Source of the DNA: a virus | Lineage: Duplodnaviria > Caudoviricetes | Virus record (IMG/VR): IMGVR_UViG_3300032327_000953 | Span: 128,001-192,000 of that record | DNA: 64,000 nucleotides | Strand: one strand, 5' to 3' | Shown here: one piece after another, positions 1-64,000 of the stretch | How positions within the stretch are numbered: position 1 is the stretch's first letter | Layout: every line of letters starts with the position of its first letter | The notes under the pieces: generated by a model | What the model saw: only the letters and a program-made list of their open reading frames with translations | What the model was told of the DNA's origin: nothing | Database searches by the model: none | Made by a program: the position numbers and the translations under genes

Positions 1-62
1 TATAACGGCTAGTACGCCACCCTTTCACGGTGGAGATCGGAGTTCGATTCTCCGTGGGGTCA
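1..62 (+). tRNA. tRNA-Glu(TTC), 5' end truncated by the window edge
   Basis: Anticodon arm CCACC-CTTTCAC-GGTGG, T-arm CGGAG-TTCGATT-CTCCG, 3' acceptor strand TGGGGTC-A. Confidence 0.9.
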
Positions 63-133
63 TTTGTTTCTGCTAATCCTACGGATTTGGAAGCTGTGGA
101 AGTAGTCAGCACGATTTTCTAAACCTTTACCAC

Positions 134-162
134 TTGACAAGTCGATAATAGTATGGTAGACT
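134..162 (+). promoter_or_regulatory. sigma70-type promoter with GTCGATA in the spacer
   Basis: TTGACA(134-139)-17 bp-TAGACT(157-162). Confidence 0.65.
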
Positions 163-187
163 CTTGGAACAAGAAAGGAAACTTAAC

Positions 188-361
188 ATGAAGAACCTTC
201 GGATTTACGATATTGTCACCGAGGATGGTAGAACTCTGGCCGATATTCAACTATCCATGCAAGAGGATTTTGATTGGGCTGACGTATTCGACAAACTGTA
301 TGATTTTACTACAGAAAATGTTGAAAGTTATTCCTATCAGGAAATCTCTGTAACTGAATAA
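188..361 (+). CDS. small acidic hypothetical protein
   Basis: ORF in track (164..361); ATG at 188 follows an AAAGGAA Shine-Dalgarno. Confidence 0.6.
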   Translation: MKNLRIYDIVTEDGRTLADIQLSMQEDFDWADVFDKLYDFTTENVESYSYQEISVTE

Positions 362-367
362 TAAGGC

Positions 368-440
368 GGGCCTTTAGCTCAATTGGCAGAGCAAGGAGCT
401 TTTAACTCTTAGGTTCGGGGTTCGAGTCCCCGAGGGCCCA
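368..440 (+). tRNA. tRNA-Lys(TTT)
   Basis: Acceptor GGGCCTT/AGGGCCC, anticodon loop CT-TTT-AA, T-loop TTCGAGT. Confidence 0.95.
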
Positions 441-441
441 C

Positions 442-469
442 TTGACAGAGACAATTGTTGGTGTAGAAT
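442..469 (+). promoter_or_regulatory. sigma70-type promoter
   Basis: TTGACA(442-447)-16 bp-TAGAAT(464-469). Confidence 0.6.
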
Positions 470-493
470 GTAGGAAAGAAAGGGAGTAAAAAT

Positions 494-667
494 ATGAGAT
501 ATGAAGATCATTATGACGGATACGATTATGACTATGATGAATTGGTAGAAAATACCGAGGATCTTGGTCTGGATGAAGAACCTTGGATGCAAGATGCCGA
601 GGAAGATGATGAAGTTCCGTCTTATGGTAAGAATTATTATCCAAGTATTCAAGACGACGAAGATTGA
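494..667 (+). CDS. 57-aa highly acidic protein (not in ORF track)
   Basis: Hand translation MRYEDHYDGYDYDYDELVENTEDLGLDEEPWMQDAEEDDEVPSYGKNYYPSIQDDED; AGGGAG RBS upstream; 23/57 residues D/E. Confidence 0.7.
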   Translation: MRYEDHYDGYDYDYDELVENTEDLGLDEEPWMQDAEEDDEVPSYGKNYYPSIQDDED

Positions 668-673
668 TTTTTT

Positions 674-755
674 GTGTGTGCTTCTAGGTGGGACTAGACC
701 CTAATATATTATCCTTTCTTGTAACGGGTTGTTGGTTCAAATCCAACCACACACT
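674..755 (+). pseudogene. tRNA-like element with expanded or disrupted anticodon arm (possible Thr(TGT) remnant)
   Basis: Acceptor GTGTGTG/CACACAC, D-like stem TCTAG/CTAGA, T-arm GTTGG-TTCAAAT-CCAAC; 32 nt between D- and T-arms including CTTGTAA. Confidence 0.55.
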
Positions 756-757
756 TT

Positions 758-1261
758 ATGACTGCTTTTCAGGAAGAACTGGATGATTTTCGGCGTACCC
801 CAGACGGTAAAATCATTCAAGGGGCTGCTCATACTAGCAAAATATTAAATCACAAGTATAGAAATAGTGTGATTATCAAGGCTATCTGTTCTCTGCGTAA
901 GATTGAACAAGATTTTGATAGCATTGCTTGTTGTGGCGTAAGTGGTTTGATGGTTGTGCCACAAATTGCAGAGATTTTAAATAAGAATATTATAGTTGTT
1001 CGTAAAGGTGAGCGACGATATAGCGAATTCTTTATCGAAGGTGTTGCTCCGTCTAGTTATGTTATTGTGGATGATTTGATTTGTTCGGGTGGTACGGTTA
1101 AGCGTATTATGAATAATATTTATGATGATGTTCCGCGAGCAAAATGTATCGGTGCATATTTCTACATGGGTGAGGAGTGTGCCTACAACGCTTCCAATTC
1201 TAAACTTTTTGAGAAGCAGTTTGGGACGATCATCCTAAACCCTTACCAGCCAAAGACTTAG
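758..1261 (+). CDS. type I phosphoribosyltransferase-family protein
   Basis: PRPP-binding motif YVIVDDLICSGGT and IIVVRK loop. Confidence 0.8.
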   Translation: MTAFQEELDDFRRTPDGKIIQGAAHTSKILNHKYRNSVIIKAICSLRKIEQDFDSIACCGVSGLMVVPQIAEILNKNIIVVRKGERRYSEFFIEGVAPSSYVIVDDLICSGGTVKRIMNNIYDDVPRAKCIGAYFYMGEECAYNASNSKLFEKQFGTIILNPYQPKT

Positions 1262-1315
1262 GACAAGGTGGGGCGGCCCCGGTCGCCTTAAGTCCTTATC
1301 TGTCAACAACTTACG
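1234..1315. repeat. two copies of an imperfect 11-7-11 palindrome
   Basis: CCTAAACCCTT-ACCAGCC-AAAGACTTAGG (1234-1262) and CTTAAGTCCTT-ATCTGTC-AACAACTTACG (1287-1315). Confidence 0.75.
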
Positions 1316-1343
1316 ACCTGCGGAATTTTTCCAAAGTTTTCGC

Positions 1344-1372
1344 TTGACACTGCCGATAATATAGTGTAGAAT
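1344..1372 (+). promoter_or_regulatory. sigma70-type promoter with GCCGATA in the spacer
   Basis: TTGACA(1344-1349)-17 bp-TAGAAT(1367-1372). Confidence 0.8.
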
Positions 1373-1415
1373 CAGTGCATAAGAACGATTGAACAGCAAC
1401 ACGAAAGGGATGATT

Positions 1416-2366
1416 ATGGCTCATGCAGTTGAACAGATGATGTTTGTTGGTGCGACCCCGTGGCACGGTCTGGGCAATAAGCTCGACGAGGCTCCCACGG
1501 TTTCGGAGTCGATGACCGCTGCCGGTCTGGATTGGGAAGTCGGTCTGAAGGATTTGTTTACGGTGGACGGCCAGCCAGTTCCGGCCCGTGCTACCTATCG
1601 TAAGACTGACGACAGTATTCTGGGCGTTGTCGGCCCGCGATACACTCCGCTGCAAAACAGCGAAGCGTTTGATTGGTTCCAGCCGTTTCTGGACGCTGGC
1701 GAGTGCAATCTGCACACTGCCGGTTCGCTGCACAGCGGTCAGAAAGTTTGGGTTCTCGCCCAACTGAACCGCGATAACAGCGAGATCGTCAAGGGTGACG
1801 AAGTTTGCAAGTTTATCCTGCTGTCCAACAGCCATGATGGTACGACCGCGATCCGTGTCGGATATACTCCGATCCGTGTTGTGTGTGCGAACACGATGGC
1901 AATGGCCCACAGCAAGGGTAGTGGTTCCAAGTTGATCCGTATTCGTCACACACGTTCCAGCAAGAGCAATCTGGAAAACGTGCGAGATATTATGGATAAT
2001 ATCAATGCAGAGTTTGAGGCGACTGCGGAGCAGTTCCGATTTCTCGCGTCGAAGAACTTCAACCAGAATGACGTGCGTCGATACGTCAAGGTGATGCTCG
2101 ACATCGAAGGGACTGAGGATAAGGATATCAAGACCCGTACCCGCAACATCATGGATGAGATTCTCACCTTGGTGGAAGGCCCGAAGCAGAGTGCAACGGG
2201 TGTGCGTGGAACGTGGTGGGCCGCTTACAACGGCTTCAACGAGTACCTGAATTACAGCAAGGGTCGCACGACTGACAATCGTCTCGATTCTCTGTGGTTC
2301 GGCCAGAACGCCAACGATAACACGAAGGCTCTGGAAACCGCAATGAACTTTGCGAACGCCGTCTGA
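1416..2366 (+). CDS. DUF932 / TIGR03299-like phage-plasmid protein
   Basis: MAH...PWHGLG, AGLDWEV, LGVVGPRYTPLQN, TAGSL..G.KVW, LLSNSHDG...IRV..TPIRVVCANT, GTWWAAYN motifs; ATG 1416 after AAAGGGA. Confidence 0.85.
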   Translation: MAHAVEQMMFVGATPWHGLGNKLDEAPTVSESMTAAGLDWEVGLKDLFTVDGQPVPARATYRKTDDSILGVVGPRYTPLQNSEAFDWFQPFLDAGECNLHTAGSLHSGQKVWVLAQLNRDNSEIVKGDEVCKFILLSNSHDGTTAIRVGYTPIRVVCANTMAMAHSKGSGSKLIRIRHTRSSKSNLENVRDIMDNINAEFEATAEQFRFLASKNFNQNDVRRYVKVMLDIEGTEDKDIKTRTRNIMDEILTLVEGPKQSATGVRGTWWAAYNGFNEYLNYSKGRTTDNRLDSLWFGQNANDNTKALETAMNFANAV

Positions 2367-2390
2367 CCGGAGGGCTAAAACCCCACTCGT

Positions 2391-2733
2391 CGTAAGTCCT
2401 TTGCCCAAGGGGACTTATGGCGAGGCCGGCCGCGAGATTTCGTCCTAAGTTTAGTGCTGCCAAGGGTTTACGTCAATTTTGTCAAAGAATCTCATAAGTT
2501 CCCTATTCCCAAGGGGTTGCAATGACGATATAATGAATAGGACGCAAGTGCTTATCTGGCAAAGGGTTAGGATAAAATAGTAATAAGATTGTAATAATGA
2601 ATTGGATATTTTTCCATTTCTTATTTGTCTCGCCTAATCCAGCGGAATTACGGTCTTGGCGATAGTCAGCCGAAATACTGGTTATAATAACATAGCTCTC
2701 TGATCCTAAGTTCTTATGAGACAAGTAGTTGCG
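2391..2733. repeat. five further copies of the 11-7-11 palindrome
   Basis: Copies at 2391-2419, 2444-2472, 2493-2521, 2543-2571 and 2705-2733. Confidence 0.75.
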
Positions 2734-3150
2734 TCAAGAGCTAGGATGTGGTATACTTGACAGAGTAACAAGGATAGTAATAAGCTATGTAAAAAGTTTA
2801 TTATTATCATGAGAATGGAAATGTTAGGCTATTTGTTTAGTCTAAAGTAGTAGTCAGTGTAATCCTGGAGCCCTTTGTGATGCAGAAGGAAAGAATTATT
2901 GTGACTGATAAAAATAGACCAGATATTACCAGTGTCTATTGCCATCGGTTATTGGATGATATGGACTTTGATACATTGTACAATTTTGCTTATCAAATGC
3001 TGGTGGATAATAAGAGTGGATTGACTAATAAGATGTTGGAAGATCAAATTGTAGACTATTACCCTGACTTACTGGAGAATTAAATGTTAATTATTGTTAT
3101 AGCAGTCATTATGATTCTTTTGTTGGATTCTAAACGGTAAAGGAGACTTT

Positions 3151-3345
3151 ATGAACATTGATAAGATCATACGGAAATTTAAAAAGCTGGGTTTTGAGAT
3201 AGAGTATGGTGATGGTAGTATTGCTAAACTATATCCTCCTGACAAAACTAAGCCCTTCTATTCTTTGCATATTGGCGAGAAAGCTATTCATCCTCTTAGA
3301 CGTTTTGCTAAGAGTAATTGGGATATTGATATTAGAAATTTTTGA
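3151..3345 (+). CDS. small basic protein, possibly HicA-like dsRBD fold
   Basis: KLGFEIEYGDGS...LYPP...SLH pattern resembles HicA, but the canonical GSH His is absent; GGAG RBS. Confidence 0.35.
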   Translation: MNIDKIIRKFKKLGFEIEYGDGSIAKLYPPDKTKPFYSLHIGEKAIHPLRRFAKSNWDIDIRNF

Positions 3346-4239
3346 AAGGTATAAATATGCAAATAGAAATTACTAAGCAAGAAGCATGGAAACTAATAGA
3401 TGCTATTAATGCCTATATGAAAGATTATACTGTTACAGGAGCTGTTCATAAAACTTTTGACAATATTTCCAAAAAGCTAAAAGAAGTAGTAAAGGAATAA
3501 TATGTCTCTTAGAGATTTTAGAAATGTGGAATATTATCGTCTTAAAGATGATCATACTTGGGATATACAGAAAATGTTAGTTCCTGTAGAAGTTCCATAT
3601 GATCATTGTCTAGAATATATTTGGACAGAGTTAGTTGGTCTTGATCTTAGACATAATCTACAAACTATCGCCATATATAATTTTTCCAATGAAATTGTTT
3701 CTTTTTCTGACAATGTTGAAGCAGAGGAGGTGTGTACCTAATACTAGTCTGTGGATTTCCATGGTCAAGGTGGATTTATTGAGATACTAGGGTAGTAGTA
3801 AGTATTAGTATTCTTAGTAAGATATAACATCCCCCGACCTGCATAATAATTATTCTATTCCCCCACTCTTGTCAAAGGACGAATTTTTTATGAGTTGTAT
3901 GCTATTTCTTGCTTTTAGCATGTGTTTGTTTGCGGGAATGACAGATTGCCTAGTAAAACAGGGTCAGTAACTTTGTGACTTGCCACGGCTTGGGCCATGG
4001 ATACTATACGAACAGAGGTGTGTGTTGGTTGGCGAAAGTTTAATTTCTGGAATACTCTTGGTGTTTGTGATAGGAATATTTTCTTTAATCATGGATAGTA
4101 TTTATTCTAAGTCAGAATATTACTCTCCTAAATTAAAACATAAAGAATCTACTAAATACCAACCAGAGCCAACCTATAGGAATGATAGTTTATTCAAGGA
4201 TGATGAGTACGAATATTAAACCTTAACTAAGGAGATTTT

Positions 4240-4452
4240 ATGAAGTATGTGCTAATGATTGTTCTTTCACTAGTTTCGGCAACATCATTTGCTGGAGAGT
4301 GTGCTACTGGTAATTGCTCTTTGCGTAGTCGAGTAGTTAATGTTACACGCGAAGTTATTAGCGTACCAGTAGAAGTAACACGTCGAACTGTTGAGGCTAC
4401 TCGTAATGTTGGTCGCAGAACTGTGGCCCGCGTTCGTAGTGTTGTTCGATAA
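4240..4452 (+). CDS. small secreted Arg/Val-rich protein
   Basis: Signal peptide MKYVLMIVLSLVSATSFA, CxxxxC motif, AAGGAG RBS. Confidence 0.65.
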   Translation: MKYVLMIVLSLVSATSFAGECATGNCSLRSRVVNVTREVISVPVEVTRRTVEATRNVGRRTVARVRSVVR

Positions 4453-4603
4453 CAATATAATCATGGTTGATAATCAAAAGGGTCAGGAAGAACTTGTTTG
4501 ATTATAGATCATAAAGAAAAGATAAATCCCCCGATGCCTCTTAACAATGCACACTTTCGGGGGTCTTTTCTTGAATATACATTTTTTACTCAAGGAGGAA
4601 CTT

Positions 4604-4948
4604 ATGAAGATTTTTATAATGTCAATTGCACTAGTTTTTGTCATTACTTTTACCGCAGAGGCGGCTCGACCAAAATATTATAGTCAGTCAAATACTATGG
4701 TAGGAACTTATACTAGTAGTCATGGTTCAAGCAGTGATCAGGATCGTTGTCAAGCAGAGGCTAATCATATGGCAGCTAATAACATTACTGGTCATGTGTG
4801 GAGTGTTATTGGAAATTTTGAAGGAGTAGGTTATGGTTCGTCTCCCAATTGTAATACTTGTACTCCAAGTGGTAATATGAGACTAACAGGAGATGCTTCA
4901 GCAAAAGGTGGTAATGGTAAATGGTATAGAGTAAGGTCTTGGAGATAA
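4604..4948 (+). CDS. secreted Cys-containing protein, possibly a minimal CAP/SCP-like domain
   Basis: Signal peptide, GH...FEGVG...C..C...WYRV pattern; AAGGAGG RBS before ATG 4604. Confidence 0.55.
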   Translation: MKIFIMSIALVFVITFTAEAARPKYYSQSNTMVGTYTSSHGSSSDQDRCQAEANHMAANNITGHVWSVIGNFEGVGYGSSPNCNTCTPSGNMRLTGDASAKGGNGKWYRVRSWR

Positions 4949-4957
4949 TATCTTCAG

Positions 4958-5030
4958 GCAAGAGTAGCTCAATTGGCAGAGCGTCAGGTTTCCAACCTGA
5001 ATGTTGAGGGTTCGATTCCCTTCTCTTGCT
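4958..5030 (+). tRNA. tRNA-Gly(TCC)
   Basis: Acceptor GCAAGAG/CTCTTGC, anticodon arm TCAGG-TTTCCAA-CCTGA, T-loop TTCGATT. Confidence 0.95.
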
Positions 5031-5941
5031 TTTAATGTAATACCTAATGCTTTAGGTTTGGTTATTGATGTTATAGTCAGCACGATTTAAGATGATAGTG
5101 TAAAAATTTCGCTGGACCCTGGAATCCCCTATGGTATAATACAAGAGTCAACGGAGCCAATTATCAAGCATGGGTTAACTATGCGGGATAAATGGAATCA
5201 TGGGCAAAAGTGTTTTTAACTTTTAAACCATGAGGTGATTTATGAAAAGTAGATTAATAAGTTCGGACAATCGTATCGAGATTCAGAGAAAGTATATTGA
5301 TCAGATTCTGGGTGAATTAGATTTCATGCAGATCAAAGATAGATTAAGGGATTATCTAACTAAAGAAAAAGATAGATCATCCAACTACTCTTTAGAGTCT
5401 GAGATTAGGAAAGAAGCTCCTGAAATTTTAGTTGATAATTGGGAAGATTTCGATCAACCCGCAACATTAACTAGAAATAGGAAGAAAGACTTCCATTCAG
5501 ATGATCCTTCAGAAGAACAGGAGGAGTATCACCATGCCTAAAACTTTCCATAGAATTATTTCTTTTGAAGTAGAGGGTGAAATTTATGACAACTATACTA
5601 CTCCAGAAGAAGTTCTAAAAAGCTATGAGTGGAAATTTAAAGGATTTCACGACAATCATGAGGATAAATGTTTCTTAGAATCATCTCATGAAAATAGTCG
5701 TGGACGCATTACTAAAATAGTGCGAAAGAATAAAATCGGTAAGACCGATAAAGCGGATACAGAAACTTTTACAATTAAACAATGAGGTGCTTTATGAATT
5801 ATCAATTGCTATATTGGAGCGTTGGTGGATTAGTAACATTGTTAGCATTAGTATCACTATATTATTACTCATGCCATTGTTCTCCTCCAGCGATTAAATA
5901 ATAAGTTCTACTTGAGGCCAAACGCCCCAGGTATACTATAG

Positions 5942-5981
5942 ATAGGGGATCAGTCAGAAATGATTGGTCTCCTATTTTTTT
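5942..5981 (+). terminator. intrinsic terminator
   Basis: 15-bp stem ATAGGGGATCAGTCA/TGATTGGTCTCCTAT with GAAA loop followed by a T-run. Confidence 0.85.
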
Positions 5982-7283
5982 ATTAACTTTTGGGTAGCTT
6001 AAGCTTGGCTCACCTAAAGATATCGGGTCGATTTTTATGATAACAGTCAGTTGAAATTACTATGTTAGCTTTCAAAATATCAGAACAAATGAGTTGTGAC
6101 TCTATATGTATGCAAATTCAAAACTATATCAATAGCTATCAAAAAACTAATGGGGCCGGCTCTGCTACTGGTAAGATAATGAGAATATCTATTCAAGATG
6201 TGACAGATAGTGAAACGAAGAATGAAGTTCTTGGTATTGAGTTCAAAAATTAGTTGGTTGACAATAGCAAAAATATTTGTATTATAAGCTATATGTATTA
6301 GCTAAACTACCGGTTTCGGTTTTTATGGTAACAGTCAGTCAAAATTATACAGAAAGAATTATTATGGCTAAGAAAACATCCAGCAAGAATAGTAAAAAAT
6401 TTCCCAAGACTAAGACTCCTAAACTTAATAAGGTAGTAACTTCCAGTAAGGATGATTGTGATGGAGGAAGTTGTCCAATAGATAAAAAAAAAAAGAAGAC
6501 TATTGCCGCACAATCGGCACCAGTTGTTCCTCAAGTATCTTTGTGTTCAAGAGTCATGGCGGCTCTTTTCTTTTGGAAATAATATAGTGGCCTATGGATA
6601 ATTTAATACAAGATTTAGCCGGATTTATGATAGGATTAATAGTAGTAGAATCAGTAGTATATGTTGGCGCCTTGTATTTTATCTCTTACTTATCTAGGAA
6701 AGATAAAGATGATAGCTCAAATAATTTCCATAGTTAGAAAACCCATCTGTCCAACATTCATACATGACGATCCCACTCGCATATTCATAATACTCATAGC
6801 ACTACTACTACTCTCAGCCATAATGGCCAAAATTCTAAGGTATTTTAATGATACATAATGAACCACTCATTTTATATGGGCCACAGATAATTCTTTCCTG
6901 CATCATTCTCTGGTCAGCATTAGTGTTATATTTAGAAGAATACTTACATGAGGACGATAATTATGAGTAAATCAAAATTTGAAGAATTTCACGTTCCTTT
7001 CATTAAAAGTCTAGCTTTTGTGGGGCTAGTTACTATAGTTTCTATGATTTCTGTACGATATTACCTACTAAAATCATTTTCTCCACCATCAAATCCCACC
7101 ATTTATACCTCTACCAATTCGCCAATCAAGCCCAATTAAGGGTATTTTTAGCTAATATGAGCTATTTATCGGCTAATTGAAACTTAATTCACTTATTATC
7201 TTACGCCGTGGTGAAAATTAGAGTGTTACAGACTGAAATTATACCATAACTGGCTAAAGTTGTCAATCCCATTTTGTCGATAC

Positions 7284-7312
7284 TTGACAATGCCTTTACC
7301 TTGTGGTATGCT
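7284..7312 (+). promoter_or_regulatory. sigma70-type promoter, GTCGATA just upstream of -35
   Basis: TTGACA(7284-7289)-17 bp-TATGCT(7307-7312). Confidence 0.7.
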
Positions 7313-7550
7313 ACTGTTACTGATAGGGGTAAAAAGTTTAATTTTAGGCTGAAAAAGTGAGATTTGTTATGTATAAACAGATTCAATTAACCAATAGTGA
7401 ACTAGAACTTTTAGCTTCTATAATCCACCATTATATTCATGAAAAGCAGAATAAACCGGGCTTTGAAATCAACAATGCTCACATTATGCTAAGGCATATT
7501 ATTGGGATAAATGCCCAAAAAGACAATAATCAAATAGTGTTTAGTGGGAA

Positions 7551-7790
7551 ATGAACCCGGAATCAAAACAAATGAAAATTAATGAGTATATGTCTCTTGT
7601 TGCTGACTATATTGAGAATGAATATGGGCCAGATGAAGATTGTAAAGATTTAACTTTGGACGAAAAGTATGCGGTCAAAGAAATTCTAATGTCCCATTTT
7701 GAGTTGGATAATAGTATCAATAATGCAGCTAGTGATGTTATTAGCTACATTCGTGATAATAGGAAATGGATGAGGGAGAATATTAAATGA
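7551..7790 (+). CDS. hypothetical protein (paralog of 8673..8945)
   Basis: Shared ADYI..EYG and NSINN.A..V..Y motifs. Confidence 0.65.
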   Translation: MNPESKQMKINEYMSLVADYIENEYGPDEDCKDLTLDEKYAVKEILMSHFELDNSINNAASDVISYIRDNRKWMRENIK

Positions 7791-8425
7791 TTGATAATGA
7801 AACTCTACAAAATGTTGTTATTAAAGAATACGAAAAGTCTCAAAAGAATATTCAGCCAGTATGGGTGGGCGAAGGATGGTACAAGGGTACTCCTAATTCT
7901 TTTAACTATTTCTCTTCTGGATTTGAGGCGGGCATGGAGTTTTATAAGCAACAAAATAAGGCCGATAAATGAACAATAATCCAATCAATGTACAATTACG
8001 TCAGAATAATATACTAACCACACCGGGTTATTATTTAATGAAACGAACAATTGTTAATGGAAACCCATATCTGGCTCATGTAAGACCTCTTTTGTCAAAT
8101 AGTAAAGAATTACATTTGTTTTTCGGTATGAGCGGTTTTCCATTAAAAGATTTGGAAAAAGATGCTTGGTGGAGTGACCAAGTTTCTATAGATTTTACAG
8201 GAGATAAATAATGAGTAGCGTTGTAATCAAAGATAGTTATAAGGCTGATGTTTTTAATTTCGATATGGAATGTTGGAAGCAGGAAGATCCAAAGGGGGAG
8301 TTATTTAATTTGACCATAAACAATGTTATTAGTTGGGAATGGATGAAATTTAAGTTTACAAAAGAAGAGCTAAAGGGGCTTGCTAATTTTATCAATAGTT
8401 TTGTTGATGAATCACAGGATTCTTG

Positions 8426-8454
8426 TTGACAATTGCCGATAACGATGGTATGCT
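8426..8454 (+). promoter_or_regulatory. sigma70-type promoter with GCCGATA in the spacer
   Basis: TTGACA(8426-8431)-17 bp-TATGCT(8449-8454). Confidence 0.75.
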
Positions 8455-8672
8455 TACGATCAAGGAGATATATATGAAAAATGATCCGTTGGGTGAGGCT
8501 TGTCGTCATCTTGCTAATTCTCAGACTATTATTGAGAGAAAAAATGCAGAAATTGAGAGATTAAGATTAACAGACGAGGAACGCGATACTATATATTGGT
8601 CTGCTGAACTTGCTTGTGCTGATGACAATGATGAATACGCATTGAGAAAAGCATGGGTGCTTCAATCATTGC

Positions 8673-8945
8673 TTGAAAGAACAAAGAATTAAAATGAAAT
8701 CAAATAATCTTTCTTTTAATCAGTTTATGTTGGCTATTGCTGATTATATTGATGATGAATATGGGGGAAATCGGTCATATTCATTGAGGAATTTAACTCA
8801 TGATGAAAGATATACTATAAATCATATGTTGCATATTCATTATGAGAACTATAATAGTATAAATAATACGGCTAATAATGTAATGAAATATTTATCTGAC
8901 AATAAAGCTTGGACAAGTAAGAATGATATCATGGAGAATAATTAA
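8673..8945 (+). CDS. hypothetical protein (paralog of 7551..7790)
   Basis: Shared motifs as above; real start probably ATG 8694. Confidence 0.65.
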   Translation: MKEQRIKMKSNNLSFNQFMLAIADYIDDEYGGNRSYSLRNLTHDERYTINHMLHIHYENYNSINNTANNVMKYLSDNKAWTSKNDIMENN

Positions 8946-10209
8946 TGAACGATAAACTGAAAAGTAATATCAGGAACTTTATTGTGGATTATGATAATAC
9001 TGTGAGTGATTTTAATATGGCCGATTATGATTTGTGGCTTGAGACTGCTGTTAATCTTTTAAAGGAAGTTTTGGAGAATAAATAATGACTAATCTACCAG
9101 AAATAGACAAAATATCAGTAATGAATCTGAAACCAGACGATATACTAGTTTTTAGTACCTATGATAAAATAGCTAGTAGTGTTTATTCAAGAATAGACCA
9201 AAAAATAACCGATTGGAAAGCCCAAAACAATATAAAAAACAAACATTTGATACTAACCTCTCTAAAACTAGAAGTATTATCAAAGGAACAGACTCAAAAA
9301 CTGGAAAATAACTAATGACTAGATTAAATTTGGATTTGACAACTAGACAGATTAATCTTTTATTTGAAAGTTTGGAAACATTACAGGCTTACTACAAGAC
9401 AACTAATACTAATACTATAAATGTTGAACGGGAAATTATTAATTTTACTAGGTATTTGGACAGTAAAGTATTTAAAGGAGAATAAATATGGCTGGACTTG
9501 TATTGTTTGGTATACTAGGATATATGGCTTGTATACGAATTTATGATTGGTGGAATGGATATGGGGATTTATTTTAATGGTAATGAATATCAAAAAAGAA
9601 TTACAAAATCTTGACCGTAATGATTTTATAGCAGTTTCACAACTTACTGATATGATAATATTTGATCTTACTGATCTTCTTATTATTGGGGGAGATGAAG
9701 TTATGTTGTCTGCCGCAAAAGACTATATGATTGACCTTATTAATCCCAACCTATTAGATTTTGATTCAAGTGAGTCTTGACAACATCCGATAAGGATGGT
9801 ATGCTTACTGGCAAAGAGATAACCAATGACCCTGCTAAGAACTCTGAATCTTGAATACGATCTTGTTGAGATTCATTATAATGAGCTTTTGAAGAATAAA
9901 CCTTACTTGGTGAGGGTTTTCTCATATAATAATACTGATCCCAGCGAACTACGTCTGGATGAAAAAGAAGTAAAAAATCTATATCAAACCCTTAAAGAAC
10001 ATGAGCTATTATGAAACCCATAATTTTAACAGATAAAGAAATTGAAGCGATTGAGTGGTACGCAAATTTTCACGACGGGATACATCGTGACACACTCCGC
10101 AATCTACTTGAAAGAATAAAGGATAAATAATGAGTATTCCATATAAAGGAAACTGTGAACATCTCAAAGAAGGATATTGTATAGCTTGCATATCCAAGAT
10201 TAGAGATAA

Positions 10210-10845
10210 TTGGGGTGGATTTTAATAATGAATAATTCAGATATTGTATTGGTAAGTGGTCATTGGCCGCTTACTGTTGAATTTGCTAATAAAACTAGAC
10301 AGAGCATACAGAATTATGCCAATTTGCATAAATATGATTTTCATTATGATGAAATAGAACCAATTGAAAAAGAAGTTTCAGCATTACATTTTAGGAGATG
10401 CAATATACTGCAAAGAGCATCAATAAAATTTCCAAATGCAAAATGGTATGTTTGGCTTGATACGGACATTTTTGCATACAGAACAAACCTAAAGATAGAA
10501 TCAGCAATAGATTTGTCAGATACCAATATTTTATATCATCTATTTCATGAAAAGCCTTGGACTTACTGTGTAAATACTGGAGTTAAATTTGTAAATCGTA
10601 ATGCTATTCAAATTGAATCAAATATATGGAATTTAAGAAATGAACCTGGATGTAATGAATTTCCATATGAACAAAAAGTAATGTGTGAAAAAATTATACC
10701 AAAATATCAAGATAGAATTAAAATACATGATCCTTATATTCTAAATTGTATAGAACAATTGTATCCTATAAATAATGCTATATTTGTTCATATGTGTTAC
10801 AGAAAAGAAAAAGAACGCAATCATTTGATAAATAAATTCATTTAG
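10210..10845 (+). CDS. GT-A glycosyltransferase (GT34/nucleotide-diphospho-sugar transferase-like)
   Basis: WYVWLDTD (DxD) motif, VNTGV, YEQ motif. Confidence 0.65.
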   Translation: MGWILIMNNSDIVLVSGHWPLTVEFANKTRQSIQNYANLHKYDFHYDEIEPIEKEVSALHFRRCNILQRASIKFPNAKWYVWLDTDIFAYRTNLKIESAIDLSDTNILYHLFHEKPWTYCVNTGVKFVNRNAIQIESNIWNLRNEPGCNEFPYEQKVMCEKIIPKYQDRIKIHDPYILNCIEQLYPINNAIFVHMCYRKEKERNHLINKFI

Positions 10846-11470
10846 AGATTATGGAGAAATATAAATGAAAATCCAAAATAAGAAAGAAATTGTTCTCAGT
10901 GTTAAAGATGTTCAAGATATTCTTTTTGATCATTTGACTAAAGAACATAAATTGAGCGGGGATTTTAGTTTTGACTTTGTTGTTATCAATAAACCATACC
11001 CATGTGGAATTCACGATGTTTGTGATCGTCATGAATTTGATGGAGTAAAGATTGTGGTGACTCATGAGTAAACAACTAACCTATGATGAATTAGTACAGA
11101 AAAATCTTGAACTAAGACAAATTATTACTACTCTTAGGAATCAACGAGAAGAATATGAAAAATGCACAGCAAGAATTAATCCTCCTAATAAAAGCTATAA
11201 GGACTTAGAAGATAAATTAGCTTCATTAGAAAACATCCATCAGGATAAAATTCAAGAATTGTGGGATAATCATATTAATCCCTTACAAAATGAAGTCAAA
11301 GACAGAAAAATTCAACTAGAATCAGCATATAAAGCTAGTGAATCTCAAAAAGATAGAATTAAAGAACTAGAGAGTATCATAGCTAATCAAAATACTATGA
11401 TTCATATGGCTGCTGGCTATATTAGTTCAACTCCTCAATTTAGAAATCAACATCCTATGAATGTATTAAA

Positions 11471-11971
11471 GTGGTTAAGAGGTATAATTATACAATGAGT
11501 AAATTTCTAGACAATCAAAAAGCACAAGATATAACTGTTACTCTAATACTTTTTGGAGTAGTGATAGTTCTTACAGTCTTTTCAATGTTTATTCTTAATC
11601 CTATCCACAAAAAGAATATACAAAAACTATCAGAACCACCGCTGATAACTTGTAATCAATGTAAAGGTTCTGGAGAATATCCAACGGATGTTAATAAACT
11701 TATGATGGATGCTAGTTTGGCATTATTCATAAATCATCATCTAATGGTTGACAAGTGTGAAAAGTGTGTTAAACTACCCTACGGTGATGGTTACGATTAT
11801 TGCGACATTGTTCAGAACAAATACAAGATTTTACTTCAAGAATATGGTGCTGCTGGGCCGAAAATAGATATGGCGGCTTGTGATAAGTGTATGGGAATGG
11901 GCCAATTTACCACAATGAAAAAAGATGGGTCTTATATGACTCAAGAGGAATATGATCAGGAAAATAAATGA
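11471..11971 (+). CDS. membrane-anchored protein with DnaJ-type CxxCxGxG zinc motifs
   Basis: N-terminal hydrophobic helix; CNQCKGSG and CDKCMGMG. Confidence 0.55.
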   Translation: MVKRYNYTMSKFLDNQKAQDITVTLILFGVVIVLTVFSMFILNPIHKKNIQKLSEPPLITCNQCKGSGEYPTDVNKLMMDASLALFINHHLMVDKCEKCVKLPYGDGYDYCDIVQNKYKILLQEYGAAGPKIDMAACDKCMGMGQFTTMKKDGSYMTQEEYDQENK

Positions 11972-12057
11972 TGATTATATTTTATAGAGCAGTTTGTAAA
12001 ATTTGTGGTAGTAATTGGAAAAGATGTCCTAAATGTCAATTTGGAGTCTAGTAATTC

Positions 12058-12438
12058 ATGCGTGGTTTAAACGTGCAGAGTCCTTGGTCTACCCTTTTAA
12101 TTAATGGTCAGAAAACGGTCGAAACCCGCTCTTATCGACTCCCACAAAGATTAGAGGGAGTTGAGTTGGCACTGATTGAAACTCCGGGGAAATCGGCCAA
12201 GTTTAAGAGTAGAATTATTGGAACAATTACTTTTAGTGGTTGTATTCAATATTCCTCTAAAGAACAGTGGGAATCTGATGAGAGTAGACATAAGGTGAGC
12301 ATTGAGGATAGGACTTATGGTTGGAAGGATAAGCCTAAGTTTGGTTGGGTAGTAAAATCAGTCAAAAAATTTGAAAATCCAGTTGATCCTCCAGCCAAAC
12401 GTGGTATAATCTACGCTAGGGATTGTAACATTTCTTAG
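12058..12438 (+). CDS. ASCH domain protein
   Basis: LNVQSPW...LINGQKTVETR motif and IIGTI. Confidence 0.8.
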   Translation: MRGLNVQSPWSTLLINGQKTVETRSYRLPQRLEGVELALIETPGKSAKFKSRIIGTITFSGCIQYSSKEQWESDESRHKVSIEDRTYGWKDKPKFGWVVKSVKKFENPVDPPAKRGIIYARDCNIS

Positions 12439-13146
12439 GAGAAATAAAATGGATAACTATAACCAAAATTTTATGATTTCAGCTAATAAATGTGCTAAAT
12501 TCATATATAATGATCCTATTCAAAAAGAATCATATGAAGCACATATCCATCTTGGAAAAAATCCAAGAGATCATATTTATTTTGATGCTGCCTATGTATT
12601 AAACAAAGATGATGAATTGGATATTGACATTAACTATTATCAAGAAATCACTAATAGCTAGGAGTTTAAATGAGTTGGGTTTTTATTGTAGCTAGAGGAT
12701 CAACAGTTGAAAGAGTCAAAGTCTTTACTGATTATTTTGCAGGAGAGGCTTATACTAGTGAATATCTTAGGATAGAATTTGGGGTCAACGAGGTTGATTT
12801 CCCAGAATATCGTAAGGGAGAGTATTATCAAAGTGCTGATTCTGGAGTAAGTGTTGGTCTTTATAAGGATAATATCTAAAATGGAAAAATTGATTAATAC
12901 GTTCCCTTTGTTTCTTATCGTCTTTGTTGTAACAGTTTTGTTTTATCAATCCGAATATAAGGCAGAAGAATGTCAATTAAGGATTAGACAAGATAAGTCT
13001 ATATGCTTTTGTAATGGATTAAGCTTACCAGCAGAAAAGCAATGTCCTAGCATGGATGATTTGTAAAATATTTGATCTTACGATGTCTCTGTGGTACAAT
13101 GGGGTTTGTGAGACAGATTTACAACCTTTAAGTACTGGAGTTAATT

Positions 13147-13323
13147 ATGACGCCGTTCAAGATTAGTATCCTTATTGCAGCATTTCTAAGCTTTGCTTTA
13201 AGTACAGGACTATGGTTTAGTGGAGTAGAAGATGCAAAAGACTGTGGATTATTTGTAGGGTTGTGGGTTCCTAGTTTCTTATCTCTTGGCAATCTGTTAC
13301 TAAAAAACAGTAAAGGAGATTAA
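13147..13323 (+). CDS. 58-aa membrane protein (not in track)
   Basis: Hand translation; two hydrophobic segments, VGLWVPS motif, GGAG RBS. Confidence 0.6.
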   Translation: MTPFKISILIAAFLSFALSTGLWFSGVEDAKDCGLFVGLWVPSFLSLGNLLLKNSKGD

Positions 13324-13549
13324 CATGGAAATGTACATATTTTTTGCTGGAGTAATTATGATGCTAATTGTTAGTTCTGGTTTAGCTATTAGTATTCTAT
13401 TTTTAGGTGATGTTAATCCAGACTCAAGAAGTAATCGTAGAGTAAATTATACATTAGCTGAACTTAAAGATAATAATGTATTGAAGAAATTAGTTAGCGA
13501 AGTTAAAAGATACAAAGTTAAACTTGATGAACAATCATAAAGGTGTGAT

Positions 13550-13714
13550 ATGATTAATATGGTAATTATTCCCGCTTTCATTAGCTTGTTATTAAGTTTA
13601 GGGCTAATGTTTAGCGGGATACCAAATGCAGAATTCTATAGTTTATATGTGGGCCTTTGGGTTCCAAGTATTTTATGCTATGGTATTTTGTTGTGTGTTG
13701 CAGGAAAGAAATAA
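13550..13714 (+). CDS. 54-aa membrane protein, paralog of 13147..13323 (not in track)
   Basis: Hand translation; VGLWVPS motif. Confidence 0.6.
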   Translation: MINMVIIPAFISLLLSLGLMFSGIPNAEFYSLYVGLWVPSILCYGILLCVAGKK

Positions 13715-13730
13715 TTGCTAATGAAGCATC

Positions 13731-13758
13731 TTGACAAACGCCGATAACATAGTATACT
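13731..13758 (+). promoter_or_regulatory. sigma70-type promoter with GCCGATA in the spacer
   Basis: TTGACA(13731-13736)-16 bp-TATACT(13753-13758). Confidence 0.7.
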
Positions 13759-15340
13759 TGGGTATCCTTTGGAGAAAGTTTTATGAGTCCAACAGTTCAA
13801 CAAAAAGTTCAAGATTTGATTGATAAGTATTTCATTGGTCAGAATAACTACGAACTATCTATCAAACAAGATAACCTAGACAAATTCTTGTCAGAATACA
13901 ATAAGATTATTATTACTCGCACCGTAGAAGTTTGCGGCCTGCACTGATGAAACAAAATAGAAAAATTATTGATTTTGCTTTTCGACAATCTTTGTGTTGT
14001 GAGAATGATTTTTATCTTGAAATTTATCGACCAAAAACCAATGCTTTTGGTAATACAAGATATATTCCAATGGATAATCCTCATAGAATGAATAAGGCGG
14101 AACTTAAACTATTGGCTGACTTTATCTATAAATTTATCGGAGAAAAAAATGACAATTCAAGAATTGCGTAATTGCGGATATAAAGTAAAAGTTCTTCATA
14201 ATCGTCTTTACAACGGTTATTATAAATGGCAAGTAGGCAGCAAGACTGCGGAGGGTTATGGTTATGGGCCTATTGATCCAGATACTAAAGGTGGCTCAAC
14301 TCAAATCATAATTGATAGCCCGCATGGTAGTCATTATGAGGGGCTGGCTATTTGCAGCAAAAAAGAGAATTATAATAAGAAATTGGGAGTAAGAATTGCT
14401 CTTGGAAGATGTAATGTTAACCAAACTTTTTATATCCAATATGCTCAAATAAAGGCTGAAAATGAATAATGAAGAAAAAATTGAAGAAATTAAAAGAATG
14501 TGTTTGGGTATTATGCAATGCTGGAGTCAAAAATCTTCATACAACGATCCCTATGAAGATGGTAGAATTGTGGGACGTTCAACATTAGCTGAGACTATTT
14601 TGGATATTATTAATGAATCATACTCCTGATACTATTGTGAGTTTAGTCGGTGGGCCTTTATGCGGAGAAAGCGTTACTATGAAAGGCAATAGGATTCCTA
14701 ACAGTATTCCAATGTTTTCAGAAGGTAAATTTTATACATACAATCTTATTTTCAATCAAGAAGAAGATTGGACAAGTATTTATTATGAATATTCTAATGA
14801 AGTAATGGAGATCACTACTAATGGCTAAGAGTTTTCAAGATTTGATGAAGAAAACTTGCTCTAAAGATGTTATTATTGCAGGATACAAGAAAACTATGGA
14901 CTATTTTGCAGAATATATTGGACTAACTGATAGTCAACTTAAAAATACTACCAGAGTTCTTCCTAGCGGTTTTGAAACAAAAAAGATTTTTAGACCATAC
15001 TCAGTTACTACAAAAACAGTTAGCTATTATAATCCACCTAAAAGGCGTGATCCAGCACGAAGATGGCAATGAGAACATTTAAAGAAGAAGTAAGAAAAGT
15101 TCTTGACGATGTGAATTGTGATATTTGTGGAAAAAGTACCACTAACTATCCAGATGTTGGGCCAGATTATGCTACGCTAGAATCCTATTGGGGATATGGC
15201 TCAAGTAATGATGGATCAAAATATGAGATTCACATTTGTGAGAATTGTTTTGATGAAACTCTAGAATTTCTCAAACAAAAAAGAAAGAGCGTTTTGGGGC
15301 CATTTAGTTATCCTTATGATGTAGACCCTTTGGATGGAGT

Positions 15341-15952
15341 ATGAATAATTCAATAACTCTAATTGGTGATCTTCATGGCAAGTATAAAAACTATCATGAA
15401 ATTATCAGAGAAAAAGATCGTAATCCATATACCCTACAATTAGGCGATTTTGGATTTAAATATGATACATTAAAGAATGTTGACTCTACCAGACATTTAA
15501 TATTGCCTGGAAATCATGACAATTACAACGATTGCTACAATCATTCTCATTTCTTGGGTGATTACGGATATACTTCTCTTAATAGAGTAAAATTCTTCTA
15601 TTATAGAGGAGCATATAGTATTGATCGCGGAGATAGAACTATTGGTATTGACTGGTGGGAAGATGAACAGGTTACTATAGACCAATTCATGAAAGCTAGA
15701 GAACTCTATAGAATAGTTAAGCCAGACATTGTTATTACTCATGACTGTCCAGATGAAGTTGCTTTCCGTTTATTAAAACCACATCAAAGAAAATATGAGA
15801 ATTTAACAGGATGGGCTTTGCAAGAGCTATTTAATATTCATCAACCAAAGAAATGGAGATTTGGTCATTGGCATCAAAGTTGGAATATGAATATAAGCGG
15901 TACAGACTTTAGATGTTTAAACGAATTGGAAACGGAAGTATTGACAGTCTAG
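15341..15952 (+). CDS. calcineurin-like metallophosphoesterase
   Basis: GDLHG, GDFG, GNHD, THD, FGHWH motifs. Confidence 0.9.
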   Translation: MNNSITLIGDLHGKYKNYHEIIREKDRNPYTLQLGDFGFKYDTLKNVDSTRHLILPGNHDNYNDCYNHSHFLGDYGYTSLNRVKFFYYRGAYSIDRGDRTIGIDWWEDEQVTIDQFMKARELYRIVKPDIVITHDCPDEVAFRLLKPHQRKYENLTGWALQELFNIHQPKKWRFGHWHQSWNMNISGTDFRCLNELETEVLTV

Positions 15953-15968
15953 AATCAGATAGTATAAT
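15941..15968 (+). promoter_or_regulatory. sigma70-type promoter
   Basis: TTGACA(15941-15946)-16 bp-TATAAT(15963-15968). Confidence 0.7.
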
Positions 15969-16550
15969 TAAAATGTTGATGCCGAAAGGTCGGGGTAGCG
16001 GGTATCCTCACAATCAACTTCCGTAGGTTTTGTTTGCAGAAAAGTTTTCGTAAATTAACCAAAACCAATTCTGCTTTAATATAAGGAATAATTATGAGTC
16101 AAGATGAGAGGTTTGTCCTATTTTGGCTATATAATACAGTTGCCAAAAAGATGCCGGATAATCCTTATGGTTCTAATGATATTATAGTCAATGGAATTAA
16201 TGTAACAGAAACTGTTAGAAAGCTATTGCAAGATAGATTATTTGTATGAATGAAATAGAAAAAGCTAATATACTTGAAATCATAAAGTTATGTAATCGAA
16301 AGATTAAAGAACAAAAAGATCATGAGTCTACTTCTGGATATGGAGAAGATTATAATGATGGTAGGATTGTTGGTGGTGCGGCATTGGCACGAAGAATTCT
16401 GACTATACTAAAATATGTTGAACTTTGATTATGAGTGAATTACCAGATAGTAAAATTCCTTGGTGGGATAATCACTATGAAGATACTTATAGTGAAGAAA
16501 TAGAAGATGGATATCCTTATGATATGGGAACTAAAGTACAGGAATAAATT

Positions 16551-17333
16551 ATGTGGTTCAGACCAAGATCAAGAATTCATCATTGGAATTGTTCTAGGTT
16601 CGCGGATTTTATTCGCGGAGAAAAGAAACCTTTTGCTTTAGAGTGGGGCAAATGGGATGAATGGAAAAAAGAACAAAGAAAGAAAAGACCAATTCGGTTT
16701 TGGCTGGCAGAAGAAGTATTACCTAAACTACAGGATTTGATCCTGTTTCCTGTGGATGTTTACACTGAGATTAGATATTATATCAATAATCGCTGGATAA
16801 ATAAAACGCATTATCTAAAAACTGGATTAAAACCGGGACATTACTACGAGCTTGATTACAGAATTCTTCATGGTTTATTTAATGAGCTTGTGGATTTCGT
16901 AGAGATCGAATATGCACATCTAGCAAAGTGGTCTCTTAAAAAGGGCGCTAAAAACTACAAGTTCAAACATGGTCGATCAGTTGAGGCAGGATTAGCTTAT
17001 CTAAAGTGGGCTTGCTCTTTAAAGTATAACAAAGATTGGGGAATAGATAAAAAAGATCCTAAATATGGGAAACCAACCCATCAAAGTATTAAAGCACAAA
17101 AAATAAAAAAACTTTATCTCTGGTGGAAAGATCGTCCAAACAGACCACAACCTATGGACGTTGCCAAATTGTCTTGGAATCAAGATAAAGAAAATAATTT
17201 GATGGACGGTAAGATAACAAGAAAAGAATTATCTCAATTCAAAAAACTTGAAAAGATTGAAATAGACTACGAGAAAGAAGATACAAAAATGCTTATTGAA
17301 CTGATTAAAATCCGTAAAGAGCTATGGTCATGA
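16551..17333 (+). CDS. hypothetical phage protein (Trp/Lys-rich)
   Basis: 260-aa ORF in track, coupled to the downstream ORF. Confidence 0.7.
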   Translation: MWFRPRSRIHHWNCSRFADFIRGEKKPFALEWGKWDEWKKEQRKKRPIRFWLAEEVLPKLQDLILFPVDVYTEIRYYINNRWINKTHYLKTGLKPGHYYELDYRILHGLFNELVDFVEIEYAHLAKWSLKKGAKNYKFKHGRSVEAGLAYLKWACSLKYNKDWGIDKKDPKYGKPTHQSIKAQKIKKLYLWWKDRPNRPQPMDVAKLSWNQDKENNLMDGKITRKELSQFKKLEKIEIDYEKEDTKMLIELIKIRKELWS

Positions 17334-19575
17334 GAAAAGCTAATCTAGAACACGATCTTATCAAATCAGATTATATCACAGAAAAATGTACAAATAGCAC
17401 ATCTTACAGTCAAAATCTATATGCTGCTATGTGTAATAACTTATTCTACAAGAATGATGAGGAATGGAGTTGCTCTTGGAGATATTCTGGGGGTGTTGTT
17501 GCAGATATAAGAAATAATGGTGAAAGTTATATTGATTGGTATTGTTCTGGAATAGGTAGCGGTCGTGAGGGATATGTCGGTGAGAGTTTCGTTACTGATG
17601 AAGTTCGATCAGACTTACTACAACTAGGATGGATTATCAAAGAATATCCTCAGAGCGAACAGGTTGATGCTATCTAGGGAGTTCCTATTAAAAAGAGGGT
17701 ACTGCTGCCACCTTGGTTGTTTTAATTGTCCCTATGGCGACAACCCAGAGGTCTTGACAAAGGAACCAGAGGACGTTAAACTAGAACATAACGACGAATC
17801 ATCCACTAAAAAGGAAAAACAATGAACGAATCAGTCAATCAAGCTATTTGTGATTTCTATAATAGTGTTTGGAATTATATGAAAGCTGAATATAAGCCAA
17901 GGTGGGCTAGACTTTATAATTCTCAAGATATTCTAGATGAAATGATTACGATTACTGGACAGTATTATCTTGGTGGAAATAATGTTCCCGATACTGCTGG
18001 CGATATTGTTAGATTCCTCAAGAATAGAGACTAATGACTTATTCTGATTTTAGAAATAAAATTGATCACGATCTTAAAAAATATAACTTAAGATATGGTC
18101 AAACGGTTATGAATGTTTTGTCAGAAGTTTGGCCCGAAAAGAATAAAGAATTAATGACAACTGATTGGGATTGTTTCTATAACGACAACAAAGCAGATGT
18201 TTTACTAAATTACTTAGAAAAAATATGGAATCATGAAACAGGTAGATAAAAAAGATCCCTTTTTTGATATAGACACATATATAAACCATTTAGAGAAAAC
18301 TATAGAGCAGCAAAAATATACTATAGAGTCTCTTAAAACTGAGATTAGAATTCAAAGAAAAGAAATAGGTGCTTTGCGAGAAGAACGCAGACTATTACTA
18401 GAGCAAGACAAGCCTCCGATGTTTGATAACAATTTATGGATAGAAAATGGAGATAATTATGAAAGATAAAACAGAAGTCTTTGCTATCGGTACTGATGTT
18501 AAACTTGCAGAAGATGTCTTTGGTAAGGTGACTGGAATTAATATTCGTGGAAATAATTCTATTTCTTATGAAATTGGTTGGTGGAATGGTCGCAGCTATG
18601 ATTGCAAGAGTTTTGCAGACTATGAGATTGAGGAAACATTGTCTACAACTAAACAGCGAATAGGATTTGCGTGAGTATGAAGTGGGATTATACTTGGTTA
18701 GTAGAATTAACTTTTATCATATTGGTTTTCTTTACTATTGGTTATATGTTGGGCATTTCATTTTGAAAAATAAGGATATAGTATGGAAAAATTAACCGAA
18801 TTACTTTTGGCTATGATCATAGGAATTATAGGATTCTATTTGATCTACCACAACTCAAATCTACAAATGTTGTTGGGAATATTTTTAGCTCTTTGGAGCA
18901 ATAATATTGCTATGAAGTTTAATATTCTTGATACAGCCAAGAAATAAATAGGAGATATGTATGCGTCTTGATTTAGCTTTGGGATTAAAGCCTGGGGATA
19001 AGGTAGTTAATGTATTTATGGATGAGCTTGTTATATCGTCAATAGATCATAGTTATGATCCCAAACCACCAGTATTTATTGCATTAGACACTATGCTACA
19101 AAAGCATTATTTGTGGTTTGACGATATTTATTATCCAGATTTGTCTGATATTTGTGATGAAGAAAAAAGTTTTGTCCTTTGGGCTAAAGATAATAGACAA
19201 TTTATTGGAGAAAATTCTAGACTTCTCAAGACTGTTTATATGCAAGGATTTGCTATGGGTTTTGAGCATAAAAGACAAATATCTTATGAGGAGCAGATGC
19301 AAAAATGAGCGATCAATATGATCCAAACTGGAATCCAGACGATTATGATATGAAGCTCAAGTATGAGCCAATGGATTTATCTAAAGTAAATGCTATACTA
19401 TCTAAATATAAAGGGCAGCCAGTTCTGGACTATATTATCGAACTATATAAGCTTATTGAATATCAAAAACAAAGATTGAATGAACAGGAAAAGCAGATCA
19501 TAGCCTTAAAGCATACAGAAGCATGGAAACACTACGATAAGTCAATAAATAAATACAATCCTAGAACTAGGAAAT

Positions 19576-20307
19576 ATGAATAAATTCGACAACATATCTA
19601 CTATCAACTATATAAATCTTGAATCAAGTATTGATAGACGAGATTTTATGGAGAGTCAATTCGCTAAATACGGTATAACAAAATACCAGTGTTTTCTCAC
19701 AATACCTTTTGAAACCTACAAAGATTCATGTAAACTCTCTGGTAGATTTATAGATAGCGTTAATCATCATGGTACAAATATAACCTTTCTAAGATGTATT
19801 AAAAATTGGCTTGATAATACAGATGAAGAATATGGGATATTCCTTGAGGATGATACTAGTTTTGAAACTTCTAATTACTGGTCTTTTACATGGTCTGAAT
19901 TAATTGGTAGTTTACCCAGCAATTGGGATATTGTACAACTAATACGTATCAATGATTGGTCTGATGGAAGAAATCCACAACTATCATGCAGACCTAGAAA
20001 TTGGGATGATTGGGGAGCAACTTGCATGATAAAAAGAGATTATGCAAAGAGACTCATTTCTGCTTATATGATCAATAATAATGAGTATTTTCTAGATATA
20101 GCTGGCACAAATCTTATGCCTATAGTGGAAAATCTTTTATTTTGTCAGTCTGGAAATTGTCTAAATATTCCTTTGTTTGTTGAGGGGGATTTTACATCTA
20201 CCTATAATAGAGGTTATGACGAAATTCATGAAGTATCAAAACAAAAATATAAAGACCTGTGGATAACAAATGGTCAGCAAACTAAAATACCTGACCTATA
20301 TCAGTAA
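19576..20307 (+). CDS. GT25-like glycosyltransferase
   Basis: YINLESS.DRR, IFLEDD, WDIVQL motifs. Confidence 0.75.
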   Translation: MNKFDNISTINYINLESSIDRRDFMESQFAKYGITKYQCFLTIPFETYKDSCKLSGRFIDSVNHHGTNITFLRCIKNWLDNTDEEYGIFLEDDTSFETSNYWSFTWSELIGSLPSNWDIVQLIRINDWSDGRNPQLSCRPRNWDDWGATCMIKRDYAKRLISAYMINNNEYFLDIAGTNLMPIVENLLFCQSGNCLNIPLFVEGDFTSTYNRGYDEIHEVSKQKYKDLWITNGQQTKIPDLYQ

Positions 20308-20597
20308 GCGTTGACAAAACTATATGAGATGCTATAATTAGTGGTAATCTAGGAGAAAATCAATGCTTTGGTCAGAAGTAAAAAAATGGGCAAAAGAAAA
20401 AGGCTACGAAACCATCAAAGATAAAGAAGATGGTCAGTATTATTGGGCAAAATTAGATGCTCCAGTTGAGGCTAGTGGAGTTGCTAAAAGTGTTAGTAAA
20501 TTAGCTACTGCTATTTTTAATCATTCTACTGAAGATAAATGGGTTGAATACCAACTCAAATTCAAAGAAGAAAAAGAATATACCAAATTCACAGTGA

Positions 20598-21101
20598 GTG
20601 ACTATGGCTATTAAAAGTTTATATGTTGATAGAGACTGGGAAACTAAATCTATAGATAAGATTTGTTATGCTATACGACACGCCACAAACATAGACCTAA
20701 ATACTTCAATAGCAATTTTACAATTAAGCTATGAATACTCTGGTTTGATGGCACAGTTAATGGCTCATAAACTCTCTATAAAAAATGAACCCATAGATAT
20801 AGAACCTGTTAATATTCCATACAAAAATGAGTTTGAAGCTATTATACATCCAGATCAACTTGATCCATATAATCAACTAATAGTTATTGATAGTGGTTGT
20901 TTAAGTGGAAATAATTTTCGTAGAATAGAAACTAAACTATTAGATTATGGTTTTAGTAGACAGGATTTATTTTTTACCTGTGTAGCTTGCGATCTTAATA
21001 GCGTATTTCAACCAGATTTTTGTCCTATATATTTTAATGGAGACGAGCAAATGGTTCATTTCTGGTGGGAAACTAAAACAGATAAATTCAGGAGAGATTA
21101 A
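20598..21101 (+). CDS. divergent phosphoribosyltransferase-fold protein
   Basis: LIVIDSGCLSGNNF resembles a PRPP-binding loop; translationally coupled to thyX. Confidence 0.45.
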   Translation: MTMAIKSLYVDRDWETKSIDKICYAIRHATNIDLNTSIAILQLSYEYSGLMAQLMAHKLSIKNEPIDIEPVNIPYKNEFEAIIHPDQLDPYNQLIVIDSGCLSGNNFRRIETKLLDYGFSRQDLFFTCVACDLNSVFQPDFCPIYFNGDEQMVHFWWETKTDKFRRD

Positions 21102-21751
21102 TGGAATCAGTAAAATTAGTTTCGGTAACTCCCGATGCAGAAAAACTTATGGCATATTGTGCAAGAGTGAGCAACCCGAATAATCAAGACAATGAAAACT
21201 ATTCCAAGCTTTTAGCATACTGTATCAAGAATCAGCATTGGAGTATTTTTGAACAAGCATTTATGACTGTAGAAATTAATACAACAAGAGGATTAGCTGC
21301 TCAAATTCTACGACACAGAAGTTTTACTTTTCAAGAATTTAGCCAAAGATATGCTGACGCTACATTGTTAGCTGAAGATATCCCTATGTTTGAACTGAGA
21401 AGGCAGGATAATAAAAATAGACAGAATAGTATTGACGACATATCTAATGAGACTAAGGTGAAATGGAATACTCAAATTCGTGAGCATTTTTCTAAAGCTA
21501 AGGCTATTTATGATGGTATGATCGCAGATGGTATTGCTAAAGAATGTGCTAGATTTGTTTTACCTTTAGCAACTCCCACTAGACTTTACATGAGTGGTTC
21601 TATTCGTAGTTGGATTCACTATGTAGAATTACGATCATCCAATGGAACTCAAAAAGAACATAGACTTATTGTAGAAGAAATTAAGAAAGTTTTTTCAGAA
21701 CAATTCCCCACAGTATCAGAAGCATTAGGATGGAGCAATGAGAATGTATAA
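21101..21751 (+). CDS. thyX: FAD-dependent thymidylate synthase
   Basis: RHRSFTFQEFSQRY ThyX signature, HWSIFE, ARFVLP, TQKEHR. Confidence 0.97.
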   Translation: MESVKLVSVTPDAEKLMAYCARVSNPNNQDNENYSKLLAYCIKNQHWSIFEQAFMTVEINTTRGLAAQILRHRSFTFQEFSQRYADATLLAEDIPMFELRRQDNKNRQNSIDDISNETKVKWNTQIREHFSKAKAIYDGMIADGIAKECARFVLPLATPTRLYMSGSIRSWIHYVELRSSNGTQKEHRLIVEEIKKVFSEQFPTVSEALGWSNENV

Positions 21752-21909
21752 TATAACAGCACAAGTGTATGAGTTACATGATCATTCTAAACAACATCTT
21801 TTGATTAATCAAGTTATGGACGCAGTATCAGAAGAGGATGCTATTTTTCAATTTAAGGATCAGCATCGCATTAAGTTTCAAGTAGTTAAAATTCATTCAG
21901 TAGAACAAT

Positions 21910-22551
21910 TTGAATATGGAAACTAAATCTAATCTCACAATTAAGATAATTAGAGAATTACTCGACAATCAATTTTCTGTATTATTGTATAATAAAGAAC
22001 AGCTACCAGATGCTTGCGGTGGATGGTGTTCTATTGATGATGATGAGAGAGAATTTGTGGTGGCTATGAAACATCACATGGGTTTTGAAATTCTAATTCA
22101 TGAGTATTGTCATTTTTTACAATGGAAAACTGATCGTAAATTATGGGATAGAAGTATGTCTACATATGATGTTCTTTTTGACTGGATTAGTTTTCCCTCA
22201 TTAGTTCATAATGCTTTTGTTAAAGACTGTAAGATTACTCAAGAAGAGCTTGATCAAAGTTTGCATGATATTCTAGAGATAGAGCATGATTGTGAGAAAA
22301 GAGTTCTGAAACTTGTTAAAAATTGTCCTATTGAGGATTTTGATACAAATAAATATATTCGGGCTGCTAATGCTTATTTATGGTCTTATCACTTAAATAG
22401 AGAACTAAGAATGAGACCTAAAAATCCAATCTATTCTGTAAGAGTATTAGAACATATGTCGAATACTTTTAATAATGATCTATCTTTCTATCTAGATAGA
22501 CATAATCTAACTGATTCTATACGCCAAGCATTACTGGCTGAATACGAATAA
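21910..22551 (+). CDS. hypothetical protein with HExxH zincin motif
   Basis: IHEYCH followed by IEHDCE. Confidence 0.5.
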   Translation: MNMETKSNLTIKIIRELLDNQFSVLLYNKEQLPDACGGWCSIDDDEREFVVAMKHHMGFEILIHEYCHFLQWKTDRKLWDRSMSTYDVLFDWISFPSLVHNAFVKDCKITQEELDQSLHDILEIEHDCEKRVLKLVKNCPIEDFDTNKYIRAANAYLWSYHLNRELRMRPKNPIYSVRVLEHMSNTFNNDLSFYLDRHNLTDSIRQALLAEYE

Positions 22552-22565
22552 TTCTCAAGTCTCAG

Positions 22566-22594
22566 TTGACAATTCGACGATACTGTGATATAAT
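22566..22594 (+). promoter_or_regulatory. sigma70 consensus promoter with GACGATA in the spacer
   Basis: TTGACA(22566-22571)-17 bp-TATAAT(22589-22594). Confidence 0.85.
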
Positions 22595-22612
22595 CTTGCA
22601 AACGGAGGAATT

Positions 22613-23521
22613 ATGAGATTTGGACTGTGTTGCATTTCGCTCAAACTTAAAGAACAAGGTTTTGGTCATCAGACTATGACCTACAAGCGTTTTAATTCTT
22701 TGCCACGAGAAGAAGCATTAGAAACTCTTGGGGACAGAATTTTGAATAATCTAATTACAACAGATAAGACTATTCAATTTTGTGCAGAGAATGATTATAC
22801 CTATCGTGTTAGTAGCGATATTTTTCCCCTTATTACTTATGACGAAGCTAATGTAAATCTTGAGGATTTGCCTAATTATGATGCTATTCAAAATGAGTTT
22901 GATAATATTGCACAAAGTATATCCAATACTAATGTTCGCGTTTCTTGTCATCCTAGCGAATTCAATAGTTTATCAAGTCTCAATGAAAAAGTTGTCGAAA
23001 AAACAATTACTGAACTCAACTTCTACAGCAGTTTCTTTGACAGAATTGGACTTCCAGCAGATCATAGATCTCCAATGAATTTTCATATACATAATAATAA
23101 TGGCACTAGAGAAGAAATCTCGCACAGGTTCTATAACAACTTTAAGAAACTAGACAAAAATTGTCAGGATCGCATAACAATTGAAAACGATGACAAACTT
23201 AACTGTTGGAGCGTGAAAGAATTGGTGGATATTTTTCATCCAATTACAAGAATCCCAATTTGCTTCGACTATCTGCATCACAAGTGCCATCCTAATAATT
23301 TGACAGAATGTGAAGCTATTAATATGTGCTGGGATACTTGGCAGACTAAACCACTATTTCATTATAGCGAATCATCACTAGGAAATAATCCTCGTAAACA
23401 CGCAGACTATGCAGTAAAACCTCTAAATACTTATGGATTAGAGTTTGATCTTGATATGGAACTAAAAGGTAAAGACTTAGCTATTGCCGAATACAGTGAA
23501 ATTTTAACTACATATTCTTAA
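22613..23521 (+). CDS. uvsE: UV DNA damage endonuclease
   Basis: GLCCI, YRVSS..FP, RVSCHP, IENDD, FDYLHH, LFHYSE, HADY, DMELKGKD motifs. Confidence 0.95.
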   Translation: MRFGLCCISLKLKEQGFGHQTMTYKRFNSLPREEALETLGDRILNNLITTDKTIQFCAENDYTYRVSSDIFPLITYDEANVNLEDLPNYDAIQNEFDNIAQSISNTNVRVSCHPSEFNSLSSLNEKVVEKTITELNFYSSFFDRIGLPADHRSPMNFHIHNNNGTREEISHRFYNNFKKLDKNCQDRITIENDDKLNCWSVKELVDIFHPITRIPICFDYLHHKCHPNNLTECEAINMCWDTWQTKPLFHYSESSLGNNPRKHADYAVKPLNTYGLEFDLDMELKGKDLAIAEYSEILTTYS

Positions 23522-24006
23522 TAAGGAGAAGATTATGGCTCAAATCGGTGCAATTTCAATTAGTCCTAATGTTAATACTCAAGCAATGATTAACTTGCTA
23601 AAGGAAGATAAGAAGATTACTATTGGTCAGGAACAAGTTGCCCCCGATGGTACTCGTTATATCCCCATAGAAAAGAACTAAAATGTCAGCTAACCTTATT
23701 CTTATAACTGGCGTAATTTACCTTTACATAGCCATAGAACAAGGTTATCTACATAATAACTACGGTATGTTTATTGCATATCTTGGTTATGCAGCAGCGA
23801 ATGTTGGTTTATATATGTTAGCTTCTAAATAGGAGGTCTTATGAAAGAGCCTAAAAGAATCAAACTCAATCCAGAAACACCAACACCAAAAGAACCTACT
23901 AAGCGTCCACTACCTCCACTATCTAAGCCAGAGTGGAATGTAACTGGTCAAGATAATGATGATACATATACTCCTTTAGACTTGGATAAAGTTAATAGAC
24001 TATTGA

Positions 24007-24474
24007 ATGAAATATCAGATGAAGATAATTCAAAAGACAATTAAACGAGCATACGATCATTGGGAACCAGACCCTTTAATTAGATGCTATCATTATGCTG
24101 CTGCTTTTGATGGCAATAAGATGATCGAATTTGCACAAAATAATCCTATTAAAATGAGTACGAAAGCTTTTAGGATTGGTAAACGATTTAATATACCAAA
24201 GTATCTGGAGTATCCTTATGTTCATAGTGAATCTCATCTTATTTCTAAATTACTTGATCGTTATAACTCCATTGATCCTAATTGGAGTATATGTGTCTTA
24301 CGAATTAACAGACTTGGATTGATTCTTGGAAGTAAACCATGCGTTAATTGTTCTAAACTATTAAATGCTGTTGGCTTAAGTAATGTATATCATAGTGATG
24401 ATGATGGTAACTTTATCTGTCCTACCAAAACAATCAAGATTGATTGCAATAATATAGCAATTTCTCAAGTCTGA
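24007..24474 (+). CDS. zinc-dependent cytidine/deoxycytidylate deaminase-fold protein
   Basis: HSE...SKPCVNC (HxE/PCxxC). Confidence 0.75.
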   Translation: MKYQMKIIQKTIKRAYDHWEPDPLIRCYHYAAAFDGNKMIEFAQNNPIKMSTKAFRIGKRFNIPKYLEYPYVHSESHLISKLLDRYNSIDPNWSICVLRINRLGLILGSKPCVNCSKLLNAVGLSNVYHSDDDGNFICPTKTIKIDCNNIAISQV

Positions 24475-24477
24475 CGG

Positions 24478-24505
24478 TTGACACTGACGATACTTGTGGT
24501 ATACT
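24478..24505 (+). promoter_or_regulatory. sigma70-type promoter with GACGATA in the spacer
   Basis: TTGACA(24478-24483)-16 bp-TATACT(24500-24505). Confidence 0.7.
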
Positions 24506-24524
24506 TCAATTATGGAGGACAAGT

Positions 24525-24743
24525 ATGATTTGCAACTATTGTAGAAGTATGATCGACGCTGACCGTGCTGATTTTTTGACAGAATATAAACGCCCTATGG
24601 TTTGTGTTGAATGTTCAACAGAGCAGAGGGCTGTTGGCTATATGGATTGGGGACATAAAACAGCACCTAGTTTGGTTATGGTTCCGGCAAATGCCAAAGA
24701 AACTATTCGTAAACTTGACAGAGCAAATAGGAGAGCAAGATGA
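24525..24743 (+). CDS. TraR/DksA-type C4 zinc finger protein
   Basis: CNYC...I...R...L......CVEC pattern; GGAGG RBS. Confidence 0.65.
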   Translation: MICNYCRSMIDADRADFLTEYKRPMVCVECSTEQRAVGYMDWGHKTAPSLVMVPANAKETIRKLDRANRRAR

Positions 24744-26122
24744 GCAGTATGACTTGGCTAGATTTGTATAATTTTTTCCATAAACAAGCACATGATTTTG
24801 AGAATCTTGGTAAATTTGATTGGAATAGTCCAGCAGTTATTCACGACGCTTCTACTGGAGATGAAGTAAATTGTGATACTTGGATTATATCTGATGATAG
24901 AGGTAATGATAGATTTGTACTAGCGACCAATGTTGAAAGTATTTTTAATGATACCAAGAAAGGAAAATCTTGATGAATGATATTGAGATAGAGAGTCTTT
25001 TATTCAAGCAAGTTGAAAAACCAAAGTATCTTACAATGACTAAAATTATTAATCTTTGGGAAAACAGATACCGAATCAATTTGTATATTGAAACTTTGGA
25101 AGATGGTTTGATTAAAAGGAAAATAGAGAATAGTTATTTTTGTCATTATAGTCCCGGCACATTGACAATAATTCCCGATCCAGATAAGAAACCAGAAGAT
25201 TTAAAAAAGAAATGGTGAGTTATGCCAATAGCAACTTTAAAATTTAAGCTACCAGAAGAACAGTACGAATTTGATACTGCTATTCAAGCTGTTAATGCTA
25301 AAAGAATGTTGTGGGATTTTTCTCAACAACTACGATCTTGGCAGAAATACAGTAATGATTTTAATGACGCTGGAGATGCTCTAGATAAGATAAGAACAGA
25401 ATTTTATAGATTAGTTACCCAATACAATATTAATATAGACTAAGGAGATTGCTGTGCCACTATTTGAAGTTAATACAGTTTCTTTGTTTCGTCACAAGTA
25501 TGTTATTGAGGCTAAAAATCTTGAACACGCTTACGATACTATCTTGTGTGATAAACCAGAAGAATTGACACAAAAACATCTTGAAGAAACTATTCTTGAT
25601 GGTAGAGAGATTACATATCAAGATTTTGATAAACTCTGTAAAGACTCTATGAACGATAGCTCAGAATTAAGCAATGCTCACTTAGGGAAGAGAATTATAC
25701 ATAAAGTGGATTATAGCTATGAGTCCTGAACTAGCAGATAAATTAATTTCAGCATATCCTGAGCAATTTAAAAACTTACGATGGATAGAATGTGGAGATG
25801 GTTGGTTTAGTATTTTATCAAGGTTATGCTATATTGTAGATAGTCATCTTGTTCGTAAGAAAAAACTTAACGAGCCTCTGGAATTGTTTTGCTGGCAACA
25901 AATCAAAGAAAAATTTGGAGGATTAAGAGCTTATGCTTATGATGCCGATGATTTTATTAAAGGAGCCATAGAAATGGCAGAAAGTATGAGCTATATCACT
26001 TGTGAGGTTACTGGAGAAAGAGGTAAGCTTAGAAAACAAATGCTTAATGAAAAACAAGAACTTATTCCAGCATGGATTAAAACTCTTTGTGATAATGAGG
26101 CAAAAAAGGAAGGATATGTAGT

Positions 26123-26809
26123 ATGACTTTTGATGCTATAGTTATTAGTGATATTCATTTGGGGAGTAATGTTTGTCAGGCTAAAACTCTAGCATCTTTT
26201 CTGTCTAGGATTGAACTTGGAGAGACCGATACTGATACTTTAATTATCAATGGAGATTTATTTGATAGTTGGGATTTTCGCAAACTAAAAAAAGATCACT
26301 GGAAGATACTGTCTCAAATTCGTAAAATATCTGACATTATTAAAGTTATCTGGATTAGTGGCAACCATGATGGGCCTGCTGATATGGTGAGTCATTTGAT
26401 TGGTGTTGATTTTATGAATGAGTATAGTTTTATCAGTGGAGATGAAAAGATATTAATCTTACATGGAGATATTTTTGACAATGTGATTTCCAAATATCCT
26501 AGACTAACGAAAATAGCTGATTATATTTACAGATGGCTACAAATTTATGCGGGATTATACTTCTCAAACCTTGCTAAACGTAGTAGTAAAACCTTTTTAA
26601 GATGTTCTCAGGAAGTTTGTGAAAGAGCAAAGTTATATTGCTCTATTAAAAAATGTGATTCAATAATTTGTGGTCATACCCATTTAGCTACCACAGATGT
26701 CTCTGGATCAACAAACTACTATAATAGTGGATGTTGGACTGATCATCCTTGTTCATATATCTCGATCAAAGATGGTCATATTAAAATAAACTATGTTGAT
26801 GTATTATAA
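26123..26809 (+). CDS. metallophosphoesterase, LpxH/UDP-2,3-diacylglucosamine hydrolase-like
   Basis: SDIHLG, NGDLFD, SGNHD, LHGD.FD, ICGHTH, YNSGCW. Confidence 0.85.
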   Translation: MTFDAIVISDIHLGSNVCQAKTLASFLSRIELGETDTDTLIINGDLFDSWDFRKLKKDHWKILSQIRKISDIIKVIWISGNHDGPADMVSHLIGVDFMNEYSFISGDEKILILHGDIFDNVISKYPRLTKIADYIYRWLQIYAGLYFSNLAKRSSKTFLRCSQEVCERAKLYCSIKKCDSIICGHTHLATTDVSGSTNYYNSGCWTDHPCSYISIKDGHIKINYVDVL

Positions 26810-26814
26810 TAAAA

Positions 26815-26840
26815 AACTCCCAGTATTTCTACCGGGAGTT
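26815..26840 (-). terminator. hairpin terminator between convergent genes
   Basis: AACTCCC/GGGAGTT stem with an A-run on the left (U-run for the minus strand). Confidence 0.6.
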
Positions 26841-26872
26841 CTTATTAAAAGAATTGTTAGACTAAACTAACA

Positions 26873-28138
26873 TTAGGCTTTTGGTTTTTGATCTTTTAGC
26901 ATATGTTTTAATCTAGCATTTAGATCATCAGTTCTTGGTTGCTCTGATAATCTTAAAGCTGTAAACATTTCATTTGAAACTTCTGATGGAAACTCACGTT
27001 TATTTCTAGCTGTACGATTATCTTTAACATAAGTCATACCCGATACTGGATACATATTATTCATTGGATATGAAGTTAAGATACCATTAGCATAGCAATT
27101 AAGATGAGTATCTGTTAATACTCCATAAAAATTCAAATCGCCACTAGCACTCACCAACTCTTTAGATACTAATGTAGTATTAGTTCCATTTGCTTTAATA
27201 GTAACCATACCGCTTGGGGTACTATTAGGCATTGTACTAACGAATGAATTAGAATCAACGCTATAAACTCTATGACCCAAAGCTGGAGACGTACTATCTA
27301 AAACTGTTCCATCAGCAAAAGTAACTTTACTATATTTATCTGCTGGTTGAGCAACAGATAGCCATGCTGGTTTAGCAGTATCAGACTTGCCTTCATCAAA
27401 ATTCCAGACTAAAAGATCATCATTATAAGTTAAATCTTCAACATTTTTCTCAGAACCATCAGCAAGAGTAATCTTTGTTCCCTGCAAGAAACATGAACCA
27501 GTAATCTTTACTGTTTTTGTTGGCCCATAGAACATTACTTCATCATCAAGAACATGATCATAAGCATACATCCAAGGAGTAACATAAAATGTTCCAATGT
27601 CGCCACCAACATAAAGAGTAAAATCTGATCCATTTAAGTAGCCATAAACATTATTAGAATCAGAATAATCATAATCTGTGTCCCAAGTTGGAGCTTTAAC
27701 AGTTTTACTAGCAACATAACCAACACCTATAACATAATCATCATACTGATCACCAGCACTAATTGGTTGAACTTCAACATAAGCACTAGCATTAGCATTA
27801 TCTGTTAGTTCGCTAAGGTAAACTTTAAATGGCTCCCTAACAACATCATGCCTATTATCGTTTGTAGCAATATTTGCTGCAAATTTAAGAGTATAAGTAT
27901 CAACTAAACCACTACCAGCTATTACCGAAGAACTAGTTACTGTCATCTTTTTAGATTTATCAACAGCGCTAAAACTATCAACCTTATCACTAACTTTTGA
28001 TAATAATGCTCTCATGAAAGCTCTCATATCATCATTGTTTGGCTGAAAAGAAGAATCAAAATTATCTTTATGCATATAAAAATAATCACCATCCCAATCA
28101 CTATCAAATAAATATTCGTTCACATACTGTTTAGCCAT
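26873..28138 (-). CDS. Hint (Hedgehog/intein)-domain autoprocessing protein, probable virion/surface protein
   Basis: GS|CFLQGTKITLADG (C216), GHRVY, FYGVLTDTHLNCYANGILTS; about 70-aa C-terminal extension. Confidence 0.8.
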   Translation of the reverse strand: MAKQYVNEYLFDSDWDGDYFYMHKDNFDSSFQPNNDDMRAFMRALLSKVSDKVDSFSAVDKSKKMTVTSSSVIAGSGLVDTYTLKFAANIATNDNRHDVVREPFKVYLSELTDNANASAYVEVQPISAGDQYDDYVIGVGYVASKTVKAPTWDTDYDYSDSNNVYGYLNGSDFTLYVGGDIGTFYVTPWMYAYDHVLDDEVMFYGPTKTVKITGSCFLQGTKITLADGSEKNVEDLTYNDDLLVWNFDEGKSDTAKPAWLSVAQPADKYSKVTFADGTVLDSTSPALGHRVYSVDSNSFVSTMPNSTPSGMVTIKANGTNTTLVSKELVSASGDLNFYGVLTDTHLNCYANGILTSYPMNNMYPVSGMTYVKDNRTARNKREFPSEVSNEMFTALRLSEQPRTDDLNARLKHMLKDQKPKA

Positions 28139-28166
28139 TCGTAATCTCCTTTATTGTTATTGTTAA

Positions 28167-28544
28167 TTAAGCTTCTGTTGGAAAACTAATTGGTGCATTT
28201 GTTACATTCAAATTCATAGTAACTGTAAAAGTTACCGTCTGACTATTTGCATCAATTGTTTTTGTTGCTTTTGCAATACTAAAATTAGCTGGTTTCTCTT
28301 CAACAGTCAATGCATTATAAGTATTATTTACAGCATTTAAAACTGAATAAACAAATTCTGGAGTATCTTTTCTGTTATCATAATTATAAGATTCCAACAT
28401 TATCTGACTTTCTGTTTGGTCATCATAATATGGAATAAAAACTCCACCATATCTACCATAAACCAAACCTCCCCACATACCATGAGATGCTGCAAAACCG
28501 TCACTTGGAAATACATCATTCATACTAAAATTAACTGATGGCAT
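28167..28544 (-). CDS. hypothetical beta-rich protein, co-transcribed with the Hint protein
   Basis: 125-aa ORF, AAAGGAG RBS on the minus strand. Confidence 0.7.
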   Translation of the reverse strand: MPSVNFSMNDVFPSDGFAASHGMWGGLVYGRYGGVFIPYYDDQTESQIMLESYNYDNRKDTPEFVYSVLNAVNNTYNALTVEEKPANFSIAKATKTIDANSQTVTFTVTMNLNVTNAPISFPTEA

Positions 28545-28657
28545 ATTTTGCTCCTTTAATTAGTACAAAATAAAAAGTTTACTATATTTAATTCCTCTAT
28601 ATAATACACTATTTTAGGGGAATTTTGCAGTAACCTGTTTTTTTTAAAGATCAATGC

Positions 28658-28685
28658 TTGACAGTGCCGATAACTGTGGTATACT
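28658..28685 (+). promoter_or_regulatory. sigma70-type promoter with GCCGATA in the spacer
   Basis: TTGACA(28658-28663)-16 bp-TATACT(28680-28685). Confidence 0.7.
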
Positions 28686-28721
28686 GATGAAAGTGACGTA
28701 ACTAACACAGGAGAAACTGAG

Positions 28722-29126
28722 ATGGGTAAGGGTCAAAAAACTTGTGATAAATGTGGAGCTACCACAGGCCCAAGAGCTTATATGTGTCCTAAATGTAATG
28801 CTCCATTTGTTTTTAAGGCAAAAAGCAAAGAGGCAAAGAACACCAAGATTATTCGTGATTTTAACTGGAAAGAACTGGTTAAGGGAGATCGAATCAGAGT
28901 TGGTGGAGGCCCGTACTTTGTTAGCAAGGGAGAATTTATCCCTATGGGTTATAGAGGTCGTTTTGTTGTTGAGGCTCTTGACCATGATGGAATTAAAGCA
29001 TGGGGTCTAGACAAGCATCAAGGCTTCTGTCACATTTATATGGGTCTGGATACTCAGAATAAAGAAACTGGAGTTTGGAAGATAAAACATAAGCTTATGA
29101 AATTGAAAACTAAAGTTGAGGTTTAA
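28722..29126 (+). CDS. zinc-ribbon-containing hypothetical protein
   Basis: CDKC...GPRAYMCPKC; CAGGAG RBS. Confidence 0.6.
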   Translation: MGKGQKTCDKCGATTGPRAYMCPKCNAPFVFKAKSKEAKNTKIIRDFNWKELVKGDRIRVGGGPYFVSKGEFIPMGYRGRFVVEALDHDGIKAWGLDKHQGFCHIYMGLDTQNKETGVWKIKHKLMKLKTKVEV

Positions 29127-30206
29127 TATGGAATCTAATCAGGACAAAAAAGATCAACTTAATGATCTTATGGATTGTCGAGATAATATTGTTGACTCTC
29201 TCGCTAAGATTCAAACTATCCTTAGAGTAAATTTTCCAAAAGAATATGAAAAAGCTATTCAATTTTATATTCCACAAATTGTAACTGCTCTTTATGAGGA
29301 TGAAAAGTGGCTAAGTAGAGGAGAATATAGTCTACAGAACACTATTGACAATCTTGTTGAATGGTGTAAAAATGATGAGATAGATAAAAGTATTCAAAAA
29401 TATATTTGACTTGGAATAAAGAAATGGAAACCTATAGCATTATTGATTTGGAAGGATATGCAAAAGCCATGAGAAGTGGTGCAGCATCCTCTTTCTCTCA
29501 AGAGTATTCTGAGAACCTTGATGAGTTTATTACTATTTTTCAAGTAATTAATCTGATCAAGAAGAACAACCTTGGACTAGATCAAGAAGGAAATTATCTT
29601 ATCAATCAGGATATTTTTGATGAGATATTTGATAATATTAGAGAATGGCTTTATGAAGTTGGTCTTGCCAAGTTGGCAGCAAAAGGTTTTGTAGATTGTG
29701 CATGGGATGATGAAGCTAATGGAATGATATTTTGGCTTCCAAACAAAGACAATACCTCAATATCCTCTAAACCATCAAAATCAGAATAAATAATGGGCAA
29801 ACAAGAAATAGAAGAACTTAAAGAACAAATTCATGATTTGAAAGAATATCTATATTCTGATTTGTGTAAAGCTTGTGGCGATGCTGCATTAGCTTTAGAC
29901 AAAATTAATCAAAGACTAATGGAGTTAGAAACACAAAACAATACAGCAAATTCTTGACAACCATTGTTTGATAAGATATAATTAATGGTCATGGGGGTTT
30001 GTTCTATATTGAGAAACGGAGTCTTAACATTAAACTTCAACCACTGACTATTATATTTTTAGGACTATTCTTAACATCTCTAGGTTTTAATATTCTATTC
30101 TTACAAAGAGTAAAAGAACTAAATAATAGGCCAGCAAGAATTATAGTAGAAAGACCACAACAAGAAATTCATATTAAACCAAAAGTTTGGGGATATACTG
30201 ATAATC

Positions 30207-30559
30207 GGGCTAGTAAAGGTATCGACAGGTAAAATAGGTATAGATTGCATCGACTGGTTAATCGACCGGCCAGTTTAAAAGTCGATTAAAATTGTTAATT
30301 GGCGAAGTTTCAACTCTCGCTCTCGCTGCCTAATTAATTAGGTAATGAGTGGGGCGGCATGAGCCTTATTACCAAATCATGCTGACTCCGATATTCGGAT
30401 ATGGTAGTCCTACCAGACATAAATAGGAATGATGATTGTACTCAATCTGACGCAGATAATTCTGATAGCTTTGTTGGTAGTGTGATAACAATCAACTAAC
30501 GATGTAGAAGTTTATATTGATGTTTATTCTGGACGGCAGTTCGACTCTGCCCTAGTCCA
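30207..30559 (+). ncRNA. ssrA: tmRNA
   Basis: Acceptor GGGCTAG/CTAGTCC-A with G3.U70, TCGAC after the D-like loop, T-arm GGCAG-TTCGACT-CTGCC, tag ORF GGC GAA GTT TCA ACT CTC GCT CTC GCT GCC TAA (30301-30333; GEVSTLALAA). Confidence 0.93.
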
Positions 30560-30613
30560 CTTAATTTAGCTCTTGTCCATGTTTTGGTGTAAAGATATGT
30601 ACAGGAGACAACT

Positions 30614-31147
30614 ATGAAAACGAATACGTCTGTTGATTGTTCATATTGCGGTAAAAAAGTACTCAAATTAGCTTCAGAAGTAAAAAGACGAAGAAAAGCA
30701 GGAAAAGATAAGTTCTATTGTAATAACAATTGTTCTGGTAAACATAAGGCTGTTTATGTTATGCCATATAAGGATAATTTCAAAAAAACAAAATATACCA
30801 GACAACCAGATAAGTTTGCTAATTTTAGATGGTATATAAAAAATGTCATCAAAAATTCTAAAAAACGTAATCAGGAATATGATATAGATTTAGAATATTT
30901 GAACCAATTATGGGAAAACCAACTTGAGGTCTGCCCATTTACTAAACAGAAATTAGAACTCAGAACTCACAGCTATAACAATAAGAAACATCCATATTCA
31001 GCTTCTTTGGATAGAATAGACAATACAAAAGGTTATGTAAAAGGGAATATAAGATTTGTTGCCTTAATATTTAATTATGCTAAGAATACATTCAACGATC
31101 AACAAGTTTTAGATTTTTGCAAAAATACGGTTTCAAATGTCTCGTAA
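30614..31147 (+). CDS. putative HNH-like (beta-beta-alpha-Me) endonuclease with N-terminal zinc finger
   Basis: CSYC...YCNNNC; CPFT...SASLDRIDNTKGYVKGNIRFV..IFNYAKN. Confidence 0.7.
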   Translation: MKTNTSVDCSYCGKKVLKLASEVKRRRKAGKDKFYCNNNCSGKHKAVYVMPYKDNFKKTKYTRQPDKFANFRWYIKNVIKNSKKRNQEYDIDLEYLNQLWENQLEVCPFTKQKLELRTHSYNNKKHPYSASLDRIDNTKGYVKGNIRFVALIFNYAKNTFNDQQVLDFCKNTVSNVS

Positions 31148-31481
31148 AATTTGTACTTACTGTGGAAAGCGTAAAAACCTAGCAAGTTTTCCCAAGCACA
31201 GTATGTATAAAGATAATCTTGATAGTAGATGTAGAAAATGTGTTAAGAAACACTCTAAAATTAGAGTTAAGCTACACAAAAAAGCCCCACCAAAACCAGA
31301 AGTTTGTGAATGTTGTAAAAAAGTTCCTTACAAATGGGCTTTAGATCATGATCATGATGACAATACTTTTAGGGGTTGGTTATGCGAACCTTGCAATACT
31401 GGTATAGGTAAATTAGGTGATGATTTTCAGAGCATTGTGAACGCTATGAATTATTTTCTTTCAAGACCAAATCGCAAATAG
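31137..31481 (+). CDS. endonuclease VII-family protein
   Basis: CECC...LDHDH....FRGWLCEPCNTGIGKLGD. Confidence 0.8.
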   Translation: MSRKICTYCGKRKNLASFPKHSMYKDNLDSRCRKCVKKHSKIRVKLHKKAPPKPEVCECCKKVPYKWALDHDHDDNTFRGWLCEPCNTGIGKLGDDFQSIVNAMNYFLSRPNRK

Positions 31482-31507
31482 ACGATACTTGACAAAGAGA
31501 TCACCGT

Positions 31508-32842
31508 ATGCTAAAATTTTGGAAAACACAGGAGAAATTGGAAATGTCATTTGAGCATCTGAGCGGTTTTGTTAGTGATCTGAAAGCAACTAGTAGTACG
31601 ATTGACAAAGTTGGAATTATTGAGGACTATACCTCTTCCAATAAGGCTGGAGCAGATTTTATCAAAAAGATTCTACTTTATACATACCATCCTCTTTGGC
31701 AGTATAATGTGACTAGTGACAATCTTAAAAAGAAGTCCTCTCTTAGAGGCAAATCACACAAGACTATTTTTGATTTGTTGGATTCTTTGAAGAATAGGGA
31801 AGTTACGGGGCATGATGCTATCGGAGCAGTTAATACTTTCATCGACAATAATGGACACGAAGAACTGATTCACTGCATAATTGATAAAGATTTGAAAACC
31901 CGTGCTGGAGATAAGCTTATCAATAAGGCTATTCCAGATCATATTCCCACATTTAGCGTTGCTCTTGCCGATAAATATGTTTCTAAAATTGTAGACTGGA
32001 AGGATGGATGGTATGTTAGCAGGAAGATCGACGGTGCTAGATGCGTTGCTATTGTTGACAGTAATAGCAATGCTACCTTTTATTCCCGCACGGGAAAAAA
32101 CTTTGATACTCTTGATATTGTTAGCGGTGGCATTAAAGCTTTGGGACTTACTAATGTAGTTCTTGATGGAGAGCTTTGTCTTGTTGATGAAGATGGTAAT
32201 GAGGATTTTCAAGGAGTAATGAAAGAACTTCGTAAGAAAGATCATACTATTCCTAATCCTTCATATAAAATCTTTGATATGATTACTCATGATGAGTTTT
32301 ATAGTCAGAAGGGAGAAAAGAATAGACCATTCGGTATTAGACTCAAGAATCTTACAGAGATTATGAAGAAGAACGAATGTCCATGCTTGACACTTTTGGA
32401 ACAGTCTTTGATTAAGGACGAAAACCATTTTCAAGAATTTGTTAAAGAATCTACTCAAAATGGCTGGGAGGGATTGATGCTTCGTGCCGACACTCCATAT
32501 AAAGGAAAACGATCCAAAGACCTACTAAAGTATAAATCATTTTTTGATGACGAATATGAAGTTCTCGACACTGAAATGGGGCCATTCCGCTATGTTAAGA
32601 ATGGTGCAGAATGTGAGGAGACTATGTTGAGTTGTGTTATGATTCAACATAAGGGTCATACTGTCAGGGTGGGTTCTGGTTTTAGTATTGATCAAAGACA
32701 GGAGTTTTATAAGAACCCTAAGAAAATTCTTGGTAAGATCATTTTGGTACAATATTTCGAGGAGACAGAGAATGAAAAAGGTGGTATCTCTTTGAGGTTT
32801 CCAACATTCAAATATCTATATGGAGATTCTAGAGATACATAA
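31508..32842 (+). CDS. ATP-dependent DNA ligase
   Basis: Motif I RKIDGAR, LDGELC, YKIFD, WEGLMLR, LLKYK, OB-fold VGSGFS and SLRFP. Confidence 0.95.
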   Translation: MLKFWKTQEKLEMSFEHLSGFVSDLKATSSTIDKVGIIEDYTSSNKAGADFIKKILLYTYHPLWQYNVTSDNLKKKSSLRGKSHKTIFDLLDSLKNREVTGHDAIGAVNTFIDNNGHEELIHCIIDKDLKTRAGDKLINKAIPDHIPTFSVALADKYVSKIVDWKDGWYVSRKIDGARCVAIVDSNSNATFYSRTGKNFDTLDIVSGGIKALGLTNVVLDGELCLVDEDGNEDFQGVMKELRKKDHTIPNPSYKIFDMITHDEFYSQKGEKNRPFGIRLKNLTEIMKKNECPCLTLLEQSLIKDENHFQEFVKESTQNGWEGLMLRADTPYKGKRSKDLLKYKSFFDDEYEVLDTEMGPFRYVKNGAECEETMLSCVMIQHKGHTVRVGSGFSIDQRQEFYKNPKKILGKIILVQYFEETENEKGGISLRFPTFKYLYGDSRDT

Positions 32843-32906
32843 TCTTCTTCAAAAAACTGGGAATATTTTGGGACATTTGGTGTAACTATTAGTAGGAGAA
32901 AACCAA

Positions 32907-33527
32907 ATGAAAAAGAATAAAATCTGCTCTTCTTGTAAAATAGAACATAACGAATGGAAAAAAGGAACATGGTGCAAAAATTGTAATAAAAAATGTCAGC
33001 AAGAATGGTATAAAAAGAATAAAGTCGATGTACTAGATAGAGTTACTAATAATTACATTCAAAATAAAGACTCTAAGCTAGAATATGCCAAAAAATATAG
33101 AGAAGAAAATAAAGAGAAAGTACAAGAATACTTTGATAAGAATAAAAACAAAATATATAAGCAAAGAGCAAAGAGAGAAAAAGCAAGAAGAAAAGAGGAT
33201 GTCTCATTTAGAATAACACAAAACTTAAGATTTAGATTAAGAAACGCTATCAAAAAAAATCAAAAAATAACAACCACCATAGAATACATAGGATGTACAA
33301 TAGAAGAACTAAAGATTCATCTAGAATTAAGATTCATAAAAGGTATGACTTGGGAAAATTATGGGAAATGGCATATAGATCACATATTACCGTGTTCGTC
33401 ATTTGATATGTCCAAAGAATCAGAACAAAGAAAATGTTTTCACTATACAAATTTACAACCATTATGGGCGATAGATAATATGAAGAAAAGCAATAAGATT
33501 CTTCATGGAGAAGAAAGAGACATTTAA
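32907..33527 (+). CDS. HNH endonuclease (homing-endonuclease-like)
   Basis: WHIDHILP...CFHYTNLQPLWAIDNMKK; N-terminal CxxC/CxxC. Confidence 0.85.
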   Translation: MKKNKICSSCKIEHNEWKKGTWCKNCNKKCQQEWYKKNKVDVLDRVTNNYIQNKDSKLEYAKKYREENKEKVQEYFDKNKNKIYKQRAKREKARRKEDVSFRITQNLRFRLRNAIKKNQKITTTIEYIGCTIEELKIHLELRFIKGMTWENYGKWHIDHILPCSSFDMSKESEQRKCFHYTNLQPLWAIDNMKKSNKILHGEERDI

Positions 33528-34022
33528 CTATGGTGTATGGTATAGTCCCGCCTTAAAGGAGCCTACCATGCACAAAATAGTTATTAGGTCAATTTTTTAT
33601 CACTGGCTATTTTTATTTGTCGGTGTTGCTATAGGATTTATCTGCAACTCAGAATATGTTGGAGAAAAAGCTGTTATTATAGAAAGATCAATCAAAAATA
33701 TCTTTTTCCCTTTGGAATATAATGAGGATATAGAAAACTATATTAAGTGGATGGGTAGAAATAGAATACATTCTGAGTTAGGATATCCTCATGATTTTCA
33801 AATTCTTGAAGATGTTGTTAAGGGAGACGAATATTATTGGGCTATAGCTAAATATACCGATGTAAAAACGGGCAAAGAAATTAAAACTATAGTTAGTACA
33901 AGAGTAAGATGGAAACCTTGGGAATATGGTTATCATACTAAACAATTTGGAAAAATTGTTAAAGAAAAAGAAGAAGCAAATTTGCACAGCAAGGTCGATA
34001 AAGAAAACTAAAGAAGCGTGGC

Positions 34023-34051
34023 TTGACAAGACGATAAGACTAGTGTAGAAT
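34023..34051 (+). promoter_or_regulatory. sigma70-type promoter with GACGATA in the spacer
   Basis: TTGACA(34023-34028)-17 bp-TAGAAT(34046-34051). Confidence 0.8.
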
Positions 34052-34064
34052 CGCAACATACACT

Positions 34065-34787
34065 TTGGAACCAAACTTTGAGGACAAGATGACAGAGCAA
34101 GTTATTGAGAAAAAGCCGATTGTTATGAGTACGAGCAAGGCCGACGAGTTTTTTAAGAATTTCCCCAAGGATAAAGTAGTTGCTTATAAAGACTATTGGG
34201 AAAGCGTTCGCCCCAAGACTGACGAAGATATTTTTCGTCGATATCTTTTTGCGTACTGTTCAGTCCATACCACTTGGCAGGGCAACGTAAAGGGATACAA
34301 TGCTATCAAGAATTTTAATGAATGGATAGACAGTAAAGAAATTCTTTTGACAAAACTTCACAAGAGCGGCGTTGGTCTACACAATAATCGCACCAACTAT
34401 ATCTGGGATTTCAGCACCAAGTTTTGGGCTAATCCTAAAGATTTTTATCTTACTACCAAAAAGTATCATGTTAAAAAGCGTGACAGTATTCTGAATAAGA
34501 TTAGCGGAATTGGCCTAGCTAAAATTAGCTTTGCATTGGAGATGGTTCATCCTAATGAGGCTAGAGTATTGTGTGGAGACATTCATCAGCTTCGACTTTA
34601 CGATGTAGAGGCTTTGAAATATAATAAGAGTAAGTCTGGTTCCGAAATCTATAAAAAGATGGAGAGGCACTGGATAGTTAATTGTGGAAAACTTAAAGTT
34701 CCTTCTTATGTTGCACGATCTATCTATTGGGATGATCTTCAAAAGAAGGAAGATAGTCGCTACTGGAGTTATGTTCTGGAGAGTTAA
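34065..34787 (+). CDS. HhH-type DNA glycosylase/AP lyase-like protein (Ogg-like)
   Basis: ISGIGLAKIS (HhH with Lys) and GDIHQLR; start probably ATG 34089. Confidence 0.6.
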   Translation: MEPNFEDKMTEQVIEKKPIVMSTSKADEFFKNFPKDKVVAYKDYWESVRPKTDEDIFRRYLFAYCSVHTTWQGNVKGYNAIKNFNEWIDSKEILLTKLHKSGVGLHNNRTNYIWDFSTKFWANPKDFYLTTKKYHVKKRDSILNKISGIGLAKISFALEMVHPNEARVLCGDIHQLRLYDVEALKYNKSKSGSEIYKKMERHWIVNCGKLKVPSYVARSIYWDDLQKKEDSRYWSYVLES

Positions 34788-35427
34788 TTATGCAGAATGG
34801 TAAAGGTTCTAAAAGACGACCAAGTGTAGTATCTCAAGAAACTTGGTCAAAAAATTACGATAAAATCTTTAGAAAGAACAAAGATGGGAAGCGTAACGAA
34901 TCTAAAAGAAAATAAAACACTGTTCATTCCTTGCTCTTGTAAGAGTGAAATTTTGGTTATCGAATATGATCACGACATAGATATGGCTGACTTGGCAATA
35001 TTTGAGCATTATACAAATTATGGCAATAAGATGTCATTATGGCAGTGTTTAAGATATTGTTATCAAGTTTTAGTCAATAAAAAGCCCTACTCTGATCAAA
35101 TGGTCTTGGATAAGAAACAACTCAAAGATTTACAAAAATTCTTGAACGGGCTTACCATGTAAGGTGTATTATAACCTTAGCTGCTACACCATATCATAAT
35201 CAAGGAGACTCAAAATGGTGATCATTAAGCACGTTAATGAATATCTTGCCGATCAATTATCTGAAAGAGTTTCTCATTTACAAGATGCTCTAAATCAAGC
35301 AGAAAAAATAATTCAAACTCTTGATGAAGAAAATAATAGATTAAAAGATCTTCTTATGAGTTTATCTTCAACCGAAAGCTCTGGCTATATTATTGATAGC
35401 GAAGCTTTTGAGACTCAGTTATGTTAA

Positions 35428-35910
35428 ATGAATAACCAAACTAGGTATGTAATTTGTTTTGTATTATTACTGGTACTTTATTACCACCACAATAATAAAC
35501 AGCAAAAAATCATACCAGAGGTAGTAAAACCAGTTCCTTCTGTTGTTATTCCAGAAATTATTCCAGATGTTCCTAAACCAAAACCAGTGGTTCCATCTGA
35601 TATCATCATAGACAATTATGAGTTAGCTATATCTTGTGGTAAAAAACTAGATAAGCCAATTCTTTTGGTCTTTACTGCTGACTGGTGTGGATATTGTCGA
35701 TCTCTTAAAAGAGAATTGAAGTCAATAATTCCTAATCATAAATATGTTGTCTGTTTTTTAGATATAGATAATGAACTAAATGAAAAATTAGTTAATCAAT
35801 TTAATATTAAGTCTTTACCCACATCTATTATAATGGATCAAAAACAAAATAAAGAAATAAAGAGGCAAACTGGTTTCCTCAAGGAATCATATAAATCATG
35901 GCTTAGGTGA
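35428..35910 (+). CDS. membrane-anchored thioredoxin-fold protein
   Basis: FTADWCGYC active site, SLPT cis-Pro loop, N-terminal TM helix and Pro-rich linker. Confidence 0.85.
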   Translation: MNNQTRYVICFVLLLVLYYHHNNKQQKIIPEVVKPVPSVVIPEIIPDVPKPKPVVPSDIIIDNYELAISCGKKLDKPILLVFTADWCGYCRSLKRELKSIIPNHKYVVCFLDIDNELNEKLVNQFNIKSLPTSIIMDQKQNKEIKRQTGFLKESYKSWLR

Positions 35911-36779
35911 TTATTATGTTAAGACTATCTCAAATCATACTAATGATTTTTATTGCACTGTATGGGATGAATCCTAATTTTGCAGAAGATACATTGACTC
36001 ATCTTAACTATAAAGCCAGATTTGTTAAACTTAAAGATAATCATAGAGTTAGAACATACGGATTAAGCTTTATTAAAATTCCAAAGTATAGAGATATAGA
36101 AGATCGTGGGATAATTTATCAAGATGTTCTTAGTTATTCTAAACAAAAACCTTTTGGTGATGAATCTGGAAGAAATATCAATGTACATGAAACTGTGCAT
36201 GGTATTCACTCTGATGTTAGAAACGAATATGAGAAGAAATTGGGATACAAGCTAAATGCTTTATACTGTTTAGATGGAAATGTTATCTTGCTCAAAGAAC
36301 CAAATATAACCATAAGACATGTTATAAAATATGTTCCAGAAGAATTACGATCCTATAGATGGAATTTATACTTTGTACAGCAATTATCAAATTGGGATGA
36401 TCAACCAACATATATTTTAGATGAGTGGATAGCCTATATATTAGGATCTAAATGTGCAGTAAATGATCATGAGCTAGGTATAAATACACACAAGTCTGAT
36501 GCAATATCTGGGTGCTTAGACTTTAGTATATACGCGATAGCTTTTGCAATGGCTGTTAAAGAGCATGATCCAAATTACTGGAAAAATCATCCTGAATTTA
36601 AAGAAACTATAAAATATCATCTAATTCAAGCAGAAAAAACTATTGGGGCTGGGTTAGATATTTCAGAATTCAATAGTGAGAAACAAGATATTCTGTATAA
36701 TAATTTACTTCATCATGTAAATGGCGAAGATATTAGAGAATTTTTATTTGATGAGTTTGAAGGAATTTTCGTAGATTGA
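35907..36779 (+). CDS. secreted hypothetical protein with HExxH motif
   Basis: Signal-like N-terminus, NVHETVHGIH, LDEW. Confidence 0.5.
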   Translation: MIIMLRLSQIILMIFIALYGMNPNFAEDTLTHLNYKARFVKLKDNHRVRTYGLSFIKIPKYRDIEDRGIIYQDVLSYSKQKPFGDESGRNINVHETVHGIHSDVRNEYEKKLGYKLNALYCLDGNVILLKEPNITIRHVIKYVPEELRSYRWNLYFVQQLSNWDDQPTYILDEWIAYILGSKCAVNDHELGINTHKSDAISGCLDFSIYAIAFAMAVKEHDPNYWKNHPEFKETIKYHLIQAEKTIGAGLDISEFNSEKQDILYNNLLHHVNGEDIREFLFDEFEGIFVD

Positions 36780-36804
36780 CAAGTCAAACAGGGTGTGGTA
36801 CAAT
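36776..36804 (+). promoter_or_regulatory. sigma70-type promoter
   Basis: TTGACA(36776-36781)-17 bp-TACAAT(36799-36804). Confidence 0.7.
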
Positions 36805-36937
36805 AAGTATATTTCCCACAAGCAATGAGGATATAACATGATCCAAGAACTAGTTCCAGTTATGGGGTATTATCAAGCAATGTTACTAGCTGGCTATACT
36901 AGCTATCAAATTCAAGAAATAATGAAAGGGTCAACTT

Positions 36938-37123
36938 ATGAATCAATTTCACAAGAGTAATAAGAATAGGGTTTTCTTTGGTGTTTGTGGGGGTCTTGCT
37001 GAAAGTCTAGGATTAGATGTTTCTGTAGTCAGACTAGGATTTGTTGCTGGTGCAATTTTTACTGGTAGTATTCTTTTCTGGGCATATTTACTGATGGCTC
37101 TGGTTCTTCCAACAGAGGATTAA
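36938..37123 (+). CDS. pspC: PspC domain protein
   Basis: NRVFFGVCGGLAESLGLDVSVVRL...AYLLMALVLP. Confidence 0.9.
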   Translation: MNQFHKSNKNRVFFGVCGGLAESLGLDVSVVRLGFVAGAIFTGSILFWAYLLMALVLPTED

Positions 37124-37127
37124 TAAG

Positions 37128-37745
37128 ATGGATACGATAGTTGGTCAGAAAGTATTCTTTACTGCTGATCTTCACCTTGGACATAGAAATATCATAGGAT
37201 ATTGTAATCGTCCTTTTTCTAGTGGTGGAGAAATGGATGCTAAAATTATTTCTTCTATAAACGAAACTGTTGGACAAAACGATATTCTTTATATTATAGG
37301 AGATTTCTGCCATAAGGGTGGAACTGCTCTATCTTATAGAGAAAGAATAGTTTGTGAGAATGTTCATATTATTCTTGGTAATCATGATGAGCCAACCAAA
37401 TTCACTAGTGGATTTTCTAGTGTCTCTGATCAGAAAATGATTCTGTATATTAATCAAAAAATATTTATGTGCCATTATCCTATGAGAAGTTGGTCTGGTA
37501 GCTATAGAAAAAGCTGGATGCTATATGGTCATGTTCATGGTAGACTTCATCGTGAGGACGTTGCTTCTGGAACGCTCACGCTTGATGTAGGCGTGGATAA
37601 TAAAAGAGATGGGGTAGAGTTTGGTACTCCTTGGAGTTTTAAAGACGTTCAACAACAATTTCTGGCGAGAACGAAAAAAATTTCAAGGTCGCCCATTGAC
37701 AATGACGATACTCTGTTGTACAATCGAAGGAACAACGCGAGGTAA
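37128..37745 (+). CDS. calcineurin-like metallophosphoesterase
   Basis: TADLHLGH, IGDF, LGNHD, CHYP, YGHVHG, DVGVD. Confidence 0.9.
   Translation: MDTIVGQKVFFTADLHLGHRNIIGYCNRPFSSGGEMDAKIISSINETVGQNDILYIIGDFCHKGGTALSYRERIVCENVHIILGNHDEPTKFTSGFSSVSDQKMILYINQKIFMCHYPMRSWSGSYRKSWMLYGHVHGRLHREDVASGTLTLDVGVDNKRDGVEFGTPWSFKDVQQQFLARTKKISRSPIDNDDTLLYNRRNNAR
37696..37724 (+). promoter_or_regulatory. sigma70-type promoter with GACGATA in the spacer
   Basis: TTGACA(37696-37701)-17 bp-TACAAT(37719-37724). Confidence 0.75.
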
Positions 37746-37804
37746 GATCAGTCGCCTGACTGAGCCTCATGTTGAAAGATTGGTTAAGAATTTGGAGGTT
37801 GATT

Positions 37805-38089
37805 ATGGCTGAAGTTACTACTACTGATAAGCAGAGTCGTGTTCGTTGTGATGATGATACTTTTCTTGAGGCAGTTTTTTCCAGCAAGACTTATGCTGAG
37901 ATTGCTGTAAAGACTGGTCAGAAGGTTGCTAGTACGATGGCTCGTTATGCTCGTACAAAGGCTGCTCTTGCTAAGAAGGGTATTGACCTTCCTGCGATGG
38001 AACGAGCAAAGCCTGTTAAGACTGTGGATAATGTCGAAGCTATGGCTGAGACTGTTCGCCGCCTAAAGGCTGCTCATTCTAACGGCTGA
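37805..38089 (+). CDS. small basic protein, possible HTH DNA-binding protein
   Basis: TYAEIAVKTG helix pattern; GGAGG RBS before ATG 37805. Confidence 0.5.
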   Translation: MAEVTTTDKQSRVRCDDDTFLEAVFSSKTYAEIAVKTGQKVASTMARYARTKAALAKKGIDLPAMERAKPVKTVDNVEAMAETVRRLKAAHSNG

Positions 38090-38196
38090 GTTTTAGTGTA
38101 AACCAAATGCTTCCAACTACATCCCTCATAAAAATTAGTAGAGACACATAGACAAACATCTAACTAATTGTTATGATATGTAGCTTGGAGGTATAC

Positions 38197-38471
38197 GGGA
38201 GCGTAATCCAATGGCAGAGATAAAGGACTTATACAATTTGAGTGCGTAAAGAGAAATCTTTAATGTAGAACCTGTCAAATTCGGTGGAGGCTTAACTGCT
38301 AATACCGAGCCAAGCTTAATAGAAATATTATGAAGGTGTAGAGACTTGACGGCAGGAACCTAAAACGAAAGTTATGGTTAAGATAAAGTCCAGACCACAA
38401 ACAGAAATGGTAGTGAAAACTATAGTGGTAAGAAAATCCTTCAAGTGTGGGTTCGAGTCCCACCGCTCCTA
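38197..38471 (+). tRNA. tRNA-Leu(TAA) interrupted by a group I intron (exons 38197-38230 and 38433-38471)
   Basis: Spliced: GGGAGCG..AAGGA-CTT|AAAA-TCCTT-CAAGT-GTGGG-TTCGAGT-CCCAC-CGCTCCT-A. Confidence 0.9.
38231..38432 (+). mobile_element. group I self-splicing intron (IC3-like), 202 nt, no ORF
   Basis: P1 ACTT/GAGT with U.G at the 5' splice site; P CAAATTCGGTGGA, Q AATACCGAGCCAAG, R GTAGAGACTTGACGG, S AAGATAAAGTCCAG; terminal G. Confidence 0.9.
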
Positions 38472-38924
38472 CTTATTTTTTCCACGATAATTATCGGTTA
38501 AGGCATGACAGTTTGGGCAAAGTAAAATTAGATTAGTTAACTCATTATTATAATGATCTCCGTCAATATGATGGAGTTCTAGAGGTATAGAGTGATTTAA
38601 CCATTTGGTTTGTTTGCATTTAGAACACTTATGTTCAAAAACATTCTCAGATAATAATCTTTTCTTTAGCCTAAAACTCTGAACAACAGAATTCTTAGTG
38701 AGATAAAAATGGACAGGTTTTTTAGGGCCAGTAATTTTTCCTTTATTCCAAGACTGACCGCCGAAATGAGAAGTATCAATACTATATTTAGATATTCTTC
38801 TTTTAACTGTTTGATAATTACCTCCCGCTGGAACAATACCAAGTTTATCTAATACTTGTCTAATTGAACGAGAATTTTGAACAGCATTTTTGAGATCATC
38901 GACCGAATATTTATGTCTTTCCAT
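38469..38924 (-). CDS. free-standing HNH endonuclease
   Basis: CSKC...LELHHIDGDHYNNELTNLILLCPNCH; stop codon overlaps the tRNA-Leu 3' end. Confidence 0.9.
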   Translation of the reverse strand: MERHKYSVDDLKNAVQNSRSIRQVLDKLGIVPAGGNYQTVKRRISKYSIDTSHFGGQSWNKGKITGPKKPVHFYLTKNSVVQSFRLKKRLLSENVFEHKCSKCKQTKWLNHSIPLELHHIDGDHYNNELTNLILLCPNCHALTDNYRGKNK

Positions 38925-40153
38925 AGTTGACTCCTTGATAGGTATAGGCTATGATAGTAGTACACCAAAGCGTTTGCAGGATATAAAATCTTATGACATT
39001 CGACCACTGGATAAATGAAGTTGAAGGATATAGCGTTAGGCACGAAAGAGCTATAAGCGACATAAGAAATTGTGTTGCAAAAGGTAAAACTGACGATATA
39101 ATCAAGTGGTTGATGGCAGCTTATGCTATGGGCCATGAACAAGGTTATGATACTGGACATTATGATGGTAAGAAAGATTGCAAAGAACATTTTGATGAAT
39201 ATGGATGGGTATAATTATGAAAATCCACAACAAAACACACATTACTTTAACTCTTGATGATATTGAAAAAGCTATTGAAAGATATATTGACAGCGAGATT
39301 ATTGAAGCACCCAATGGTTTAGATATCAAGTTTATAGTTCATGATGTTTACCAGAAAGATAGTTTAACCGGATATTACAAGTCTGAATTTGTTGGTGCTG
39401 AAGTTACAATAAAGGACGATGTTTGATTGAAGAATATGAGAATTGGGAAGATGGTATAAGAAGGACATTTATAGAATTAGCAACTTATATGGAAAAAAAT
39501 GCAGATCCTATTGATTATTTGATCGAATTTGCTTGGGCAAATGGTGCTGATCGTTTTGTGGTAAATAATGCCAAAGACGAACTAAAGAAACTAAAAGACA
39601 AAAATAAAGAACTGGCTCTTGAGGCTTTTAAAGCTAATGAATTTGCACTAGCAGAAACTAATCGTTGGCTTAGTTGTGAAAAAGAAATAGCACAATTTAA
39701 AAAAGCTATGTCCAATCCTGTTGCTTGGGCTAGGATTAATGATCGTGGAGATTTGTTTGATCTTAGACTTCAAAACAATCCTTATATTGATCAGGATACT
39801 GTGGTTCCCCTATATAGGAAATAAAATGAGACCAAGAGGAAATAGATTATGTCGAGCAGAAGTTAAGAATCATAATCCTAAATCTCCGATAGATACCTTC
39901 GTTCTTGTTACAGTAAGAGAATTTAATGATGATGAGGGCGGCACATACATAGACGAGATCAATACTGCTGCTCAATTTCTAGCAACTGAGAGCGAGGCTT
40001 ATGATGAGCCGTTCTATCAGATTTATGGTAAGAGATATATGGATGATATAATGTCTGGCCCGATGTTTCTTGGAGAGTTTTACGATCTAGACAAGGCTCT
40101 TAATTTTCTTTACTATTTAACTGGCGAAGAAGCACAAGTTATTTCTTATTGAT

Positions 40154-40678
40154 ATGATAAATACTAAATATAAGATTGATCTACACTCATATAGTGATCA
40201 AGGAGGATATTGTACATTTTATTGTATCCTCAACAATAAAAACTTAGCATTTAAGGAATTTATCTCTAAATCTAGGGCTGAATATGCTAGGAAAGTTCAG
40301 CTTAAATTAAGCAGGCATAATCTTGCACCAAAAGTATATTCTAAACTATGCAAGATCAAATATGATATATTGTTTCCCGGCCAAAAAAGTGGTTGGGGAT
40401 ATATCACAGAGATAGCTAAAACGATAGATAAAAACTCTATACCATTAACTAGAATACAAAAATTGGTTGATGAGATTTACATAAAAACTAAACTTAAATT
40501 TTGGGATTGTCATTGGGAAAATATTGGTTATATTAGAATAGAAGGTAAAAAGAAATTGGTATGTATTGATACTGGTAAAGAAACTTGGGAGGGACACTCT
40601 AATTATTTTGGAAATACTGACCCTGGCCCAAAATGCTCTTATTGTTTAAAATACAAATGTAAATGTACTGGAGAATAA
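40154..40678 (+). CDS. minimal protein-kinase-like fold protein
   Basis: G.GGY P-loop, LAFKEF, LAPKVY, DCHWEN catalytic-like loop, CIDTG (DFG-like). Confidence 0.6.
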   Translation: MINTKYKIDLHSYSDQGGYCTFYCILNNKNLAFKEFISKSRAEYARKVQLKLSRHNLAPKVYSKLCKIKYDILFPGQKSGWGYITEIAKTIDKNSIPLTRIQKLVDEIYIKTKLKFWDCHWENIGYIRIEGKKKLVCIDTGKETWEGHSNYFGNTDPGPKCSYCLKYKCKCTGE

Positions 40679-41586
40679 ATGCCATATATTAAAGAAGATC
40701 GTAGAAAGTCTTTGGATTCAAATATTAATCTATTAGCAATGGCTATAAAATTAAATGCTAATGATAATATTAAACCATACGATGAGGAAGGCTCTAAATT
40801 AACTAATGAACAATTTCTAGAAATTGCTGGAGATATAAATTACTCTGTTTCTAGGTTAATTTCTCGTGTAATGGGAGATGTTAGTTATGGTAAAATTGCT
40901 ATCATTACTGGTGTATTAGAAAATATTAATCAAGAGTTTTATCGTAGGATGGCTAGTCCATACGAAAATAAAAAGATTCTTGAAAATGGAGATATTAAAG
41001 AGTATAAATAAACCTAATAAGGTGAATAGTATGTCAAGAGATATTGAAAATATTACAAGAGAAATCATCAAGGCAAATAAAGAAATTCACCAAATAGAAG
41101 ATAAATTCTCCAAGGATATTAACGATATAAAAAAATTACTAAAAAATCTAGACAAAAAGGTAGAACTTGTACTAAATAAAATTCAAGAGTTTGAAGTAAT
41201 AATGGATGCTGCTGAACTTATTGAAGAACAAATGGAAGAGGAAGAAGATAAATACAATACTGAATGGAGTCCTTATGAGGATGAGGATTTTGATGGAGAA
41301 GCATATGAAAATTACAATGATGACGAAGATGATGAATAATGGCTAGTTTAGCTGTTCTAGTTTCAATTATCTTTTTGTCTGTAATAATTATTGGCCCAAT
41401 TAGTTATATTCTCTCATTATTTTCTTGGATGCCAAAAATTATCAAATGGATAATGGCAATAGTTTGTATTTTTGTTGGGGGATGGGTTTGTTTTCTTCCT
41501 ATCCCCTTTTTAAGAGCTTTGGGATTAATTGACGTAGGAATAGGTTTAAAGATCATATCGGATAGCACACAAAAGAAAAGTGATGC

Positions 41587-41615
41587 TTGACAAGACCGTT
41601 TGCCGATGATATACT
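41587..41615 (+). promoter_or_regulatory. sigma70-type promoter with GCCGAT in the spacer
   Basis: TTGACA(41587-41592)-17 bp-TATACT(41610-41615). Confidence 0.75.
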
Positions 41616-41655
41616 TGAGCCATCACAGGAACGATAACATTTTTGGAGAAATAAG

Positions 41656-44331
41656 ATGAAGTTGGCAGATAGGACGATTGAGACTCATAGCGTTGGTGTT
41701 GCAAGTAGGAATCAGTTTAACATTGCTCAGACGAGCAAAATGTTTAAAATCCTTTCGGACTCTTTGTATTCTGATAAGGTTATGGCTGCAATCCGTGAGC
41801 TTTCTACAAATGCTTATGATAGTCATATCTCTGCCGGGAATAAGAATCCCTTTAAGGTTACTCTACCCACTGCGGCCAATCCTAACTTTATGGTGAGGGA
41901 TTATGGTACTGGTCTTAGTCAGGCCGATATGGAGGATTTGTATACAACTTATGGAGCATCAAACAAGAATGATAGTAATGATTTTGTTGGTTGTCTTGGT
42001 CTAGGGTCTAAGAGTCCGTTCGCTTACACCAAGAGCTTCACTACTGCATCATACTTCAACGGAAAGAAATATACCTATATTGCGGCGATTGACGAGAGTG
42101 GAGTTCCTACCCTTAATCTTTTCAATACTTCAAATACGTCTGAGCCTAATGGTCTTGAGATTAGTTTTGCTGTTAAGCAACATGACTTTCAAGAGTTCAC
42201 AGATAAGGCTAAGAGAATCTTCCACTATTTCCGCATGAAACCCATCCTTGAAGGTGGTATTGGGAATAATTTGCAAGATCATAAGTATAGCAATACCAAT
42301 ATTATTATCAGTGGTGAAGGTTGGCGTGTTTGCCGACTCAATAATGATAACAACTATTTTCCTAATGGTTATCATCGAATTGATAGTGGTATTGTGGCTA
42401 TTATGGGCAATATTGCCTATCCTGTTCAGACCGCACAAATTGTTGGTCAGGAAAAGGAGGAGATGCCCGATCATATTCAGAAGTGGAATAGAGCTTTCCA
42501 GAAGGCAGATATTGATTCTTGGAAGAGCTTTGTGAGCGAGATCATTAACTCTGGTCTTTATCTTGAGCTTGATTTTGGTATCGGTGAACTGGAAATGGAC
42601 GTTTCCCGTGAAGGTTTGCAGTATACTAAAGATGTGATCAAGACTCTGCGTAAAAAGACTCAAGAAATTTACATGGAGATGAAGGAAGAATTCTCCAAGA
42701 AAATTAAATCTGCCCAGAATAAAGTGGAAGCAATTACTTCATACTATACTATGAATGAATTGGCTGGCGGCTGGGGTGTTGGTGCAACTTGGACTGATCC
42801 CAAGGGTAAAGATCATCCCATCAACTCTGGCAACGATCTGGAATATAAAATTTCTGCTGGCAAGAGTCTGTACGTTTTTAATTATAAGACTGCTGGCTAT
42901 CGTTCTCGTCGCCAAGTTGCTCTGACAGACAAAATCCACCATGAAACTCTTACTGGTAAAGGTTCCTACTATTGGAATAATCAGAAGAAGAAGGGTAAGA
43001 TGAGTTTCTTTGTGTGCGATGTTGCTAGTGAAGAAAGTGCCAAGAAAATTCTTACGAAGTATTGTAATCTAAATGATTGTTTTGCGTATCTCTTGATCGA
43101 CACTAAAGATCATACAAAAAGTGGAGAAGGTTTTGATCAACTGATCGAAGATGTTGGGGCTGAAAATCTGCTCAAGGTTTCAGACTATAAGCATCTGACG
43201 CAAAGTTCTGGCCCAAGAAAATCTTACAATAGAAATTCTAATGGTAGTGTCAGCGATCAAGACGTATTCTTTATCTACGGTTATGATAAGGATAGTAAGC
43301 AAATTACAAATCCTTATAATGATGCCACTCACCTGAGGATTCTTTCAGAAGAACAACTAGAGAACTTTCTGGAACAAGATGAGATTGTTTATATCCCCAT
43401 GTTGAGATATGGAACAGAACCTGAGTCTGGTTGCCCAGATATTGCTGGTATCACTAGAACTCTCCAAGAAGATACTCTAAAGAGTATAACAAAAGATTTG
43501 ATTGGCAATAGTAAGATTTATGCTATCAAAACAGCTTTCGTTAAAAAGCTTGAGAAGGATGGTTATAATCTTGTTAACTTCAATGACTTTTTGAAGCGTC
43601 AACTCAAAGTTGTAGCACAAAAACACTTTAAGAATCTTGGCTCTATCAACAAGCTTGTTGAATATTGCAAGAAGGATTATGCAACAGAGGAGAAGAATGG
43701 TGGAGGGTATCGGTATTATCAACACGGAACAACAGATAAGCAGTTTATGTTTCATATACTGAATATTTTTGGTCTGGATTATGATAAGTTTATCAATAAC
43801 AAGACTCTTGTGGATTGCTTGAATAAAACTATCCTTACAGAGTTCTTTGCCAATACTGTTCATGTCAGTCCTTTTAATATTCCTCGATTCAGTCAAACAG
43901 AATATCTCTCCCATATCTCTAAGCTTATGAAAGAGGCGGGAATTGATAATGTGGATGGCAAGGAAATTCGTAATGCTAATTTGGCCTACAATACCTTGAC
44001 AAACATGATTGTTAATTACTTGTATTCTGGGAATAATAATGCAGAGGCTTATCTGAAGATCATTCGTGGAACTTCTGAGGAAGATTTGAAGAGATGGAAA
44101 ATCTCTGAGATTAGGGAAAAGATTAAGACTGAGGTAGACAAGAATCCTATGCTCAAACTTATTATGGGAAATCATCAAGTTACAGGCAATCTGGTAGATC
44201 TTAAATCTAATCAGAATCCTATCATTGAAGATCGCTCATACTATGGAAAGCAGAGCAGAGATTGGGTCGAGCAGATGAGCCAGGAAAATATTGATTTGTT
44301 TAGGATTCAGTTGAGCAGTTTGATCAAGTAG
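41656..44331 (+). CDS. rIIA: rIIA-like protein (N-terminal GHKL/HSP90-type ATPase)
   Basis: ILSDSLYSDK..AIRELSTNAYDSH, VRDYGTG, GCLGLGSKSPFAY, DVSREGL; followed by rIIB. Confidence 0.9.
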   Translation: MKLADRTIETHSVGVASRNQFNIAQTSKMFKILSDSLYSDKVMAAIRELSTNAYDSHISAGNKNPFKVTLPTAANPNFMVRDYGTGLSQADMEDLYTTYGASNKNDSNDFVGCLGLGSKSPFAYTKSFTTASYFNGKKYTYIAAIDESGVPTLNLFNTSNTSEPNGLEISFAVKQHDFQEFTDKAKRIFHYFRMKPILEGGIGNNLQDHKYSNTNIIISGEGWRVCRLNNDNNYFPNGYHRIDSGIVAIMGNIAYPVQTAQIVGQEKEEMPDHIQKWNRAFQKADIDSWKSFVSEIINSGLYLELDFGIGELEMDVSREGLQYTKDVIKTLRKKTQEIYMEMKEEFSKKIKSAQNKVEAITSYYTMNELAGGWGVGATWTDPKGKDHPINSGNDLEYKISAGKSLYVFNYKTAGYRSRRQVALTDKIHHETLTGKGSYYWNNQKKKGKMSFFVCDVASEESAKKILTKYCNLNDCFAYLLIDTKDHTKSGEGFDQLIEDVGAENLLKVSDYKHLTQSSGPRKSYNRNSNGSVSDQDVFFIYGYDKDSKQITNPYNDATHLRILSEEQLENFLEQDEIVYIPMLRYGTEPESGCPDIAGITRTLQEDTLKSITKDLIGNSKIYAIKTAFVKKLEKDGYNLVNFNDFLKRQLKVVAQKHFKNLGSINKLVEYCKKDYATEEKNGGGYRYYQHGTTDKQFMFHILNIFGLDYDKFINNKTLVDCLNKTILTEFFANTVHVSPFNIPRFSQTEYLSHISKLMKEAGIDNVDGKEIRNANLAYNTLTNMIVNYLYSGNNNAEAYLKIIRGTSEEDLKRWKISEIREKIKTEVDKNPMLKLIMGNHQVTGNLVDLKSNQNPIIEDRSYYGKQSRDWVEQMSQENIDLFRIQLSSLIK

Positions 44332-44352
44332 TCAGGAATTGTTCAAGACCCC

Positions 44353-44380
44353 TTGACAACCTTGCCGATTAGTGTAAAAT
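44353..44380 (+). promoter_or_regulatory. sigma70-type promoter with GCCGAT in the spacer
   Basis: TTGACA(44353-44358)-16 bp-TAAAAT(44375-44380). Confidence 0.65.
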
Positions 44381-44426
44381 GACAGTATCACAGGTATCGT
44401 AACTAAAAGTATTAGGAGTTTGGATT

Positions 44427-45326
44427 ATGGCTGTTCCGTTTATGTTTGTGGATGGTAATTTGACACTGGTTCTTAATAACCAGAGTTATCAGGTATTGCC
44501 AGATCATATCAACTATAAGTTGATTCTGGAAAGACTTCCTACTGCTACGGCAGAGGAACTATTGGAAGTTGTTGATGTTCAAAAGGCTGTTGCTACTTTC
44601 AGCGATGGTCTTGTGGAGATCAAGAACGGTCAGGTTCTCTACGAGGGCGAGGAAGTTCATGGTAGTATTAGTAAGCGTATTCTGGAGTTTATGAGCAAGG
44701 GATTGCCGTTTCAGCCCCTCGTTAATTTCCTGAATAATCTCATGGAAAATCCAAGTATGCAGAGTCAGAAGGAACTGTATGATTTCTTGGAACATGAACA
44801 TCTGCCTATCACAGAGGATGGTTTCTTCCTCGCTTATAAGGCTGTTCGTTCAGACTTTAAGGATAAGTATAGAGGAGTTTTTGACAATAGAGTTGGTCAG
44901 GTCTGCGAGATGCAACGAGCAAAGGTTGACGATGATCGTGGTCGTGGTTGCTCTAATGGACTTCATGCTGGTGCATTGAACTATGTTGCCAACTATGGTA
45001 GTCTTGAGGCTGGAGATAAGATTGTTATTGTCAAGATTAATCCCAAGGATGTTGTTAGCGTTCCTAGTGATTGCAACTATGAAAAGCTTCGCACTTGCCG
45101 CTACGAAGTAGTTGGTGAGTATGAGGGCGAATTGCTTAAGCCTCTTTATAAGGCTGATTTTAGTCAGGATGATTACGAGGATGATGAGGATGATTATCTG
45201 AATGACTACGATGAAAGCTATTGGGATCAGTTTGATGAGGAAGATGAGGATGAAGATGAGGACGATGATCTCGTTGGCGATGAAGATGATTCGGATTTCG
45301 ATAATGGACACTACGGAAATCATTGA
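44427..45326 (+). CDS. rIIB: rIIB-like protein with acidic C-terminal tail
   Basis: NPS...ELYDFL...PITEDG.FLAYK.V, CSNGLH, VKINPKDVVSVP.D...KLRTCRYEV. Confidence 0.9.
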   Translation: MAVPFMFVDGNLTLVLNNQSYQVLPDHINYKLILERLPTATAEELLEVVDVQKAVATFSDGLVEIKNGQVLYEGEEVHGSISKRILEFMSKGLPFQPLVNFLNNLMENPSMQSQKELYDFLEHEHLPITEDGFFLAYKAVRSDFKDKYRGVFDNRVGQVCEMQRAKVDDDRGRGCSNGLHAGALNYVANYGSLEAGDKIVIVKINPKDVVSVPSDCNYEKLRTCRYEVVGEYEGELLKPLYKADFSQDDYEDDEDDYLNDYDESYWDQFDEEDEDEDEDDDLVGDEDDSDFDNGHYGNH

Positions 45327-45339
45327 TATTAGATAGTCA

Positions 45340-45421
45340 AGGTGGTGTTTGGTAACTTGTAAGATAGCACCTATATAGTTTCTGCTATCATGCAATAACG
45401 GTTCGATTCCGTTACCATCTT
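45340..45421 (+). ncRNA. tRNA-like element with abnormal D and anticodon arms
   Basis: Acceptor AGGTGGT/ACCATCT, T-arm AACGG-TTCGATT-CCGTT, middle stem GATAGCA/TGCTATC with 13-nt loop. Confidence 0.55.
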
Positions 45422-45481
45422 TTAAGATATTGCTTTTGATGGTAGTGTTTACTGTCCCAATATCAAAATTGTAGGTAGGAA

Positions 45482-46648
45482 GTGGAAAAAGGAAAACAAA
45501 TGTTTAGTGATACTTTGGCTTTTAATCCGTTCGATAAGACTCATAGTGCTATTGGAACAAGAGATCAAATTACTTTGCGAAATAAGTTTTTTGATTCTTT
45601 TGGTGGTCAGCAGATTTTTTGCTATAATGGTGATCCTCGTAAGAAGATCAGCAGCATGAATCATACGGATCATCTTACTACCGTTGCTATTGCCAACGAT
45701 AGTCAAGGTGCTGATGCTTATTTCTATGTTAATGGTGGACGTAAGCAATATGCTATTAGTAGAATTCGTGCTTGTTTTGTTGATATGGATGCTGGGCGAG
45801 ATGATCAGGGTCGTTATTTTAAGCCCAGTATCGTCATGCAAAAGAAAAAGGAATTCTTGAACCAGATCAATAACTTTCCTGTAAAGCCAAGCTGGGTTGT
45901 TGATACTCGTAATGGTTATCAGTGCTATTGGATTCTAAACCAAAACAATATAAATCCTCACAAGACTTATTGGAATGGTATTCAAAAGAAACTCGTAAAC
46001 CACTTTGGTGGTGATGCCCGAGCTATCAAAATCAATCAGATTTATAGAATCCCTTACACTTGGTGGAGGAAGGGTTGGGAAGGAAAGCAACCTTATTTTA
46101 CCAGTATTTTGTCGGGCTCAACTGGTGATTGGGTAAATATTGAACAGCTTAAAGAAGCTCTTGACGGCGTTTCTGCTGTGGTTAATATTGTTGCTAATAA
46201 AACTAGTGACGAATGGTTTAAGGAATATGCTAAAGCTTATAAGAAGTCTGATATTACTGGGGTTCCAGTATCAGTTAATGTTGCTGCAACTATTGCTGAT
46301 CAGATGAAATCTCTGAACCTTAAGAACAGCACTGTATTCTGTAATACATATACTAACAGCACAGATAATATCAAGCCTGTTTATGGTAGTGTTTTTCAAA
46401 AGGCTTATGGTGATCCTACTCCAGTATCTCCTGTGGTTGAGGATGATACAGATTCTCTTGGGACGCTTCCTGCTGACGCTGGAGGCGAGGATTTAGATCT
46501 TGACGGTTCACAGACCAAGCTTTTAAAGACGGTCGTGGAGTTCCTTAATCAAGTCTCAACGCCCCTCTACTTTAGCAACAATAGGTTCCTGTCTAATGCT
46601 GCTAAAGAACTAGCGTCTAAGATCAGTGACAAGTTTTGTATCGGTTGA
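45482..46648 (+). CDS. RepB-like (AEP-superfamily) primase domain protein
   Basis: CFVDMD, PSWVVDTRNGYQCYW, GDARA...QIYRIP motifs. Confidence 0.7.
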   Translation: MEKGKQMFSDTLAFNPFDKTHSAIGTRDQITLRNKFFDSFGGQQIFCYNGDPRKKISSMNHTDHLTTVAIANDSQGADAYFYVNGGRKQYAISRIRACFVDMDAGRDDQGRYFKPSIVMQKKKEFLNQINNFPVKPSWVVDTRNGYQCYWILNQNNINPHKTYWNGIQKKLVNHFGGDARAIKINQIYRIPYTWWRKGWEGKQPYFTSILSGSTGDWVNIEQLKEALDGVSAVVNIVANKTSDEWFKEYAKAYKKSDITGVPVSVNVAATIADQMKSLNLKNSTVFCNTYTNSTDNIKPVYGSVFQKAYGDPTPVSPVVEDDTDSLGTLPADAGGEDLDLDGSQTKLLKTVVEFLNQVSTPLYFSNNRFLSNAAKELASKISDKFCIG

Positions 46649-48065
46649 GGGTTCTGTGTCAGGGGTATTGGACATTCCATACCCTTTGACACAACCACAT
46701 AAGGAGAAAACAAATGGGCAGACATACTAATGAATTAACACAGATATTGCTTGATGACGAATCAGCGAAACAAGAATTTGTTGAACTGATGAAGAAATAC
46801 AATTGTTCTTTCGATGTTTATGAACACATTAAAAAGAATGGTTTTAGGGGTATCCGTTTCTATGCTGGATATCAAAGCATGTGTCATGTTATACGTCGAT
46901 TAGGATTTAAAGGAGCAAGAAGAGGAAGAAAACCAACAAGAGCAAATGTAATTGCCACCACTGGATCAAGATGGTCTAATATAGAAAATTGAGAATTTTA
47001 TGGGACAACAAGATGAAGACTATAACTATGACGATTATGACTATGAAGATAGTCAGGACAATTTAGAGAGTCATTATAAACATTACTTCAAATTTGATCC
47101 CGATGCGTGGGATGCTTGGGGTAAAATGTTATACGATGCTCTAAACGACATAGTTGAGTATCCGTCGAACGTATGGTATATTGGGCCTAGCTTCCCAAAG
47201 AAGTCGTTACCTGTGAATAGTTGGAATCCCAAAGCTGGTAAGGATAAAACCTTCCAGTATTTGGGGTCCAATTATCAGGGACAACCCATTTGGAAAAAGA
47301 AATATTTTGTTTGCGATCCAATCAATACTCTGTATAAGAAGCATGTGCAGAGTAATGCTGTTCATTTTATAAATCAACCTCACTACTACAAAGGACTGTT
47401 CGACATACTGAACTAAATATGATTCCAGCAATATTCTTGTTTGTAGCTATGGGAGCATCTTCATTAACAGAGACTCCTTTTTTAGCATATGAACTAGCTT
47501 CAAACATGGCTCAGTGTAAGAAATTCGATTGGACTAAAATGGAAGATGATGAGAATAATGTTCGCTACACAATAACATTTCAGCGTATGCCTTTTATTGC
47601 ACAGCTAAAGTTTGAAAGAACTATGGTAAATCAGTACAATACAAAGCAATTCAAAAAGGCAAATAACAATGGGCAAAAATAATGAATGGTTTATTATTGA
47701 TGATCTTGAAAGATTTGTTGAGTCTAGCAGAGTTTTGATATTTGATAGTTTTGGTAAAAATGATTCTACAAATATTGATGATTTGTCAATCATGATATCC
47801 GATCTTCCAATAGACGAAATAGAAGAACTAAATAAGGTCTTAACTCAAGAAGAATGTTTAGTTATAGCTAAGTCGTTTATGAGGTTAGAAAAGAATAAAA
47901 GAACTCAGGAAATCAGGCATATTATCAGTTCTAAAAAATATATGGAGATGCTTGAGTCTTTCAACAGTAGAATGGTCAGCAACTTGCTGCACCACTTGGT
48001 AAATAAGGGAGTATTGGACAGTGCTTATGATAGCGATTCTGATGACTTTATTTTTTGGGTGAAAG

Positions 48066-48638
48066 ATGAAGATGATAACAAACAAAAAGAAACTCCTGAA
48101 ACCGATTGAGCATGAGGTTCATCTAAAGTATAGATGCCCAGAATGTTCTATGGATCGCTGGATATCTCTAAGAGAATCTCAGACTGCTGGATTTATTATT
48201 GTGTGTGAATGTAATAATATTTTTAGCGTCAAAACTGTAGAAAAGATAGTCTTAAGATATAAGGATAGAAAAGTAAAAAGAGTGGTGGAAGAAAATAAGA
48301 ATGACTCCCCACTAGAGTTAGTCAAAGAAATTGTTGAAACAAAACTTGAAGAAGAAAAATTAGAACTACAGATTGAAGATAAAATACAAGTTATTGAAGA
48401 AATCAAAGAAGTAGAAGAGATAATAGAGAAACCAATTATTCCAGATCATATGCTACAAAATTCTTGTGATGTTCTGGTTAACTATGGATTTACTGTTACC
48501 GAAGCTAAAGACTTGATAAGACAAACATACGCTGATAATCCTGTAGATTCAGTTGGTATTATTATAACAAATTGTTTAAAAACCCTTAAAATTGGAGATA
48601 ATGAAGATGTCGCAATTAATGAGACCGACTCGCTTTGA
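48066..48638 (+). CDS. zinc-ribbon protein with C-terminal RuvA domain III-like region
   Basis: CPEC...CECN; acidic linker; DVLVNYGFTVTEAKDLI...SVGIIITNCLKTL; overlaps the ruvB start. Confidence 0.6.
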   Translation: MKMITNKKKLLKPIEHEVHLKYRCPECSMDRWISLRESQTAGFIIVCECNNIFSVKTVEKIVLRYKDRKVKRVVEENKNDSPLELVKEIVETKLEEEKLELQIEDKIQVIEEIKEVEEIIEKPIIPDHMLQNSCDVLVNYGFTVTEAKDLIRQTYADNPVDSVGIIITNCLKTLKIGDNEDVAINETDSL

Positions 48639-49500
48639 AGATGTCATTGGTCAGTCTGCCGTTGTGGATCGCTTACGCATCGTTGTAGCGGGTTATAAAA
48701 ACTGTGAGGCTGCGATGCCGCACACTTTATTAGACGGCCCTCCCGGCCTTGGCAAGACCACCATAGCGAGTGCTATATCGTCAGAGATCGGAGTGAACCT
48801 TTATACGATCAATGCGGCCAATGTTAGAAGCATAAAGAACCTTCTGCCGTATTTGATGGGTATTGAACCAAGGTCTGTTCTTTTTATTGATGAAATCCAC
48901 AGACTTCCTAAAATTGTAGAAGAATTTCTATATCCAGTTATGGAAGATTTTGTTCTGAGTATCGTTATTGAGAATAAGCCAGAAACTATTCAGCTACCAG
49001 TATTTACTATGGTAGGGGCTACAACTAGTGGTGGTAGTCTTAGCCAGCCATTCTATGATAGATTCACAATTAAAGAGCATCTATCTTTTTACTCACCAGA
49101 AGAGTTAGCTAAACTAGCAGGGTTGAACGCTAAAAAGCTCGGACTAACACTTTCTGAGGATGATCTATTGGAAGTGGCAAAAAGAAGCAAGGGAACTCCA
49201 AGGATTTTGAATTCAAGACTTCAATGGTATAAGAGCTTTGTTTCATACCATAACAAAACTGATGTTATTATTGATGATGTATTCAATAGTCAGGGAATTG
49301 ATGCAAGAGGGTTGGATGTTTATGATCGTCTATATTTGGATTTATTGTCCAAGAATAAGACAAATCCACTTGGTCTAAAGAGTATTTCTTCCTTGACAGG
49401 AATTGCTATGGAGACTATTGAGAATAGTATCGAGCCGTTCCTTATTCGTATGGGTTATGTTGTTCGTACTCAAAAGGGAAGAGTTATAGGAAAGATGTGA
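48601..49500 (+). CDS. ruvB: Holliday junction branch migration ATPase RuvB
   Basis: MRP..F..IGQ, GPPGLGKTT, LFIDEIHRL, YPVMEDF, GATT, GTPRI, EPFL...G...RT..GR. Confidence 0.95.
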   Translation: MKMSQLMRPTRFEDVIGQSAVVDRLRIVVAGYKNCEAAMPHTLLDGPPGLGKTTIASAISSEIGVNLYTINAANVRSIKNLLPYLMGIEPRSVLFIDEIHRLPKIVEEFLYPVMEDFVLSIVIENKPETIQLPVFTMVGATTSGGSLSQPFYDRFTIKEHLSFYSPEELAKLAGLNAKKLGLTLSEDDLLEVAKRSKGTPRILNSRLQWYKSFVSYHNKTDVIIDDVFNSQGIDARGLDVYDRLYLDLLSKNKTNPLGLKSISSLTGIAMETIENSIEPFLIRMGYVVRTQKGRVIGKM

Positions 49501-49820
49501 TGTTTAGTATCCTAGGCTTTGGTAGATTACGATATGCTATTAGATCTCCAAGATGGAGAACAGTTAGAAAAGAATTTATTAAGAATAATAATAGCTGTGC
49601 AGCATGTGGTTCTACCAAAGACCTAGAAGTACATCATGTTATACCAGTACATATTGATGAATCAAAAGAGCTTGATATGGATAATTTAATAACCTTGTGT
49701 TCAGAATCATGTCATATATTGTTTGGTCATTTGATGGACTTTAAAAGCCACAATCCTATGGTAAGGGAAGATTGTGCTTTAATGTCCAATAAAATAAAAA
49801 CTAGACCTTATTTGGAGTAG
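49497..49820 (+). CDS. HNH endonuclease
   Basis: W...R......CAACG...EVHHVIP...DNLITLC...CH. Confidence 0.85.
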   Translation: MMFSILGFGRLRYAIRSPRWRTVRKEFIKNNNSCAACGSTKDLEVHHVIPVHIDESKELDMDNLITLCSESCHILFGHLMDFKSHNPMVREDCALMSNKIKTRPYLE

Positions 49821-49899
49821 TCTGGAATAGCATAGGCCACTTTGATTGCTCTATATTGGGTGTATAGATAGTCATATCTATATTCTAATTAGGTGACTT

Positions 49900-50643
49900 A
49901 TGTTTAAATTCTTATTAGTTTTTCTAGTATGTATTTTTGGTTCTATTTCAAATGCTGGAACCATAGATCCTAGAAAAACAGATACTCAATATATAGAATA
50001 TGGAAAGAAATTTATTCATGTTGGTAAAATATATGGTCAAGATCTAAATGATGTGCAATATAGCGGATCTTGTGTAGCCTATAGCGATAGGGTGGTGCTA
50101 ACTGCAGCACACATATTACATGATAGTAAAAATGCTGCAATCCATATTAACGATAAAGACATTAAAGTAAATAAATGGATAATCCATGAGAATTTTGAAT
50201 ATAAAAAGTTGGGCTTTAATGATATTGCAATTTGCTTTCTAGAAGAAGATATTGGCCTAGGATGGTATCCATCTCTCTATAAGAATAAAAACGAGGTGGG
50301 ACAAGTCTGCTCTTTGTCTGGTTATGGTTCTACTGGAACATTTATAACCGGCCCTAAAAAACAAGATGATATAAGAAGAGCAGGATCAAATTTAATCAGT
50401 ACAATAGAAAATGGAGTGTTGATGTGTGATCCTTCAATGGATAATACAAAAACACAATTAGAATTTTTTATATGTCCTGGTGATAGTGGGGGTGGTTTAT
50501 TTATTGATCAACAAATTGCTGGTATACACTCGTACACAATGAAATTTATACCATCAAATAAACAATTTAGTGGACATACTCGTGTAAGTAATTATGTTGA
50601 ATGGATCAATAACAAAAAACAATTACTAGAGAATAATAAATGA
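49900..50643 (+). CDS. secreted trypsin-like serine protease (S1)
   Basis: Signal peptide; LTAAH, DIA, GDSGG triad. Confidence 0.92.
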   Translation: MFKFLLVFLVCIFGSISNAGTIDPRKTDTQYIEYGKKFIHVGKIYGQDLNDVQYSGSCVAYSDRVVLTAAHILHDSKNAAIHINDKDIKVNKWIIHENFEYKKLGFNDIAICFLEEDIGLGWYPSLYKNKNEVGQVCSLSGYGSTGTFITGPKKQDDIRRAGSNLISTIENGVLMCDPSMDNTKTQLEFFICPGDSGGGLFIDQQIAGIHSYTMKFIPSNKQFSGHTRVSNYVEWINNKKQLLENNK

Positions 50644-51581
50644 AAAAAATACTCAATAAGTTCTTTAATAAAAAGATTGGATTACTTCCATATATTAGAG
50701 AAGATATTAATAGCTTATCTACAACCAGTCCTCAAGTTCGTGGATGGGAAATAGAAAAATTTGATATTCCTAGTTTATGGTCAAAATCTCAAGGTGAAGG
50801 AGTAGTAGTTGGAGTTATTGATACTGGATGTGATTTTAATCACGAAGATATTAAAGACAATATTTTGCAGGGAATAAACTTTGTTAATCCTGGCCGCGAC
50901 CCTATGGATGTTGCTGGTCATGGTACGCATGTATCGTCAACTATTGCCGCAAGTAATAATGGTACTGGTATCGTGGGTGTTGCTCCAAAAACTAAAATAG
51001 TTCCTATCAAAGCTCTTGGTGATGATGGTAATGGCAGACTTGATCATATCGTTAAAGCTATCATTTGGGCGGCTGATCGTGGTGTTGATTTTATTAGTAT
51101 GAGTTTGGGTGCGCCAACTCCTAGTAGAGATTTAGAACAGGCTATTAATTATGCTGCCAGTAAGGGTTGTATTATTTTTTGTGCTGCTGGTAATTCTGGC
51201 CCAAATGTAGATATTATGTATCCTGCTAAATATGATCATACTATAGCCATTGGAGCTATTGACGAAAATTTAAATAGAACATCATTTACTTGTAGTGGAG
51301 ACTCATTAGACTTCTTAGCTCCCGGACATAATATTTTAGGGTGTGTCCCAGGAAATAACTATGCCATGATGAGTGGAACAAGCATGAGTAATCCATTTTT
51401 TGTGGGTTGTGCATCGCTATTATTATCTCATTTAAAGCACGAAGGACGATTAAAACCAAAAAGCACAGATGAGTACATAGATATTTTTAAAAACCATACC
51501 ATTCATTTGAGAGATAGTAAATTTGCTGGTCAGAAAAAATATGAAGGTTATGGTATTATCAATCCAAAAGGATTAGTATAA
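50640..51581 (+). CDS. subtilisin-like serine protease (S8)
   Basis: VIDTG, HGTHV, AAGN, SGTSM triad motifs. Confidence 0.95.
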   Translation: MKKILNKFFNKKIGLLPYIREDINSLSTTSPQVRGWEIEKFDIPSLWSKSQGEGVVVGVIDTGCDFNHEDIKDNILQGINFVNPGRDPMDVAGHGTHVSSTIAASNNGTGIVGVAPKTKIVPIKALGDDGNGRLDHIVKAIIWAADRGVDFISMSLGAPTPSRDLEQAINYAASKGCIIFCAAGNSGPNVDIMYPAKYDHTIAIGAIDENLNRTSFTCSGDSLDFLAPGHNILGCVPGNNYAMMSGTSMSNPFFVGCASLLLSHLKHEGRLKPKSTDEYIDIFKNHTIHLRDSKFAGQKKYEGYGIINPKGLV

Positions 51582-51928
51582 TGAGTTTAGATATATTTTT
51601 GCTCATTATAAGTCATACAGTTTTTCTCTTGCTAGGATACTTTGCCCATTCTGCAATACATAAACACACATCAAATAATCATATTAATACTTTTGGAATT
51701 CAACAAGTATCTGCTCCTAGAAAAAAATCAGAACCATCAGTAGAAACAACTGAGAAAATAAGAAAGATACATATAGATACAAGCAAAGTTGTTGTAAATG
51801 ATCTTGATAATGAATTTGAAAAACATTTTGATACATTTGGCAATATAAAAACAGAAAAAGATAATATCGAAGAAGTAGTAAATAAATTAGCTCAACTTAA
51901 AAAGAATAATGGAGGCAATAATGGCTAA
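51581..51928 (+). CDS. single-pass membrane protein
   Basis: N-terminal hydrophobic helix, C-terminal coiled tail; overlaps both neighbours. Confidence 0.65.
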   Translation: MSLDIFLLIISHTVFLLLGYFAHSAIHKHTSNNHINTFGIQQVSAPRKKSEPSVETTEKIRKIHIDTSKVVVNDLDNEFEKHFDTFGNIKTEKDNIEEVVNKLAQLKKNNGGNNG

Positions 51929-52937
51929 AGGTTTAGACGTAGGCACATCATATATTGTTATGGCAAATCATCTAGATAAAAATGATACATTAACAGCAAT
52001 GAATTATGTAGATTTTAGAGATGCTTTTTATGTTCTTAAACCAACTAGCGCTATAGCTAAAAGTATGATGGAAAAAGGATTGGCTGGTAAAGTATTCGTA
52101 AAAGATACAGATGACTCTTTTATTCTATTAGGTCAAGATGCTATAGATAAGGCTCTTGAAAGAAATGAGAGTGCAAGTAGACCAATGTTCAGGGGAATTA
52201 TATCAGCCAAAGAAAAAAATGCTAAAAAAGTTTTGGCATTTATCATAGGTCAGGCAGTTGGTCAAGCATCAGAAGCTAATGAAAAAATAGTATTCTCAAT
52301 TCCAGCACAACCAATTGATCAAGAAGATGATGATTTTGATGTTGGATATCATGAAGATGTTATTAATACTATTCTAACAAAATTAGGTTATAAATCTAAA
52401 GCTATTAATGAAGCTGAAGCTTTATGTTATTCTGAGTTAACCGAATCTAATTATACTGGTATCGGATTATCTTGGGGTGCCGGTATGGTTAATGTTTGTA
52501 TCATGTTAAATGGAGAACCGATCTCAGTGTTCTCAACAACCAAATCTGGGGACTGGATTGATAGAATGGCTGCTTCTGCCACTGGAGAAACAGATACGGT
52601 TATTCAGTATGAGAAAGAGAATGGTAGTTTTATAATTGGGGAGTCTAATGATAATCCAATTCTGTCGGCAGTCTCGGCCTATTATCAGAGACTAATTGAT
52701 TATACTACCAAGTATTTAGAAGTTGCAATTAGTGAGCATAAATTATTGTCTAAATTTAAAGATCCTCTAAATATTGTTGTTGGTGGAGGAACTACTCAAG
52801 CTAAAGGATTTGTAGAAGAGTTTGAGAAGAAATTGAAAGAAAATAATTTTCCACTCAAAATTAAAGCTGTATCCAAAGCAAAAGATCCTCTTCATGCCGT
52901 TGCAAGAGGATGTTATATAGCAGCTAAAATACTGTAA
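51921..52937 (+). CDS. actin-like ATPase (MreB/ParM/MamK superfamily)
   Basis: Phosphate-1 GLDVGT, phosphate-2 LSWGAG, adenosine VVGGGTT, connect-2 DPLHAVARG. Confidence 0.85.
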   Translation: MAKGLDVGTSYIVMANHLDKNDTLTAMNYVDFRDAFYVLKPTSAIAKSMMEKGLAGKVFVKDTDDSFILLGQDAIDKALERNESASRPMFRGIISAKEKNAKKVLAFIIGQAVGQASEANEKIVFSIPAQPIDQEDDDFDVGYHEDVINTILTKLGYKSKAINEAEALCYSELTESNYTGIGLSWGAGMVNVCIMLNGEPISVFSTTKSGDWIDRMAASATGETDTVIQYEKENGSFIIGESNDNPILSAVSAYYQRLIDYTTKYLEVAISEHKLLSKFKDPLNIVVGGGTTQAKGFVEEFEKKLKENNFPLKIKAVSKAKDPLHAVARGCYIAAKIL

Positions 52938-53584
52938 TGAATTTATTTGGTGGGTCTTTACATCCAGATTTTTTAGATTCCAGATACATAGAGTATGCTG
53001 AGTGGATACCTATTGTAAAGATTATCACAAATAGCAGTTATTGTAGTGGAACCATTATTAGTAATAGATTTATTTTAACTATTAAACATGCTATTGAATA
53101 TGAATCAAAGCTTGAAATCATATTTGATAATCAAATTTTAAAGTATGAGAAAGTTATTATTCATCCTAAAATGGATATTTCTATTATAGAACTAAAAAAA
53201 TCAGTTAAAACTACTAATCTTGAATTCTATGAAAGCTCTGATCTGATAGGAAAGATGTGTGTTATAGGTGGGTATGGTATTTGTAAGAAGCTTGGAAAAG
53301 AACCAAAACTAGATGGCTATAAAAGGGCTGGTAACAATATCATAGTCTGGGAGAACTCAGACCTCTTTGAATGTTGCATGGATGGGTTGAATCCTATTGA
53401 TCTTGAGTTTATATCCACCCCAGGTGATAGTGGAGGCCCAGTTTTAATTAATAATCAACTGGCTGGAGTAAATCAGTATGTTAAAGCTGATGACAACAAT
53501 CCAGATAGTAGCGTTGGGGATAGGTCAGGACATATTAAGATATCTAGTATAAAAAACTGGATAGACAAATATATCAACAGTTAA
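52937..53584 (+). CDS. trypsin-like serine protease (S1), no signal peptide
   Basis: LTIKH, DIS, GDSGGP. Confidence 0.85.
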   Translation: MNLFGGSLHPDFLDSRYIEYAEWIPIVKIITNSSYCSGTIISNRFILTIKHAIEYESKLEIIFDNQILKYEKVIIHPKMDISIIELKKSVKTTNLEFYESSDLIGKMCVIGGYGICKKLGKEPKLDGYKRAGNNIIVWENSDLFECCMDGLNPIDLEFISTPGDSGGPVLINNQLAGVNQYVKADDNNPDSSVGDRSGHIKISSIKNWIDKYINS

Positions 53585-54458
53585 GTTCTTCAAGTATCTT
53601 ATAGAAACTTTTGCTTTTGGATAGAACTTCACTTTCTTTTCCTTCATATAAGTTAGCAATATTATCCTCATGCCACCATAAATCAAAGAATATGCTTTGG
53701 AAAAGTTCAGGATGATTATAGTATAATGCTGTCATAATTTGTTCTTCACTATATAATTCTATCTCTTGATCTAATAATGACATGAGTAGATCTAAAAATT
53801 TATTGCATATATTATTTACTATTGATTTTTGTCCACCAAAGAACCCACCAATAATATGATGATCTCTACATAAATTAGTATAGTATGTATCTGGTATGGT
53901 TTGACTCCAGAAAAAATCAGTATTGTTTTTAGCAATAACAAAGAATTTATCTTTTGTATACTCTATTAAACACTTTAAGAAATTATTATTATACAGATGA
54001 GAGTTGAAGTATTTATCATAGTAAGTATTTCCAATGATATTCAAATGTTTATCTGGAATCAGTCCTGAGTAGGATAATCCAGCATCGAACCAGTAAATAT
54101 AATCAGTATTATTTTTAGGCAAGTGATTTAATAGCCAATAAATTTTAAGATACTGAAGCTCAAAGCATCTAAATGATTTTTTCATATCATCTAAATTTTT
54201 TAGTTTCTGAATTTTTTCCTTATGAGGAGTAGCATTTAGATCAAAAGGAATAAGAGTAATATCTGTTGGGCTATCTCCATTTTCTTTTAAATATGTATTT
54301 AATTTATCAATTTCATTAGTATATACAATAAATTTAGCATCAGACATTCTAGATAATGTTTTTAAACTAGAATAATAATGAACTTCTCTAGATGGTCTAC
54401 CACCATAATCTGTGCCATGTAAATGATTAAATATTGCACTAACTATCGTTATTGACAT
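53574..54458 (-). CDS. HtrL/WlaTC-family glycosyltransferase-like protein
   Basis: ITIVSAIF, YWFDAG, IGGFFGG, EEQIMT; ATG at 54458 overlaps the upstream stop (TAATG). Confidence 0.7.
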   Translation of the reverse strand: MSITIVSAIFNHLHGTDYGGRPSREVHYYSSLKTLSRMSDAKFIVYTNEIDKLNTYLKENGDSPTDITLIPFDLNATPHKEKIQKLKNLDDMKKSFRCFELQYLKIYWLLNHLPKNNTDYIYWFDAGLSYSGLIPDKHLNIIGNTYYDKYFNSHLYNNNFLKCLIEYTKDKFFVIAKNNTDFFWSQTIPDTYYTNLCRDHHIIGGFFGGQKSIVNNICNKFLDLLMSLLDQEIELYSEEQIMTALYYNHPELFQSIFFDLWWHEDNIANLYEGKESEVLSKSKSFYKILEELNC

Positions 54459-55732
54459 TAGTTTAAAGTGCCTTCTATAATTGGACACCAACCCTTGCTA
54501 ACACTGTGGGGCCAGACAACCCACTTCTTTGGAAGAACTTTAGTCTGGAACTCTCTCCATACCTTACAATATCCATCTGGATCATTTTTCATTCTGGCTA
54601 TTTCATCAGGAGTCGCATCTAGTCTATATAGATCATTTTCTTTCTCATCTTTAAATGCAACACACCAGAAATCATAATCTGTTTCAGGTACCTGGGAATA
54701 TCCGATGTCTATACAATGTTTGAAAATATTCAATAAAGAATTTTCCCATTGATCATCTGGAACTTCAGAGTTGGGTGGTTCTTTATGCTCTAATGTTTCT
54801 TGCTGTATTGCTCTATCTTTAAAACTAATTCCAGCATACTTTTCAAAATCATGTAAAGATCTAACATTACCAAATCCATACATACCCATATCTATTTGTT
54901 CTTCATTGTCCATACCAAATAGTTGCCTATTCATTTTATGAGCTTTATTATTTTTGGCGACCCATTCTTTGTCGTCATCCCACTGTTTAGATCGACCCTT
55001 CCTTGTATACTCATGCCAACATACAACCTTGTGAGGGTGATATAGATCGTAGCCGTGGGTATATGCTCGGACACCGACACTAATTTCTTCCCCATGAAAG
55101 TAATAGTCTGGGTTATGCTGGACCTCTTTGGAAAATTCTCCAACAGTAAAAGCAAAATGAGCACTATAAAATCTAGCTCTTAAAGGTCTATCCTTAGCAT
55201 TGAATCCGTCGAATGATGCTGGCAGAAAGAAGATTGCTCCTTCTGGAATGAATCTATCAAAATTCATTTTCCATGGTTCTTGGACTCTTGCTGCTGGATC
55301 ATTATCTGGGTCAAAACTTGGGATATATGCTGTAAGTAATGGCTTAGGGCTTCCATTCTTCTGAAGATCCACTATCATATCAATTAAAGTAGTATCCCAT
55401 CCTGGCGCAAATCTATGATGAGAGTCTATTTGTAATGTATATTTTTCATCAACATAAAGTTGTTGTACAGCATTTCTGGCCCAGCAAACACCCTTTGATT
55501 CTAGATAATCAATATCTATAATTCTGAATCTATCATCATTTTGATATTCATTTAGATTATCCCAAGCATCTTCTTTGTTATGCTGCCAAGCTATTCCTAT
55601 CCTAAGATTCTCTGGGTGGTCAGCTTTTTCAAGCATGTCTTTCAAAGTTGGCAATAATTGAGGGTCTCTATAAGAAGCTATCTGTACAAATATAGTTGAA
55701 GTATTCTTTTTCTTGCCCTTAGACTTTTTCAT
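54458..55732 (-). CDS. GT60-like (Skp1/Gnt1-type) GlcNAc transferase
   Basis: TIFVQIASYRD, SKGVCWAR, LQIDSHHRF, SAHFAF, FHGEE, THGYDLYHP. Confidence 0.85.
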   Translation of the reverse strand: MKKSKGKKKNTSTIFVQIASYRDPQLLPTLKDMLEKADHPENLRIGIAWQHNKEDAWDNLNEYQNDDRFRIIDIDYLESKGVCWARNAVQQLYVDEKYTLQIDSHHRFAPGWDTTLIDMIVDLQKNGSPKPLLTAYIPSFDPDNDPAARVQEPWKMNFDRFIPEGAIFFLPASFDGFNAKDRPLRARFYSAHFAFTVGEFSKEVQHNPDYYFHGEEISVGVRAYTHGYDLYHPHKVVCWHEYTRKGRSKQWDDDKEWVAKNNKAHKMNRQLFGMDNEEQIDMGMYGFGNVRSLHDFEKYAGISFKDRAIQQETLEHKEPPNSEVPDDQWENSLLNIFKHCIDIGYSQVPETDYDFWCVAFKDEKENDLYRLDATPDEIARMKNDPDGYCKVWREFQTKVLPKKWVVWPHSVSKGWCPIIEGTLN

Positions 55733-56353
55733 TTATTCAGATTCCTTATTTAAGTTTACAATTTTTCTATGACTATATTGTTCTGTCAATTTAGAGATTT
55801 CTTCGTCTGGTAAATCAACTAGATATAGATTTTCTTTATTATTATCGTTAGTATTTCTGATATAAATACCATAATCATATCTTATACAAAAAGGAATTAG
55901 ACCTTCGTACATTGATAAGAATTTTTCATTTGTTAGATCGTTTTGAATATGTATCTCATACTCATTTCCCATCACTGGTCCTTGTGAGGCTTGAAATGGT
56001 ACGGCAATTAATAATTCACAATGTTTTAATCTATCTAGAACCTTTAAAGAATCAGCATAGAACATATGTTCAACAACATCGCCAAGAATAGCAAAAGTAT
56101 AATCATTTAAATAGATATCACTAGTAATGATATTATCAATATAAACTGATCTATATTTTAGTTTTAATTGATATCCATCAACATAATTTTGAAAAACTTC
56201 GATAGCATCAATATTTTCATAACCTAATGGCCTTAACATATCAGCATATGTGCCTAGACCAGCACCAATATCAATAATATTAGCTGACTTATCAATGCGT
56301 CTTACTATATAATCTTTAGTTTGTTCTTTAAAAATTGGCGTACTAGTTGGCAT
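55733..56353 (-). CDS. class I SAM-dependent methyltransferase
   Basis: IDIGAGLG motif I, DAIE, ILGDVVEH. Confidence 0.8.
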   Translation of the reverse strand: MPTSTPIFKEQTKDYIVRRIDKSANIIDIGAGLGTYADMLRPLGYENIDAIEVFQNYVDGYQLKLKYRSVYIDNIITSDIYLNDYTFAILGDVVEHMFYADSLKVLDRLKHCELLIAVPFQASQGPVMGNEYEIHIQNDLTNEKFLSMYEGLIPFCIRYDYGIYIRNTNDNNKENLYLVDLPDEEISKLTEQYSHRKIVNLNKESE

Positions 56354-57993
56354 TAGTTCTCCTTACGTTCTTTATCACCATAAAAATAAACTCTATTATG
56401 TGTTATTGGACTAGCTAAAAGAATAGCTGGTTTAACTTCTTCATTTTTGGTTAAAGTATAGATGTGACTCATCCATGTTTGTTCATAAGGATATTGCCAC
56501 TTAGTATCAAGAAACATTTTTTTATTGCCTTCTTGGGTTACTATCTGTGGCCAATTAGAATAAAAGATTTCTCCTTCGGCATATGGTATCTTTTCAAAAG
56601 TTTTTATATTTGTGAATTTAGTAAATGGTTTTTTATTGATCGATCCAAAATATTCTTCTTTTCTTGGATTGGGAACATTATGCCATGCCCACTGCTCTCC
56701 ATTATGACCATAAAATTCACTAAAAGTTAATTTGAGATAATCATAGTATTCTTTATTCATTAATTTAATAATGTTCTCATAAAAATTAGGAACTAGTTTA
56801 TTAAATCCAAAATTACATTTCATATTAGATAAATCTAACAACATATCATCTTCAAAAAACATCATATACTTAGCGCCAGACTCTTCAAAATGTTCGGCAG
56901 CAAATTGTCTTGCTCCACAAACTCCAAGATTGCCCTTCTTAATCTGTGTAAAGTTATGTTTATCGGCTATTAAATCATATTGAGGCATTAATGTATCAAC
57001 AGTGCTATTGTTGATCAAATAAATTTTTGTTGCAGAAAGGAATCTATTGTCGTGGGTCTCAAATGAACTAATTAATAGTTTCAACTGCTCTGGAGTATTA
57101 AACGTATTAATATACAGGATAACGTCATCATTTTTGTATGATTTGAGTGGTTTATTTGCTTCTATATCATAGTTTTTAAGATATTCAAAGAATGTACCAA
57201 GAAGACCATTATCCTCAATCATCTTTATTTCGTATGTTTCTGGGTCATTGTAGGTCATTAGAGTAAATATGCTCTCTTCAGTACCCATGTATCCCATTTC
57301 TAATGAATCTTTTAATAGATTATAGTATAGTTCATTAGCTTGAGAAATAAAATCAACATGACCTCCAAAGAAACCACCTCTTGCAACTCTATTAACTTTT
57401 TCTTTGGCAAATTTATTCATTCCTTCGATATTAAAGCCATGTATTTCTGACGTTGTTTCGTATGGAAAACAAATGAATAGAAATTTATTGACAATATATT
57501 TGATTTTTTCTAATACATTATCATGACTAAAATAACCAGGATGTATGGTATTTGTTATTCCTCCATCAATCCAGAAATAATAATTGTCATTAAATGGATT
57601 AAAACACTTAGCATTATGAAGTAAGAACATTTTACTCATAACCATAGGATTATACCACTCTAAACATCCTTGGGTACTATCTTTTAACCACCCAACTTGA
57701 TCAAACCATTCTGGACTAGTCCTAATAGATTGAATTTTATCAAAAAATGGGAAAAAACTACCCTTAAAATTCTCTTTTGGATGATGTATAATTCTTGTAT
57801 TGTGTTTTTCTCTTATCTCCCATATCATACTTTCTAAGCTTGGATCAACAAAAATACACATATTAGTGTCTTTTGCAGAGATTAGCAGCTTCTTAAAGTT
57901 TTCTATGTAGTGATCAAATGATCTACTCCACCCATCAGAGGCAGATTCCCTCTTGAGATCCCATATACCAGTAACTAGTGTAATGTCATGCAT
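56353..57993 (-). CDS. two-domain glycosyltransferase (HtrL-like plus GT2-like)
   Basis: ITLVTGIWD, FWIDGG, GGFFGG, TEESI; then INNS, GARQ, FFEDD. Confidence 0.75.
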   Translation of the reverse strand: MHDITLVTGIWDLKRESASDGWSRSFDHYIENFKKLLISAKDTNMCIFVDPSLESMIWEIREKHNTRIIHHPKENFKGSFFPFFDKIQSIRTSPEWFDQVGWLKDSTQGCLEWYNPMVMSKMFLLHNAKCFNPFNDNYYFWIDGGITNTIHPGYFSHDNVLEKIKYIVNKFLFICFPYETTSEIHGFNIEGMNKFAKEKVNRVARGGFFGGHVDFISQANELYYNLLKDSLEMGYMGTEESIFTLMTYNDPETYEIKMIEDNGLLGTFFEYLKNYDIEANKPLKSYKNDDVILYINTFNTPEQLKLLISSFETHDNRFLSATKIYLINNSTVDTLMPQYDLIADKHNFTQIKKGNLGVCGARQFAAEHFEESGAKYMMFFEDDMLLDLSNMKCNFGFNKLVPNFYENIIKLMNKEYYDYLKLTFSEFYGHNGEQWAWHNVPNPRKEEYFGSINKKPFTKFTNIKTFEKIPYAEGEIFYSNWPQIVTQEGNKKMFLDTKWQYPYEQTWMSHIYTLTKNEEVKPAILLASPITHNRVYFYGDKERKEN

Positions 57994-58335
57994 TGTATTA
58001 AGAGATTATAAGTCACGGACCTGCATAATAATTAGTACTTACCACTATTGAGGTCAAGTTTAGAAAATTTTGTTTTTCAACTTGACACGAAACTGGGTTT
58101 GGTGATAATAATGTCAAGTCAGTTTTTGAGCGAGAACCGAAATGTTTGATGAAAATAAAAAAGAAAATCGAAGAAAAAATTTAAATACCAAAAAGAAGAA
58201 GGACAACTCAAAGAAACGTTTTCAAGATTTTAGTGAAGACGCATCTTTTGGGGATGGCCATAATATTAGATATCAAAAGAATAATATTAAGGCAGATGAA
58301 ATATGGGAAGAATGGAATAATAGAGAAGAAGAATA

Positions 58336-59085
58336 ATGGACGGTGATGGTCTATCGTTAGTTTTTTCCGTAATGAATAGAACTAATGTTCTCATTCAAAG
58401 TATACCATCATGGTTAAAAAGTAAATCATTTGACGAATTGATTATCGTCGATTGGTCTTCAACAATCCCCATATATAATGATCCAATAGTTAAAGATATT
58501 ATCAAAGATGATAGAATAAAGATTATCAGAGTAGAAAATGAAAAATCCTTTATTTCTCCATCTTTTCCTCTTAATCTTGGTATTTCAAAAGCATTAAATG
58601 AGAATATTATCAAATTAGATATAGATTATCAACTTATTAATTTAGAACTATTTGATTTCATAAACACAATAAAGCCACTACTTAAAAAATCTTTTTTTGT
58701 CACAGACTCACCATTTTGCAAGACAACGATATCCATTATTGGATTCATTTTGTTAAATAAGTATCATTTCCTTTATGTGAATGGATACAATGAAAATTTA
58801 AAGGGTTGGGGTTTTGAGGATCTTGATCTGTATCAAAGACTCGAATCATTAATAGCAAAAAATATACTAACAGATCTTGATGATTATATTTTTCACATTC
58901 CTCACGACGATTCCTTAAGAATAGCAAACTATGTTGACAAACAGACTCCAATCGGTGATAATGAAAGAATGAACAGATCCAGAGCAAAAGCTTTCCCTCC
59001 GACAAAACTATCAGAATATAAAACTATTGATACCATTTATTGTAATAATAAAGTAAAATACGAATTAGTTGAAAGAATTAGATAA
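58336..59085 (+). CDS. GT2/GT7-like glycosyltransferase
   Basis: IIVDWSS, LNLG, KLDID, GYNE...GWGFEDLDL..R. Confidence 0.8.
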   Translation: MDGDGLSLVFSVMNRTNVLIQSIPSWLKSKSFDELIIVDWSSTIPIYNDPIVKDIIKDDRIKIIRVENEKSFISPSFPLNLGISKALNENIIKLDIDYQLINLELFDFINTIKPLLKKSFFVTDSPFCKTTISIIGFILLNKYHFLYVNGYNENLKGWGFEDLDLYQRLESLIAKNILTDLDDYIFHIPHDDSLRIANYVDKQTPIGDNERMNRSRAKAFPPTKLSEYKTIDTIYCNNKVKYELVERIR

Positions 59086-59332
59086 TATGCTATATAAAGT
59101 TATCACATTTTTTAAATCCCTCTATTTTCATATTGGTGCTGGTTTACCAAAGACCTCTCAAGAGGATATAGACTTTAGGTATAGTATTTGTCTTGGTTGC
59201 GATCAATTTAACAGCAAAAAATCAGAATGCTATGTTTGTGGATGTAATATCAATCAAAAAAGAATATTCATGAATAAGTTGGCGTGGGCAGACCAAGAAT
59301 GTCCTTTACACAAGTGGAAAAAAACAGTTTAA
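59069..59332 (+). CDS. small Cys-rich hypothetical protein
   Basis: CLGC...CYVCGC...CPLHKW. Confidence 0.6.
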   Translation: MKELDNMLYKVITFFKSLYFHIGAGLPKTSQEDIDFRYSICLGCDQFNSKKSECYVCGCNINQKRIFMNKLAWADQECPLHKWKKTV

Positions 59333-59343
59333 AGGTTTTAATT

Positions 59344-59907
59344 ATGCCATATACACAAGACGGAAAAAACAATACTTTTACTCTACATACAAATAGAGAT
59401 ATTTTTGAATCTGTGAGAACCAGAGTTCTTGCTGATCAAACGGGTTCGTCCGTAATTATCCCCCATGTTTGCAACAATATTAATCTTTTTGGTGCTGGAT
59501 TTGCCGATGCCCTAGCAGATAAATATCCAGAGACTAAAGAAAATTATCATTTACTAGGAAATTCTTTTCTAAGAAATAATCTGGGATATGTTCAATTTAT
59601 AGAAGTGTCCAAGAACCAAAAATATGGACATAAATTAATTGTAGCAAATATGATAGCACAAAACGGTATTAAAAAAGCTAATAATCCCAGACCTTTAAAT
59701 TATATTGCTCTGGGAAAATGTATGCTTAATGTATCGGTTTATGCTAGAGCTTTAAAGACAGCAGCAAAAGAGAGTCATTCATCATGCGAGATTCATGCTC
59801 CCAAGTTTGGATCTGGTTTAGCTGGAGGAAATTGGAACTTCATCTCAGACATGATAGATGACGCTTGGAAAGACTTTAATGTTTTTGTATATCAACACCA
59901 TAAATAA
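59344..59907 (+). CDS. macrodomain protein (Poa1/T4 Tk.4-like)
   Basis: IIPHVCNN...GAGFA..L..KYP, VANMIAQ, PKFGSGLAGGNW. Confidence 0.85.
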   Translation: MPYTQDGKNNTFTLHTNRDIFESVRTRVLADQTGSSVIIPHVCNNINLFGAGFADALADKYPETKENYHLLGNSFLRNNLGYVQFIEVSKNQKYGHKLIVANMIAQNGIKKANNPRPLNYIALGKCMLNVSVYARALKTAAKESHSSCEIHAPKFGSGLAGGNWNFISDMIDDAWKDFNVFVYQHHK

Positions 59908-60363
59908 TCATGACAAATAAAGATTTTAAAAAGTTTTTGAAGTGGATGAAAAACAGACTCATACATAAATATGGTGAGACTGATCAAGAAGTTATCTTTC
60001 TATTCAATTGTTTGATCAATAATCACTTTTTCTTGATTGATCATGAAATAAAAGAGCCAGATTTAACAAACATATGTAGAAAATACTATGCGGACTACGA
60101 CTACGAAAGGGACGTTGACTCCGTGATCCGTCTTGGCTATACTAATGAAGAACGTGATGAGATTCGTGGTTTCATCAACGAATTGAGCAAAGATCTTTTG
60201 GAGACATATAATCAATGATCCTATTTCTTGCATTTTTTTTAGCAATTATTGTTGGTGTGATGCAAGGTGTGGTTGAAATGGGTGAAATTCACGCTGGTAA
60301 AAAACCCGGCGTAAGAGAATCTGAAAATTTATTGGATTTTATGCTTAACGGTGATAAGAGGAA

Positions 60364-60894
60364 ATGAATAGACTTAAAGATCAAAGAGTGTATCTCGCTG
60401 GCGCTATGGATCGCGTTGCAGATAGGGGAAGTACTTGGAGAGACAATATCACCCCATTTCTAGAAGAGATGGGTATTATTGTATTTAATCCAATAACTAA
60501 ACCAACAACAACAGGTATGGAGGACCATGATTCTCATATGATCAAAACCAAATTAAAAGGTTCTGAAAGATATGACGAATTAGCTGAGATGATGAAAGTT
60601 ATCAGAAGGGTAGACCTTAGATTGGTTGATATTAGTGATTTTCTAATAGTAAATCTTAATCTAGATATTCATCCTTGTGGTACATACGAAGAAATTTTTT
60701 GGGCCAATAGACAAAAGAAACCAATCGTTGTTCATATGGAACAGGGCAAAATAAATGCTCCGGATTGGTTGTTTGGAACTATACCCCATCAAACTATCTT
60801 CTCTTCTTGGACAGATATTAAAGAATACTTATCTCATATTAACTCTTCAGAGAATATAGATACATACAAGAGATGGTACTTTTTTAAGACATAA
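60364..60894 (+). CDS. nucleoside 2-deoxyribosyltransferase-like protein
   Basis: VYLAGAM, VFNP, D...V..SDFLIV, GTYEE...A..QKKP. Confidence 0.75.
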   Translation: MNRLKDQRVYLAGAMDRVADRGSTWRDNITPFLEEMGIIVFNPITKPTTTGMEDHDSHMIKTKLKGSERYDELAEMMKVIRRVDLRLVDISDFLIVNLNLDIHPCGTYEEIFWANRQKKPIVVHMEQGKINAPDWLFGTIPHQTIFSSWTDIKEYLSHINSSENIDTYKRWYFFKT

Positions 60895-60896
60895 CA

Positions 60897-61634
60897 ATGC
60901 CAAGAAAATTAACCATAACATTAACTTGCTCAAATAGAGCAGATTATCTCAAGGAAGTTATAGATACTATCAGAGATGCAGACAAGACAGATATAGAAAT
61001 TCTGTTCTTGCCATCTATTGACTATAAATCTCAAAAGGTTGTTGATATTATCAGTAATGTAGACTTTATTGAGAAAGATATTTATATACATAATCCAAGA
61101 TTAGGATGTAATCAGAATACTCTTTTTGCTATCAATAGAGGTATTCGATATGGTTTCTCAGACTATGTTTTACATTTAGAAGATGATACTCCAATATCAA
61201 AAGATGCTCTTCAATACTTCATGTATTGTTTCAAGAAGTATGATGATGATAAAAATATTCTTAGTGTTGGTGGATATAATAAAACAGAAGACTTTGATGA
61301 ATCAGAAATATATGAAATATTCACACAAAACTTTTTCTCCGCATGGGGTTGCGGATTTTGGAAAAGCAAGTGGGATATTTTTGTTAAAAATTGGTCAAAA
61401 TCTAATAGTAACTTTGATATGTCTTGGGATTCATATATACATGAGATACTCTTTGTAAAAGAGTTATTCCATCAAGCCAGACCCAAGATTTCTCGTATTC
61501 AAAATATTGGTGCTCTTAATGGTACTTGGGTTCAAGATCCAGTTTGGCACTACTATAATCATAGATCTCCATATTTATCAAATGACTTTGAAGGAAATAT
61601 AGACTGGATTCAATATGCAAAAAATAATCAATGA
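60897..61634 (+). CDS. GT-A fold glycosyltransferase
   Basis: TCSNR..YL, LHLEDD, SAWG, SWD motifs. Confidence 0.7.
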   Translation: MPRKLTITLTCSNRADYLKEVIDTIRDADKTDIEILFLPSIDYKSQKVVDIISNVDFIEKDIYIHNPRLGCNQNTLFAINRGIRYGFSDYVLHLEDDTPISKDALQYFMYCFKKYDDDKNILSVGGYNKTEDFDESEIYEIFTQNFFSAWGCGFWKSKWDIFVKNWSKSNSNFDMSWDSYIHEILFVKELFHQARPKISRIQNIGALNGTWVQDPVWHYYNHRSPYLSNDFEGNIDWIQYAKNNQ

Positions 61635-62757
61635 ACTCAAACTAGATTTTGACGATGTACTTATCAAGCCAAAGAGGTCAAAATTAGGTAGTAGATCAGA
61701 GGTTAGTCTACAAAGAGATTTTAAATTTTTATATTCCACAAGATCATTATCATGTACTCCCATCATCGCCGCCAACATGGATACAACTGGTAGCATGAGT
61801 ATGGCAAGTGTTCTTTCAAAATTCAATGCCATAACCTGCCTGCACAAACACTACTCAATTGATCAAATAGTTCAATACTTTTCAACAGATGAAAATCCAA
61901 GCTTAAGCTTTTATTCGACAGGAATAAATAAAGCAGATATAGAAAAACTAACAGAAGTTTTTGATAAGCTAAAATCTAAAAATCTTTACATACCTAATAT
62001 CTGTATTGATGTAGCTAACGGTTATAGTGATAGATTTGTAAAAGTAATCAAAAATATTAGAGATTCCTACCCTGATATTATTATTATGGCTGGAAATGTT
62101 GTTACTCCAGAAATGACAGAAGAATTACTAATGCACGGATGCGTTGACATAGTTAAGGTTGGTATAGGTTCGGGGTCTGTGTGTACTACCAGATTAAAAA
62201 CTGGCGTGGGATACCCCCAACTATCCGCTGTGATGGAGTGTGCAGACGCGGCTCATGGAATAGGTGGTCATATTTGTAGCGACGGAGGTTGCAAAATAGT
62301 TGCTGATGTTTGCAAAGCTTTTGGTGGAAATACTGATTTTGTTATGCTTGGAAGTATGTTAGCTGGTACAGATTGCTGTGAAGGAGAATGGGAATATGAA
62401 TATAAATGCGCTAAAGCTGGTATGGCTGGAGAATTTTGGCAACCTTTTTATCCAGGATATGAAACAGAAAAGCGTAAAATAAATCTTAAATTCTATGGTA
62501 TGAGTTCAAGAGATGCTATGGAAAAATATCATAATGGTGTTGCTAATTATAGAACAAGCGAAGGAAGATCAGTAATAATTCCATATAAGGGAACAACCGA
62601 AGAAATTATGCTAGATATTTTAGGTGGACTTCGTAGCTCTTGCACTTATATAGGAGCATCGAAGATCAAAGACTTCGGCAAGAAAACCACATTCATACAA
62701 GTTAATAATACTCATAATAGAGTATATGAAAATAATCCAACCAGGAGTGCAAAATGA
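61615..62757 (+). CDS. guaC: GMP reductase
   Basis: LDFDDVLI.P.RS, IAANMDT, IDVANG, KVGIGSGSVCTTR, SDGGC, FYGMSS, YRTSEG, GGLRS. Confidence 0.93.
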   Translation: MQKIINELKLDFDDVLIKPKRSKLGSRSEVSLQRDFKFLYSTRSLSCTPIIAANMDTTGSMSMASVLSKFNAITCLHKHYSIDQIVQYFSTDENPSLSFYSTGINKADIEKLTEVFDKLKSKNLYIPNICIDVANGYSDRFVKVIKNIRDSYPDIIIMAGNVVTPEMTEELLMHGCVDIVKVGIGSGSVCTTRLKTGVGYPQLSAVMECADAAHGIGGHICSDGGCKIVADVCKAFGGNTDFVMLGSMLAGTDCCEGEWEYEYKCAKAGMAGEFWQPFYPGYETEKRKINLKFYGMSSRDAMEKYHNGVANYRTSEGRSVIIPYKGTTEEIMLDILGGLRSSCTYIGASKIKDFGKKTTFIQVNNTHNRVYENNPTRSAK

Positions 62758-63824
62758 AAGTTAATTTCTATAGTCCAATTGGCTATACAGGTTATGGTGT
62801 AGCAGGAATGAATCTTTTACGAGCAATATCTACAGATAATGAAGTTGCTCTTTTCCCCATTGGACAAATGCATCCAGAGTCTCAAGAAGATTCGGCAGTT
62901 TGTTTAAAAGGTTTTGAAAAGCAAGAAACATACGACCCAGAGGCACCCTGCGTAAAGATATGGCATCAATTTGATTTGGCAACAAGAATTGGGCGAGGTA
63001 AATTCTTTGCATTTCCATTCTTTGAACTTACAGATTTAACAAAAAAAGAAATTCATCATTTGAGTAATGCGGATGAGATTATCGTCACATGCGAATGGGG
63101 CAAAAAAGTTCTTGAACAAAATGGAATAACTAAAAAAATACATACTGTTCCTCTGGGTGTTAATACAAAAATTTTTGATCATAGTATTAAATCATCGCTA
63201 AAAACTGATGACAAATTTATTTTTATGAATATTGGTAAGTGGGAAGTAAGAAAGGGACATGACTTACTTATTGATCTATTTAATGAAACATTTAATGAAT
63301 CAGATAATGTTGAGCTTTGGGTAGCAGCATCTTCTAGCGAGTTAGCATTTACCCAACAAGAAATTGACAAGTGGCATAATCTATATCAAAATTGTAAACT
63401 AAAAAATAAGATCAAAATCTTTCCGAGACTAAATACTCAGACCGAGATTGCTCAATTAATGAGTTATGCAGACTGTGGAGTATTTCCAACTCATGCCGAA
63501 GGGTGGAATTTGGAACTATTAGAGATGATGGCAATGAATAAACCAGTTATAACTACTAATTATTCAGCACATACAGAGTTTTGCACAAAAGACAACTCTT
63601 TCCTTGTAGATATTGACGAATTGGAAAGTGCTAATGATAATAAATATTTTAATGGATTCGGCAAATGGGCCAAAATAGATACTAAACAGTTGGATCAATT
63701 CAAGTACTATATGAGAAAAGTGTATTCAGATAATATAAGATCTAATCCAGAAGGTCTTAAAACGGCTAATAATCTATCTTGGGAAAATGCCGGATCAAAA
63801 CTCATAAAGTGTATATCAAGTTGA
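62754..63824 (+). CDS. GT4-like glycosyltransferase (GT-B)
   Basis: TGYG, PLGVN..IF, NIGKWEVRKG, PTHAEGWNL..LE.MA..KPVITT. Confidence 0.85.
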   Translation: MKVNFYSPIGYTGYGVAGMNLLRAISTDNEVALFPIGQMHPESQEDSAVCLKGFEKQETYDPEAPCVKIWHQFDLATRIGRGKFFAFPFFELTDLTKKEIHHLSNADEIIVTCEWGKKVLEQNGITKKIHTVPLGVNTKIFDHSIKSSLKTDDKFIFMNIGKWEVRKGHDLLIDLFNETFNESDNVELWVAASSSELAFTQQEIDKWHNLYQNCKLKNKIKIFPRLNTQTEIAQLMSYADCGVFPTHAEGWNLELLEMMAMNKPVITTNYSAHTEFCTKDNSFLVDIDELESANDNKYFNGFGKWAKIDTKQLDQFKYYMRKVYSDNIRSNPEGLKTANNLSWENAGSKLIKCISS

Positions 63825-63835
63825 AAGGGATCAAT

Positions 63836-64000
63836 ATGCCAATTCCAAAACCAAATAAAGATGAAGATAAGCAAAAATTTGTTGCTCGCTGTATGGGTGA
63901 CGAAGTAATGAAAAAAGACTACCCAGATTCTAGTCAAAGAGTAGCTATTTGTCTTGGCCAAACTAAAAAGTCCAAGGGAAATTTAATCAATCAAGTACTA
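63836..64000 (+). CDS. 3'-truncated ORF with MPIP.P...F..RCM...KQR.AIC motif, seen in phage head-associated proteins
   Basis: Hand translation MPIPKPNKDEDKQKFVARCMGDEVMKKDYPDSSQRVAIC...; AAAGGGA RBS. Confidence 0.55.
   Translation, partial: MPIPKPNKDEDKQKFVARCMGDEVMKKDYPDSSQRVAICLGQTKKSKGNLINQVL

Follow-up and report, generated by a model that had tools for sequence, protein, structure and literature searches.

An uncultured phage with a complete genome of 238 kb carries an array of 15 modules, each an 82-bp pair of conserved boxes, that keeps the same geometry throughout and occupies about 18 kb (genome 112742-130472); a whole-genome scan finds no module in the remaining 220 kb. The double box is proposed to be a double-stranded DNA docking site for a dimeric, sequence-specific protein that marks the boundary of early transcription units, a reading given a probability of about one in two. 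The window, a stretch of 64,000 nucleotides taken from position 128,001 of the virus record, holds the end of this array. Very little is known of how early expression is organised in large uncultured phages, and the group is common in metagenomes (at least 8000 relatives are retrieved by a DUF932 search). Every early transcription unit of this phage group carries the same phased double box and, should the box bind a protein, it could be used to find a global early-gene regulator or insulator.

A module consists of a 29-bp box (H1), a 24-bp GC-rich linker and a second 29-bp box (H2). Its start falls on, or within a few bases of, the stop codon that closes a block of small early genes, and a sigma70-type promoter with the early genes of the next block comes after it. 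Promoters of the form TTGACA-17-TAGAAT lie 18-79 nt 3' of nine modules in genome G000 and of 166 modules overall. The genes of the cassettes are mostly without a known family, and the array region is enriched in GC (~43%). The box occurs in more than 117 viral contigs, which together yield 372 box pairs. When close cultured relatives were sought, GenBank phages gave no DNA match to the array region or to a module; a search of the phage for the T4 capsid family (Gp23) gave no match, and the control genomes gave none either.

Seven elements of the window had been described, in a sequence-only reading, as phased 11-7-11 palindromes that bracket a DUF932 gene. Their starts (1234, 1287, 2391, 2444, 2493, 2543 and 2705) and start-to-start spacings (53, 53, 49, 50 and 162 bp) are confirmed. 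The regular spacing is present, but the 53 bp are internal to one 82-bp module (29 + 24 + 29) and do not separate independent sites. The remark that no copies occur elsewhere in the window is correct yet misleading, because the array is almost over where the window begins: the 15.3 kb directly upstream of the window contain 26 further boxes, arranged as 13 pairs at 53 bp (genome 112742-127754). The palindromes are real, with boxes 1234, 1287, 2391 and 2705 at no more than 3 of 18 mismatches to the symmetric consensus, compared to 0.00 such boxes in 100 shuffles, but they are uneven: the arms form, in order, 8, 8, 8, 4, 3, 5 and 7 Watson-Crick pairs of 11. The weaker boxes 2444, 2493 and 2543 (4-6 mismatches) are taken as real because the same elements stand at the same positions in five complete relatives.

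Boxes 1234 and 1287 form module 14. The last gene of the preceding cassette is a weak phosphoribosyltransferase-like ORF (758-1261, plus strand, from the ORF list; Pfam PRTase-CE and Pribosyltran, both below cut-offs), the last 28 nt of which overlap box H1. This H1 (1234-1262, from the consensus scan) has a left arm of the 'TAAACCC' type and the right arm AAAGACTTAGG, and is followed by the GC-rich 24-bp linker (1263-1286) and by H2 (1287-1315, from the consensus scan). A spacer of 28 nt with A/T tracts (1316-1343), of the 28-29 nt phasing class, leads to the -35 hexamer of an early sigma70-type promoter (TTGACA-17-TAGAAT, 1344-1372, plus strand, 11 of 12 matches) with a conserved CGATAATA in its spacer. 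The DUF932 gene (1416-2366, plus strand, 316 aa, 55% GC; Pfam PF06067, E 4e-50) is the last cassette of the array, and boxes 2391 and 2444 form module 15, the last full module (2391-2472), with H1 at 2391-2419, the linker at 2420-2443 and a degenerate H2 at 2444-2472.

Three tail boxes follow, placed on or beside two promoter-like sites and conserved in relatives. At the promoter-like site TTCCCA-17-TATAAT (2506-2534, plus strand, 10 of 12 matches), the -10 block of which is conserved in relatives, tail box 1 (2493-2521) covers the -35 hexamer and runs into the spacer. Tail box 2 (2543-2571), conserved in six of six genomes, is just 3' of the predicted start of this promoter. The right end of tail box 3 (2705-2733) provides the -35-like TTGCGT for an extended -10 site; this second promoter-like site (TTGCGT, 17 nt, TGgTATACT; 2729-2757, plus strand) was identified by visual inspection, not by the scanner, and its GTGGTATACT block is conserved in five relatives.

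The conservation of the boxes is one of sequence, rather than of structure. The 11-7-11 geometry is found in all copies, the consensus of which begins C-[G/C]-T-A-A-G (CGTAAG). Among 193 modules (108 oriented by promoter plus those of six genome arrays), each of the four arms of a module has its own consensus, and the arms differ in a consistent way when every module is turned in the direction of its promoter, which gives the module a polarity. The variable stem positions of these modules have zero or negative covariation. The box centres (positions 12-18 and 65-71) carry less than 0.8 bit each, most of them less than 0.3, and differ between all 15 modules. By RNAalifold, the 15 modules reach about -1 kcal/mol on either strand, with the two inner arms alone paired and no compensatory changes.

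The boxes are also set in register with the DNA helix. Box-to-box spacing is 53/52 bp in 279 and 42/41 bp in 32 of the 372 pairs, and the preferred distances between the end of a module and the -35 hexamer are 18, 28-29, 39, 50 and 61 nt. A Rayleigh test of this distance, carried out after the modules were collapsed to 110 sequence clusters, gives R 0.52 at an 11-bp period (p ~1e-13), where even clustered modules are not fully independent observations because related phages share ancestry. The 10-11-bp steps of the spacer could arise by slippage of A/T-tract units instead of selection. Taken together, sequence conservation, box spacings of whole turns (53 and 42 bp) and phasing to the next promoter support the earlier suggestion of phased sites for a dimeric protein.

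Five complete relatives carry arrays of 14-23 modules each. The array positions are syntenic and the cassette order is largely collinear among relatives, while the arrays of the six related genomes differ by gain, loss and duplication of whole cassettes. Homology between relatives often ends at a module, scoring 0.82 or above on one side and 0.6 or below on the other. Of the modules at orthologous positions, half resemble each other no better than paralogues do.

The box is not restricted to phages. Five planctomycete genomes have 12-63 copies each, compared to 0-4 for a reversed-pattern control, and 81 sampled Planctomycetota genomes have 66 boxes versus 7 in the control (~9-fold enrichment); the box is also present in verrucomicrobial chromosomes. 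In single genomes of Bacteroidota, Gemmatimonadota, Acidobacteriota and Alphaproteobacteria the boxes are at control level, and the boxes noted outside the PVC group in a scan of the collection are hairpin-plus-T-run terminators after tRNA genes, which are chance matches. Host copies are mostly single and dispersed. A role of the host boxes as upstream promoter elements was considered and rejected: 196 boxes in bacterial-genome loci have just 16 sigma70-like sites within 110 nt, and the few phased cases are phage-like contigs binned into MAGs. Since no sigma70-like promoter was found at a phased distance from real host copies, the host role may differ from the phage role. The layout of 29-nt repeat, 24-nt spacer and 29-nt repeat also called for consideration of a mini-CRISPR array or an anti-CRISPR repeat mimic, which was rejected because the host copies are dispersed singles and form no arrays. 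The planctomycete boxes point to a host for a phage group to which none is assigned.

Given its presence in planctomycete chromosomes, the box is most likely a site where a protein docks and sets early units apart, and not a DUF932 recombination system. Architecture, conservation, phasing, the lack of stem covariation, the host copies and the homology breaks at modules are observed; that a protein binds, which protein this is and in which direction it acts on expression are proposals of the docking-site model. The double box would be bound by dimers that probably cooperate in pairs, and the next strong host-type promoter lies an integral number of turns of the helix downstream of the module. 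Once bound, the protein may shield adjacent strong promoters from read-through, act from one side of the helix to tune the promoter that follows, or do both. In the tail behind DUF932, where single boxes overlap promoter-like sites, it would act as a switch for these sites. Phased activator or operator sites upstream of the -35 hexamer of bacterial promoters are exemplified by Fis at rrn P1 and by CRP at class I positions such as -61.5 and -72.5. The modules resemble these in having dimer palindromes at whole helical turns upstream of the -35, with A/T-tract DNA between. By contrast, the candidate protein site is here double and 82 bp long, and it directly adjoins the preceding gene at that gene's end, which points to an additional role as a boundary. 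As the box is found in planctomycete and verrucomicrobial chromosomes, the candidate binder may come from the host or, with equal probability, be an early or a virion protein of the phage. More specifically, and as a rather doubtful possibility, the box may be the site of an undescribed DNA-binding factor of Planctomycetota and Verrucomicrobiota that large phages of these bacteria copied as phased double boxes, so as to divide the early region into cassettes, each insulated and with a promoter of its own, and to control them. If this is true, the box represents a class of cis-element common to host and phage that has no described counterpart.

The array shares much with the PeSL of T4-like phages, a single G/C-tract stem-loop that overlaps or abuts a promoter and has been shown to terminate transcription (Arbiol 2010, PMC2839356; Comeau 2014, PMC4122927). 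The PeSL and the modules are both (i) dispersed, conserved intergenic motifs linked to strong sigma70-type early promoters, (ii) concentrated where the early genes are small, variable and mostly ORFan, and (iii) the points where indels and replacements between related phages end. Read in this way, the modules would be composite terminator/promoter cassettes of the PeSL type, the selected role of which is dispersed homology for early-gene shuffling, possibly with excision of mini-circles. The placement of modules between small, mostly ORFan gene blocks beside sigma70-type promoters, the variation of six arrays by whole cassettes, the many homology breaks and the likeness of orthologous-position modules to paralogues all fit this proposal and agree with the published PeSL (PMC2839356, PMC4122927). 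It is nonetheless unlikely, as PeSL hairpins are stable whereas the module, fixed at 82 bp, joins two 29-bp boxes that are conserved in sequence and of weak hairpin potential (mean energy -5.3 kcal/mol for H1 and -3.8 kcal/mol for H2), with a linker that is no more self-complementary than its composition gives (z = 0.1 against shuffled versions); neither folding energies nor the terminator scan reveal a stable terminating stem-loop. Homology patches, furthermore, need no conservation of the box across distant phage clades and hosts, the quantised 18-61 bp from module to -35 is left unexplained, the box is common to host chromosomes, and the cassette order of relatives is largely preserved. Within the docking-site model, recombination would be a by-product in which 15 similar modules act as homology patches for the insertion, loss, duplication and exchange of cassettes between related phages. 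The array is a second instance, of different construction, of the PeSL principle that recurring regulatory modules also serve as joints for early-gene recombination. Somewhat less likely still is that the boxes act as RNA or single-strand hairpins, serving as factor-independent or unusual terminators, as processing sites or as stabilisers of the 3' end of the upstream transcript. Their position right behind stop codons is as expected of such elements; several planctomycete boxes are perfect hairpins with compensated inner positions, 3-11 nt after tmRNA genes, the box-bearing repeat of one Phycisphaerae genome is mostly 100-250 nt past gene ends, and in more distant phage clades the full 29 bp, centre included, form a near-perfect palindrome. 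Against this, the phage stems have frequent mismatches on the transcribed strand (A.C at position 6-24 in 103 of the 193 copies, C.C at 62-74 in most), no covariation and mean folding energies of only -4 to -5 kcal/mol, and an RNA element does not need helical register with the next promoter. The modules lack the G+C-rich hairpin and T run of an intrinsic (Rho-independent) terminator: no T/U run follows the boxes, the bases 3' of H2 are A-rich and the scan calls no terminator-like site at any module. Rfam has no family at the modules or host boxes and, elsewhere, identifies only tRNAs and one abiF RNA.

A selfish origin is also conceivable, in which the boxes are REP/REPIN-like repeats spread into planctomycetes and their phages by host Y1 (RAYT-type) transposases. 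REP, BIME and REPIN elements are likewise short imperfect extragenic palindromes, often doublets with defined linkers and multi-copy in chromosomes, for which roles in termination, mRNA stability and protein binding are proposed; REP families are reported in PVC bacteria, and REP super-families are defined by a GTAG or CGTC tag (PMC3733652). The 29-bp boxes, with doublets in phages and dozens of copies in hosts, match this description, in some hosts they reside within longer multi-copy repeats that break assemblies, and three planctomycete genomes have 7-18 Y1_Tnp genes. Such an origin is improbable, however, given that the boxes start CGTAAG and lack the defining tag, the box positions are syntenic across relatives with fixed orientation and helical register to promoters, the complete phage genome has no match to a Y1 transposase (PF01797, RAYT), and matches to Y1_Tnp are weak or absent in the box-bearing host genomes G010 and G012. 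Least probable by far, and largely refuted, is the proposal of the sequence-only reading that the boxes are tyrosine recombinase core sites (Xer- or integron-like) or DUF932 binding sites that render DUF932 mobilisable. With inverted arms of some 11 bp on either side of a 7-bp centre, the boxes do resemble core sites such as dif, loxP and attC (arms of 11-13 bp, centres of 6-8 bp), and DUF932 accompanies the boxes in nine of nine near-complete box-bearing phage records, a co-occurrence in which a phage binder is inseparable from shared ancestry. Core sites that recombine with each other have an identical overlap region, while the 7-bp centres of the boxes vary by copy, which blocks ordinary strand exchange. 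Among the phage-encoded genes of the complete genome, there is no match to Phage_integrase or Resolvase, which do match in control genomes; a host Xer may still supply the recombinase. No sign of site-specific rearrangement was found. A parS or iteron array would have a co-encoded ParB- or Rep-type protein and form a cluster at one locus; the phage has no ParB_N match, and its boxes are spread over 18 kb between genes. Nor is a genome end or origin indicated, as the cumulative GC-skew minimum is at ~105 kb and the contig ends are elsewhere.

The link to DUF932 itself is not sustained. A scan of the full genome and of other DUF932 loci finds the boxes as an array at 112.7-130.5 kb, in which 14 of 15 modules flank genes other than DUF932, whereas the DUF932 loci of the unrelated phages Melnitz and phiM12 have no box and box-rich planctomycete genomes have no DUF932. 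The gene has the same place and flanks in five of five complete relatives (78-94% identity), which does not fit a mobilisable cassette, and it forms the last cassette in each of the four relatives where the pair filter retained the closing module. Cassettes do exist in a looser sense, since homology-driven reshuffling takes place at the modules. The AF2 model of DUF932 (mean pLDDT 92.4) has no Foldseek match at E <=0.001, and its best VIA Z of 7.2, on a helical sub-part, is within the stated noise range of the tool; the model thus gives no sign of a DNA-binding or recombinase fold, although a missing match proves nothing. Relatives of DUF932 have no solved structure, and no function for DUF932 is given in the literature. 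The boxes tell nothing of what DUF932 does; the gene is simply the last cassette of the array. Recent horizontal transfer, considered for its 55% GC, was rejected because the whole array is GC-enriched and every relative has kept the gene at this position.

The seven repeated boxes around the DUF932 gene (1416-2366, +) are real but are a partial view of a larger system. All seven are confirmed at their positions (starts 1234, 1287, 2391, 2444, 2493, 2543 and 2705), with start-to-start spacings of 53, 53, 49, 50 and 162 bp. Their description as palindromes, made in the sequence-only reading, holds in part: the arms are uneven, with 8, 8, 8, 4, 3, 5 and 7 Watson-Crick pairs per 11-bp arm. Four of the seven copies match the symmetric consensus with at most 3 mismatches in 18 (0.00 matches in shuffles), and the three weak copies are considered real because related phages have the same elements at the same places. 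The window covers bases 128001-192000 of a single 238,135-bp virus record, classed as complete and with terminal repeats. Position-weight and consensus scans of this whole genome locate 13 further box pairs in the 15.3 kb immediately before the window, each 53 bp start to start, and nothing comparable in the 220 kb outside the array.

The 15 junctions align to give one module, composed of two 29-bp boxes (H1, then H2) on either side of a 24-bp linker of ~80% G+C and followed by an A/T-tract spacer of 18-79 nt and an early promoter (TTGACA-17-TAGAAT) whose own spacer holds a conserved CGATAATA. A ribosome-binding site and a block, or cassette, of two to five small genes, most without a known family, lie 3' of each promoter. 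Module 14 consists of the two copies upstream of DUF932 (1234 and 1287), and module 15 of the nearest two downstream (2391 and 2444). G+C content is ~43% in the array region vs 33% genome-wide, and the GC richness of DUF932 is common to the whole early region. Two smaller motifs are noted near the promoters: (i) a CGATA(A/C)TA block, conserved between -35 and -10 at 1355-1362 and in all early promoters of genome 112.9-129.4 kb, a possible second protein site or sub-element of the promoter, and (ii) a mini-palindrome, CCTTAC-N6-GTAAGG, in five module-to-promoter spacers (about 4860-10560 of locus L001, genome 112.8-118.6 kb), in which the two ends of the box are exchanged.

Viral contigs scanned for the exact pattern yield at least 117 box loci, and 372 box pairs occur among the loci listed, with spacings of 53 bp (n=237), 52 (n=42), 50 (n=26), 42 (n=25), 51 (n=15) and 41 (n=7). 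Five complete relatives (223-233 kb) have arrays of 14-23 modules and a DUF932 gene of 78-94% identity, flanked in all five by a module and promoter before and a module after. The cassette families follow much the same order from array to array (A A A I D E J F G H C B B K, with K standing for DUF932), and the six arrays differ by insertion, loss and duplication of whole cassettes. Five of the six arrays end with K; in the relative G003 the closing module falls under the pair threshold. With its place, flanks and order kept among relatives, DUF932 is thus a stable and conserved part of the array, not the mobilisable cassette that had been proposed.

Beyond the module after DUF932, the five relatives have a conserved ~500-nt non-coding tail that holds one to three further single boxes. 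The three such boxes of the window are kept in relatives and occupy operator-like positions. The box at 2493-2521 overlies the -35 and some of the spacer in a promoter-like site identified by promoter scan (TTCCCA-17-TATAAT, 2506-2534, +), and the box at 2543-2571 starts just past the predicted start of that site. A conserved extended -10 site (TGgTATACT, -10 at 2752-2757), read by eye from the sequence and its relatives, takes its -35-like hexamer from the right end of the box at 2705-2733. Another short motif, (A/T)AGTAGTCAGC, recurs at about 101-111, 2661-2671 and 2850-2860, and its tail copies are kept in related phages.

The spacing of boxes and promoters follows the DNA helix. The main box-to-box spacings, 53/52 and 42/41 bp, are one helical turn apart (311 of the 372 pairs listed), and the distance from the H2 end to the -35, measured in 166 distinct modules, is quantised at about 18, 28-29, 39, 50 and 61 nt; module 14 belongs to the 28-nt class. 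After the 166 modules are collapsed to 110 clusters by downstream-sequence similarity, the Rayleigh statistic for an 11-bp period is 0.52 (p about 1e-13, from phages that are still related and not independent samples). Register with the next promoter is needless for an RNA element or a homology patch, but not for a protein in contact with RNA polymerase or one that shapes the upstream DNA. Slippage of A/T-tract units one turn long could also generate the quantised spacing. Our main reading, given a probability of about one half, sees the module as a boundary and upstream element that is bound by a protein and kept in helical register with every early promoter, with cassette shuffling as a by-product and DUF932 as a bystander. 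A putative protein at the module would bound the units and act upstream of each early promoter; the same protein may also act directly on the tail promoters, and homology-driven shuffling of cassettes would arise from the repetition of the modules.

The alternative of a folded strand is addressed with 193 modules (108 promoter-oriented plus those of six genome arrays). Each of the four arms has its own consensus: C-S-TAA-R-Y-CCTT and AAGGACTTAGG for the left and right arms of H1, and CGTAAGTCCTT and AAC-R-ACTTA-S-G for those of H2. Variable stem positions have no positive covariation; at several, Watson-Crick pairs are significantly fewer than with shuffled partners, and the 6-24 position is A.C in 103/193 copies and the 62-74 position a non-pair in 132/193. 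The 7-nt centres vary between copies, mean folding energies are weak (-5.3 kcal/mol for H1, -3.8 for H2), and the GC linker gains no stability over its shuffles (z = 0.1). RNAalifold yields essentially no consensus structure on either strand, the terminator scan makes no call at the modules and no Rfam family matches them. In distant phage clades the entire 29 bp, including the centre, is a near-perfect palindrome, CGTAAGTCGTTGA-nnn-TCAACGACTTACG. The distinct arms, lack of covariation, variable centres, weak folding and distant palindromes favour a putative sequence-specific site on double-stranded DNA.

That such sites could be tyrosine-recombinase cores, as the sequence-only reading suggested, is opposed by the same variable centres, which argue against strand exchange; the absence of a recombinase gene noted for the window extends to the complete genome, where no integrase, resolvase, Y1 transposase or ParB family is found. 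A genome end or origin at DUF932 fares no better, as cumulative GC skew reaches its minimum at about 105 kb and the 123-bp end repeat of the contig is located away from the gene, leaving no origin or terminus signal there. Homologous exchange at the modules is supported by comparison with the five relatives: at many junctions identity is 0.82-0.96 on one flank and at background on the other, two junctions have flanks joined to different modules in the relative, and blastn segments often end within modules. Half of the positionally orthologous modules shared with the nearest relative are only 62-73% identical, the level of paralogues, while their coding flanks are ~88% identical. PeSL elements of T4-like phages are reported to show the same exchange behaviour (PMC2839356, PMC4122927) and PeSL cassettes are the closest known kind; the double-box module is built differently and stands as a variant beside that class rather than within it.

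DUF932 itself was a candidate binder. A homologue is present in 9/9 near-complete box-bearing phage records searched, which is weak evidence as these phages are related. Three results speak against DUF932 as the binder: unrelated DUF932 loci (Methylophilales phage Melnitz and Sinorhizobium phage phiM12) have no box, no DUF932 is found in box-rich planctomycete and verrucomicrobial genomes, and the DUF932 model matches no solved fold above noise. This high-confidence model (pLDDT 92.4) has an N-terminal alpha/beta domain and a helical C-terminal domain, and no paper assigning DUF932 a function was found. Weak box-like sequences (3-4 mismatches; 38-66, 394-422 and 2684-2712 of locus L297) flank a 48% identical DUF932 gene in a 595-kb uncultured phage (LR756511), possibly the same arrangement in a very distant form.

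The box is also found in bacteria. A prokaryote scan of one genome per species gives at least 120 loci, of which Planctomycetota account for about 30% of those listed. Whole-genome counts (at most 3 mismatches, reversed pattern as control) are 27, 20, 12, 63 and 47 in five planctomycetes (control 0-4), 10 in one Verrucomicrobiae genome (control 1) and 1-5 in single genomes of Bacteroidota, Gemmatimonadota, Acidobacteriota and Alphaproteobacteria (control 1-2); the non-PVC matches are ordinary terminators after tRNA genes. Across 81 sampled Planctomycetota genomes, 66 matches occur at no more than 2 mismatches vs 7 for the control. The host contexts include: (i) a multi-copy ~150-nt intergenic repeat of a Phycisphaerae MAG, mostly 100-250 nt past gene ends, (ii) seven near-identical copies (L265-L271) of a >330-nt repeat in a Verrucomicrobiae chromosome, each with one perfect box 17 nt before a TTGACT-17-TTCAAT site, (iii) four boxes in a 480-bp divergent region of the Adhaeretor mobilis chromosome (L294, 6213-6547), which separates a DUF4912/Rho_N gene from the ATP synthase operon (atpI-like gene, subunit a) and lies upstream of that operon, and (iv) perfect hairpin boxes 3-11 nt past tmRNA (ssrA) 3' ends in five planctomycete genomes (L134, L244, L153, L171 and L186), two of which follow only a 20-nt ssrA 3' fragment, like the far end of an ssrA-integrated island. 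Among the host copies, some differ very little from the phage H2 consensus and even have its arm asymmetry. From these matches we conclude that the box is an element of PVC bacteria common to these phages, and that a planctomycete is the probable host of the phage. In some host genomes, but not all, Y1 transposases may have spread the box in a REP-like manner.

Elsewhere in the window, a tRNA-like sequence at about 672-757 (+), with a GTGTGTG/CACACAC acceptor and the T-loop GGTTCAAATCC, is called by neither ARAGORN nor Rfam and, thus, may be an interrupted or degenerate tRNA. An Rfam abiF RNA match at 4528-4564 (+), just above the gathering score (38.3 vs 37 bits, E 2e-4), extends across the start (4547) of an ORF (4547-4948).

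Follow-up and report, generated by a model that had tools for sequence, protein, structure and literature searches.

A Hint domain in a phage gene raises the question of what it does to the protein that carries it. Inteins, Hedgehog proteins, BIL domains and polymorphic toxins all contain such domains, and the present one lies in a window of 64,000 nucleotides (positions 128,001 to 192,000 of IMG/VR record IMGVR_UViG_3300032327_000953; Caudoviricetes), to which all coordinates below refer. An initial annotation, made from the sequence, described a Hedgehog-like, non-splicing Hint protein that would covalently attach its N-terminal part to another molecule. Our analysis suggests that the Hint domain and the tail behind it probably form a self-removing C-terminal cap, cleavage being followed by hydrolytic release of the N-terminal fragment, within a dispensable, probably late-expressed cassette of a freshwater jumbo phage.

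A dispensable two-gene cassette

The genes for the 421-amino acid Hint-capped protein (P0001; minus strand, 26873-28138, stop codon 26873-26875) and for a 125-amino acid protein (P0002; minus strand, 28167-28544) are both ORFs on the minus strand, with neighbours on the plus strand, as expected of the counter-oriented module annotated at 26873-28544. Each is preceded by an AAGGAG-type ribosome-binding site. P0001 has no signal peptide and, by genome-wide search, is encoded once in the 238-kb uncultured phage genome. Neither protein has a family in PHROGs, NCBIfam or PADLOC, and no relative was found by blastn and tblastn among the cultured phages in INPHARED.

The two genes are part of an accessory cassette of about 1.8 kb (minus strand, 26810-28616), bounded by a promoter-like motif and an intrinsic terminator. 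The terminator, a hairpin and U-run 3' of the Hint gene (minus strand, 26811-26840), was missed by a simple pattern scan and revealed by RNA folding (-20.7 kcal/mol, z -6.6, 0 of 200 shuffles as good). The promoter-like motif, AGTGTATTATATAG (minus strand, 28597-28610), precedes the start of P0002 by 66 nt and resembles GGTGTA-T(A/T)TAG, which recurs 36-68 nt ahead of numerous minus-strand genes within the 3-107 kb block. This block is made up of large minus-strand ORFs whose structural role is assumed rather than annotated, and the cassette has the same orientation and promoter motif. From this likeness we infer a late-type promoter, and the cassette is probably expressed late. Its two paralogous products may be accessory virion or surface proteins; gene orientation, the motif and analogy point to this possible role. 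The T4 late promoter TATAAATA was also considered; it showed no enrichment and is absent upstream of the cassette.

The 1.8-kb module is an indel. It is optional and dispensable, because it is missing from 16 of 20 near-identical loci, in which window position 26800 is joined directly to about 28657 by a spacer of about 45 nt, and because four complete sibling genomes contain no homologue of it. An HNH endonuclease occupies the cassette site in three loci.

N-terminal domains of the precursor

The P0001 precursor is predicted to consist of domain A, an FnIII-like sandwich, the Hint domain and the tail. Domain A (residues 1-102; minus strand, 27833-28138) is shared with P0002, a paralogue of P0001 residues 9-102: hhalign of P0002 against the domain A family gave a probability of 93% (E 3e-7), and the N-domain profile retrieved P0002 from the phage genome at E 2e-6. 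The 23 homologues of P0002 are all found in related phages, and several share a contig with a homologue of P0001. Domain A is poorly modelled, with low pLDDT in the monomer model. In the P0002 model (pLDDT 65.7), residues 61-78 form a helix and residues 88-110 a hairpin; the model found no fold match in BFVD (best E 0.23) or among 48,000 PDB chains (best Z 3.0).

Residues 103-215 (minus strand, 27494-27832), ending ...KITGS215, form a predicted FnIII/Ig-like beta-sandwich (pLDDT 70-89), and VIA-align matched model residues 100-214 to 4eiu, 4yok, 2ibg and 1cfb (DUF3823 and FnIII domains) at Z 9-10. The initial remark that the N-terminal 215 residues end in a pattern reminiscent of Fn3-like virion domains is supported for residues 100-214 and does not extend to residues 1-100, a separate domain. 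The 215 residues together had eight matches among 1.8 billion representatives, seven of them from the same cassette lineage. An ESM Atlas feature search gave nothing informative.

A Hint domain without the residues for splicing

The Hint domain covers residues 216-356 (minus strand, 27071-27493), with Cys216 as predicted nucleophile, His289 in block B and a block F/G-like ...HLNCYANGILTS. At the junction (...KITGS|CFLQGT) the Cys216 codon lies at 27493-27491, and H289 is found within LGHR. The AlphaFold2 model has pLDDT > 90 across most of residues 216-400, and its Hint part matches more than 25 solved Hint domains at Z 12-17.7, among them BIL2 (6tmm; Z 17.7, rmsd 2.5 over 148 residues), the C. 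thermocellum BIL (2lwy; Z 16.5) and Hedgehog (1at0; Z 14.3, model residues 216-359 on chain residues 258-402). The best Foldseek match was another BIL2 entry, 6y75 (E 7e-11), and a profile built from 60 relatives matched BIL2 at E 1e-8, with H289 paired to the catalytic H69. By these model comparisons the identity of the fold is far beyond chance. No Pfam model exceeded its threshold, the matches being sub-threshold ones to the Hint clan and AXH; PF01079 had no hit in P0001 and weak hits in 6 of the 60 relatives (best E 7e-5), and weak matches to Hint_2 and PT-HINT were seen in five and seven of the 60, respectively.

All 60 relatives, at 35-45% identity, retain both Cys216 and His289. The fold and these invariant residues agree with the Hint domain first placed at 27493-27071. 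D240 is invariant and D248 nearly so; they are at most candidate counterparts of the Hedgehog general-base Asp (D46/D303). The Thr of TxxH is not kept, Ala standing three residues before H289 in a column that is gapped or variable in the family, and P0001 has Gly in place of the block-F Asp. Both features count against an active cap.

The domain ends ...ANGILTS356, followed by Y357, without the HN of inteins, as had been annotated; the block F/G-like pattern ...H.N.(F/Y)ANGILTS is kept in the family. The structural ends of inteins fall on residue 357, the equivalent of the terminal Asn of inteins and BIL2, where the relatives have C (32), S (10), L (8), D (5), N (2) or Y (1). At position 358 the family has R, S, K or P, with Pro in P0001 and Arg in 41 of the 60 relatives. 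Because the terminal Asn (Tyr357 in P0001) and the +1 nucleophile are both absent, splicing is excluded for P0001, and the earlier call of a non-splicing protein stands.

An intein or type-A BIL, splicing or cleaving at its two ends, is a highly improbable identity for the domain, and so is a pretoxin-HINT from which a C-terminal toxin would be freed. Mini-inteins do match well structurally, and there are weak, sub-threshold matches to Hom_end_hint, Intein_splicing and PT-HINT. The terminal Asn or His-Asn and a +1 Cys, Ser or Thr are missing, however, and the Hint domain contains no homing endonuclease. Its 'C-extein' would be a 65-amino acid tail that co-occurs with the Hint domain, while the 'N-exteins' in the family are mutually unrelated. 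Against a pretoxin, the tail is conserved rather than polymorphic, and the gene is closed by a terminator with no immunity-like gene after it.

A conserved hydrophilic tail

Conservation, model and composition define a hydrophilic tail of 65 amino acids (residues 357-421; minus strand, 26876-27070), close to the 70 or so noted at first. It is modelled at pLDDT 80-97 (residues 357-420) and contains short helices at 389-394 and 406-415. The initial annotation had proposed a check of its conservation, and residues 357-375 proved to be as conserved as the Hint core; N361, Y363, M368, K372, R396, L397 and E399 are near-invariant. Such strong conservation of the tail, that of K372, R396 and E399 included, exceeds the obvious need of a cap that is thrown away.

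These features bear on a second reading, in which the first step is the same and a nucleophile selected by the tail then attacks the thioester, leaving the N-terminal fragment covalently ligated in the manner of Hedgehog or BIL2. The acceptor could be a sugar, an amine of the cell wall, or a lysine on a partner protein such as P0002 or a protein of the capsid or tail. We give this reading a modest chance and favour it less than the self-removing cap. Beyond the conserved and confidently modelled tail, it is supported by P0002, which is always co-encoded and has invariant lysines at K59 and K92, by agreement with the Hog layout (PMC9163320), and by the reported conjugation of lysines by BIL2 (PMC8616854), the nearest solved relative. 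That BIL2 ligates is likewise a point against a cap that would only cleave. With a GRAVY of -1.14 and a pI of 9.7 (family median GRAVY -0.85), the tail is strongly hydrophilic, unlike the sterol-recognition region, which argues against a lipid or sterol adduct. It is unlikely that the Hint domain and tail constitute an ATP-independent protein ligase cassette, in which an amine positioned by the tail (a P0002 lysine, a virion protein or its own K372) would attack the Ser215 thioester and so bind the FnIII-bearing N-terminal fragment through an isopeptide link.

A family of Hint-plus-tail proteins in phages and bacteria

The Hint domain and tail recur together as a C-terminal cassette, seen in more than 120 proteins and at about 150 phage and bacterial loci, and so define a large family. 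The proteins that carry it range from 240 to 2217 amino acids and their upstream parts are mutually unrelated, including collagen, SprB, fn3+Laminin_G, Kelch, K1-lyase_C, Flg_new, LRR_5 and pilin N_methyl types. Homology begins exactly at the Cys, column entropy falling from 3.6 bits ahead of Cys216 to 1.3-1.7 bits beyond it. A literature search on Hint domains of phages and tail fibres, on prokaryotic Hog domains and on BIL domains found no account of this family.

Two relatives are broken at this boundary. In one (L163) the Cys1 codon is TGA, and inspection by eye found no hairpin in the downstream sequence that would indicate selenocysteine or read-through. In the other (L010) a stop follows Cys1 directly and the Hint domain and tail are re-initiated as a separate ORF. 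Both alleles would yield nearly the N-terminal fragment expected from hydrolysis; each comes from a single low-coverage or short metagenome contig and could be a dead allele. The sharp boundary at Cys1 and the natural breaks at or just after it are as a processing site predicts.

The family also limits what ligation could involve. Carriers are as diverse as Clostridia, Alphaproteobacteria and phages, and an acceptor common to all of them would need to be generic. No dedicated partner gene is conserved, since no neighbour family repeats in more than 12 of the approximately 150 loci. This, together with the persistence of alleles that end at or just after Cys1 and are incapable of forming a thioester, argues that ligation is not obligatory. 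The folding of phage proteins in a thiol-rich cytoplasm is a further point against it.

Several Hint-fold domains have lost catalysis, and the Hint domain and tail of P0001 might likewise stay attached distally as a non-catalytic binding or structural domain. The missing TxxH Thr and block-F Asp fit this reading, and cleavage of P0001 is itself a prediction. The invariance of Cys1 and His289 at such low identity and the placing of the boundary and breaks make it quite improbable, however.

Proposed action of the cap

Most likely, the Hint domain and tail cut themselves off. In a first step, an N-to-S acyl shift would occur at the Ser215-Cys216 peptide bond, assisted by His289. With P0001 unable to splice, the resulting thioester would be resolved by water or a small thiol. 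The 215-residue N-terminal fragment would then be free and the Hint domain and tail discarded. The cap may function in folding, assembly or timing, and would be exchangeable between many unrelated cargo proteins.

New here are the indel polymorphism of the 1.8-kb module and the two relatives in which translation ends at or just after the Cys1 codon. The strictly C-terminal Hint-plus-tail unit, which caps many unrelated phage and bacterial surface proteins, has no Pfam model. If it only cleaves, it would add a thioester-based kind to the chaperone domains that remove themselves from phage fibres. If it ligates, it would be to prokaryotes what cholesteroylation is to Hedgehog proteins and ubiquitin-like conjugation to BIL2, offering one-shot covalent coupling for phage fibres, pilins and adhesins, and biotechnology might gain a portable means of coupling proteins without ATP. 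The 421-amino acid precursor without a signal peptide is a compact test case, for which the sibling genomes lacking the cassette and the junction-truncated alleles are natural controls.

Comparison with known Hint systems

Class 1 inteins interrupt a conserved host protein, whereas the upstream parts in the P0001 family are unrelated and it is the downstream 65 residues that are co-conserved. In pretoxin-HINT proteins a variable toxin and an adjacent immunity gene are found where P0001 has its conserved tail and then the terminator.

The endosialidase-type chaperone domain of phage tailspikes and fibres is C-terminal, exchangeable among unrelated proteins and self-removing after assembly, its cleavage being of the serine-lysine type. 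Its likeness to the Hint domain and tail is one of function only, as fold and chemistry differ, and no sequence or structural similarity was seen between the two.

BIL domains are non-intein Hints of variable, often surface or secreted bacterial proteins, which lack the +1 nucleophile and mainly cleave (PMC4031507). P0001 resembles types A and B in being a non-intein Hint of a family of variable proteins without the +1 nucleophile. Type A ends in His-Asn and type B has no similarity to intein block G (PMC4031507); P0001 ends Ser356-Tyr357, and its family, compared with type B by description only, keeps a block-G-like ANGILTS without His-Asn. Neither definition includes a conserved tail or a strictly C-terminal position, both of which mark the P0001 family.

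The Hedgehog-like label holds for the layout: a variable N-terminal cargo, a Cys-initiated Hint domain that lacks the terminal Asn, and, closing the protein, an extension of some 65-70 amino acids. It is not supported for kinship: by sequence and fold P0001 is closest to BIL domains (Tetrahymena BIL2 and C. thermocellum BIL), and Hedgehog is no nearer to it than mini-inteins are. By residue offset of the fold match, the family consensus ...ILTSC resembles Hedgehog ...ASCYA, the SCYA Cys being Tyr357 in the P0001 clade and Cys in 32 of the 60 relatives. The Hedgehog TXXH Thr is not conserved in the family, and P0001 differs further in its phage host and lack of a signal peptide. The sterol-recognition region is defined as a hydrophobic helix-loop-helix (PMC9163320), which the hydrophilic tail of P0001 lacks.

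The best match by both profile and fold is the BIL2 of Tetrahymena thermophila BUBL1 (6TMM/6Y75), which, according to its providers, needs no ATP to join the domain upstream of it to lysines through isopeptide bonds (PMC8616854). BIL2 is eukaryotic, lies between two ubiquitin-like domains, has no conserved 65-amino acid tail and keeps its terminal Asn143 where P0001 has Tyr357. The two share the aligned Cys1 and block-B His and a similar end motif (FANGVLA in BIL2, YANGILT in P0001), and by analogy P0001, like BIL2, would act on the domain upstream of its Hint.

The Hint-capped protein and its paralog

P0001, a 421-aa protein capped by a Hint domain (residues 216-356) and a tail (357-421), is encoded on the minus strand at 26873-28138. 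The gene for the co-encoded 125-aa protein P0002 lies at 28167-28544 on the same strand. Both ORFs have AAGGAG-type ribosome-binding sites, and RNA folding places a strong hairpin with a U-run (-20.7 kcal/mol, z -6.6) 3' of the P0001 gene. The window covers bases 128001-192000 of a 238,135-bp IMG/VR virus record that has direct terminal repeats. GC content is about 33%, and phage-type genes in the window include those for IMPDH, an ATP-dependent ligase, tRNAs and glycosyltransferases. Large ORFs, assumed to be structural, form a minus-strand block at 3-107 kb of the genome, and the two genes are a minus-strand island within a plus-strand block at 128-238 kb.

The sequence details reported in the initial annotation were all correct: the junction is KITGS/CFLQGT at Cys216, His289 lies within LGHR, and the Hint domain ends ANGILTS356-Y357, with 65 further residues then following. 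An AlphaFold2 model was built from 69 sequences (mean pLDDT 77.6, >90 over most of 216-400). FnIII/Ig-like sandwiches match model residues 100-214 at Z 9-10, so the earlier description of the N-terminal region as Fn3-like holds for its second half and not for the rest. For domain A (residues 1-102), sequence and structure searches gave no recognisable fold or relatives. Profile-profile comparison aligns P0002 22-124 with P0001 9-102 (probability 93%, E 3e-7), and a profile of the P0001 N-domain retrieved P0002 (E 2e-6) and no other match from the six-frame translation of the genome. Judged by these alignments, the two genes are paralogs. A different phage, of 148 kb, also has the two genes together and counter-oriented, at 40% identity; there the neighbourhood differs, Thy1 lying on one flank and genes for trypsin-like and HNH proteins on the opposite one.

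A family defined by the Hint domain and tail

P0001 matches 124 proteins at E <= 1e-3. Twelve of these are full-length phage relatives (61-90% identity) and the others have only the last ~205 residues in common (35-45% identity). BLAST alignments of most relatives start at Cys216 or 1-2 residues off, and in an alignment of 60 diverse members column entropy drops from 3.6 bits ahead of Cys216 to 1.3-1.7 bits beyond it. C216, D240, W245, F247, H289 and Y363 are invariant in these members, and conservation reaches at least 90% at ANGILT, N361, M368, K372, R396, L397 and E399. Conservation of the tail, proposed earlier as a check, was borne out: residues 357-375 are conserved on par with the Hint core across the family, 376-400 moderately, and the last 20 residues are variable. 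Members have C, S, L, D, N, Y, A or T at position 357 and usually Arg at 358. The module thus has no terminal Asn and no +1 nucleophile, which excludes splicing, as had been claimed.

The module nearly always occupies the extreme C-terminus of its protein, in proteins of 240 to 2217 aa. Its loci comprise 75 in bacterial MAGs, mostly of gut or rumen Clostridia and Alphaproteobacteria but also of Gastranaerophilaceae, Bacilli and others, and 77 on viral contigs, including 350-570-kb phages. The cargo includes collagen repeats, SprB, tip-attachment Ig, fn3+Laminin_G, Kelch, K1-lyase_C, Flg_new, LRR_5 and type IV pilin leaders. On a 340-kb phage contig (L002:431-14152) the gene for a 374-aa Hint-capped protein is part of the structural module, where it follows a gp13-like neck gene and precedes the gene for the tail sheath, and on a bacterial contig SecA adjoins one relative. 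No neighbour family recurred in more than 12 of ~150 loci, and the module therefore does without a dedicated partner gene.

The products of three tandem genes in a Clostridia MAG (CALXXE010000022.1; L014:120-6127; 630, 671 and 611 aa) all terminate in the module, as do those of two tandem genes at another locus (L021). The 375-aa ENA protein P0061 has a tailspike-type K1 capsule-lyase C-terminal domain (PF24146, residues 2-64, E 1.5e-10), and its Hint domain starts at about residue 174, ~110 residues further on.

An optional cassette at an insertion hot spot

Twenty-two viral loci were fetched by their left-neighbour metallophosphoesterase (96-98% identity), and 20 span the site between this gene and a Zn-ribbon gene (window 26810-28656; L169:5684-6385 and L182:5684-6370 in two fetched loci). 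The cassette is absent in 16 of the 20, where window 26800 is joined to 28657 with ~45 nt between, leading directly into the next gene's TTGACA-N16-TATACT promoter. The Hint cassette is present in one locus, and a 230-aa free-standing HNH endonuclease (PHROG 3322, E 1e-20) occupies the site in three. Cassette homologs were also missing from four 100%-complete sibling genomes, three with terminal repeats, while the window's own genome, as positive control, returned the gene. These absences make the cassette (~26810-28616) dispensable, and the intergenic site, unoccupied in most sibling phages, is a hot spot for insertions. All sibling phages, with or without the cassette, share the near-consensus sigma-70 promoter (TTGACA, 16 nt, TG-TATACT; 28658-28685, plus strand) that lies 5' of the 134-aa Zn-ribbon gene at 28722.

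The motif GGTGTA-T(A/T)TA(G), a candidate phage-specific and perhaps late promoter, lies 36-68 nt 5' of many genes in the minus-strand block and also 5' of some plus-strand genes. Minus-strand examples are at 31925, 76566, 80047, 95850, 101236 and 124911 of the window's own genome contig and at window 28597-28610. At the upstream edge of the cassette, 66 nt 5' of the P0002 start, AGTGTATTATATAG resembles this motif, which together with the minus orientation suggests late expression of the cassette.

Alleles broken at the junction and the predicted mechanism

In L163 (2347-3618 on an 11.5-kb contig, ENA ERZ4201038 NODE_6751), which has the same neighbours as the window cassette, the codon for Cys216, the first Hint residue (Cys1), is TGA (KITGA-stop-FLQGT) and the rest of the Hint and tail frame is intact. 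A nonsense allele that gives the 'processed' N-fragment directly could explain this, as could read-through; no SECIS-like hairpin was seen by eye 3' of the TGA. In the split relative L010 (954-2331, ENA ERZ28594036 scaffold_12402) the N-domain ORF ends TEC-stop and, after 25 nt containing GGAG, a second ORF starting MCLITGTKITLAD (MCLITGT...) encodes an intact Hint domain and tail, with the Cys codon present both before and after the break. L164, a shorter third example, may be a frameshift. L010 and L163 may be dead alleles, each being a single metagenome contig. Two independent breaks at or just after Cys1 are unlikely to arise by chance, and nowhere else would a truncation yield the processed N-fragment; their position suggests that the N-fragment works without ligation.

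The best-supported reading is that the Hint domain and tail are a self-removing cap: the Ser215-Cys216 bond would undergo an N-S acyl shift to a thioester, which would then be resolved by hydrolysis or thiolysis. The initial annotation proposed instead that cleavage at Cys216 attaches the N-domain to a lipid, sugar or protein. Ligation to a chosen nucleophile stays in play as the rival reading because of the conserved tail and the isopeptide conjugates reported for BIL2, the Tetrahymena BUBL1 domain (PMC8616854), but the tail is hydrophilic (GRAVY -1.14), which speaks against lipid, and the lack of conserved partners, the wide host range and the alleles truncated at the junction also count against it.

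Relationship to known Hint families

Searches of Pfam, NCBIfam and PHROG found no model capturing the module, and we found no paper describing the family. Bürglin mentions a further bacterial protein group with a divergent C-terminal Hint-like domain (PMC2362128), which may or may not be the same family. The points new to this analysis are the paralogous gene pair, the indel polymorphism and the alleles broken at the junction.

The claim that the domain is Hedgehog-like stands for its layout, which is like that of Hog domains, whereas its sequence and fold are like those of BIL domains. Residues 216-357 of the predicted model match BIL2 (6TMM/6Y75) at Z 17.7 (Foldseek E 7e-11), compared with Z 16.5 for the C. 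thermocellum BIL, 14.3 for Hedgehog 1AT0 and 13-15 for mini-inteins. The 60-relative profile matches BIL2 at E 1e-8 and pairs H289 with H69, the catalytic histidine according to its structure providers (PMC8616854); Tyr357 is the counterpart of the BIL2 terminal Asn143, from the profile alignment and the entry title 'C1A-N143A'. The module lacks the SCYA Cys, the Thr of TXXH, SRR and PF01079 that define Hedgehog proteins, as well as defining features of inteins, type-A BILs and pretoxin-HINT, and fits best in the Hint superfamily as an unnamed branch.

Follow-up and report, generated by a model that had tools for sequence, protein, structure and literature searches.

The group I intron of tRNA-Leu(UAA) is the textbook case of an old, immobile intron of bacteria and plastids; to our knowledge the classical form has no endonuclease, and it is held not to move. 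In phages, group I introns are placed in protein-coding genes, and collaborative homing has been described (2014 review, PMC3984707). Cases of such collaborative, or trans, homing are T4 MobE with the nrdB intron (PMC2790892) and F-CphI of cyanophage S-PM2 with the psbA intron (PMC6083498; review PMC3984707). Free-standing homing endonucleases are also found in phage tRNA gene clusters, namely T4 SegB of the GIY-YIG family and the HNH enzymes F-TflI, -II and -IV of T5. SegB cuts within tRNA genes and drives the inheritance of the tRNA region (PMC2330249). For bacteria, the review (PMC3984707) cites I-Ssp6803I, a PD-(D/E)XK endonuclease encoded in the tRNA-fMet group I intron of Synechocystis.

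We confirm here that a jumbo phage carries a tRNA-Leu(UAA) gene that is interrupted by a group I intron and adjoined by a free-standing HNH gene. The locus combines known kinds of element, an intron of the tRNA-Leu IC3 type and a homing endonuclease that is free-standing and would act in trans. As in the MobE/nrdB and F-CphI/psbA systems, a free-standing endonuclease gene adjoins a group I intron without endonuclease, and it is predicted that the intron is mobilised in trans and that the intron-bearing allele is immune. In contrast to both systems the host gene encodes a tRNA and not a protein, the gene for the endonuclease runs convergently and overlaps the tRNA end, and homing is suggested by comparative data only. 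With SegB and the F-Tfl enzymes the locus shares a free-standing homing endonuclease gene situated at a phage tRNA gene. SegB, however, belongs to a different nuclease family and recognizes the conserved T-arm of many tRNAs, and these systems are without an intron, whereas the HNH family described here is tied specifically to tRNA-Leu genes. The HNH cut could also fall in a part of the tRNA other than the anticodon region, as seen for SegB and the T-arm (PMC2330249). I-Ssp6803I differs as a PD-(D/E)XK enzyme encoded within a bacterial tRNA-fMet intron, whereas the enzyme here is of the HNH type and its gene lies next to the tRNA-Leu intron of a phage. Our literature search returned no paper on the present HNH family or on phage tRNA genes that contain group I introns.

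The window, i.e. the whole stretch of 64,000 nucleotides that was analysed, comprises bases 128001-192000 of a phage record that is 238,135 bp long, bears direct terminal repeats and has a G+C content of 35%. Genome-wide searches found the intron and the HNH gene in a single copy each, detected no further group I intron and showed that the split tRNA(UAA) is the only tRNA-Leu of the phage; ten other tRNA genes are clustered 33-42 kb upstream of it. Since default tRNA finding overlooks the split gene, the phage's sole UUA-reading tRNA stays unannotated. A search for phage records near-identical to the locus gave as its sole match 46 nt of the intron P9 region in the crAss-like phage cr111_1, and for that locus (L002) Rfam reported no intron with an E below 0.01. 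About 20 nt 5' of the tRNA a consensus scan picked out a candidate sigma-70-like promoter on the plus strand (38149-38177, TAGACA-17-TGnTATGAT; 10/12 matches plus the TG extension), which is a pattern match only.

With introns allowed, ARAGORN called a tRNA-Leu(taa) at 38197-38472 and placed an intron of 202 nt between its positions 34 and 35 ('gactt-Intron-aaaat'). The 5' exon (38197-38230, plus strand) covers tRNA positions 1-34 and ends in GGACUU; the 3' exon (38433-38471, plus strand) covers positions 35-73, starts with AAAAUCC and ends at discriminator A73, CCA not being encoded. In intron-less sister alleles the same 5' sequence is joined directly to the 3' exon. The spliced sequence folds in ARAGORN into a cloverleaf with anticodon UAA and A73, and by this prediction the pre-tRNA must shed the intron to yield a 73-nt tRNA with that anticodon. 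Differences among tRNA alleles in the acceptor, D- and T-stems are compensatory, from which it follows that the tRNA(UAA) is under selection. A long variable arm is typical of bacterial tRNA-Leu. The window allele lacks the long class II arm, its variable loop measuring only 5 nt, and its leucine identity is therefore no more than likely, by anticodon, A73 and descent. A variable arm of 13-15 nt persists in sister alleles, L003, L010 and L018 among them. In some relatives ARAGORN called intron-containing tRNA-Phe, tRNA-Lys or tRNA-SeC, which we rejected as boundary artefacts when judged by alignment.

The intron occupies 38231-38432 on the plus strand; it is IC3-like, 202 nt long and ORF-less. 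The Rfam model Intron_gpI (RF00028) matched 38220-38414 over its whole length (1-253) with 55.4 bits (E 2e-11), the curated gathering score being 50 bits. The conserved core stretches AAAUUCGGUG, AAUACCGAG, GUAGAGACUUGACGG and AAGAUAAAGUCC were all found. We assessed the secondary structure on alignment A1, which holds 37 distinct ORF-less intron relatives from viral contigs and assemblies. RNAalifold, given no group I prior, recovered P2 (38247-38262), P3 (38271-38276 with 38351-38356), P4 (38280-38286 with 38303-38309), P5 (38289-38300), P8 (38358-38378) and the P9 three-way element (38395-38428) with two small hairpins in P9; of its 52 pairs, 18 show changes on both sides that preserve the pairing. 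A manual map after the Azoarcus/Anabaena layout adds P1, P10, P6/P6a (38310-38336) and P7 (38343-38347 with 38386-38390), giving 55 pairs, 17 with compensatory double changes. In P1 the guide GAGU (38240-38243) pairs with ACUU of the 5' exon, placing a U.G pair (U38230.G38240) at the 5' splice site, while UUU at 38237-38239 forms a P10 of 3 bp; the terminal G (38432) precedes the 3' splice site. The P1 U.G pair and the terminal G are kept in 35-37 of the 37 relatives. P7 is uninformative on compensatory evolution because it is invariant among the relatives. P8 bears a CCUAAA/UAUGG motif that resembles the 11-nt tetraloop receptor and may function as one. GAAA loops can be read from the sequence on P2, P6a, P8 and both P9 hairpins.

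Both intron boundaries are confirmed by the exon junction CUU|AAAA of intron-less sister alleles (L317 against L289 and L277 against L278), pairs that show, besides presence or absence of the intron, an exon difference of 1 nt. The intron is structurally intact and under selection as a predicted ribozyme. The first-pass annotation had proposed a 202-nt group I intron with its core elements after U34, at the classical tRNA-Leu(UAA) insertion site. Rfam, ARAGORN and the intron-less alleles agree with the former; the latter is borne out by the ARAGORN position 34/35, and the intron groups, with modest support, with Bacteroidota and cyanobacterial introns as described below. Its placement of the TAG stop of the HNH gene at 38469-38471, overlapping the last tRNA bases, is likewise correct.

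The HNH gene (38469-38924, minus strand, 151 aa in the ORF list) runs towards the tRNA gene, its stop codon being the complement of tRNA positions 71-73. A ribosome-binding site, AAGGAG, graded as strong, lies 7 nt 5' of the ATG. The protein matches PHROG 10822 at 1.7e-46. Against the Pfam HNH families it stays under the cut-off (18.7 bits, with 21 required), so that its assignment to HNH is based on the PHROG match and on invariant motif residues: C100, C103, H119, N131, C136, C139 and H140, which make up the zinc-binding cysteine pairs and the HNH catalytic motif, are invariant in homologues down to 57% identity. In an AlphaFold2 model (pLDDT 87) three helices form the N-terminal domain, which a flexible linker connects to a zinc-bound HNH domain at the C-terminus. 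Such a layout of N-terminal domain, linker and nuclease domain is typical of modular homing endonucleases. A fold search of the model against the PDB gave nothing at E 0.001, with weak HNH-domain matches to McrA and Cap5, a weak helix-turn-helix match and no alignment over the whole length of the two-domain model; a profile search of PDB sequences returned no match below E 0.1.

Close relatives (L141, L125, L127, L139, L093 and others) align over both flanks at 87-93% and are without the HNH cassette, which extends over about 515 bp (38472-38988). According to pairwise BLAST and the junction sequences, these relatives have a spacer of about 28 nt between the tRNA and the next gene at the same place. 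The HNH gene behaves as a mobile free-standing homing-endonuclease gene, cleanly present or absent at the tRNA 3' end, and this exact polymorphism upholds its reading as such a gene in the first-pass annotation. A truncated remnant with only the last 64 codons is found at L079. Within the cassette a second candidate sigma-70-like promoter on the plus strand (38927-38955; consensus scan, 10/12 matches, a pattern match only) faces the downstream 73-aa gene at 38993-39214.

We determined how often the two elements occur together in a neutral sample of 68 usable loci, anchored on the upstream gene at 37769-38089. The tRNA gene is always there, the intron is polymorphic and the HNH gene is rare: 35 loci have neither element, 29 only the intron, four both, and none has the HNH gene only. 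The association between HNH gene and intron is borderline (Fisher p = 0.05), the contigs not being independent of each other. Loci found by way of the intron core include 16 with and about 27 without HNH. In the neutral sample the HNH gene was confined to intron-bearing loci (4 against 0), and the two elements are often inherited apart.

Identities along the locus point to mosaicism. Compared with L141, the flanks of the window are 87% and the exons 82-91% identical, the intron 99.5%, and HNH is absent. For this excess of intron identity Fisher's test gives 5e-10 (against the flank) and 9e-6. As the intron of another relative is 10% diverged, the near-identity to L141 is to be attributed to recent exchange and not to constraint. 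Against L014 identities are 88-91% in the flanks, 79% in the exons, 89% in the intron and 95% in HNH; against L017 they are 86-88%, 100%, 99% and 95%, respectively. By these comparisons the HNH gene, the intron and the exons differ in history. Since all relatives are metagenomic assemblies, part of the mosaicism could stem from assembly, although an assembly chimera would not yield a nearly identical middle part with equally diverged flanks on either side. Vertical inheritance with occasional intron loss was rejected as the whole story, the intron being far more alike than exons and flanks.

The exon junction itself differs between classes of allele. All intron-bearing alleles show (G/A)GACTT|AAAATC(C/T). 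Intron-less alleles without HNH keep the uninterrupted GGACTTAAAATCC, with the junction GGACTT|AAAATCC, in 14 of 17 distinct sequences, whereas none of the five distinct intron-less alleles beside a convergent HNH gene keeps it (Fisher p = 0.002, on small counts and related alleles). These five show AAACTTAAAATTT, GCACTTAAAATGC or similar sequences, in which both sides of the anticodon stem are altered. Alleles beside a convergent HNH gene all have either the intron or an altered anticodon stem. In another HNH clade, 42-56% identical and located upstream on the same strand, GGGACTTAAAATCCC is retained by some intron-less tRNAs next to the HNH gene (L057, L051, L052). Because intron-bearing alleles need GGACUU for P1 anyway, the contrast could partly reflect intron constraint and shared ancestry. 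The pattern fits what would be expected if HNH attacks the uninterrupted junction and carriers break the site by intron or by mutation.

We also analysed the surroundings of 79 HNH homologues from IMG/VR viral loci with 38-98% identity. In about 71 of them a tRNA(UAA) gene lies within 189 nt of the HNH gene or has it inside its intron. Several arrangements occur. The HNH gene is convergent and touches the tRNA 3' end, with an intron of about 200 nt, in the window and many other loci, and is convergent without an intron in L006-9, L019, L033, L047/48 and L054. It lies on the same strand directly upstream of an intron-less tRNA gene in L049, L051-53 and others, on the same strand within the P1 loop of the intron in 13 loci, where the ORF ends at the guide sequence TTGAGTGC, and antisense within the intron in L029. 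In the HNH protein tree the convergent copies all fall into one clade (98/90), inside which intron-less cases arise at least four times; copies inside introns and upstream copies are intermixed in other clades. In four cultured phages a more distant homologue directly adjoins a tRNA-Leu gene, namely tRNA-Leu(CAA) in cyanophage S-CRM01, tRNA-Leu(UAA) in Klebsiella phage Muenster and tRNA-Leu(UAG) in both Citrobacter phage Michonne and Gordonia phage GodonK. These associations support a family of putative endonucleases dedicated to tRNA-Leu genes. In contrast to the MobE and F-CphI systems, the HNH family also occurs within the intron (P1 loop), antisense within it and beside intron-less genes, and because of these varied positions several stages of the HNH-intron association are visible side by side. 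One phage population thus presents intron-less alleles, introns alone, introns with a free-standing nuclease gene, nuclease genes inside the intron in sense or antisense, and putatively nuclease-resistant intron-less alleles. They form a natural series for asking how endonuclease-free introns gain mobility and how genomes gain immunity to homing endonucleases, both testable on a 13-bp target that is simple to synthesise.

The best explanation for these observations, and in our view a fairly probable one, would be collaborative homing of the ORF-less intron by the neighbouring HNH endonuclease, i.e. two selfish elements acting on one target. This target would be the anticodon region of the phage tRNA-Leu(UAA) gene. 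During mixed infections the HNH enzyme would nick or cut tRNA-Leu(UAA) genes with an uninterrupted GGACTT/AAAATCC, and it is proposed to spare its own genome because the intron splits the target site there. Repair off the HNH-bearing genome would then bring in the intron, which is located at the break, while the HNH gene would be co-copied only if the conversion tract extended past the 39-bp 3' exon. The intron would in this way hitch-hike on breaks made by HNH, and phages with HNH but without the intron would escape through altered anticodon-stem base pairs. Since the intron is nearer to the break it is expected to spread wider than HNH, and the observed frequencies agree. The collaborative homing put forward in the first-pass annotation finds partial support in the mobility of HNH, its tie to tRNA-Leu, the mosaic intron and the target-site pattern. 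The joint spread of the pair proposed there is not supported: in the neutral sample the two mostly do not travel together, and HNH, intron and exons show different histories. Natural variation in the alleles beside convergent HNH genes is consistent with protection by the intron of its own allele. As for a shielding from host anticodon-targeting functions, the spliced tRNA would be as open to host anticodon nucleases as any other tRNA.

The two elements might instead be independent neighbours, which we consider possible but doubtful. HNH would then have its target elsewhere in the tRNA gene or in the 3' flank, in the manner of the intron-less homing of T4 SegB and T5 F-Tfl, the intron would spread by other means, for instance through HNH relatives encoded in introns, by reverse splicing or by general recombination, and the two would be adjacent only since both favour tRNA-Leu genes. 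The differing histories of HNH and intron point in this direction, as do the roughly sevenfold commoner occurrence of the intron alone than of intron plus HNH (29 against 4), the many core-detected introns without HNH (about 27, against 16 with it), the distant homologues beside intron-less tRNA-Leu genes (CAA, UAG) in cultured phages and the recognition by SegB of the T-arm and not the anticodon (PMC2330249). Independence is harder to reconcile with the junction being kept in 0/5 intron-less alleles beside convergent HNH against 14/17 without HNH and with the restriction of HNH in the neutral sample to loci with the intron; moreover, the HNH homologues encoded in introns should cut where the intron is inserted. 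A regulatory role of the intron, with HNH incidental, appears improbable. By delaying or gating the sole UUA-reading phage tRNA, the intron would cause TTA-rich genes to be translated later than TTA-free ones; in support, TTA accounts for 37% of the genome's Leu codons and yet for none of 193 in seven genes, among them the rIIA-like and rIIB-like genes adjoining the locus, and the split gene is the phage's only tRNA-Leu. However, 35 of 68 syntenic relatives are without the intron, which is therefore dispensable, and the TTA-free genes are biased against A-ending codons as a whole (third-position GC 0.38 against 0.23), which could be an adaptation of early genes to the host.

We give very little credence to the view that HNH is a remnant, decaying or put to another use, which has ceased to act as a site-specific nuclease here and might, for instance, promote local recombination or amplification or be inactive. 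Homing-endonuclease genes often decay once they are fixed. Truncated copies such as L079 do occur, and SegB promotes amplification of tRNA loci (2026 study, PMC13096335). The window ORF is nevertheless full length, its zinc and catalytic residues belong to the invariant set, and it has a strong ribosome-binding site. In addition, phages with 88% identity in the flanks share 95-98% identity in HNH, which argues for its recent spread.

With the classical tRNA-Leu(UAA) introns the phage intron shares the insertion site at CUU/AAAA (positions 34/35) and the core sequence. A 21-mer of the intron core, GGTGYAGAGACTYGACGGSAG, is common to 120 bacterial loci, mostly cyanobacterial tRNA-Leu(UAA) genes together with some tRNA(CAU) and tRNA-Leu(CAA) genes. 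At 202 nt the phage intron is shorter than the sampled bacterial tRNA-Leu(UAA) introns, whose called lengths range between 214 and 441 nt. In the intron tree 39 phage introns form one clade (support 98/98), apart from the tRNA(CAU) and tRNA-Leu(CAA) introns. Nearest to it are two Bacteroidota tRNA-Leu(UAA) introns, and together these join the cyanobacterial clade (81/94) in a tree that is midpoint-rooted, has unsettled bootstrap values and samples bacteria by the 21-mer. Unlike the classical introns, the present one is phage-borne, falls into a clade of its own with the two Bacteroidota introns and is coupled to a dedicated family of HNH endonucleases. We tentatively suggest that phages may carry a mobile form of the classical intron, which would require an HNH family dedicated to cutting the anticodon DNA of tRNA-Leu, introns encoding HNH or riding on it, and exchange between phage and host chromosomes, the nearest sampled hosts being Bacteroidota. 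If true, phage-borne homing could explain the patchy distribution of this supposedly immobile, 'ancient' intron among bacteria. In a Saprospiraceae assembly (L205) an HNH homologue is located within a tRNA-Leu(UAA) intron.

Homologues of the HNH endonuclease lie directly against tRNA-Leu genes in four cultured phages with differing hosts, sharing 39–46% identity with the window protein (L342–L345). The anticodon of the neighboring tRNA-Leu is CAA in S-CRM01, UAA in Muenster, and UAG in both Michonne and GodonK. In the phage records these homologues are annotated as HNH endonuclease and nothing more. We found a different arrangement in two of the compared loci, L049 and L059, in which about 60–100 nt upstream of the HNH start there is a stretch similar to the 5' half of a second tRNA of class II, the type with a long variable arm. 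Downstream of the HNH gene, which is on the same strand, comes an intact tRNA-Leu(UAA) that has no intron. It looks as if a cassette consisting of HNH and tRNA had been inserted into a tRNA gene. At a further locus a shortened HNH remnant (L079:2501–2692), which matches only residues 88–151 of the window protein, occupies the same position as the window HNH beside an intron-bearing tRNA, an arrangement that fits decay of the endonuclease gene. Another HNH homologue adjoins a ROOL RNA within a phage tRNA region (L076:4285–4885; Rfam RF03087, 303.6 bits).

The P9 region of the window intron (38388–38433) is 98% identical over 46 nt to a stretch of the crAss-like phage cr111_1 (L002:1501–1546). 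This stretch is flanked by a GIY-YIG intron-endonuclease gene and a replicative helicase gene, and a search of it against Rfam returned no intron match. The comparison suggests that intron modules are common to a tRNA intron and an intron of a protein gene. Further group I introns were detected at other places in related phage contigs. One (L065:118–315, 70.7 bits in Rfam) lies inside a tRNA-Arg(UCU) called by ARAGORN with a 206-nt intron, another (L067:2150–2423) coincides with a tRNA-Met(CAU) called with an intron of 200 nt, and L066 contains a second Rfam match (1245–1491, 65.9 bits).

The sole tRNA-Leu of the phage is the intron-split tRNA(UAA). In a set of seven phage genes that includes those resembling rIIA and rIIB, none of the 193 leucine codons is TTA; in the rest of the phage genome TTA makes up 37–39% of leucine codons. 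Spans given for this set are 41656–44331, 44427–45326, 31508–32842, 34065–34787 and 37128–37745 of the window. The TTA-free genes are also shifted away from codons ending in A as a whole, with a third-position GC of 0.38 versus 0.23. The long variable arm is gone from the window tRNA(UAA) (38197–38471) but retained in its sister alleles L003, L010 and L018.

Two other RNA elements were assigned in the window. An abiF RNA motif close to the tRNA cluster (4528–4564) scored 38.3 bits, barely over the Rfam cut-off of 37, and a phage-encoded tmRNA (30207–30562) matched RF00023 over its full length with 89.3 bits.

Follow-up and report, generated by a model that had tools for sequence, protein, structure and literature searches.

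The question raised by this locus is whether a phage can pair a RuvB motor with a protein that keeps only part of RuvA. In textbook accounts, branch migration in bacteria is carried out by RuvAB, whose RuvA subunit forms a tetramer and holds the Holliday junction through domains I (an OB fold) and II (a pair of HhH motifs). Cryo-EM separates the work of RuvA into two jobs, that of a fulcrum holding the junction and that of activating RuvB through domain III, which tethers RuvB and serves as a nucleotide-exchange and ATPase-activating factor (PMC9477746). The window analyzed here is a 64,000-nucleotide stretch of the 238,135-bp, 100%-complete genome of an uncultured freshwater jumbo phage. A first-pass annotation of this stretch had described a gene overlapping the start of ruvB and encoding a zinc ribbon, a long Glu/Lys linker, and, of RuvA, domain III alone. 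We refer to it as the mini-RuvA gene. The features of the locus are as follows.

47669-48109, + strand: 146-aa gene, function not assigned; its end overlaps the start of the mini-RuvA gene (AF2 pLDDT, 82)
48066-48638, + strand: mini-RuvA gene, a 190-aa open reading frame with a predicted zinc ribbon and RuvA domain III (AF2 model; family alignments)
48093-48263, + strand: zinc-ribbon domain, residues 10-66, modeled as four short strands (AF2 pLDDT, >95)
48282-48437, + strand: acidic Glu/Lys linker, residues 73-124, predicted to be disordered (AF2 pLDDT, 50-60; no secondary structure)
48441-48590, + strand: three-helix domain, residues 126-175, remotely homologous to RuvA domain III (AF2 pLDDT, >90)
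48592-49500, + strand: ruvB, a complete AAA+ branch-migration motor by Pfam domains and motifs; likely start, ATG 48607
[quoted passage not shown]
49497-49820, + strand: small HNH endonuclease gene (PF01844, E 2.1e-8; phrog_144, E 1.4e-14)

The ruvB gene is complete. All three Pfam domains scored above their cut-offs (RuvB_N, E 1.4e-45, 155.4 bits against a cut-off of 27; AAA_lid_4, E 2.2e-8, 34.2 bits against 27; and the C-terminal winged helix, RuvB_C, E 1.1e-17, 64.2 bits against 24.7). The Walker A and B motifs, sensors 1 and 2, the Arg finger, and the RT..GR DNA-binding hairpin of the C terminus were invariant in a comparison with RuvB from E. coli, Acinetobacter, Wolbachia, and Streptococcus. 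Translation may begin at TTG 48592 or at ATG 48607, of which the ATG is the more likely start; a GGAG sequence lies at 48594-48597, nine nucleotides before the ATG. The mini-RuvA stop codon (48636-48638) falls within ruvB, and the two candidate starts thus give an overlap of 32 to 47 nucleotides between the genes. The presensor-1 hairpin, which in bacterial RuvB is the docking site for RuvA domain III (PMC9477746; bioRxiv 10.1101/2022.09.22.509074), is conserved among phage RuvBs whether or not a mini-RuvA gene accompanies them. An altered hairpin in phages that lack the mini-RuvA gene was considered, and no difference was seen.

The mini-RuvA gene has an alternative start at ATG 48072 (compare relatives beginning MIKNKKK). 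Its N-terminal CPEC...CEC pattern had been read as a zinc ribbon, and family alignments agree with that reading: the presumed zinc ligands, C24 and C27 (CPEC) and C47 and C49 (CEC), were invariant among 79 diverse homologues, and P13, Y22, H/R31, W32, and V46 were at least 90% conserved. The ribbon domain is basic, with a charge of +5 here and a family median of +6 (range, 0 to +9), and a Lys/Arg-rich tail comes after it. The closest shapes were those of MJ0042-type Zn_ribbon_4/5 proteins and the ZitP zinc finger. These matches were weak: Zn_ribbon_5 was matched by one family member alone (E 0.006), 7zok_A matched the family profile weakly (E 0.11 to 0.3), and the structural TM to MJ0042-type ribbons was about 0.5. 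ZitP and MJ0042-type ribbons include protein-binding modules. The long Glu/Lys linker was present as described in the studied phage (residues 73-124; net charge, -11) and proved to be peculiar to this phage and its near relatives. It is not a trait of the family, in which the linker ranged from 4 to 52 residues, with a median length of 15 and a median charge of 0.

The C-terminal motif, L137-x-x-Y140-G141-F142-T-x-x-E146-A147 ... L171, aligns with RuvA domain III. Comparison with eight bacterial RuvAs using hhalign gave a probability of 90.5 to 91.3% (E 1.4e-6 to 9.6e-7), residues 126-174 of the phage protein being paired with residues 156-202 of E. coli RuvA. When the family profile was compared with 177,635 PDB sequences, the best match was 1ixs_A (T. 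thermophilus RuvA domain III; E 0.0026), a domain III fragment bound to RuvB, and S. thermophilus and E. coli RuvA ranked after it. A broader family profile matched 1ixs_A at E 3.1e-4 and 1ixr_A at E 0.0024. The AF2 model pointed the same way. RuvA domain III was the top Foldseek match (1ixs_A, TMt 0.76; 7pbl_G, TMt 0.82; rmsd, 1.5 to 1.8 Å; probability, 0.99), and VIA-align, which works independently of Foldseek, placed it in five of the top six rows with Z-scores of 7.0, 6.7, 6.0, 5.9, and 5.2, values of 7 or below being in the range where small helical domains may match through a common arrangement. Together, the two methods put RuvA domain III first at an rmsd of 1.5 to 1.9 Å.

Conservation within the domain follows the surface that RuvA presents to RuvB. 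The positions of domain III best conserved in the family, L137 (96%), Y140 (91%), G141 (100%), F142 (93%), E146 (100%), and L171 (85%), align with E. coli RuvA L167, L170, G171, Y172, E176, and L199, all of which are invariant in the RuvA alignment, and the hydrophobic RuvB-contact positions among them (L167, L170, Y172, and L199 of E. coli) are kept at 85 to 96% in the family. As summarized in PMC2628435 from Nishino 1998, the substitutions L167A and L170A in RuvA abolish RuvB activity in vivo and leave junction binding unaffected.

At the level of Pfam, PF07499 (RuvA_C) was the commonest Pfam match among members of the family (6/46 and 9/79; best E, 3.2e-5) and was found in half of the members of a viral sister cluster in the ESM-Atlas. 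The phage's own 190-aa protein gave no PF07499 match at E ≤ 1 and missed the Pfam cut-off of 24 bits. What stands is remote homology, on the agreement of hhalign (E 9.6e-7), the PDB profile search, Foldseek, and VIA-align.

The lack of a significant Pfam match to the phage's own protein would also suit a domain that is a generic UBA-like module arrived at by convergence, with a function unrelated to RuvB and a position next to ruvB that reflects conserved gene order only. UBA-like three-helix domains share the LxxxGF/YxxxEA pattern, small helical domains yield middling Z-scores to many folds, and the automatic UniProt label of one AFDB family member is “UBA domain-containing protein.” Nevertheless, every independent search was topped by RuvA domain III and not by UBA. 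UBA (PF00627) matched only 2 of 79 members, weakly (E 0.13), and UBA structures reached Z-scores of 4 to 4.8 in VIA-align, below RuvA domain III. Moreover, the conserved residues are the RuvB-contact residues of RuvA, and the gene sits exactly at the operon position of ruvA. We consider convergence very improbable. The UBA and RuvA_C descriptions of the domain are in any case not exclusive, because RuvA_C itself has a UBA-like fold. We concluded that the C-terminal domain is, by profile and predicted structure, a remote homologue of RuvA domain III.

The OB and HhH domains of RuvA had been described as absent from the protein, with a zinc ribbon in their place, and our searches agree. PF01330 (RuvA_N, OB) matched neither the mini-RuvA protein nor the six-frame translation of the whole genome and was found in 10 control genomes; PF14520 (HHH_5, HhH) likewise matched neither the protein nor the whole genome and was found in 14 of 14 control genomes. 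In the AF2 model, the zinc ribbon occupies the place where RuvA has its N-terminal OB fold. A canonical ruvA elsewhere in the genome had been named as a finding that would overturn this picture. It is ruled out: in addition to RuvA_N and HHH_5, canonical PF07499 (RuvA_C) had no match in a six-frame search of the complete genome, and that family was found in control genomes.

The pairing with ruvB recurs throughout the family, which comprises about 548 clusters at 50% identity (E ≤ 1e-3). Synteny in other phages, a check proposed at first pass, was extensive: of 80 RuvB-centred loci, 69 had the mini-RuvA gene immediately 5′ of ruvB, and all 50 informative loci centred on the mini-RuvA gene had ruvB next after it, usually overlapping it. 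The same order appeared in each of four look-ups of encoding contigs, on every contig of sufficient length. Since the same two-domain gene precedes ruvB in 69/80 and 50/50 loci, the arrangement is not due to chance. It is shared by the uncultured jumbo phages of a large freshwater clade.

This linkage bears on the idea that the target is the host, with domain III docking on host RuvB hexamers and sequestering them or diverting them to phage DNA while the phage RuvB remains uninvolved. We regard host targeting as quite improbable. Such strict linkage between the mini-RuvA gene and phage ruvB (50/50 informative loci) argues against it as the main role, the mini-RuvA gene was never found alone, and its overlap with ruvB suggests that it is translated together with the phage motor. 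The points in its favor are that phage RuvB occurs without a mini-RuvA gene and that, as far as the hetero-complementation cited in PMC9477746 goes, recognition between domain III and RuvB works across species.

The mini-RuvA gene was missing from 11 of the 80 related RuvB loci. In three complete genomes, RuvB was kept, mini-RuvA was absent, and the RuvB hairpin was unchanged. The RuvB tree required five presence/absence changes, and the mini-RuvA gene has undergone at least three to five independent gains or losses, most simply losses. Its absence from 11/80 loci indicates that mini-RuvA is accessory and that the motor is independent of it; taken with the repeated gains or losses, this makes mini-RuvA dispensable.

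The invariant upstream neighbor of phage RuvB is the 146-aa gene rather than the mini-RuvA gene. A homologue was present in 80/80 and 53/53 loci (133/133), and the gene persists in genomes without mini-RuvA. That its product might be a hidden RuvA-like junction binder was rejected, as nothing RuvA-like appeared in any search. The family profile had no match in the PDB (best E, 0.75), the Pfam matches of the family were weak and of winged-helix type (DsrD in 17 of 48 members and HTH_56 in 14 of 48), and the model gave no convincing fold (best Foldseek E, 0.1, with an rmsd of 12 Å; best VIA-align Z, 5.4).

The constancy of this neighbor (133/133 loci) favors a reading of mini-RuvA as a free-standing regulator of RuvB. 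Domain III, supplied in trans, would then act as an activator of nucleotide exchange and ATPase activity or as a brake, and the ribbon would bind a phage protein (the 146-aa neighbor, a recombinase, or the replisome) and so couple the motor to that machine. Some of the nearest ribbon shapes, which include ZitP and MJ0042-type ribbons, bind proteins, and the linker is as short as 4 to 5 residues in some members. Domain III on its own has also been credited with promoting nucleotide exchange and activating the ATPase (PMC9477746). However, the ribbon and tail are consistently basic, which suits nucleic acid. The 146-aa gene also outlasts the loss of mini-RuvA, and the pairing of the two is accordingly not obligate. 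We judge a regulator of this kind unlikely.

On the other side of the motor gene, the HNH gene overlaps the ruvB stop codon by 4 nucleotides. Half of the loci (40 of 80) had an HNH homologue in the 4 kb downstream, at a variable distance, and it is only a possible member of the RuvB module.

The same genome encodes a RecA-family protein and, at 31137-31481, an Endonuclease_7-family protein, the gene for which is adjoined by a ligase-like open reading frame; no RuvC or RusA resolvase was found in the phage genome. In a survey of jumbo phages, phage RuvC resolvases were not coupled to a RuvB-like ATPase (PMC7824862), and a phage-encoded RuvB module is therefore itself unusual. A tblastn search with the mini-RuvA protein against 50,697 GenBank phage records gave no match, and a PHROGs search assigned it to no family. 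RuvB matches of about 40% identity in the GenBank phage collection were set aside, as these records resemble bacterial DNA, with ruvA-ruvB amid housekeeping genes. The clade carrying the module appears to be wholly uncultured.

The reading we favor, at a probability of roughly 0.6, is that the 190-aa protein stands in for RuvA in minimal form, as an anchored domain-III adaptor produced with the phage's own RuvB. Its C-terminal domain would dock on the phage RuvB hexamer at the surface formed by the presensor-1 beta-hairpin and alpha3; like bacterial domain III, it would recruit RuvB there and stimulate both the exchange of nucleotide and the hydrolysis of ATP. The zinc ribbon and Lys/Arg tail would be the anchor, or “fulcrum,” replacing the tetrameric OB/HhH core of bacterial RuvA; DNA is the most likely target of this anchor, and a protein, such as the neighboring 146-aa product, is a less likely one. 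The pair may drive branch migration or fork remodelling in recombination-dependent replication, possibly with the phage RecA/UvsX-like recombinase and the endonuclease-VII-family candidate resolvase as partners. Because related phages have repeatedly lost the adaptor and kept RuvB, it would boost or target the motor and would not be essential.

It is not obvious how a monomeric adaptor could keep a four-way junction open in the manner of the RuvA tetramer, and true Holliday-junction branch migration is therefore no more than a possibility. It is possible, if doubtful, that the pair is a two-part RuvB motor needing no Holliday-junction clamp, in which a monomeric adaptor combines domain-III activation with a zinc-ribbon anchor to DNA or protein and the hexamer is loaded on D-loops, stalled or reversed forks, or plain duplex. 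If true, this would be a natural split of the “activator” and “junction-holder” roles of RuvA. The phage family would serve as a natural experiment in which the job of domain III is kept on a different and very small anchor, and it would allow the behavior of a RuvB motor to be tested without a junction clamp, with the repeated loss of the adaptor supplying genomes for comparison. At about 130 to 190 aa plus about 300 aa, the pair would be a minimal system for studying how domain III drives the AAA+ cycle. The module would also represent a recombination or replication strategy of an abundant, apparently wholly uncultured clade of freshwater jumbo phages.

Several known systems share parts of this arrangement. 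MJ0042-type ribbons (Zn_ribbon_4/Zn_ribbon_5; ZitP, 2NB9; AgmX, 7ZOK) are likewise small, N-terminal, four-Cys ribbons, and their shape is similar to that predicted for the phage ribbon (TM, about 0.5 to 0.64), with a weak profile match (E 0.1 to 0.3). Their second knuckle is C-x-x-C, whereas that of the phage ribbon is C-x-C; the matches are below significance; and, unlike the phage protein, they have no link to RuvB or recombination. Phage Kirov is reported to encode a protein that, as here, has RuvA domain III and is not a full RuvA, a likeness drawn from its description only. No RuvB has been reported from Kirov; the protein described here, by contrast, is paired with a phage RuvB. In Mycoplasma, some RuvBs act as RuvA-independent helicases, and the RuvA and RuvB variants of this genus similarly represent a natural loosening of the coupling between the two proteins (PMC3364216). 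However, Mycoplasma RuvA keeps all three domains, whereas the phage protein has no junction-binding domains. A literature search for a phage RuvB with a partner having RuvA domain III only found no description of one, and this stripped-down version of RuvAB is apparently undescribed.

The closest comparison is with bacterial RuvA-RuvB itself (E. coli; T. thermophilus, 1IXR/1IXS; S. thermophilus, 7PBL; PMC9477746). In contrast to bacterial RuvA, the phage protein lacks domains I and II and has in their stead a basic four-Cys zinc ribbon of about 60 residues. The linker of the phage family is highly variable in length, the phage RuvB hairpin is 5 residues shorter, the phage encodes no RuvC, and the partner is dispensable in related phages. 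In both systems, the partner gene immediately precedes ruvB and is coupled with it, domain III of the partner is a three-helix unit on a flexible tether and has the L-x-x-(L/Y)-G-(Y/F) and E-A motifs, and RuvB is complete and has the presensor-1 hairpin.

The window covers bases 128,001 to 192,000 of a 238,135-bp virus record with direct terminal repeats and a completeness rating of 100% (GC, ~33%); its relatives in IMG/VR were recovered from environmental metagenomes, freshwater ones among them. The first-pass annotation had placed a gene for a zinc-ribbon protein across the start of ruvB, and this arrangement was borne out, with a complete ruvB overlapped by the gene in the module listed here.

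47669-48109, + strand: 146-aa gene, the invariant upstream neighbor of the phage RuvB module
48066-48638, + strand: zinc-ribbon protein ORF, 190 aa, overlapping ORF 48592-49500
48592-49500, + strand: ruvB ORF, 302 aa, complete RuvB by Pfam
49497-49820, + strand: HNH endonuclease gene, 107 aa, overlapping the ruvB stop by 4 nt

The ruvB product matched Pfam RuvB_N (1.4e-45), the RuvB lid (2.2e-8), and the RuvB C-terminal winged helix (1.1e-17). In an alignment with RuvB of E. coli, Acinetobacter, Wolbachia, and Streptococcus, it was 36 to 39% identical and retained Walker A/B, sensor 1, the Arg finger, sensor 2, and the C-terminal RT..GR hairpin; the presensor-1 β-hairpin was present but 5 residues shorter than in the aligned bacterial proteins. 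GGAG at 48594-48597 precedes ATG 48607, which suggests that this ATG is the true ruvB start; ruvB would then overlap the upstream stop codon (48636-48638) by 32 nt. By consensus matching only, there was a sigma-70-like site at 47612-47640, just 5′ of the 146-aa gene, and no terminator-like site between 46200 and 50200. In 40 of 80 related loci, RuvB had an HNH homologue no more than 4 kb downstream, at a variable distance, and the 107-aa HNH gene could be a mobile element or a part of the module.

The zinc-ribbon protein alone matched neither Pfam nor PHROG families. A word-indexed search gave 16 homologues, and an exhaustive search with a profile, covering 1.84 billion representatives, gave 548 clusters at an E value of ≤1e-3, 115 of them at ≤1e-30. 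Among the 150 matches listed (118 to 184 aa), both domains were matched in all but two, one a cut copy and the other a match split in two. Across 79 diverse members, C24, C27, C47, C49, and G141 were invariant, and P13, Y22, position 31 (His in most members, Arg here), W32, V46, L137, and E146 were at least 90% conserved. The zinc-ribbon block is basic (family median charge, +6). AF2, run with the family alignment, modeled a small ribbon at residues 19 to 54 (pLDDT, >95), a disordered linker, and a C-terminal three-helix bundle (helices 127-139, 144-157, and 163-175; pLDDT, >90). The linker between the conserved blocks spans 4 to 52 aa across the family, and that of this phage is the longest and most acidic. 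At two loci (L151 and L153), the family match was confined to the N-terminal zinc-ribbon part (60 to 67% identity over ~45 to 50 residues); L151 stops shortly past the match, and in L153 the ~270 nt remaining before RuvB may encode a version of the protein whose domain III has diverged or been lost.

The C terminus had been read as domain III of RuvA, the RuvB-docking domain, and every method used put that domain first. When the family profile was run on every PDB sequence, the best match was 1ixs_A (E value, 0.0026 for the 46-sequence profile and 3.1e-4 for the 79-sequence one), the Thermus thermophilus domain III fragment crystallized with RuvB; 1ixr_A and then Streptococcus thermophilus and E. 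coli RuvA followed. Comparison by hhalign with an alignment of eight bacterial ruvA genes gave a probability of 90.5 to 91.3% (E value, 1.4e-6 to 9.6e-7), pairing phage residues 126 to 174 with E. coli RuvA residues 156 to 202. The Pfam family that members hit most often was RuvA_C (6 of 46 and 9 of 79; best E value, 3.2e-5), this phage's own protein falling below threshold, and in the ESM Atlas, PF07499 was assigned to half the members of one of four viral sister clusters. The proposed Foldseek comparison ranked RuvA domain III first in the PDB (1ixs_A, TMt 0.76; 7pbl_G, TMt 0.82; rmsd, 1.5 to 1.8 Å over 48 to 49 residues; probability, 0.99), and RuvA made up about half of the best 50 rows. 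VIA-align, run without Foldseek on 48,161 representative chains, placed RuvA domain III in 5 of the top 6 rows (Mycobacterium tuberculosis, Z = 7.0; S. thermophilus, 6.7; T. thermophilus, 6.0 and 5.9; Pseudomonas aeruginosa, 5.2), although Z values below 8 can reflect a common arrangement. A generic UBA-like module, as the automatic UniProt label of one member ("UBA domain-containing protein") would have it, is very improbable; UBA domains scored below RuvA domain III (Z = 4 to 4.8). Each line is weak alone because the domain has only ~48 residues. The lines agree with one another and with the position of the gene, and homology to RuvA domain III is therefore the clear reading and very likely correct.

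Six-frame searches of the complete genome for RuvA_N (OB fold), HHH_5 (HhH), and RuvA_C found none, and control genomes were matched. The reported absence of the OB-fold and HhH domains thus holds genome-wide, and a canonical ruvA hidden elsewhere is ruled out. RuvC and RusA were likewise not found in the genome. Other candidate replication and recombination genes are listed here.

31137-31481, + strand: Endonuclease_7-family (T4 endo VII-like) gene, 114 aa, 49.9 bits, above the Pfam cutoff
31508-32842, + strand: DNA-ligase-like ORF directly after it, carrying KIDGAR, the KxDG motif of ATP-dependent DNA ligases
45482-46648, + strand: 388-aa ORF between an rIIB-like gene and the RuvB module, with weak primase-like matches
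216768-217574 of the complete genome (G000:C1, locus L092), outside the window: RecA-family (UvsX-like) recombinase, PF00154, E value 6e-18, above the cutoff

The Endonuclease_7-family protein is a candidate for the phage's junction resolvase. Since the 388-aa ORF has primase-like matches (RepB_primase, E value 0.024; phrog_3123, 8e-9; phrog_2478, "DNA polymerase/primase," 0.002), the neighborhood of the module suggests a replication and recombination block.

Synteny in other phages, which the first-pass annotation had proposed to check, proved to be extensive. We examined 80 of the 261 IMG/VR relatives of the phage RuvB (69 to 80% identical). In 69 of these loci, a zinc-ribbon homologue lay directly upstream of RuvB, overlapping it by up to 41 nt or separated from it by no more than 5 nt. 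These homologues were 25 to 41% identical, compared with 69 to 80% for RuvB, indicating that the zinc-ribbon protein evolves much faster. In searches from divergent zinc-ribbon proteins, RuvB was immediately downstream in all 50 loci extending far enough to be informative, and in four look-ups of encoding contigs, it directly followed in every contig long enough. We concluded that the gene standing in the position of ruvA, before an intact phage ruvB, encodes a two-domain protein that is conserved and evolves fast and that includes a domain III homologue. Action on host RuvB, a hijacking reading under which the phage gene need not be the partner, is improbable beside this constant pairing. Some GenBank "phage" records matching the phage RuvB at ~40% identity carry ruvA-ruvB (L083, CAKLQF020000007.1; L084, MN180249.1; and L086 to L090). 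The two annotated records, L083 and L084, have these genes amid the housekeeping genes dgt, RNase HII, mraY, and purF; L086 to L090 lack annotation. These records look to be of bacterial origin rather than cases of a phage-encoded RuvB.

The remaining 11 of the 80 RuvB loci lacked the zinc-ribbon/domain III gene (L021, L022, L029, L061, L069, L070, and L074 to L078), and the 146-aa homologue directly preceded RuvB there. Three complete genomes with RuvB (G001 to G003) had no family member anywhere (control in this phage's genome, 5.7e-48). Explaining the presence and absence of the gene on the RuvB tree takes 5 changes; well-supported branches force at least 3 of these. Because the gene has been lost repeatedly, we infer that its product is an enhancer or targeting device and not a core requirement. 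The 146-aa homologue was never missing (80 of 80 and 53 of 53 loci), not even from genomes without the zinc-ribbon gene, and its product may be the constant partner of the phage RuvB. It gave a confident AF2 model (pLDDT, 82) and only weak winged-helix-like Pfam matches, with no convincing known family or fold by profile or model. A regulator acting on phage RuvB in trans and tied to another phage protein is an unlikely alternative role for the zinc-ribbon protein, though less so than hijacking.

The positions paired by hhalign include L137/L167, Y140/L170, G141/G171, F142/Y172, E146/E176, and L171/L199 (phage/E. coli). The phage residues are the most conserved of the domain (85 to 100%), and the E. 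coli residues, E176 excepted, are invariant in the eight-RuvA alignment. A passage of PMC2628435 citing Nishino 1998 states that in vivo, RuvB function is lost entirely with either RuvA L167A or RuvA L170A, neither of which affects junction binding. The RuvB hairpin was the same in phages with and without the zinc-ribbon gene. A subset of phage RuvBs (L010, L023, L051, L053, L063, L066, L067, L069, L074, and L080) carries a 7- to 9-residue acidic insert (e.g., KDDDDKEK) at the presensor-1 hairpin tip, the expected domain III docking site; it occurs both with and without the gene.

We predict, with a probability of about 0.7, that the zinc-ribbon protein binds RuvB, docking on the phage protein via the conserved L/Y/G/F face. 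Once docked, it would activate or load the RuvB motor, with the basic zinc ribbon as a putative anchor to either DNA or a partner; DNA as the target is a tentative assignment, somewhat short of even odds. RuvB-bearing jumbo phages without the gene are natural "knockouts" for comparison. Literature searches found no description of a zinc ribbon joined to RuvA domain III, and a jumbo-phage survey describes phage RuvC uncoupled from any RuvB-like ATPase (PMC7824862). In the bacterial system, domain III docks on the hydrophobic surface of RuvB α3 and the presensor-1 hairpin and serves as nucleotide-exchange factor and ATPase activator, with the RuvA core as the fulcrum (PMC9477746; bioRxiv 10.1101/2022.09.22.509074).
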